Shown one piece after another: positions 1 through 27,725 of a stretch of 27,725 nucleotides of DNA. The position numbers were made by a program, and so were the translations under genes. The DNA is from a virus. Lineage: Duplodnaviria > Caudoviricetes. Every line of letters starts with the position of its first letter. Position 1 is the stretch's first letter. The DNA lies in IMG/VR virus record IMGVR_UViG_3300029183_000035, positions 1-27,725 of that record. One strand, 5' to 3'. The notes under the pieces are model-generated. The model did no database searches. It saw nothing but the letters and a program-made list of their open reading frames with translations, and was not told where the DNA came from.

Positions 1-258
1 TTACCGGAAGTGTCAGGTGACAGCCGTGACCAAGCAGGCAAAGACTTCGGCGTCAGCGGAAAATCCGTCGACTTTGCGTCGTCAGTGATAAGTCACGGCA
101 CTGAATTGCTGGTCGAAGCCTGCGACCAAGGCAAGATTGCCGTCTCATCCGCTGCGAAAGTTGCCGAAGCGCCGAAGAGGCTGCAAACGTCGGGGGGCGT
201 ACATCTTTCCGATAGCTTATCAAGTTTTTTTGACAGGTCTGCCATAGCTGTTTTGTAA
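1..258 (+). CDS. 5'-partial HTH-containing protein, resembling the HTH/linker region of phage ParB-like or MT-A70-associated proteins
   Basis: Frame is open from base 1. RDQAGKDFGVSGKSVDFASSV...LVEACDQGKIAVSSAAKVA resembles the HTH plus 'G.i.vs.Aa.ia' segment of phage ParB-type proteins. The last ~25 aa look non-homologous, so it may be truncated. Confidence 0.6.
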   Translation, partial: LPEVSGDSRDQAGKDFGVSGKSVDFASSVISHGTELLVEACDQGKIAVSSAAKVAEAPKRLQTSGGVHLSDSLSSFFDRSAIAVL

Positions 259-327
259 AAAACGAACCCTTCGATTCGCCGAGTGAGCTAGGTGAATCGT
301 CATCTTCGGAACGTTTTTTCTTAGCCC

Positions 328-355
328 TTGCTCCAGCGTTCGACCTGCGTACAAT
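328..355 (+). promoter_or_regulatory. Putative sigma70-type promoter
   Basis: TTGCTC (328-333), 16 bp spacer, TACAAT (350-355), immediately before the structured leader. Confidence 0.5.
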
Positions 356-362
356 CCAAGTA

Positions 363-494
363 GCGAGGGACGCTCAGAGGCAAGAGAATGGATGTAAACA
401 AATCAAACTGCTTGCCTCGTGTCGTAGCCCTCGCAATCTACGCACGTTTTGAGCCCGGCTCGTCACATCCAGCGAGTCGGGCTTTTTTCGTGCG
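363..494 (+). ncRNA. Structured leader or small RNA candidate: interrupted stem-loop followed by intrinsic terminator
   Basis: GCGAGGG 363-369 pairs with CCCTCGC 428-434; GAGGCAAG 377-384 pairs with CTTGCCTC 411-418; terminator hairpin follows at 452-483. Confidence 0.55.
452..488 (+). terminator. Rho-independent terminator/attenuator
   Basis: AGCCCGGCTCG, 10 nt loop, CGAGTCGGGCT (one G.U pair), running into a T6 tract. Confidence 0.75.
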
Positions 495-997
495 CAATAC
501 GCTGACTTGTCTGGAGCCAACCCGCGACAAGCACCAGCGATTCGCTCTCCAACCAATAGCCCCGGGACGAGATGGCAGATTCCATACTGCCGTAAGTGGT
601 CGAGGGACGGTAGCTAGTCGGCAGTTAGGTCGTATGCCGGGAGAGGACTCGCCAGTGGTCAATCGTGTAGGGGAGGCAGCCGACGTGCCCTATACAGCAC
701 GGCAGCTTGGAGACCGACCTCGCCCGTCGGTACATCTGGTACGCACACCAACAACAAAATCCCGGGCTCTGGTGACCTCTTACACCCCGGTGACCAAGCG
801 ATGCTCGCACACCGCGAGTTTTGTGCGTTATGGATGGGCTGTTTACGGACTAACCTCGTCAGCGAGTGCAAGAACACCCCGGTCTGACCGCTCGATGTAC
901 TCCCGATAGCCCTGCTGACAGAGCATGCGGGAAACCATCCGAAGGTCGGAAAGGGGTGGCGTCCGCACTCTCCCTGGCGAAGGCATGGATTTTAGAT

Positions 998-2275
998 ATG
1001 ACCAAGCAAAGCTATCTGTGGGTGCCTGAACAATTCGATTCCTCGAATCTTCTGCTGGATGCGCAATTCGCAAACTGGTTTATGCATACGCTTCTCATGC
1101 GAATTGCTCGCACCAAAACTACGAGGAACGGCAAGCGGTTTGCGCTCATGGATGCGAATCATATGCGAGAGAATTTTGGCCATCGAGTGTTGGAACGAAT
1201 GATTCCCCGACTAGTCGAATCCGGCGACGTCGAGCGAGTACAAAACAGGAATGGAACCATAGGCTATCGGCCAGGAGACAGGCACATTGACCGCGGACTA
1301 CGCAAAGTGTCGCTCACGGACCCGCGAGTCATCGAACGTCGAACCAGGACAGCGGACAAGATCGAACGCATTGTCCAACAGCAACAGGCCGGGAGGCGAA
1401 AGCCCATTCACGACAACTGGGAGCAATGGCAAGAAGACGGACTCACCATCGACTCACGAAAGGCCAGGGAGGCTATCAAGTCGCTGCCTTCCAAGTCCAA
1501 CCCTTACGGCGTCCAGACCCTGTCCGTCAAATGGATTCGGCGCCGCCGATTTCGGTTTCTCGTGGACGCCTACGGAAGATGCCACAATTCAATCAGCAAC
1601 ATCCACAGCAGCGTGAGACAAGCCATCAGAATCGACGGACAACCGACGGCGAATGCAGACATCAAGGCATCACAACCAACCTTCCTAGCCAACGCACTGG
1701 TCGCGGCACAAGCCCCGAGGTCCACCGGCGGTGCAGGGAAGAGAGCGGACCCGGCCACCCGACCGGGGCTGTGTCCATTAATGCGCCCCACGGTTTGGCC
1801 CGTTGGAGGGGGTTTAGAGCCGTTTTGTGATGCTGTTTTCAGTGGGGAGTTTTACGAGCTGCTGGCGTCTGATGCAGGGATGACGGTAGGGGAAGTGAAG
1901 AAGCCGCTGCTGCGGGATGTATTTGGAAAACGAGGTGCTTATCCGGCTTCGCCTCTTGAGTCCGCGTTCACCAGTCGCTTCCCAGAGGTTCGTCGTTTCA
2001 TCCGAGAGTTTAATGCTATCCACGAGGATCACGGAGCACTGCTGAAGTGGCTTCAGCGCATCGAGTCTGATTTCGTCATTGGCGATGTCGGCTCACGGCT
2101 GGTTGAGGATGGCGGGTTCTACCTCTCGCTCCACGACGGTATCTTCTCCAAGCCAGGCGGGGACGCCAACGTGGTTCGTGCAATGGACGATGCCGCCCGG
2201 GATCGGGGCTACGGGCTACGAGTGAAGTGCATGACGGCTGGAGGGGAAACGGAAGTGATCGCCTTGGGCTTGTAA
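998..2275 (+). CDS. Compact family-A DNA polymerase / T7 RNAP-superfamily-like protein, putative replication protein
   Basis: GRCHNSISNI..VRQAIRIDG..ADIKASQP (motif A-like Asp), EVKKPLLRDVFG (motif B-like), LQRIES, LSLHDGIF (motif C-like HD). No exonuclease domain is apparent. ATG 998 is preferred over GTG 866 because 854-983 folds as a structure. Confidence 0.7.
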   Translation: MTKQSYLWVPEQFDSSNLLLDAQFANWFMHTLLMRIARTKTTRNGKRFALMDANHMRENFGHRVLERMIPRLVESGDVERVQNRNGTIGYRPGDRHIDRGLRKVSLTDPRVIERRTRTADKIERIVQQQQAGRRKPIHDNWEQWQEDGLTIDSRKAREAIKSLPSKSNPYGVQTLSVKWIRRRRFRFLVDAYGRCHNSISNIHSSVRQAIRIDGQPTANADIKASQPTFLANALVAAQAPRSTGGAGKRADPATRPGLCPLMRPTVWPVGGGLEPFCDAVFSGEFYELLASDAGMTVGEVKKPLLRDVFGKRGAYPASPLESAFTSRFPEVRRFIREFNAIHEDHGALLKWLQRIESDFVIGDVGSRLVEDGGFYLSLHDGIFSKPGGDANVVRAMDDAARDRGYGLRVKCMTAGGETEVIALGL

Positions 2276-2405
2276 TCATTCTCTTGAAAGAGTGGGTGGC
2301 CAGATGTCACATAAGGTGACTCACAAGTTTTCTGGCGTTACGCATCGAAGACCCATTCGACACCCAACGAAAACCTCCCATGGGACCCATTGAAGAAAGC
2401 ACCTT

Positions 2406-2888
2406 ATGAAGAACATTCACTCTGTTGCGTCAGTCGCCGTCGCAAAACACCTGGAAGAGCAGAAATCCGCTATCTCCCTCGCAGGTGACCCAAACTCTTG
2501 GACCTGCCATCGGGCGTTGCTGGAAGCAGACGACATCCAGAGGGTGGTTCTTTGGCAAGAATTCCACGCGGACACACGTGGAGGCAGTTGCCGCTTGCCA
2601 GACGCGATGACGGAATCTGAGGGGAAGGAACGCTTCAAGGATTTGCTGGGACGTCTCGGACGGGCGCAACTAGTTTTGCGTGAATCAGTAAAGATGGAGC
2701 CCACGGCAGTATCAGACCGCGTTGACGGCCTTCTATACTTCATCGATGGGAACCATCGACTGATTGCGAATCAGCTAGCCGGGAGAGATCTTGAGGGAGT
2801 CTTTATTTACCTGGCTGTTCGTGACGATGCGTTTGATTCGTACTCAACTCCTCCTTGGCTCCGATCACACCGCGCCAACACTCCATAA
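2406..2888 (+). CDS. ParB/Sulfiredoxin-like N-terminal domain protein
   Basis: EPTAVS...LLYFIDGNHRLIANQLAG matches the ParB/Srx 'iDGhHR..A...G' motif. Confidence 0.65.
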   Translation: MKNIHSVASVAVAKHLEEQKSAISLAGDPNSWTCHRALLEADDIQRVVLWQEFHADTRGGSCRLPDAMTESEGKERFKDLLGRLGRAQLVLRESVKMEPTAVSDRVDGLLYFIDGNHRLIANQLAGRDLEGVFIYLAVRDDAFDSYSTPPWLRSHRANTP

Positions 2889-2898
2889 ACACTCCACA
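2878..2898 (+). repeat. Left integrase arm-type repeat (P arm)
   Basis: ACACTCCATAAACACTCCACA is 20/21 identical to 3098-3118 and is itself a tandem of ACACTCCA(T/C)A. Confidence 0.75.
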
Positions 2899-2899
2899 C

Positions 2900-2928
2900 G
2901 TCCGCTACACAGCCCGATAGTCCGCTAC
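2900..2928 (+). repeat. GTCCGCTAC direct repeat at 20 bp spacing, possible accessory (Xis) binding sites
   Basis: GTCCGCTAC at 2900-2908 and 2920-2928, between the arm repeat and the att core. Confidence 0.45.
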
Positions 2929-3000
2929 TCTCGAACAACGAAAAACTGTGTTTTCTAGGCGAAACCGTAGTGGTGTGTCGGGGTGCGTAGAGGACGGTAA

Positions 3001-3046
3001 GGATTCTCAGTCCGAAGACAGGGGTTCGACTCCCCTAGGGGGTGCC
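3001..3046 (+). mobile_element. att core: 3' half of tRNA-Glu(CTC)
   Basis: GGA-TTCTCAG-TCC anticodon arm (CTC), T-arm AGGGG-TTCGACT-CCCCT, acceptor 3' strand AGGGGGT-G-CC. No D-arm or 5' acceptor strand upstream. Lies 78 bp from the integrase stop. Confidence 0.85.
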
Positions 3047-3097
3047 TCTTGCAGGGCAAGCACTTACGTCAATTTGAGCGTTGCGGAAAATCGCCTG

Positions 3098-3118
3098 ACA
3101 CTCCATAAACCCTCCACA
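3098..3118 (+). repeat. Right integrase arm-type repeat (P' arm)
   Basis: ACACTCCATAAACCCTCCACA, a direct repeat of 2878-2898, just beyond the integrase stop. Confidence 0.75.
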
Positions 3119-3123
3119 GCACT

Positions 3124-4266
3124 TCACGCTCGATTCTTAAGTGAACTCGGAATGTAGGCGTCGTAGGCGGTCTTCTGGTGCCCCTCTGCGTACTTAATGT
3201 AACGCAGCGTCGTGTTGAAGCTGGCGTGCCCCATCTGCTCCTGAAGGTCGCGGTCTGACACCCTGCCAAAGTTGTAGGTGGCGTGGGCATAGCGAAAGCT
3301 GTGGAAGCTGTATAAGTGGCATGATGGGGTGTGATCGTGTTCCTCAAGGCACGTCAGGTGAATGCCCGCCTCCTTCTGGATCCGCGCCAAATCTCGGTCC
3401 AAACTCTTGGTGGAGTGGTTCCACGCGAACACGCGAGATTCACCAAACTTGCGGACCTTGAGCAACTGTTCTAAGAAGGGCCCCGCCGCACCAATTTGGT
3501 GCCTTTGATCTTTTTTTGGTTTGTTGTCTCGATGCGGGCTAATCGCGACTCCCGCCTCCAAGTCAACGTTCTCCCACTTGAGAGCGAGCATCGCCGAACG
3601 TCTCATGCCAGTTACCCAGGCAACAGCCAGAAACGCTTTCCAGAAATCCTTGGGCTCAAACAATTGTTCTTTGGGGAACCGTGCCGCATCGCAGGACTTC
3701 ATCATCGCGTCAAAGTGCTGTTCGGTGACGAAAGGTTTGTCCTTCCCGAATCCATCCACTTCCGGCATCGGCGGAACCTGATCGAGTTGTTTCCATCGAA
3801 CAGCCACACTCAGAGCCGCCCGTATCGTACGAAGTTCTTTGCGGACGGTTTCAGCCGCCACCGTTGACCCGGGTTTCTTTCCCCGCATCAACAGCCGCTT
3901 GGCTACGTACTGGTCCAAAGAACGTGCGTCGACTCGATCAACGTGGACAGGCTTAACAATCTCGCCGAACAGTTTCAGTGCCCGATTCGATTCCGTCTGA
4001 CTGTACGACGATCGCCACTTGGGCATAATCACTTGCTTGTAGTCGTCTACGAATGACTCCCACCTGGTGTGTTCCGGCCCCGTTTTGCACAGGCCGGCAG
4101 CAAGTTCACCTTCCTTCTTCTTTCGGAATTTTTCCGCCATCGACTTGCTGCCGATTCGCTTGCACCGTTTCTTACTGTCGGGATCGTACCAACCAACGGA
4201 CCACGGGCATTTCTCCTCGCCGAGCTTCTTCTTTTGTCTGGAATCTTGAAACAACCAAGCGCGCAT
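3124..4266 (-). CDS. int: Tyrosine recombinase / phage integrase
   Basis: TGMRRSAMLALKW (catalytic R), FHSFRYAHAT (HxxR), MGHASFNTTLRY (H, Y). N-terminal arm-binding-like domain. Adjacent to the tRNA-derived att core. Confidence 0.95.
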   Translation of the reverse strand: MRAWLFQDSRQKKKLGEEKCPWSVGWYDPDSKKRCKRIGSKSMAEKFRKKKEGELAAGLCKTGPEHTRWESFVDDYKQVIMPKWRSSYSQTESNRALKLFGEIVKPVHVDRVDARSLDQYVAKRLLMRGKKPGSTVAAETVRKELRTIRAALSVAVRWKQLDQVPPMPEVDGFGKDKPFVTEQHFDAMMKSCDAARFPKEQLFEPKDFWKAFLAVAWVTGMRRSAMLALKWENVDLEAGVAISPHRDNKPKKDQRHQIGAAGPFLEQLLKVRKFGESRVFAWNHSTKSLDRDLARIQKEAGIHLTCLEEHDHTPSCHLYSFHSFRYAHATYNFGRVSDRDLQEQMGHASFNTTLRYIKYAEGHQKTAYDAYIPSSLKNRA

Positions 4267-4315
4267 GACTTTCTCCTGGTGTGGTTTTCAGAGATAGCCG
4301 CTGGACGAAACACAG

Positions 4316-4609
4316 TTACACCTGTGCTCGGTCCAGGAAACCTACAAGTTCCTCCCTGGCGTACAAAATTCGCTTTCCTACCTTCCTGCCCGTAATCTCG
4401 CCCCGTAGACGGCAATCGCGAAGAACGTGCCTCTCAATGCCCAATAGGCTCGCTGCTTCGGCCTCTGTGTACGAGAGCCTGTCTGCTGTCCTCTCACGAT
4501 TCTGTTCCAAGCGGTGCAGCACTTCGCTAACTACCACTTCCACGAGGGGCCGCAACTCTTCTGCGGTTCCGTCAAATCCCAATGGTGGCTTACTGCTGTT
4601 TCCTAACAT
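4316..4609 (-). CDS. Excisionase-like HTH (HTH_17/MerR-like) DNA-binding protein
   Basis: LSYTEAEAASLLGIERHVLRDCRLRGEITGRKVGKRILYAREEL; directly upstream of int. Confidence 0.85.
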   Translation of the reverse strand: MLGNSSKPPLGFDGTAEELRPLVEVVVSEVLHRLEQNRERTADRLSYTEAEAASLLGIERHVLRDCRLRGEITGRKVGKRILYAREELVGFLDRAQV

Positions 4610-6154
4610 CTATTCGGCCCCCAGTTCCAAATCAGACAGAGCATCTCTCACAGTCCAGCGATACGTCTGCAGTTCATCTTGCTCAGCCTCTTGCAATTCG
4701 AGTTCTCTATTGAACGCGTCCATGTCGAGAACAGCCTGAATCGTGTCTTCAACTATTTCCTGGAGCGTCTCTGGTTCCATTGATTCCAATTCCCAGCAGC
4801 GGTCGCCATATTTCTCCTGAAACTGGGGAAACCGAGAAGACTCTTCTTTGGCAAATTGCCCCTCGTGGAGGTCAAGTGTCTGAACTTGCTCGTGGGTTAG
4901 CGTTGCTTTGATTAGCTCTAGCTTTTCTTCGCTGAGTCCGAAGTCATCTCGCAGGCTGATTCCAAATGAGTTTGGGATGTCTTCGCCTTCTGGATCGAAA
5001 TCCGAAACAACAATGATGACCAACTTTTCCCGACCACTAGCCCTGAACCTTTCGAGCATGGAATAACGCGGTGGGAGAGATGAATACCCTCGTCCGCTGG
5101 TCATGGGGATGGTGTACTTGGCAGCTATTCCACGAAGATCGGAAGCAATTGTGTTTTTCTCAACTAGCAATTCAACGTGATTTGGTTGGCTTTGGAGCAA
5201 ATCGCGATAGTAGCCAGCAAACAGACCTTTCACTTCCTTTGCAACGAAGGTGCCGACACTTCTGTGGGTGTCCCATTGCACAACAGGTCGTGTCTCGTCC
5301 GATATGCACTCCATGGGTAACGTTCCGTCAATACGCAATCGGGTTACCATGTCTGTCACATCGTCGTAACAGGCCTGGCTATTTCCGAAACGCGTCCTCC
5401 GACTGTCATTGCGGAGCAGCCCGGCGATATTGAGTAGGCGATAGAAAACTTTCCTATCGGAAAGGGGCCAGTGCCTTTCGTTGACGAACACGATTTCCGT
5501 GATCGCCCGTGCAAGCGAGCGTTTCTGTACGATCGCAGAACGCTTCTTTTCCCCGACGAGCTTTATGGCCTCAACGCCAGCCAACTTAGACGATCGATTG
5601 CGATACTTGCGGAGAGATTGCCACGCATGGTCTCCCATCAACGCAACCTCTTCCAATGTTTCTTCTGCGGTAGTCTTTACCCGCTGCCTGTTGTAGCTGG
5701 CGAGGGCGCGAACAAAAGCGTCAACGTCCCCTGTACGATCAATGTCACCTCGAATCTGTACAGGCACCTTGGCCACCCCAGCCTGGATGGCGGCGGCGTG
5801 TCGACGGTGACCGCTGAGAATGTATCCATCCGCCGAAACCACAAGGGGGACCAGTATCCCGTTTTGACGAACATCTCTGACCAGACCCCTGAACGCCAGA
5901 TCGTTTGAACGAACCGGATCGTATAACTTGTCGTTCTCTGGAGAGGGGGAAATCGCAGAAGTACACACCTCATACAGGCATGCTAGTGAATCGTGTGTAC
6001 TTTTGACTCGGGGAAGCAGATTTCCTTCCTTTTCTAGACGTTTTCGGTGTCTGCTCACCGTTCCGTTAGAAACGCCTAATTCTTTGGCAATTTGACGATC
6101 ACTACGACTGGCATCTAGCATCAGTGCTTCTGCAACGCGGACTCCAACTTTCAT
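4610..6154 (-). CDS. HTH + ParB/Srx + TopoVI-A/Spo11-like TOPRIM fusion protein
   Basis: SDRQIAKELGVSNGTVSRHR (HTH); GILVPLVV..ILSGHRRHAAA (ParB); PLSDRKVFYRL (winged-helix, candidate Tyr); LLVEKNT..SGRGYSS..VSDFDPEG (TOPRIM E and DxD). Confidence 0.8.
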   Translation of the reverse strand: MKVGVRVAEALMLDASRSDRQIAKELGVSNGTVSRHRKRLEKEGNLLPRVKSTHDSLACLYEVCTSAISPSPENDKLYDPVRSNDLAFRGLVRDVRQNGILVPLVVSADGYILSGHRRHAAAIQAGVAKVPVQIRGDIDRTGDVDAFVRALASYNRQRVKTTAEETLEEVALMGDHAWQSLRKYRNRSSKLAGVEAIKLVGEKKRSAIVQKRSLARAITEIVFVNERHWPLSDRKVFYRLLNIAGLLRNDSRRTRFGNSQACYDDVTDMVTRLRIDGTLPMECISDETRPVVQWDTHRSVGTFVAKEVKGLFAGYYRDLLQSQPNHVELLVEKNTIASDLRGIAAKYTIPMTSGRGYSSLPPRYSMLERFRASGREKLVIIVVSDFDPEGEDIPNSFGISLRDDFGLSEEKLELIKATLTHEQVQTLDLHEGQFAKEESSRFPQFQEKYGDRCWELESMEPETLQEIVEDTIQAVLDMDAFNRELELQEAEQDELQTYRWTVRDALSDLELGAE

Positions 6155-6221
6155 TATTCAACTCCGTGCGTCCTGTTTTTGGGGCCACCCTGCCAGCCAA
6201 AATCGTGGACTACCTTCCACG

Positions 6222-6257
6222 AAAAAACCCAGTATCAGAACTAGTCTGATACTGGGT
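6222..6257 (-). terminator. Rho-independent terminator/attenuator upstream of the ParB-TOPRIM/xis/int genes
   Basis: Perfect 13-bp stem ACCCAGTATCAGA/TCTGATACTGGGT (6227-6257) with 5 nt loop, followed by a T-run on the minus strand. Confidence 0.8.
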
Positions 6258-6275
6258 CCTATTAAAACTCGAAGT

Positions 6276-6357
6276 AGCGACACGACGAGTTTGGCAGGCT
6301 TATTTTCCGTTGAAAGTTGCATCCTTCATCCTGCCTTTTATGCGTCATCGTGTCGCT
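6276..6357 (-). ncRNA. Structured leader candidate (interrupted long stem-loop)
   Basis: AGCGACACGA 6276-6285 / TCGTGTCGCT 6348-6357 and GGCAGG 6293-6298 / CCTGCC 6330-6335. A TAGTAT -10-like hexamer lies at 6369-6364. Confidence 0.5.
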
Positions 6358-6497
6358 TGCTGCATACTACCGGATTAGGCGAGTCCGTTGTTCTTGCTTT
6401 TCGCTTCATCCCGAATTTTTCTTTGATCTCGCTCCTTTCGTTTGTTGAAATCATCGTTGATTGCCAAGTTCGACGTACCAAAGCGCAAGTATTATTT

Positions 6498-6524
6498 GAC
6501 ACAGACGACACAGATGACACGAAT
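6498..6524. repeat. Three tandem 9-bp repeats GACACAGAC/GACACAGAT/GACACGAAT
   Basis: Seen directly in the intergenic region. Confidence 0.6.
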
Positions 6525-6683
6525 GTAGTCCCCTCAGTGATAAGTTCAGTGTCGCATGTTGTTGACCGTAAAGGGGTTCCGAAAGTGAGCGCGTTTGACT
6601 GCGAGTCATTAGGTCGCACCATTCTTGAAGCAAGAAAATCCGGCGCGTGTCACTCCCCAAAAAAGTTTGAGAATTTTTCGCCT

Positions 6684-7055
6684 TCAGCCGTCAAGATACG
6701 ATTCAAAAACCGACGCCACTGCTGACTTGACGTCTTCCAGTTGTTCGTCAGACAGTTTTTCGAACTGCTCAATCTGGTCGACACTACCCCTCACGCCGAC
6801 CGTAAATGCGACTAGCACGTCTGCGCCGACCAGCACGCAAGACGCCTTCATTCCATTGCGCTGGGCAGCGAGCGACTTGCGGTGACCGCGAACGTACGAT
6901 TTTGCCATGTCCAGCGACACCGACAGGCCCACCGTTTTTGCCAGGTCCCCGTTTCTCCTCCGAACTTCGACGTCATAGACACGTCGACCGTCAACGACAC
7001 CTGCGAGACGCACCGTGACGCCTTCCTGATTCCGCTTGGCAATTTTCTTCAGCAT
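6684..7055 (-). CDS. Hypothetical protein
   Basis: 123-aa ORF with a GGAGGGA RBS, co-oriented behind 7088-7399. Confidence 0.75.
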   Translation of the reverse strand: MLKKIAKRNQEGVTVRLAGVVDGRRVYDVEVRRRNGDLAKTVGLSVSLDMAKSYVRGHRKSLAAQRNGMKASCVLVGADVLVAFTVGVRGSVDQIEQFEKLSDEQLEDVKSAVASVFESYLDG

Positions 7056-7087
7056 TTTGGGTTATCCCTCCCGTGTTAAGAATTAAG

Positions 7088-7399
7088 TCATCCTGTACGT
7101 GATTCCAATTGTTGCGCGAACTTGCTTCTAGCCTTTCTTCCTCGTGTCTGCTCGGGGAGTAGCATCCCTTCCCGGATCAATTCCTCTTCTGTTACCGACC
7201 CGTTATTGATCGCAGCCTTTGACGCCGCGCGACAGGTTGCGCATAGTCCCCGCGCAGCAGCTTCACGGTCGCAATCTTGGATGATGCACCGACCAGCCTT
7301 GACCTTCGGTGAGATGCGATCCTGCACCTTTCTTGGTACACGAGCATTCATTACCGCGTACTCAACCTGCACTCTCTTTCCGATGAACTTTTCTGGCAT
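7088..7399 (-). CDS. Zinc-finger protein (CxxxxC-x9-CxxC), putative regulator, paralog A
   Basis: CIIQDC..RGLCATC..VTEEEL..LLPE..RGRK; strong GAGGAGGA RBS. Confidence 0.85.
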   Translation of the reverse strand: MPEKFIGKRVQVEYAVMNARVPRKVQDRISPKVKAGRCIIQDCDREAAARGLCATCRAASKAAINNGSVTEEELIREGMLLPEQTRGRKARSKFAQQLESRTG

Positions 7400-7589
7400 T
7401 GTCTTTCCTCCTCAGCACTAGTCATCTGAACTTCAGATAGTAAGTAACAAATATTATTTATCAACTATTTATTAAGTATTTGTTATTGCTTTTTCACGTA
7501 ACGTGAGCGTAACTTGTTGTCGTTTTTGGAGTTCGGTAATATGTGTTGGTGCAAAATATTTTTTGAAACCCTTTTCTTCGCAGGTGGTC
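7400..7589. promoter_or_regulatory. AT-rich divergent control region with palindromes
   Basis: 8/50 GC at 7441-7490. Inverted repeats: ATCTGAA-C-TTCAGAT (7424-7438), TAACAAATA/TATTTGTTA (7445-7485), TCACGT-A-ACGTGA (7494-7506). Candidate promoters: TTGATA-16-TACTAT (minus, 7464-7437) and TTGTTG-17-TAATAT (plus, 7514-7542). Confidence 0.7.
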
Positions 7590-7910
7590 GTGGACAAAAA
7601 ACGCGTTCAAAAAGCTGTTCGGTCTCTCCAGAGTGCGTTGAGAGATCTGGAAGCCCTGTTGAATGAAGAGGAGGACTCCAGTGGCGAAAAATGCTTGATG
7701 GAGAACTGCCGGAACGTGGCGAAGTTCCGGGGCCTGTGTCCGACCCACTACACCAAGGCAAGGAAGGAGATTCGCTCTGGAGCAGTGACTGAAGAACAAT
7801 TGATGGACTCGGGGCTTATGCTCCCCGAGCACAAGCCCGGAAGGCCACGACAGCCAACGTTTGAGCAAATGGTGTCAAAAAAGAAAGCCAAGAAGAGGAG
7901 CAAAAAATGA
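7590..7910 (+). CDS. Zinc-finger protein (CxxxxC-x9-CxxH) with N-terminal coiled coil and AT-hook-like PGRPR, paralog B
   Basis: CLMENC..RGLCPTH..VTEEQL..MLPE..PGRPR and a basic tail. Start uncertain (GTG 7584 or 7590; the ORF is open from 7503). Confidence 0.8.
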   Translation: MDKKRVQKAVRSLQSALRDLEALLNEEEDSSGEKCLMENCRNVAKFRGLCPTHYTKARKEIRSGAVTEEQLMDSGLMLPEHKPGRPRQPTFEQMVSKKKAKKRSKK

Positions 7911-8695
7911 AATCGCGATTGAGTGCTATTGCTCTGATACTGCCGTTGCTCCTAGGTGCCGAGAAACGTCGCTGGACGGACTACGAAGAGAAGAATTCCG
8001 TTGTCGGTACTCTAAAGTCTGTTGTGGTGCGCATCGAAAAACCGGACGGAGAAGTTATCTCGGTTGAAGCGGACAGGCTAAGCAAAAAAGACAGAGCTTA
8101 CATTGCCAAACAGATCGATCCGGAGGAACCGGATCCAACGCCGCCGGAGGTGCCCAAGATATCTCCAGACCAAGCTGTGATTAACCTCGCGCGAGCGGGA
8201 ATCTTGGTGAAGGCAGACGCAAAACATGTAAATATCTCTTGCGAGAATGGCAGGTTCAAAGGCTATGACCCATCGAACGTCGATGCCCTGAAATCACTTC
8301 ACTCTCTTCCGAATCTTAAAACCATGATTGTGATCGGCGCATTGGAGGACAAACATCTAGTTCCGCTCGCAGGGTTGCCAACCTTGGAACATATCGAGGT
8401 TTTCGTTGACAACATCCGCAAGCCAACGGGGCTTGATCCATTGGCAAAAATTCCCTCGCTTCAGTATCTAGAGATTCAATCCGAAATTACGAACGAGCAG
8501 CTTGAACCTGTCGGACGAATCTCAAGCCTAAAGGGGCTAAAACTAGGAAGCACGAAAATCACCGATCGCGGCCTCGTCCACTTGCGAGAGTTAAAGAACC
8601 TGGAATCGCTCATCCTGGAGGACAGCAAGGTCACCAAAGCCGGGTTGAAGGATCTCTACGAGCACCTACCTAAGTGCGTTGGGTCTCTCCGATGA
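7907..8695 (+). CDS. Exported SHD1-domain + leucine-rich-repeat protein
   Basis: Signal peptide MKSRLSAIALILPLLLGA; SHD1-like RRWTD..VRIEKPDG..DRLSKKDRAYI; Pro-rich linker; LRRs such as LKGLKLGSTKITDRGLVHLRELKNLESLILEDSKVT. ATGA overlap with the upstream gene. Confidence 0.85.
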   Translation: MKSRLSAIALILPLLLGAEKRRWTDYEEKNSVVGTLKSVVVRIEKPDGEVISVEADRLSKKDRAYIAKQIDPEEPDPTPPEVPKISPDQAVINLARAGILVKADAKHVNISCENGRFKGYDPSNVDALKSLHSLPNLKTMIVIGALEDKHLVPLAGLPTLEHIEVFVDNIRKPTGLDPLAKIPSLQYLEIQSEITNEQLEPVGRISSLKGLKLGSTKITDRGLVHLRELKNLESLILEDSKVTKAGLKDLYEHLPKCVGSLR

Positions 8696-9039
8696 TTGCG
8701 TTCCTATTGCTCTCCGTTTTGCCCGCCGATGGTGCAATCGTCGACCGGCCGGAACTCCTAGAATACAACCACGTACGCAAACCAGGGCAGCCGGCGTACG
8801 ATCAACTAATTGCGTGGGAGCGTTCGGAATCCGATGGCAAACTGCACATTGCGTGGTACATGCACGTCGCAAACATTGCCAAGCCAATCGGTGGTGAAAT
8901 CATCATTCACCGCAACGACCGTGTGATTCACGTTCGCGCCAGTCGTGGCATCGAAACCACAACGGACTATGACCCGGAAGTAGTGGACCACGTTCTATTT
9001 CCATCGCATCAGAGACGCGGCATACCGCAGCAGCGATGA
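8692..9039 (+). CDS. Hypothetical exported protein
   Basis: ATGA overlap with the previous stop; hydrophobic N-terminus MIAFLLLSVLP. Confidence 0.75.
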   Translation: MIAFLLLSVLPADGAIVDRPELLEYNHVRKPGQPAYDQLIAWERSESDGKLHIAWYMHVANIAKPIGGEIIIHRNDRVIHVRASRGIETTTDYDPEVVDHVLFPSHQRRGIPQQR

Positions 9040-9072
9040 CGTGTTCCGGCCCCAAACAAACGAGGCGCAGCA

Positions 9073-10026
9073 ATGACGGAACTTAGTCTCTATTTGAGCC
9101 TATGGGAGTCTTTTGGCGGGAGGATCGATTGGGGACATGACGACCCCCGTCGTGTCGCCGAGCAAGTCAGCTACGTCATCTGGTCGTACATCCAAGAAAT
9201 AGGATGCCCAGGAGATAACGATAAGGGGTCAGTGATCGGCCATGCGGCGCTTTACGCCAAGCTTCAGGAGGAAGAGACAGAAAGGGAACTGGTGTTTAGC
9301 AACACTGGTGGCAATGTCGGCTTTTATTCCGTCCCTCCTAAGCTTCCTTGGAGGTACTTTTTCAGAGGAATTTTAATGTGCTTTTACGTGCTGGAGTCAC
9401 TCGCCGGCCACTTGGAAGATGGAAAGTGGGAAACCTTGCGTGAGTTCCGCAAACGGGTGAGAAGACGTCGCCCGCCTAGAGTTCAAAAAGTCGTACTGCG
9501 CGGCGACGATGCCAATCAAGCTTTCCAACTCTTGGAGTTGATTCACACCGTAACAAGCGCTGACAACGCTGGTCCTGGAGCTCCCGAGGACTATGGCTTA
9601 AACACAACAGCCGTAAGGTTGCTCGACGACTTCGACCGGCCACTCCTAATGCGGTCCTACAACATTGATGGTGTTCAGCGGGAAATCCATGGAGGTTGTG
9701 CGAATGCCTTGGCGAGCGTGCTAGACGCCGCGAACTTGTCGCATCTTGTTCCTCGTCAACCTCCGGTGTTTGTCGAGCGCCCTCTCTCCTTCGACTTATT
9801 TCCCATTGCCGAGGATGGTGCCGTTCTGCCTGTTGTTCAGAACGACGAAGGCTTCGATAGAAACGGGAACGCAGTGGACGAGGACGTTCGACGAGAGTTG
9901 GACAGGCTTTCGCCTGTGTGGGGAGACGGTGACCTCGTGCGGTTTTTTGATCCCAATCACTGGTACGACTTGATTCCTGATGAACCTGCCAATTTTCGAG
10001 AGCTAAAGCGACAGCTAGGTATCTAA
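9073..10026 (+). CDS. Hypothetical protein (317 aa)
   Basis: Long ORF with GAGG RBS; no motif recognised. Confidence 0.75.
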   Translation: MTELSLYLSLWESFGGRIDWGHDDPRRVAEQVSYVIWSYIQEIGCPGDNDKGSVIGHAALYAKLQEEETERELVFSNTGGNVGFYSVPPKLPWRYFFRGILMCFYVLESLAGHLEDGKWETLREFRKRVRRRRPPRVQKVVLRGDDANQAFQLLELIHTVTSADNAGPGAPEDYGLNTTAVRLLDDFDRPLLMRSYNIDGVQREIHGGCANALASVLDAANLSHLVPRQPPVFVERPLSFDLFPIAEDGAVLPVVQNDEGFDRNGNAVDEDVRRELDRLSPVWGDGDLVRFFDPNHWYDLIPDEPANFRELKRQLGI

Positions 10027-10135
10027 TGTCGCTCTTCTGGAGAAGGCTTCGGCAGTCGGACCTAACGCGTCCACAGCGACAAAGGATGGTGCGAGGTCGA
10101 CGCCTTTTTAGTGAGAAAGCGGGGCACTCTTGAAA

Positions 10136-10537
10136 TTAGCCTACTCTCGCCGGCTCATGATACTTGTACATATTGCGCCCACAGTGGCTTGGCGTGTTGA
10201 AGTGGTTTTTGTGCCGATCGTCCCAACCAATCCGAGCAAGTAGCGACTTCCCATTCCTCCGCTTGTCGTTCGCATCCTGGATTTCGCTGAAATACTCCTT
10301 CGCCTCCCTGATCGACTTCAGCAGAGCAATTTTTCGAATCGTTCCGCAAGTGCCCATGCCCTTCAACGCGGTTACGCCCCGGCTGGCTTGCATATGAAAG
10401 ACGGTTCCCTCCAATACCTCAACGCCATCGGACACAAGGATAAAGTCTTCATCGTACAGCCAGCGTCGGCACTCAGGCGAAGCTCTTAGGTGCCCCCACC
10501 ATTCGGACAGACGCACGCGGCAAGCTGGACAGTTCAT
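10136..10537 (-). CDS. Hypothetical protein with N-terminal CxxC...H...C zinc-binding-like motif
   Basis: MNCPAC..GHLRASPEC; AGAGGA RBS before ATG 10537, preferred over 10855. Confidence 0.65.
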   Translation of the reverse strand: MNCPACRVRLSEWWGHLRASPECRRWLYDEDFILVSDGVEVLEGTVFHMQASRGVTALKGMGTCGTIRKIALLKSIREAKEYFSEIQDANDKRRNGKSLLARIGWDDRHKNHFNTPSHCGRNMYKYHEPARVG

Positions 10538-10644
10538 TCTCTTCGTTCCTCTGCGGTATGTTTTTATTCCGTCATTTTGTCGGAATAAATTGTCTGAGTC
10601 TTTTTCGTCGCCTTTCTTTGGACACGCGTTGGCCGTTTCAGTTT

Positions 10645-10669
10645 TCAAGTGGTCATTTTGACCACTTGA
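10645..10669. promoter_or_regulatory. Perfect 11-bp inverted repeat, operator-like
   Basis: TCAAGTGGTCA-TTT-TGACCACTTGA in a divergent intergenic region. Confidence 0.6.
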
Positions 10670-10765
10670 TTTTCTGTCACCCCCTAGGGGGTTTTTGCTG
10701 CTTTTGAGGAGGTCGATTCCAAGATTCCCCGATCTGGTGCGAATGAGCCCGAACAGGAGGAACCC

Positions 10766-11140
10766 ATGATGAAACTTCCAGCCCGCCTTAGCCTCTTCAA
10801 TCTCATCCTGATTTCTGCCCTTAGTGGCGTTTCTGCCGCGTTCTTTGTGGAACACTATTCAGGCCGTATCGTGCGAGACAAGTACGAGAACATCCTTCGC
10901 GAACACACTGAATGGAGGCAGACCTACAGGGGCGTTGAGGAAATCTCGGCGGAACAAGCCGCACGACAGAAGACGGTGAACAAGCTGGACCGGGATGCGA
11001 GTTTCTACCGAGCGCGATGCGAAGAGCTGAAATGGCAAATCCAGCAACTGGAGAAGCGAAAAGAAACCCTGGAGGCCGACGTGCCGAGTTACACGGTCGT
11101 CGACTTCGGGACGCCCGTCCCCATGCTCCGTTCGGAGTGA
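10766..11140 (+). CDS. Membrane-anchored coiled-coil protein
   Basis: AGGAGG RBS; N-terminal hydrophobic helix LSLFNLILISALSGVSAAFFV followed by a heptad-like charged helix. Confidence 0.75.
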   Translation: MMKLPARLSLFNLILISALSGVSAAFFVEHYSGRIVRDKYENILREHTEWRQTYRGVEEISAEQAARQKTVNKLDRDASFYRARCEELKWQIQQLEKRKETLEADVPSYTVVDFGTPVPMLRSE

Positions 11141-11238
11141 TTCAGCGTTTGCCTTTGGCTCCGATGATTCTTGCAGCCGCTCCCACTCCTTGCGGGAATT
11201 TGACCCGGGGCTGTGGGGCTTCAAGATGGGTTTCTTTA

Positions 11239-12075
11239 TCACGAGCCGCCTCCTGTATCGTCACAGCATTCGACGTCGACATACAAATCGCCGTCTCGAA
11301 CTTGCTTCAACTGAACTCTGAACCCACTTGGAACAGCCACTTCGCAGCTATTCCACACCGTGACGCCTGACTTATAGACTTCCCATTCGTCATCGTCCCG
11401 GTCGCGATAGAGTAAGTCCGCCGTTCCCGATCCCGGCCCGCTCGATGTCGCCGCTGAAATGACGGTCGTTGTATCCGCAACCGAACCCGCCCGTGGTGGC
11501 GGCTCGATGATGAACTTCTGGGCGTCTGCAAACCATTCGATGAGAAACTCATCATCCTTGAAGATGTAGGCGTTCGTGTCGTTGACCGTGAGGTGTGCCG
11601 TTACTTTGGCACCCGACTCAACAAGCGTCACCGTCCCGCTCTGTGCCTCGTCAATGTCCGCGTCGGCGGTGGCCTTGAACCGCGTTTGACTCTGAATGAT
11701 GTACCAGCGGTTGCTCACATACTGAACGATGACTCGTGAGTCTTCCGGCAAGTAGATGCCGCTGTACGTTTGAGCCACCTTGAAGTTGTTCGTTGAAACA
11801 ATCGGTATGTCGGGAATCGCTTCTACGTTCCCTGTCAGCGTGGGCTCTTCGAACTTGTGATGCTCAATGGCAATCAGAAACTTATTCGCAGGCCAAACGG
11901 GGTAGACAGATTCACCAGGCGCCACCGTGCGAGCCAAGCGGGGGAAGTTGGCCATCGACTGAACGGGAAACGGTTCCGCCAAGTTTCCCAAATCGCGAGG
12001 CGTCTGAACGATACGCTCGTGATCCTGGACGACCGTTTGAACAAATCGCTCGCTGACAGAATGGCCATTTGCCAT
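11239..12075 (-). CDS. Putative tail-tip/minor tail protein
   Basis: Last gene of the late operon. ATG 12075 follows the upstream stop at 12077. Beta-rich. Function inferred from position. Confidence 0.65.
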   Translation of the reverse strand: MANGHSVSERFVQTVVQDHERIVQTPRDLGNLAEPFPVQSMANFPRLARTVAPGESVYPVWPANKFLIAIEHHKFEEPTLTGNVEAIPDIPIVSTNNFKVAQTYSGIYLPEDSRVIVQYVSNRWYIIQSQTRFKATADADIDEAQSGTVTLVESGAKVTAHLTVNDTNAYIFKDDEFLIEWFADAQKFIIEPPPRAGSVADTTTVISAATSSGPGSGTADLLYRDRDDDEWEVYKSGVTVWNSCEVAVPSGFRVQLKQVRDGDLYVDVECCDDTGGGS

Positions 12076-12076
12076 C

Positions 12077-12934
12077 TTAGACGTCCCCTGTCCAATCCAC
12101 ACTCAAGGGACCACTTGGGAAGCCATCCAAGCCATTGGTCACCGTAACAATGGATTTGTCGAGGCGAAGGCTACCATCTTGCTGGCGATGGATGTTGAGT
12201 GTCGTCACCGTTCGAGATACCGCCGATTGCAAAAAGTCGACTTCACCGCCGTAGATGTCCAAAGTGGCAAGCGTCCCGCTCGCGTTACTCACCAATTGAC
12301 CACCGTAGATTTTGGCGTTGGTAATGGCCGCGTCTTCATCCGTCGTCACGCCCCCGTCGTAAATCGTCATAAGGGGCGCGTCGCACAGCACGCGACAATC
12401 CGTTCCGTCCTGCTGGTAGTAGGCCGTCGAAAGCGTAACGCCGTTGCCAAGCCACAAACTGGCGTTGCCCGCGCTCACTCGTGCGGTGGCGACGGTGGAT
12501 GTTTCGCCGTGCTTAACGGCAATCCCAACATCACCGTTGTGGACGTCAATCGTCCCAATCGCACTTCCCTTGAGATAGAGCCCCCGACGACCTGTACCGC
12601 CGTTCCCTGTCCCCAGGATTTCAGGGGATACAGAAGATGCTTCCAAATCAATTCGCGAAACGCCCGCACCGTTGAACGTAAATGCCGACGTCGTGATTTG
12701 CAGATAGTTGTCGTTGTCGCCGATGGCTTTGTTGAATCCTTCATCCACGACGAACGATGCCAGCGCAACACCGCTCAATGTGGAGAGGCCAGCGGTTAGG
12801 GCGTACATCGTGTCACGCGGAACGAGACGCACGTTGTCGGATGCGACGGGGACGCCAGAGGGAGACCAGTTAGCGGCAACGCTCACGTCGCCTTCGTTCC
12901 CCGAATCGTTGCCCAGCCATATTTTGTTCGCCAT
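12077..12934 (-). CDS. Putative tail-associated beta-helix-like protein
   Basis: N-terminal W.G..ANWSPSGVP..D motif and repeated IYGG/IYDGG beta-strands; position after the tape measure. Confidence 0.65.
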   Translation of the reverse strand: MANKIWLGNDSGNEGDVSVAANWSPSGVPVASDNVRLVPRDTMYALTAGLSTLSGVALASFVVDEGFNKAIGDNDNYLQITTSAFTFNGAGVSRIDLEASSVSPEILGTGNGGTGRRGLYLKGSAIGTIDVHNGDVGIAVKHGETSTVATARVSAGNASLWLGNGVTLSTAYYQQDGTDCRVLCDAPLMTIYDGGVTTDEDAAITNAKIYGGQLVSNASGTLATLDIYGGEVDFLQSAVSRTVTTLNIHRQQDGSLRLDKSIVTVTNGLDGFPSGPLSVDWTGDV

Positions 12935-12942
12935 TGCTCAAC

Positions 12943-13995
12943 CTAGATTTTCAGTTTGCGATAGTCCATCAGTTCGCGTTTTCTGTATTTGACGTAAACC
13001 GCATCTTTTCCGGCTTTCAGCCTCTGGCCGTTCCCGTCCAAGTTGACGGGCGTGCTGATGGGGTAATCGTCGTGTTCGCTCTTGATTCGCTCCTTACCGA
13101 TCGGCAACGGGGCAAATTCTTCCGGGCCAACTCGTATAGGGAGCAAAGAAATTGTGCTGCCGAGTCCATCTGGGTCACCATCGGCCCGCCTCTCATTCAG
13201 TCCGCGGTCAAGGATTTCATCGTCCCACGTGTTTATGTTCACGGCGAAAATGTAGGTAACACGAACGTAATCAACACCGTTCTTGCGCTCCCAAGATCGC
13301 GGTAGACCGATGAGCTTGATGGTGTTGGGGTAGAACCTTCGCTTGTACCTTGGCTTCTTTATTGAGAGTGTCCAGGTCTTTTTGTTGGGTGTGTTCAAGT
13401 ACACGGTATGCTCAAGCGGATCCGTTTTCACGTTCTTGGTGATGCGGATGGTCTCGATGTACTCAACGTCCGTTAAGCCAGGAACGAATGCGTCACCCGC
13501 CGAGTTTATTGGAATGGTCGTATTAGAGTCGCCGTCTCGGGTTCGAAGATTGAAATGCCTCGTGGTTACATCTGAAAACCCGGAAATGTACAGCGCCTTC
13601 TCGACGGCCTTCGTTTCCGTGCTGAAGGATGATTCAATTCGGTAGGGTTCCTTCAGGGGATCGTCAAACTGGTCTCCCTGGTCGTCCTGGTTCTCGTCCT
13701 CATCCTCTTTGTTCTGGTAGCTGACGGAGACGTGATATTGGTTGTCTTCAAGACCAGAACTCTCCTCGACGCCAATCGATTCCACATCGATGAACGCGTA
13801 ATCATTCCCGACGTTGTAAGGACGCCCGAACCATGGGTTCGCCGGATCGGAACGCATGGCCGTCAGGACAGCGTCTAGACCGTCGTGCTGATTGCTGGTG
13901 TCCGCCAGGTATTCCGCTTCGATGCGTAGCGGTTGGTCTCGGGTGAGTGTTGCCCGGCGTCCGCCAGGAACAGGTTTGATGCGTGTAACTGCCAT
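12943..13995 (-). CDS. Putative distal tail/hub protein
   Basis: 350 aa, immediately downstream of the tape measure, GAGG RBS; inferred from synteny. Confidence 0.65.
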   Translation of the reverse strand: MAVTRIKPVPGGRRATLTRDQPLRIEAEYLADTSNQHDGLDAVLTAMRSDPANPWFGRPYNVGNDYAFIDVESIGVEESSGLEDNQYHVSVSYQNKEDEDENQDDQGDQFDDPLKEPYRIESSFSTETKAVEKALYISGFSDVTTRHFNLRTRDGDSNTTIPINSAGDAFVPGLTDVEYIETIRITKNVKTDPLEHTVYLNTPNKKTWTLSIKKPRYKRRFYPNTIKLIGLPRSWERKNGVDYVRVTYIFAVNINTWDDEILDRGLNERRADGDPDGLGSTISLLPIRVGPEEFAPLPIGKERIKSEHDDYPISTPVNLDGNGQRLKAGKDAVYVKYRKRELMDYRKLKI

Positions 13996-14005
13996 TTCTA
14001 CCTCT

Positions 14006-15472
14006 CTAGAACAAGGGAACGTCGGCGACTGCGGGTGGAGCAGACGTTGTTCGTATCCGGTCTCTGATTTCGCTCAGATGCGATTCAGACTTTTCCAAGT
14101 GGCCCTCAGACTTCCGTTCGACACTCAACAGGTCGTTAATCTTTTGGCTTTCCTGAACGGCCTTGAAGGCTTGGGTGCTGCCACGAATCAATGCACCCAC
14201 TTCTTGCGGTTTGGGAGCTTTCCGTTTTCGGGAACTCCCGCTTTCTCCGTCTTCAGATTCACCCAAGCCCCGGAACGCACCGTCATCAAAACGCTTGGCC
14301 CGCTCTTCTGCTCGTCGCTCGATGTCTCGAATCTTGTCTTCAAACTCTTTGCCCAAAGCACCCGTCAATCCGCGTTCCATGCTCTTCTCGGCAAACTCCA
14401 TTGACTCCTTTGCGGCGTCTAGCCAAGCATCCGCGAGGAACTGCGATGTGTCGTTTCCTGATAAGTCGGCCACCACTTGGGCGGCAACACCCGCCAACTG
14501 CTGGATACCGCCGACCCACATCGAGATGAGCCCTAACAGAAACTCACCGGTACTCAACACGGGCTTCATCACCATCACGAAAGCATCAGCCGCCAAGGTG
14601 ATAGAATCGCCGAACGTACCCGCACCGCCGGCTGCGTCGAACAACAGTTCAATCAGTGCTTGGAACGAAGGAGACAGGGCCGTGGACACCTTCTTGAACA
14701 CACCATCCACAACCGCCTTCAAACGGGCCCACGCATCTTGGAACATTTCCGCTTTGGCAAAGTCAAGCTTGTCCAGTGCCAGCCCCGTTCCCTTCAGGTC
14801 ATCCTGCACTTTGGAAACGATGTCAGTATCCATCATCCGTAGGAACTTTTGCCATTTGTGGCCGAACAAATCGAACGCCAGTTGCGCCCGCTGGGCTGGG
14901 TCCTCAATCTTCTTGAACACCTTGCCAAGGGCGTCTAGCTCTTGATCGGCGGTCAGTCCCTTGAGGCTGCTGGGGTCAAAGCCAAGGCTATTCAGTTGGG
15001 CTTGCGTTTCGACTGCCGCTTGCGACGTTCCGTTGAGCATCGCATGCGCGTTGTTCAAGCCTATCGACATTTCAGACATGCCGAGACCGACTCGTGAAGC
15101 CGCCACATCGAGCCCCTGAAACACTTGGACGGCCACGCCGAGTTGCAAAGCACTGCCCAGCATTTCGTCAATGCGGGCCGTTTGCGAGACCACAATGGCA
15201 CCCAAACCAGCGACAAAGCTACTGGCAGCAGTCGCCAGCGTGGAGAGAACGCTGACAACCATCATGCTCTTGGTCGCGATCCCGCTCAGCATGCGGTTGA
15301 ACATGCCGCCACCACCACCGCCTTTGGAGACAGACGACGTTTCCGAGTTCACTTTGCCCACGGCTTTCGAAAAGCCGCCGACAACCGACTCCGCTTGGCG
15401 AAAACCCGAAATGAACCGGGTTACGTCCGCCGTCATCACCGTTGCGAGTGCGAGTGTTTTACCGAATGCCAT
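14006..15472 (-). CDS. Tail tape measure protein (short, 488 aa)
   Basis: Ala/Gly/Leu-rich and helical; LATVMTADVTRF N-terminus; IEDPAQRAQLAFDLFG motif; follows the frameshifted chaperone. Confidence 0.85.
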   Translation of the reverse strand: MAFGKTLALATVMTADVTRFISGFRQAESVVGGFSKAVGKVNSETSSVSKGGGGGGMFNRMLSGIATKSMMVVSVLSTLATAASSFVAGLGAIVVSQTARIDEMLGSALQLGVAVQVFQGLDVAASRVGLGMSEMSIGLNNAHAMLNGTSQAAVETQAQLNSLGFDPSSLKGLTADQELDALGKVFKKIEDPAQRAQLAFDLFGHKWQKFLRMMDTDIVSKVQDDLKGTGLALDKLDFAKAEMFQDAWARLKAVVDGVFKKVSTALSPSFQALIELLFDAAGGAGTFGDSITLAADAFVMVMKPVLSTGEFLLGLISMWVGGIQQLAGVAAQVVADLSGNDTSQFLADAWLDAAKESMEFAEKSMERGLTGALGKEFEDKIRDIERRAEERAKRFDDGAFRGLGESEDGESGSSRKRKAPKPQEVGALIRGSTQAFKAVQESQKINDLLSVERKSEGHLEKSESHLSEIRDRIRTTSAPPAVADVPLF

Positions 15473-15794
15473 TTTCTGCCGCTAACACTTCGTAGTAGTT
15501 GTTGGTTTGTTCGAGAAGGCCGGCAATGGGTGCGTCCCGGTCTTCGAAGTAGGGATACATGGGCGTGAGCGTTCCAAGTGCCGATTTGTCCTCTGTCCAA
15601 GGTGCGAGCATTGCCCAATACAGTGATGCCGAACGCATGTCTTGTCGGTGTTCACCCCAAGGTTGCAGTTCATAGAGCGCCCGCCAGTGAATGAAATCGG
15701 TCCACGAAATTTGCTTGAACAGTTGTCGCGGTGACGAGATGCTTAACAACGCGCACAGCTCGTAGGTGAACCTAAGGTGGGTCCCTTCGCCTAG
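15459..15794 (-). CDS. Tail assembly chaperone T segment (-1 frame extension, GT fusion)
   Basis: The -1 frame is open from the slippery site: LGEGTHLRFTYELCALLSISSPRQL..WRALYELQPWGEHRQDMR, a typical gpT-like W.A.y..ePwG..R.D.R motif. Confidence 0.8.
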   Translation of the reverse strand, partial: LGEGTHLRFTYELCALLSISSPRQLFKQISWTDFIHWRALYELQPWGEHRQDMRSASLYWAMLAPWTEDKSALGTLTPMYPYFEDRDAPIAGLLEQTNNYYEVLAAENGIR

Positions 15795-16210
15795 TTTTTT
15801 TTAGCGTCTTCAATCCCTTCATCGAGTTCGCCCTTTAGGTTGTCGAGTCCGGAATGCTTCAGCACCTGATCGGCAATCTGTTCGACGCTCGCTGAGTCCA
15901 GCTTGCGGCCAAGCAATTCTCGACCTTTTGAGGTGTCGTAGATTCGGGTTCCGTTCTGGTCCACGACCGACTTTGAAATCGTTTTGACTTTGATGCTACG
16001 CAGCGACTTGTGCGTTCGCTTCGCGCTCATCTGCCATTCCGTGAACGCGTCCATGATTTCGATTTCCGCCTCTGGGCGCAGCGAACAAAGGCGAATGCGG
16101 CAATTCAGTCGCTTGCATGTGAACGACATGTAACGAGGCTCGTCCACCGCGTCGATGATTTCTGTAAAGTCTCGTAGTGCTTCGCCTTCTTCTGTCATGT
16201 GTCGCCTCAA
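15791..16210 (-). CDS. Tail assembly chaperone (gpG-like), copy 2
   Basis: KSVVDQNGTRIY..IEDAKKN C-terminus with slippery site; lies before the tape measure. Confidence 0.8.
   Translation of the reverse strand: MRRHMTEEGEALRDFTEIIDAVDEPRYMSFTCKRLNCRIRLCSLRPEAEIEIMDAFTEWQMSAKRTHKSLRSIKVKTISKSVVDQNGTRIYDTSKGRELLGRKLDSASVEQIADQVLKHSGLDNLKGELDEGIEDAKKN
15794..15802 (-). other. Programmed -1 ribosomal frameshift slippery site
   Basis: GCT AAA AAA AAC TAG: heptamer A AAA AAC directly before the stop of the G-like gene. Confidence 0.8.
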
Positions 16211-16635
16211 GTGGTTGTGTATCCGTCGATTCGTAACTGGATGGTTGCCCCGTGCAAATCCTCTTCGAGCGTGGGCAGGCCCGAGGGAATGTAATCTTCT
16301 CCCTGATCGACAACCCGAACGGCTTGGCAGGTTCCACCGCCGATGGCGCCGATGTAGTGATGCTTCGCCCTCAGACGACCGGCCAGCGTGTCCACATCGT
16401 CGATGTCCTTGGCGTACACCTCGACATCAAACGTCGTGTAGAACGGGGTGTCCTCTGCTTGCTCAACGCTTCCCTGCAACGTCTCCGCCGTTGATGTCGT
16501 CGCGAGGCGATACCAAATGTAGGGCCCAACGTAGCTTTCGGGTGCGATGTTGCGATGAACCCGGGAATCATCCACGGTTTCGCTGATAGTCGCATCCGCC
16601 AGCAAGAACGATCGCAAGTCTTGAGCAACGCCCAT
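16207..16635 (-). CDS. Tail terminator/completion protein (DUF3168/gp17-like)
   Basis: DLRSFLLADATISETV..RVHRNIAPE..PYIWY..FDVEVYA pattern. Confidence 0.75.
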   Translation of the reverse strand: MGVAQDLRSFLLADATISETVDDSRVHRNIAPESYVGPYIWYRLATTSTAETLQGSVEQAEDTPFYTTFDVEVYAKDIDDVDTLAGRLRAKHHYIGAIGGGTCQAVRVVDQGEDYIPSGLPTLEEDLHGATIQLRIDGYTTT

Positions 16636-17052
16636 TTAGTCCTCCACGTCGTAAATGTCGTGCGTGTCTGTCGTCGGAACTTCACCGAAGACTTTGTTCG
16701 TGGCGATGACCATGCGGGCCACGGATTGCAAGTCGTCGCCGGGGATGTTCTCCAGCGCCAGTTTCCCTTCGTAGCCGGGGAACAGCAGACGATTGGAGTC
16801 TGTCGGCACCAGACAGATTTGCAAGATCTTCACCGCCAAATCTACGCCGTGCTGGCCAATGTCGTATTCGTGCGACTGACAGCCGACAGCTTGCAGGTCC
16901 TGGCGAATCTTCTTTGTTTGTTCCGGCTCGTATCGTCGTATCCGACACCCGCCGCCCAGCGAGGAAACCGTGATGTCGGTAAATCGGGGAATCGATTCGT
17001 CACGAACGATTCTCGGTAGTCCAGAAAGAACTTCTTGGTTTTGTTGAGTCAC
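16636..17052 (-). CDS. Tail assembly chaperone-like protein, copy 1
   Basis: Directly after the tail tube gene, AAGGA RBS, GTG start; shares PR[FY]..CRIR..VK....V....R...G..L pattern with 15791-16210. Confidence 0.6.
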   Translation of the reverse strand: MTQQNQEVLSGLPRIVRDESIPRFTDITVSSLGGGCRIRRYEPEQTKKIRQDLQAVGCQSHEYDIGQHGVDLAVKILQICLVPTDSNRLLFPGYEGKLALENIPGDDLQSVARMVIATNKVFGEVPTTDTHDIYDVED

Positions 17053-17064
17053 GTTTCAGTTCCT

Positions 17065-17481
17065 TTATGTCCGAGTGATTGCAGTAACGCGGTGAACGGT
17101 AACGTCGCGGGCAATCAGGTTGCCCACTTCCCGAGGCGATGGGTCCATGGACATGACAACGCCCGTGAACTCATCCGTGACCGGCGTACTGTGGGGTGTG
17201 ACGAGCTGCCATTCCCTTTCAGCCTTGGAGTCGAACAAGGTGTCAATCTTTTCGTGTTCCGTGTCGCCTGGATGCCACAGTTGGGTGAACGTGAAGTCCG
17301 AAATGGCTTCCGCCGCCGCCTTGTCCGTTTCGAGCGAATCGCCCAACACCATCGCGTTGACTCGTTGCCGTGTGCGGGGTGGTGGCGATACGGAAGTGAT
17401 GAGCCCCACGGCATCGAAACTTGCATCGTCGTCATGGTCTAACTTGACCACTTGTCCTAGTGAAACTTGCCTGTCGGCCAT
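17065..17481 (-). CDS. Major tail (tube) protein
   Basis: 138 aa; ITSVSPP..R..V..L..FTFT..W.PGDTEH..LF..WQL..F.G.V pattern of siphovirus tube proteins. Confidence 0.8.
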   Translation of the reverse strand: MADRQVSLGQVVKLDHDDDASFDAVGLITSVSPPPRTRQRVNAMVLGDSLETDKAAAEAISDFTFTQLWHPGDTEHEKIDTLFDSKAEREWQLVTPHSTPVTDEFTGVVMSMDPSPREVGNLIARDVTVHRVTAITRT

Positions 17482-17492
17482 AGCGTTTGCCT

Positions 17493-18809
17493 CTATCTAA
17501 AAGTGACTTTCCAATTCATGTCGCGTTTCACCGACTTCAGGAAAAACGCACCTGTACCCGAGATGAAGAAACCGCGTAGCGTGTTCTCGAACTGACGAAT
17601 GGAACGCGCAACAAATCTGTTCCCTTTCGTGCCTGGGTGCCGAACTGTGCCCCGGAATGGACGACCATTGATATTCAACGGCTTGCCTTGCTTGGGGCGA
17701 ATCGCGTGGGCTCTCGTCGGGCGTTCGACCAAGTGCATCGGAACAGCACCACGCGTCGAACCACTGATTCCGCCACCTGTACCAACACCGCCTGTCGGGG
17801 CACCTTGCCGGCCGACATTCGCTTGACTGATTTGAACTACGAATCGTCCCCGTCCAACCGGAACCAACCGGGATCGCAAGCTACGTGCAAATCGGCCTGT
17901 CCTCTTGGGCGCGTTTCGACGCAGGGTGTGTAGAAGCAACTTCTCTGCTTGCTTCAGCGTGATGGCGAGACGCCTTTGCAGTTCCTCGCGAATGCTCCGG
18001 ATGCTTTCGGAAGACACCGTTGAAACAGAGGCACTAATCGAAATCGTTGCTTCTGTGGGAACCAGGTAGAACCCGTTCGTACGCCCAGGATTCGTACGTG
18101 CCAAGTTGGTTCGACCCTGATGGGGACTGTAACCACGGGGCCGCGTTTCGCGCGGGCTGGCTTTCCTCGGCGGGCGTCCGATTCTCGATTTGGTGGGAAC
18201 GTGCGTTTTGACGTTCGGCTTAGAGGGCTTGCGAGGCGGTTTAATGGGCGAACGCTTGCGAGTCCCAGGGAACGTTGCACCGCCACCTGCTCGCGTCTTG
18301 GCGCTAGGTCCTCGCGGGCGAGACGTGTGAGAAGGCTTGCGAGGTGGCTTGGGCTTCGCACCGTGCGTGAGCCCGTGGGCATTGGCACGGGTTTTTGCAC
18401 CAGCGAGACGCCGGGGTGGCTTCTTGCTGGTGCGCGTGTTGACCTTTGCCTTGGGCTTGGCACCGCTATTCGCCTTGGTCTGTGATGATGTCCCCGCACG
18501 CGTCTTAGGTGCCTTGCGTTTCTCTTTCGTTGGGACCGTGTAGAGACTGCCCACGGGCGCGTAGCGTCCACCAATGCCACGCCCCGAGGCATCCTTCACC
18601 CCACGAATGAACTTTGCCTTGCTCGTGCTGCGAACGTTGTACTTGGAGCGATCGGCAACAGGAATGTTTTTAGGCGGCTTGATAGGATTGCGGATAGGCC
18701 GACTAACACGCACCGGGGCAGGTGGCGGGCCCAGCGGATTCGTCGGCGGATCAACCGGAATATCAAAGGCGAACTCAATGCCGCCATCGCTATCGGATTT
18801 GCCTGCCAT
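17493..18809 (-). CDS. HK97 gp10-like neck protein with long K/R/P-rich N-terminal extension
   Basis: C-terminal RNAPKRTGRFARSL..HLVE..HPGTKGNRFV motif and position after the head-closure gene. Confidence 0.7.
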   Translation of the reverse strand: MAGKSDSDGGIEFAFDIPVDPPTNPLGPPPAPVRVSRPIRNPIKPPKNIPVADRSKYNVRSTSKAKFIRGVKDASGRGIGGRYAPVGSLYTVPTKEKRKAPKTRAGTSSQTKANSGAKPKAKVNTRTSKKPPRRLAGAKTRANAHGLTHGAKPKPPRKPSHTSRPRGPSAKTRAGGGATFPGTRKRSPIKPPRKPSKPNVKTHVPTKSRIGRPPRKASPRETRPRGYSPHQGRTNLARTNPGRTNGFYLVPTEATISISASVSTVSSESIRSIREELQRRLAITLKQAEKLLLHTLRRNAPKRTGRFARSLRSRLVPVGRGRFVVQISQANVGRQGAPTGGVGTGGGISGSTRGAVPMHLVERPTRAHAIRPKQGKPLNINGRPFRGTVRHPGTKGNRFVARSIRQFENTLRGFFISGTGAFFLKSVKRDMNWKVTFR

Positions 18810-18811
18810 GA

Positions 18812-19138
18812 CTAAACCTCTTCCGCCACAAGCAACTCGTATTCAAAGCCCTTCTCATCCGGGTCGCTAATGTGGCCGATGTAGAGCTTGCGAGTTCCGA
18901 ACAAGACGTAGTCAGTGACCAGGATGGGCTTGACCGGGTCCTGGTAACCTTTCACGCGGTGGGTCGCTTCGGCAAACATCTTGCGGGCCCGAATCTGCTC
19001 TAACCCAGAAAGCCCTTCGATGGTGCAGGGCCACGACTCAATCAAGGTGCCTGGGTCCGAGTCCTTTTCCTTCAGACCGTTTGCGTCCAGCGTGGTTGCG
19101 GGCCGTTTGATGTCAACGAAATGTCTATGGGCGCTCAT
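18812..19138 (-). CDS. Head closure / head-tail adaptor (SPP1 gp16-like)
   Basis: RHFVDIKRP..DANG..WPCTIEGLSGLE..ATHRV; synteny. Confidence 0.85.
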   Translation of the reverse strand: MSAHRHFVDIKRPATTLDANGLKEKDSDPGTLIESWPCTIEGLSGLEQIRARKMFAEATHRVKGYQDPVKPILVTDYVLFGTRKLYIGHISDPDEKGFEYELLVAEEV

Positions 19139-19721
19139 ACGTCACCTCGTAGTCAATCATTTCATCGCCGTATCGAAATTGTTCCAGCATGGACGCTACC
19201 CACGGCGATATCTCTCCTTCGCCGCTCCGATGGTTGAACCAATCGTCCACCATCATCATCAGGCACGATTGGTAGTCCCCAGGTAGCGAGCCGAATCCGC
19301 ACGTGTAATCAATTTCGATTGCGTCTGCCTGCTGTCGTGGGGTAGGCCATGCCTTGCCGTATGCGGGGCAAATCCGGCCCGGTTCGCGACCGGTCGACAC
19401 GATGTAGTTGGACGAATCCCAAGTTTGTTGAACGCCGTCTGTATCGATGTACTTCAGCGAGACAACGCTTTGCAGTGGCGCACGCGGAAGGTAGATTCCC
19501 CGCCGAGGAAAACGATCCAGCGTGAACCGTCTGGTGGCGGTAAACACTTGCCGGTTCGTTCGCTCCTCAATGATTCTCGTAGCCCCTATCAACCAATCGT
19601 GAAACTTGCCGTCGTGCCCCGTGACGCTGGCAGCGACAGACGAATTTCCCTTGGCTTCCCCTACCAGGGACAACGTTCGTGAAAACGTTGTGTCATTGAC
19701 TACAATGTCGGAGTAGCTCAC
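19125..19721 (-). CDS. Head-tail connector (gp6/gp15-like)
   Basis: ATRIIEERTNR..LPRAPLQSVVSLKYIDTDG..IDYTCGFG..LMMMVDDWFNHR. Confidence 0.9.
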   Translation of the reverse strand: MSYSDIVVNDTTFSRTLSLVGEAKGNSSVAASVTGHDGKFHDWLIGATRIIEERTNRQVFTATRRFTLDRFPRRGIYLPRAPLQSVVSLKYIDTDGVQQTWDSSNYIVSTGREPGRICPAYGKAWPTPRQQADAIEIDYTCGFGSLPGDYQSCLMMMVDDWFNHRSGEGEISPWVASMLEQFRYGDEMIDYEVTYERP

Positions 19722-19912
19722 TTCTTGGTCGCCTTGCGTGGACGAGACTTGGTGGCTGTTCTGGTCTCGGGCTTCTGCTCACCCTCGACAGGTTTAGCTC
19801 CAAAATTGTCGATCAAAAACTCGGCAGTGTCGGGATCAACCACGTACGTGACATCCGGCTGGAAGCAGTGCGTGGAAGTTTCTGTACGTTCATCGAAACG
19901 CAAACTAGGCAT
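19718..19912 (-). CDS. Small post-capsid protein
   Basis: GGAGG RBS; V.PDTAEFLI..GA..V with basic tail, typical of small genes after HK97-type capsids; ATGA overlap downstream. Confidence 0.7.
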   Translation of the reverse strand: MPSLRFDERTETSTHCFQPDVTYVVDPDTAEFLIDNFGAKPVEGEQKPETRTATKSRPRKATKK

Positions 19913-19933
19913 GCGATTGCCTCCTATGCAGAT

Positions 19934-19979
19934 GAGAAATAGTGGGCGCTGGAATCCCAGCAAAAACCCCAGCGCCCAC
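19934..19979 (-). terminator. Hairpin/terminator after the major capsid gene
   Basis: 11-bp stem GTGGGCGCTGG/CCAGCGCCCAC (19942-19979) followed by TATTTCTC on the minus strand. Confidence 0.6.
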
Positions 19980-19991
19980 CGTTCAAGAGGA

Positions 19992-21311
19992 CTATGCAGC
20001 CAGCGTCAGATACTTGACGGGATTGGTGCCTGCGTCCAGCAAATCGCCATCCGCACGAGTCCAACCCAGAAACGCGACCTGACCAAGTTCGGCGTATCGC
20101 TCGTCCAGACGAATCAACGTCCATTCCATCACATCGCGAACGATGTACTTGGAAAGCTCGCCGAAAAGAATCGCTTTGGCAGAAGCTCCACTCGGCATGT
20201 CCTGATTGATCTGATAGCCGTAGCCGTCAATCGTGTCAGGAGCGCCGACGGCCACCCCTGGCAACCAGAGCGGACGATTTTGGCTGTCCTTCATTTCCTT
20301 GACGATTCGCAGCGTCGTATCGTTGAACATCCACTGAGCCGCGCCATTTTCGCGGTAAGCAGGGTCCACGCTGTGAGATAGCTGCAAGAGTTCGCTGTGC
20401 GTCAACGCCGCATTACTGGCAGTCGTCACACTGGAGTCGGCAGCCGCGTTCAACAGCCCATTGGGCTTGCTGCTGCCGTTGGCCGTCGTGAACTCCTCGT
20501 TTTGGATCCTTCCTACCCGCTCGCCAAGCAACCGGCCTAACAAGGTAGACATATCCGTTGCGGAATCTTGCATCAATTCCAGGCTGACCCGAACCATCTT
20601 GGACGAGTATTTGTACGCCTGCAAGACGAGCTGACCAAGCGTTACATCCTGCTCGTTGGCAGTCGTGTTCTCGTCAATCCGCTCACCTTTGTTGCTCGTA
20701 TCGTTCGTGGTGGGAATCGGTAAATCCGCTCCCGTGGTCGTCCGTTGAATCGTGGCAACGTTGCGAATCCCGCCAAACTTGAGCAAGGCGATTTCAATTT
20801 CGCCCATCATTTCATCGGGCACGGCATGTCCACCCGCAGTCGCTGTCCCGACAGACTGAGCCCGTTGGTAAGCTTCGGCGAGAGTCCGGGGGGCCCGAGA
20901 TTTATAGCGAAGCTCAAGTTGCTTCAAATTCAGGCTGATTCCCGTTCGTCGAGCCGCCTGAACGCAAGCGTTGGGGACTCGTCCGGTGGGAGCCAGAAAC
21001 CACGCTTGCAGCGCCTGAGAACGGACCTGACTGGAATAGACACCCCGTCGGTCTAACCGGGCAGCACCAACTTCCGTGCGACTCTCGAAGGAGAACCGGT
21101 CTTGATCCGAAGCGATTCGGTCAGCCACTGCGCGTCGCTGAACGTCGTGACGTGCCCCTTCCATACCTCGAAGGATTCCATCGTACTCGTTGGATAGCCG
21201 ATCGAACCTTGCCCGCTCATAAGAGTTCCAACTGGCGGAACGACTTACCATGCTCCGAATTTCGTTCCCAATCTTCTGCCGTTTGGCTTGCAGTCTTCGT
21301 AATGCGTCCAT
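19992..21311 (-). CDS. HK97-family major capsid protein
   Basis: AGGHAVPDEM..VSLELMQDS..GSSKPNGLL..MKDSQNRPLW..ILFGELSKYI; helical N-terminal delta domain; ATG 21311 with AGAGG RBS. Confidence 0.95.
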   Translation of the reverse strand: MDALRRLQAKRQKIGNEIRSMVSRSASWNSYERARFDRLSNEYDGILRGMEGARHDVQRRAVADRIASDQDRFSFESRTEVGAARLDRRGVYSSQVRSQALQAWFLAPTGRVPNACVQAARRTGISLNLKQLELRYKSRAPRTLAEAYQRAQSVGTATAGGHAVPDEMMGEIEIALLKFGGIRNVATIQRTTTGADLPIPTTNDTSNKGERIDENTTANEQDVTLGQLVLQAYKYSSKMVRVSLELMQDSATDMSTLLGRLLGERVGRIQNEEFTTANGSSKPNGLLNAAADSSVTTASNAALTHSELLQLSHSVDPAYRENGAAQWMFNDTTLRIVKEMKDSQNRPLWLPGVAVGAPDTIDGYGYQINQDMPSGASAKAILFGELSKYIVRDVMEWTLIRLDERYAELGQVAFLGWTRADGDLLDAGTNPVKYLTLAA

Positions 21312-21344
21312 TTCAAACCCTCTAGTTGCCCGTGCGAGGGTACG

Positions 21345-21407
21345 AAAAAAGGCCAATACCCATACACGGTTGACGTACTTATCAACCGCAGACGGATACT
21401 AGCCTTT
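21345..21407 (-). terminator. Long RNA hairpin with U-tract between protease and capsid genes
   Basis: About 26-bp stem with 7 G.U pairs and 1 mismatch on the minus strand, 6 nt loop, ending in T6. Confidence 0.65.
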
Positions 21408-21475
21408 CGCATTCACCTTCTGCTAACTTTGGTGTGTTTGGTTACTCGCGTTCGCTTTCGCCATCCACTCTTTTA

Positions 21476-22126
21476 TTATTGGCGACGTCCCGTTCGCATG
21501 TCAACCAACATCTGCCTTGTTCGCACGATATCTGCGATTACTTCTGCGGCTGTCACCCCAACGCTTGCCGCAACCTGGGCCCGCCTGTTGTTGCCAGTCG
21601 TGGACTGTTGCCGCGACTCTGAAAATGATTTGCGTGCTTGTGCCGTCGTTGCACGGTAGGCCGGGAAGGTTACCGGGCCCACGTCGAACAACGGCTTCAC
21701 TTCCGTGATTTCGAGGATTTGGGCGTTGTCCTCAAAGCGTCGGTTTTCGTCGCCAATCTCGAAAGCGAAACTGCTTCCCGTAACTTCACCTCGGTCGATG
21801 AGCGTTTTCACGTCCCGGGCCGTCTGCGTGTCTGGCAAACGTGCCTCGTAGTGAAGACCGATATCGTCAACGGTTAGCTTGCAGGTCCCAGCCTTGTTCC
21901 TGCCTAAGACTTCCGATTCCTGGTGATTGAAGAGTGCGTAAACGTCATCTTCCCGTATCGCCCGATCAAACGCGCCTGGCATGATGCGCTCGAACACGCC
22001 AGGGCTGATTTCGAACTGCGTATCGGGATCGCCCGCGCGATAGAACACCGCTGAATACCCCGTGATGACGTTGGCACCTGAGCTATCGATTATTTCGACG
22101 TTCCGATTGTTGGCGCGACGTTCCAT
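21476..22126 (-). CDS. HK97-family prohead maturation protease
   Basis: GYSAVF..ERIMPGAF..ALFNH..LGR..GSSFAF..DVGPVTFPAY. Confidence 0.95.
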   Translation of the reverse strand: MERRANNRNVEIIDSSGANVITGYSAVFYRAGDPDTQFEISPGVFERIMPGAFDRAIREDDVYALFNHQESEVLGRNKAGTCKLTVDDIGLHYEARLPDTQTARDVKTLIDRGEVTGSSFAFEIGDENRRFEDNAQILEITEVKPLFDVGPVTFPAYRATTAQARKSFSESRQQSTTGNNRRAQVAASVGVTAAEVIADIVRTRQMLVDMRTGRRQ

Positions 22127-23637
22127 TGTTCCATCCGATCGGCAAATTCAATTACTGCACTGGCTAGTTGTTGCTCAGAGACACTTTCTAGGAGCGTTTC
22201 CAATTCTCGTTTGGCTTGACCGCAGAAGTCCCCGTACAGGTTGCGTTTGACGCCCCTGAAGCACTCTGTCAGTGTTTCGTCGAGGCTTTTATCCACCCAG
22301 TTCACAAAACGATTGGCTTGTTTTCGCTTGACCTCTTTTCGCAGATGATTGGCCACTTTGCGAGCGGCATTGGCAGCCTTCACCGCATCTTTGATGTCGA
22401 ATTCCGTCGGAACGTCGACGGGAGTTTCTGCGGACGGCGTTGAACCGGGAATTTCCTTGTCCATGTTCATGGGCGTGATGTAGTAGTCACCCCCTGGCCG
22501 TGGATTGCGGCCCCGACTAATCAGATACTCGTTGGGAGACATTGCCCCCATTTCGACCTCGGTTTGTCCGATGCTGGCAGCCGTTTGCGGGTCCAGTTCG
22601 AGTAGCTCCGAAGTATCGTGCCGATACTGGTGGATATCCTCTCGTTGCTCGTCATCCGTCAACAACTTCATCCAGCATTCGCTTCGAATCGTGCAAAGGT
22701 GCGGTGAAAGCGTTGTGCTGAGATAATTCTTGTTGTCTTCGTACTTGCTGTTGTAGCTTTGGCTGTCACTTAGCCCGAGTCGCGAGGGTGGCAAGTTGAA
22801 CCAGCGCGACACGTCGCGAACCTGGGTCTCTCGCAGTTCGTTTAGTTGCGAGTCCTCTGCATTGATGGTCGTTTCGTGGAACTTGGCGCCGTCCCTGAGA
22901 ACCATTGCACGGAACCAATTGTTCGGGCCTGTCTTGGAATAAATGCCTTCCACCAAGTTGTCCGCCGCCTTCTTGGTCATCGCGGGTGGAATCTCCAAGT
23001 ACCCGCCCGACTGCGCACCCTGCTTGAAGAACCGGCTGGCGAACTTTTGGGCAGCCAGACCCAGCGCCCAACTGTCCCGAGCTTTCTTCACCAGTTCACA
23101 GTCACTCTTGCCATCGACGCTGAAGTTTTCGAAGTGCAAGACTTGGGAGGGTGCGAGCCCCTGAATCTGACCGGCGATTTCTGTGACGTAGATTTGCTCT
23201 TCATCCACCCACTTGGTTCTGTCGGGTAACAGGGGCAACAGTTCGACAGGCCCAGAAGACCCAAAGCGAATCCATGCGTAGGCGTGGTTCCAGAGACAGA
23301 GGTGGACCATGAGCCGCCGCCAAAACTTGAAGGCGTGCATCTTCTCGTTGGGCTTTCGAGAAACGAGGAAATGCGTGGGATGGCGTTCGTCGACAATCGT
23401 TTCGCGACCGCGTTTGATCTTCTTTTGCAGGGGCAGCTTGGCGATGTCGCCGCTAATCATGCTGACCGCTTGCCAGACCGGTGGGTAGTTGAGAGACGAA
23501 CGCGCACCAATGCGAATCCCTGAATCCGTCTCCGACTCGCCACCCAGATATTCAAGGACGTTGTCACCCGACAACGGTATCGCCGGGTTATTGATAGACC
23601 GCTGCTGGCTTCGAATTGAAAACAGTTTGGTGAGCAT
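22090..23637 (-). CDS. HK97-family portal protein
   Basis: VWQAVSMISGDIAKLPL..LLPLLPDR..VLHF..RFFKQGA..VSRWFNLPPSRLG..MSPNE; ~120-aa C-terminal extension. Confidence 0.95.
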   Translation of the reverse strand: MLTKLFSIRSQQRSINNPAIPLSGDNVLEYLGGESETDSGIRIGARSSLNYPPVWQAVSMISGDIAKLPLQKKIKRGRETIVDERHPTHFLVSRKPNEKMHAFKFWRRLMVHLCLWNHAYAWIRFGSSGPVELLPLLPDRTKWVDEEQIYVTEIAGQIQGLAPSQVLHFENFSVDGKSDCELVKKARDSWALGLAAQKFASRFFKQGAQSGGYLEIPPAMTKKAADNLVEGIYSKTGPNNWFRAMVLRDGAKFHETTINAEDSQLNELRETQVRDVSRWFNLPPSRLGLSDSQSYNSKYEDNKNYLSTTLSPHLCTIRSECWMKLLTDDEQREDIHQYRHDTSELLELDPQTAASIGQTEVEMGAMSPNEYLISRGRNPRPGGDYYITPMNMDKEIPGSTPSAETPVDVPTEFDIKDAVKAANAARKVANHLRKEVKRKQANRFVNWVDKSLDETLTECFRGVKRNLYGDFCGQAKRELETLLESVSEQQLASAVIEFADRMEQWNVAPTIGTSK

Positions 23638-23640
23638 ACA

Positions 23641-23829
23641 TTAGCCAGGCTGTTGTTGTCCGTCTCGTACGATCGCCCAAATGGAGCCCACGGCAATTGC
23701 CAGCCCGCAGAACAGATTTCCCAACCGCCAATCGTACCCGCAAAGGGCGATAAAGCATTGAAGGAATCCCGCTGCCAGTAGGCATTCTCGCAATCGAGAA
23801 ATACTATTGCTTCGCGTTTCGTTCGCCAT
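23641..23829 (-). CDS. Small two-TM membrane protein before the portal
   Basis: Two hydrophobic segments; small membrane genes are common at this position in HK97-like head modules. Confidence 0.6.
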   Translation of the reverse strand: MANETRSNSISRLRECLLAAGFLQCFIALCGYDWRLGNLFCGLAIAVGSIWAIVRDGQQQPG

Positions 23830-24070
23830 CTTTGCTTGCTCGGGTTAGTGCTTCGTACACCTTGCGACCGTCGAAGGCAGAGCGGTTTGTGTTTCCTGCG
23901 AGTTCCTCGATGGAACGCAACGCCTCGGTTGCCGGCTGTACAAGCTTCAGTTCCTCTTGGTGAATTTCTTCTAGTGCCAAGAGGGCCTTGTAATTTCTCG
24001 ACAGTGCCTTGAACAGCGCGCTCACCGCTGCGTCGGTCGCCTTGATCTCATTTTGCGTTGGTAGTGGCAT
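23804..24070 (-). CDS. Small alpha-helical hypothetical protein
   Basis: Tightly packed in the operon; amphipathic helical sequence. Confidence 0.7.
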   Translation of the reverse strand: MPLPTQNEIKATDAAVSALFKALSRNYKALLALEEIHQEELKLVQPATEALRSIEELAGNTNRSAFDGRKVYEALTRASKDGERNAKQ

Positions 24071-24074
24071 GGTC

Positions 24075-24638
24075 TCACGCGAGGGAATTCGCGCTCCTGA
24101 TTACGTTTTTCGCTCGTGTCACGAAATCGCGACGTGCTTTCAATTCAGCCTCAAACTTCCGAGTGTCGACTTGGAGTTGCCGCGTTAGGGCTTTCGCTGA
24201 GTTGACCAATGCCGCTGGCGTCATTGAGGCGCGGGCGTGTCGCTCAGGCGGGGAAGCGTGACGGATGCTTGCTTCCATTCGAGGCGGTGTAAGCTGTAAG
24301 AGCTTGGAAAGGCGATTGACCGCGAGTGTCAATTCCACGGGGATGTCCGGCAGTTGAACGTAACGCGTCTGTATACCGTTCGCCATGTCGGCGTTGCGAC
24401 GATACTCTTCGATGTTTTCCTCGAGAAACGTTTCACGAATCGTCTCACTGGCTTCTTCCAGGCTTTCCGCACGAAACGACCGCCCTGTGTGGCGCCTAAC
24501 TTCCGCCGCCAGCTCACGGGACAGCCTCTTTTGTTTCGCGACCATTTTGAGGTAGTTTTCGACGCTTCGCCGGTAGTGCTGCAACTCTTGAGAGTAGTTG
24601 TTTATCCACTTCTCGGCGTCTTTTAATGCTGCGCTCAT
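24075..24638 (-). CDS. Coiled-coil hypothetical protein
   Basis: ATGA overlap with the upstream gene; charged helical sequence. Confidence 0.75.
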   Translation of the reverse strand: MSAALKDAEKWINNYSQELQHYRRSVENYLKMVAKQKRLSRELAAEVRRHTGRSFRAESLEEASETIRETFLEENIEEYRRNADMANGIQTRYVQLPDIPVELTLAVNRLSKLLQLTPPRMEASIRHASPPERHARASMTPAALVNSAKALTRQLQVDTRKFEAELKARRDFVTRAKNVIRSANSLA

Positions 24639-25024
24639 ACCGTTCTCTTCGATCTTTTCAGGAGTAGTTCAGCGCGATGATTGTCATCGGCCATTTTTCG
24701 AATCTTTGTCAGCAACTTTCCCCACTTGTCGCTCAACGCGCCCCACTGGAGTCGCACGTCGTCACGCAAATCAAGTGCAGCCTGGTCGTTTCTGGGCGGA
24801 CCCGCACGATAAGCGACCGGCGGCGCGTGTGACCGAACAGCACTGCCTATCAACGCCTCGAGCCGCAACAGGTTGTCCATAAAGTCACTCGGCGGCGGGT
24901 TCCTGTTGATTTTTAGATCGGCGTCTCTCTCGAAACTTTCCATCTCTGCAAGATGCTCGCGATATTCGCGGATCATCTTAAGGTCAAACTCATGGAGCCC
25001 TTCGTCACTAAACGGATTTGGCAT
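24635..25024 (-). CDS. Helical hypothetical protein
   Basis: TGATG overlap with the terminase stop; GAGG RBS upstream. Confidence 0.75.
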   Translation of the reverse strand: MPNPFSDEGLHEFDLKMIREYREHLAEMESFERDADLKINRNPPPSDFMDNLLRLEALIGSAVRSHAPPVAYRAGPPRNDQAALDLRDDVRLQWGALSDKWGKLLTKIRKMADDNHRAELLLKRSKRTV

Positions 25025-26676
25025 CACCACACCTCTACTGGGTTCTCTTCGTAGTAATCGAGTTTTACTTGTCCCGCTTCGGACATCGCCGCTGCCAACG
25101 CCATGACGCCGCCCACCATGCCGTCAATCTTGCGAATGTCGTTCTGTTTTGGCTTCACGAGCATCTTGCGATTGTTGTCATCCTGCTTCACCTTGACGTG
25201 ACCCGCTTGCCAATTGAGTACCCGGTTACCGTTGTGGTGCAATTTTTCATCGACCACCAACCGTTCGTAGTCGCTCACGGGTCCCGAAAAGTTATTCATG
25301 CTCTGCGAGAACTTGAAACGGTCGATTCCCAATTCAAGTTCAAAGTATTGGGTGATATCCTCGGCAAACGTCGGATCGTAGTAACACGCGACAATGCGGA
25401 ATGTCTCGTTCAGTTCGGACACCTTCTCTTTGATGTACGACTGCTGAACGACTTGTCCGGGAATCAGAGTTAGCTCGCCTGATGCTTCCCACTCGAAGAA
25501 ACTTGCTTTGTGTTCGTTATCGCGGGCCGTTTGCTCCGGAAGCCAGAAGTAGGGCAGTTGAAGGTAATGACCTTCGTTCTCGGGATCGCGGAACACCAGC
25601 ACGACGGCAGACATGTCGTAAGTCTTGCTGAGATCCAGCCCCATCCAGCACTGATGGCCGGCTAAGTCCTTTTCCGTGAAGCGTCGTTCGCAGGCCTTCC
25701 ATTTCGTCGGGTCCAACCACGGGTTTTCGGATGTCGCCCAGATGTTTAGACGTCGCCGCTTGAAGCCGGTTAGATCGGCCAAACCCCGCTTCTTGGCCCG
25801 TTCGTAACTCTGCAAAAACTCTTCTTCGTTGATGGTGTGACCCCAGGAAGGGTTGGCCATCTCGCCGTACTTGACCGGGTCTTTATCCAAGTCCGCGTTG
25901 CTCAAGTCCTGTGGCGCCTCATACGACTCGAAGTAGAAATACGGGTCGATAATATCCCCACGCTCAACCGCCTTGCCGTACTCGTACTGACTGCGCCCGT
26001 AGCTCTCGGGATCGCTGCCGGCTGTCGAAAACTCAATTTGCATCGGCTCAGGTCGGGAGGCCCCCGCGTCTTCAATGATGCGGGCCAGGCGAGCGGAAAC
26101 AACGTGCGTCTCGTCAATCAACACGCACCCATTGATTCCTTCCTGCCCTGCTTCGTTGTCCGCTGACAGGATGGAATACGTCGACATGGAGGTATCGTGG
26201 GTGATTTGATGCGTTGTCTTGTTGATGGTGCATTCCCGGCGCAGCTCGGGGCTTTGCCGTGTCGCCATCTCTGCGTGCCGGTGGGAAATCAACGCTTGCT
26301 TCCCGTCATGGGCGCCACTGAACACTTTTTGGCCCGGTTCGCCGTCAGCGCTGAAAAGGTACAGCCCGAACCACGCCAGCGTGGGGCTCTTGGTATTCTT
26401 CTTGGGCCACCAAATAGAAGCTTTGCGAAAGCGTCTTACCCATCGGTCGTAATGCTTTGACCATCGCTCCCACCCGAAGAGTCGAGTGACCAAATCAATC
26501 TGGTGTGGAAGGGGATCGAGATATTCCCCCGAGCGTTCCCCTTCGTACAGCACAAAGCAGTTGCGGCCAAAGTTCAGCACCACCTCGGCACGCTCTAGAT
26601 TCATGCGCATCCCCTGCGCGGCCGCGTGTTCATCCGCAGCGTTGCGAATCCATTGTTGGGTGCTATCGATGGTCAT
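25024..26676 (-). CDS. terL: Terminase large subunit
   Basis: LPHQ Q-motif, PKKNTKS Walker A variant, VLIDETH Walker B, STAG, ANPSWG, GLDLS, YYDP, RKIDGMV nuclease motifs. Confidence 0.95.
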   Translation of the reverse strand: MTIDSTQQWIRNAADEHAAAQGMRMNLERAEVVLNFGRNCFVLYEGERSGEYLDPLPHQIDLVTRLFGWERWSKHYDRWVRRFRKASIWWPKKNTKSPTLAWFGLYLFSADGEPGQKVFSGAHDGKQALISHRHAEMATRQSPELRRECTINKTTHQITHDTSMSTYSILSADNEAGQEGINGCVLIDETHVVSARLARIIEDAGASRPEPMQIEFSTAGSDPESYGRSQYEYGKAVERGDIIDPYFYFESYEAPQDLSNADLDKDPVKYGEMANPSWGHTINEEEFLQSYERAKKRGLADLTGFKRRRLNIWATSENPWLDPTKWKACERRFTEKDLAGHQCWMGLDLSKTYDMSAVVLVFRDPENEGHYLQLPYFWLPEQTARDNEHKASFFEWEASGELTLIPGQVVQQSYIKEKVSELNETFRIVACYYDPTFAEDITQYFELELGIDRFKFSQSMNNFSGPVSDYERLVVDEKLHHNGNRVLNWQAGHVKVKQDDNNRKMLVKPKQNDIRKIDGMVGGVMALAAAMSEAGQVKLDYYEENPVEVW

Positions 26677-26927
26677 GGAAGTTCAATCTGTGGTGCTTCG
26701 CCTCTTAACTTCTCAAATTCAGCAGTCTTCCGTTTGTCGAGTTCGCGCAAGCGACGGACGACCTCGCGAGGAACACTCTTGGCCTTCTCAATCTCGGCAA
26801 TCAACTCGTCCACTTCCTTCAAGTCGCGTTCGACCTGGTTGGTCTCTACGATGATTTCTCGCGAGAGCTTGGCCGTTCTTTGCATGAGAGCAAGGATGAT
26901 TTTTCGCAGTGAATTAAGGTCCGCCAT
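26673..26927 (-). CDS. Small coiled-coil protein
   Basis: Abuts the upstream stop, ATGA overlap with terL; heptad pattern. Confidence 0.75.
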   Translation of the reverse strand: MADLNSLRKIILALMQRTAKLSREIIVETNQVERDLKEVDELIAEIEKAKSVPREVVRRLRELDKRKTAEFEKLRGEAPQIELP

Positions 26928-27149
26928 CTACCTTCCCCATTGAGCAAAGCGACTCAGGGAACCAACTTCCTTCTGCAGCTTGTCGATTCGAGTCGCCAGC
27001 TTCTCGAAGACTCGCCGCTTGTTGCCGGTTTCCGCCGCAATGAGACGTTCGGTTTGATTCACTTCCTCGATGATGACCAGGCCCAATTCGGCTTTCTCGA
27101 TGAGCTTACTCACGAACAACTGATACTCTCGAATTCTCGGATCGTCCAT
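26928..27149 (-). CDS. Small coiled-coil protein
   Basis: TGATG overlap with the upstream gene; helical. Confidence 0.75.
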   Translation of the reverse strand: MDDPRIREYQLFVSKLIEKAELGLVIIEEVNQTERLIAAETGNKRRVFEKLATRIDKLQKEVGSLSRFAQWGR

Positions 27150-27409
27150 CAGAGTTTGCCTGCCTTGGTGAGTGCGACATTCATTGCAACGAGCTTGTCC
27201 CAGAGTACGCTTGCCTCCGACTCGGCATTCGTAATGGCAGCAACATATTCACTTAGCTTGCGGGCAATGTCTGCTTGCCTCTCCCAAAGCTTGTCTCTCA
27301 GCCGCATCGCCCGGTCTGCCTTGCCGTGAAGCTGAATCACTTCGCTTTCAAGCTTTTCCAACTCGCGAGCAATGTTCTTGATGTCTTGTTGCGTTAAGGA
27401 TTCCGGCAT
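27149..27409 (-). CDS. Small coiled-coil protein
   Basis: Starts 2 nt after the terS stop; long heptad helix. Confidence 0.75.
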   Translation of the reverse strand: MPESLTQQDIKNIARELEKLESEVIQLHGKADRAMRLRDKLWERQADIARKLSEYVAAITNAESEASVLWDKLVAMNVALTKAGKL

Positions 27410-27411
27410 TC

Positions 27412-27725
27412 TCAGCCTCGCTTACGACCGTACTTTTCGGCAATCGTTTTCGTCTTCTCGCCAGTTCGCAAGTTCAACCGCTCTCGATCGACGGGGCTCA
27501 AGCCAATCAAGGCGCTCGCGGCCCGAAACTGTTTGGCGTACACCTCGAACGCAGATCGAATCGCAGAACTTGTTGGATCTTCTTTCGCCAATTCGTTCAC
27601 GGCTTTCCAGCGTGCGTAGCTCTCGACAGCCTGCGTTAGAATCTCGCCATCGACAGACGACAACATTTCTGATGCCGCAAACGCTTCGACAATTCGGTCC
27701 CATGCCTTGATCGTGACTGGGAAAC
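27412..27725 (-). CDS. terS: Terminase small subunit (P27-like), 5'-partial
   Basis: Frame open to the window edge: KAWDRIVEAF..LSSVDGEIL..YARW..IGLSPVDRERL (GLtP.sR motif). Confidence 0.85.
   Translation of the reverse strand, partial: FPVTIKAWDRIVEAFAASEMLSSVDGEILTQAVESYARWKAVNELAKEDPTSSAIRSAFEVYAKQFRAASALIGLSPVDRERLNLRTGEKTKTIAEKYGRKRG

Follow-up and report, generated by a model that had tools for sequence, protein, structure and literature searches.

A head-to-head pair of paralogous, predicted zinc-finger proteins as a candidate CI/Cro-like switch in a phage genome fragment

Background

Phage immunity switches are annotated by finding HTH or S24 repressors. In prokaryotes, MucR/Ros regulates AT-rich DNA through a zinc finger and has a part for oligomerisation at its N-terminus. 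CI and Cro are described as antagonistic homodimeric HTH factors (PMC6649833), and CgpS as a prophage-encoded silencer (PMC5137423).

Here we describe a locus that resembles these systems in part. It lies in a phage record that spans 27,725 nt and is 43% complete according to CheckV (the window, meaning the whole stretch of DNA analysed), and a distantly related phage record, G001 (26,802 nt, 26% complete), also has both types of its proteins head to head. As in lambdoid CI/Cro, divergent small regulators share a homologous domain, and one gene is tied to integrase or lysogeny cargo while the other heads early lytic genes (in G001, and partly in the window). Back-to-back promoters may be present as well, to judge from consensus matches (two divergent matches in G001, one in the window). 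Unlike CI and Cro, the pair is without HTH or S24 and has a predicted zinc finger, and the candidate operators are AT cores of 7-10 nt instead of long palindromes. Lsr2/CgpS and H-NS are resembled by the proteins in a predicted N-terminal helical segment, basic charge and an AT-rich neighbourhood, and possibly in a GR or RGR loop between predicted helices, which may be akin to the Q/RGR-type AT-hook loop; they differ in the absence of a sequence match (0/70 members, Pfam, E<=0.05), in the inserted, predicted zinc finger, and in the arrangement as divergent paralogues at a putative immunity locus. No ROS_MUCR match was found in Pfam for the family, and its ligand spacing and predicted fold differ from the classical Cys2His2 finger of MucR/Ros. 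An earlier note on this DNA had compared the pair with MucR, Lsr2 and H-NS, and membership in these groups was not borne out by any family or fold match.

Results and Discussion

The divergent pair and its neighbourhood

The left paralogue, which we place in the Cro slot, is encoded at 7088..7399 on the minus strand (103 aa), and the right paralogue, placed in the CI slot, at 7590..7910 on the plus strand (106 aa). The paralogy proposed in the earlier note was confirmed: both ORFs exist as described, and their products are identical at 23 of 60 positions in a gapless alignment (BLASTP, E 3e-15) with a local alignment score of 126, which none of 5000 shuffles reached (shuffle maximum 63). The left protein is predicted to comprise an N-terminal strand-like segment and a short helix, a C4 zinc finger, two helices, an RGR loop and a C-terminal helix, and the right protein a long N-terminal amphipathic helix (residues 3-31), a C3H zinc finger, two helices, a PGRP loop and a basic C-terminal helix. 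In both AlphaFold models (pLDDT 92 for the right protein and 84 for the left), the finger is followed by a helix of 13 residues and a short one, then by the loop that carries the GR motif and finally by a C-terminal helix; both proteins are basic (+9, +10). In the monomer model of the left protein, the N-terminus is an extended segment followed by a helix at 23-29 (pLDDT 64-75), which may resemble ribbon-helix-helix repressors such as Arc and Mnt, whose intertwined dimer has a beta-ribbon. The AT-hook-like motif had been regarded as an addition of the right protein; PGRP is indeed present there, but the left protein has a GR loop too (RGRK), and RGR and PGRP both sit in the loop between predicted helices.

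The stop codon of the right gene overlaps the start codon of a cargo gene (ATGA, 7907-7910), in agreement with the translational coupling suggested previously; the cargo gene (7907..8695, plus strand, 262 aa) encodes a protein with a hydrophobic N-terminus, a weak SHD1 match and leucine-rich repeats. Directly downstream of the left gene is a gene for a 123-aa protein (6684..7055, minus strand) with no family match. Further along the minus strand are the genes for an HTH, ParB and topoisomerase-like protein (4610..6154; its topoisomerase-VI-like part corresponds to phrog_6247), which is directly upstream of xis and int, for an excisionase-like HTH_17 protein (4316..4609, match above the cut-off), and for a tyrosine integrase (3124..4266, profile matches). 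The claim that the left gene heads an operon leading to xis and int held only for the orientation, which is the same; a terminator-like hairpin (6222-6203) and about 530 nt without a convincing gene lie between.

In Pfam, NCBIfam and PHROG, the only HTH match of either protein was a single PHROG row at chance level (E 0.086). S24 (PF00717) was matched in neither of the two records, the window and G001, at E<=1, and HTH_3 in the window gave a sub-cut-off match only, inside the ParB-like gene. The absence of an HTH or S24 repressor, as previously noted, holds for the window and not for the phage, because the record is 43% complete.

The spacer

The spacer (7400..7589, 190 nt) is a putative divergent control region rich in AT. 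Its GC content is 34%, and the lowest-GC 70-mer of the window (21%) lies inside it, so that its description as AT-rich was correct. A sigma70-like promoter match (7437..7464, minus strand; a consensus match only) faces the Cro-slot gene and has the word AAATATT between its hexamers, at 7449..7455. This word, a candidate operator core, is found at just two places of the 27.7-kb window, 7449 and 7554/7555, both in the spacer; the second site is the palindrome AAAATATTTT (7553..7562) upstream of the CI-slot gene, and G001 has the same 10-mer near its own CI-slot gene. AAATATT occurs at three places in G001, two of them in the spacer and one inside the CI-slot gene, and in none of four single-copy phage spacers. 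In 1 of 3000 shuffles, each of the two spacers received two copies of the same 7-mer that did not overlap; this test was post hoc, and the test of shared words was weaker at other lengths (k=6, P = 0.033; longest shared word of 10 nt, P = 0.054). AAATATT could also be a plain AT-rich promoter element instead of an operator.

In G001, both sigma70-like matches found in 1.6 kb are inside the spacer and diverge (2 against 0.7+/-0.8 expected), and AAATATT lies between the hexamers of each, forming a 15-nt inverted repeat (87%). The -10 match on the CI side ends 7 nt before an in-frame ATG, which suggests that the CI-slot transcript of G001 may be leaderless; the lambda cI transcript is leaderless. 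Around the window pair, sigma70-like matches were not enriched (5 in 4.8 kb against 2.6+/-1.4 expected), and the scan found none facing the CI-slot gene. Long palindromic operators were not significant in either of the two spacers (P = 0.11, 0.24); the long spacer palindromes ATCTGAACTTCAGAT and TCACGTAACGTGA were rejected as operators, as they did not exceed shuffles (P = 0.11).

Fold and family of the shared domain

Neither window protein has a match in Pfam or NCBIfam. A family profile, built from three sequences over the shared 67 residues and searched against 1.84 billion clusters, matched 186 clusters at E<=1e-10 and 3233 at E<=1e-3, many of the weaker ones covering the finger alone. The family has no Pfam or NCBIfam name and is mostly viral, and the near-full domain was present in 104 of the 152 proteins compared (the best 150 and the window's own two). 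Its motif is C-x2/4-C-x6/7-RG[LV]C-x2-[CH], a helix, G-x2-TE-x2-L-x3-G-x2-LP, and then often GR, which was found in 41 of 69 tails (RGR or PGRP in 15 of 69). Three cysteines are invariant (70/70 rows), and the fourth ligand among 78 rows is C in 69 and H in 8. In the Atlas, the nearest clusters of the left protein are viral hypothetical proteins (0.91-0.94), and Myxococcota 'vegetative protein' clusters are further Atlas leads at 0.79-0.81.

These 'vegetative protein' clusters, Zf_WRKY19 (PF24906) and phrog_5351, the N-terminal knuckles of phage HNH endonucleases (E 0.0006), share the finger pattern C-x2/4-C-x6/7-RG[LV]C-x2-[CH] with the family; unlike the full domain, their matches cover only about 20-30 residues. 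PF24906 was matched by 14 of 70 family members at E<=0.05 and by neither window protein at E<=1; the relative P0040 scored 20.3 bits, below the curated cut-off of 27. The extension (helix-G-TE-L-GL-LP-GR) and the two N-terminal types were covered by no library searched. The core profile found no match among PDB sequences, with one chance-level ParD match, and in annotated phages and plasmids a single 27-residue match. Scans of genome contigs for relatives, an integrase search in viral contigs and another core alignment found none. Loci L001 and L002 were rejected as relatives, being chance matches with no domain match. In other elements the full domain is repeated in tandem, two to four times in one protein, in some cases with a fusion to HTH-like repeats (L005:6989-7855; P0005-P0008, P0027, P0031).

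In the models, the domain is predicted to be a treble-clef-like zinc finger with two helices and a GR loop, and not an HTH. Among 48,161 chains, the right protein had no fold match at Z>=5, and the best domain-level matches were A20-type zinc fingers (3oj3, 3vux, 2l00; Z only 3.2-3.4). The likeness is in the finger and the helix, which superpose with an rmsd of 1.0-1.7 over 31-33 residues (13-19% identity); A20 fingers are eukaryotic ubiquitin binders.

Two N-terminal types and their recurrence

Of the family proteins compared, only P0003, P0040 and P0078 share the N-terminus of the left protein; for all six pairs of these N-termini, none of 2000 shuffles reached the score. A helical N-terminus like that of the right protein recurs in P0118, P0029 and one G001 protein with weaker mutual likeness: for four of six pairs no more than 7 of 2000 shuffles attained the score, and two were at chance level. 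The fourth ligand is Cys in the left window protein and His in the right one, as had been observed. A functional split into C4 and C3H is not supported, since His is found in three of the four right-type proteins and the coiled-coil protein of G001 has Cys (C4), so that the ligand does not define the types.

In G001, 6 nt lie between the end of the coiled-coil gene and the integrase, and P0040, the left-type orthologue, heads a series of genes for HTH_17-like, AAA-like, exonuclease VIII, ParB/O-like initiator, DnaC-like loader and RusA proteins (52 of the 118 listed ORFs were compared with PHROGs). Six-frame searches for HTH_3 and S24 and the comparison with PHROGs revealed no other repressor candidate from int to the replication genes, and the single sub-cut-off HTH_3 match of this record falls within an HNH gene at a distance of about 4.5 kb. 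The G001 pair occupies the cI/cro slot, with the coiled-coil type in the CI slot and the other type in the Cro slot. The roles guessed in the earlier note for the two window genes are consistent with this arrangement, in which the coiled-coil type is next to int and the other type heads the early lytic operon.

P0003 and P0029 are the closest relatives of the left protein (68% core identity) and of the right protein (58%), respectively. Each was located on one NCBI/Logan contig, 66,881 bp long in both cases; this is probably the same contig, and the two are probably a third pair. Among nine other loci with the domain, most of them scanned for 6-7 kb on each side only, one is paired (G001), seven are single-copy (L003, L006, L013-L017) and one encodes a four-repeat protein (L005). 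The expected recurrence of divergent pairs without cI is thus supported by G001 and probably by the third pair, although most loci hold the domain alone. Since eight of the nine are unpaired, the domain does other jobs too.

In a tree of 78 rows and 62 columns, which is weak, the left gene grouped with P0003 (99/90), the right gene with P0029 (98/86), and the two G001 domains with each other (93/92); the supports in a tree of 20 of the rows were 88/91, 91/82 and 85/93. This weak tree hints that the domains of one phage may be kept matched, which a common operator would require.

In L013 and L014, the domain is found once, in the second of the early genes, while the cI slot is taken by a helical protein that is unrelated and not an HTH. 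These helical proteins (L013:6272-6550 and L014:6248-6610, minus strand; 92-120 aa) are related to each other (0/2000 shuffles), have no Pfam match and are placed between the integrase and a DUF1580-like gene; no HTH_3 match was found in the two fragments. They are possibly a second non-HTH repressor family. A relationship between them and the CI-type N-termini was not supported (hhalign probability 2%).

The record and its probable host

The minus strand of the record carries genes for an HK97-type capsid, protease, portal, terminases and tail. The portal, large terminase and small terminase genes are interrupted by seven short helical ORFs that have no family (23641-25030, 26673-27409), a 438-aa, very basic, proline-rich ORF lies in the neck region between the head closure and major tail genes (17493-18809), and a 469-aa ORF without a family match (866-2275), possibly a replication protein, points towards the att-like site. 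A planctomycete host is likely, given that the cargo matches SHD1 weakly and that related loci match DUF1580 below the cut-off.

Just past the integrase, 21-nt direct repeats (95% alike) surround a stretch like the 3' half of a tRNA (2878..3118). This region may be attP; the tRNA likeness was read by eye, and neither ARAGORN nor Rfam found a whole tRNA. Given the likeness to attP, an excised form may have been the source of the record. The pair is inside a single contig with zero differences in both of two sequencing runs, which may be the source sample. The contigs of both runs leave 2838-3037 uncovered, the same adapter-like loose ends occur in run contigs at 2238, 2837 and 3036, the right end of the window carries that motif, and the depth over 2243-2837 is about nine times higher than elsewhere. 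Given these ends and this depth, the likely source of the record is amplified DNA, and the record's end is probably artificial.

Interpretation of the pair

On the basis of the paralogy, the divergent layout, the two N-terminal types and the place of the G001 pair between integrase and replication genes, we consider it fairly probable that the pair is a CI/Cro-like lysis-lysogeny switch on a non-HTH fold, with the right gene CI-like and the left gene Cro-like. Both proteins would bind AAATATT-centred sites overlapping two divergent promoters, and the shared domain would read the DNA by a recognition helix and a minor-groove GR loop. The coiled-coil type, co-expressed with lysogeny genes (the integrase in G001, the exported cargo in the window), would oligomerise through its N-terminal helix, repress the lytic promoter and maintain lysogeny, and the other type, made first from the lytic promoter, would shut off the repressor promoter and commit the phage to lysis. 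Lacking an S24 domain, such a switch would have to be induced by an antirepressor or a host protease, not by RecA-driven self-cleavage. Several observations speak against this reading. The Cro-slot gene of the window points to ParB, xis and int, and no replication operon follows it; the part of the genome that the record lacks probably holds a second divergent region. Among solved folds the nearest, at low Z, are A20 fingers, which bind ubiquitin and not DNA. Each of the two records with a pair is incomplete (43% and 26%), and the CI-type N-termini are only weakly alike.

The same proteins might instead form a silencer and counter-silencer, in which the coiled-coil protein coats AT-rich DNA without strict specificity, like Lsr2/CgpS, and the other paralogue displaces it. 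The N-terminal helix and the GR loop between two helices do resemble the layout described for CgpS (PMC5137423), the spacer is the AT minimum, and GR is frequent in the family tails (41/69). We nevertheless regard this as unlikely: Pfam gave no Lsr2, H-NS or MucR family match, and the element has 50-58% GC outside the spacer region, so there is little to silence. In addition, the known counter-silencers have given up DNA binding and retained the domain for oligomerisation (PMC5137423), whereas here the putative DNA-binding part is common to both proteins and the N-termini differ.

That the pair controls only integration, excision and cargo, with the master repressor in the missing 57% of the genome, appears improbable to us. 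This explanation weighs most for the window, which is 43% complete, since its Cro-slot gene faces ParB, xis and int, and the genes at both ends of the record point away from the missing part; in G001, by contrast, the stretch from int to the replication genes is fully visible and has no other repressor candidate (HTH_3, S24, PHROG). We give still less credence to a protein-binding early phage factor, duplicated by chance, for which the divergent layout would be incidental. Single copies are the commonest form (7/9 loci), the nearest folds are A20-type protein-binding fingers, and tandem-repeat forms exist, all as such a factor would have it, but the two N-terminal types are kept with their orientation and role-slot across distant phages, and the spacer motif is shared.

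Conclusions

Returning to the CI/Cro-like switch, we tentatively envisage a temperate-phage lineage, probably of Planctomycetota, with a bistable switch in which two paralogous zinc-finger proteins would act on short AT-rich operators, the DNA-binding domains being matched within a phage by duplication or conversion, and induction proceeding without RecA-dependent self-cleavage; this full picture is possible rather than probable. Our search of paper listings and the beginnings of abstracts turned up no description of a zinc-finger CI/Cro pair. If the CI/Cro-like reading is true, the logic of CI and Cro has been reinvented on another fold, integrase-bearing phages seemingly without a repressor would be explained, and a family of at least 186 protein clusters would receive a name. 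The putative regulatory unit would be compact (0.8 kb) and could perhaps be turned into a genetic tool in a phylum that has few.
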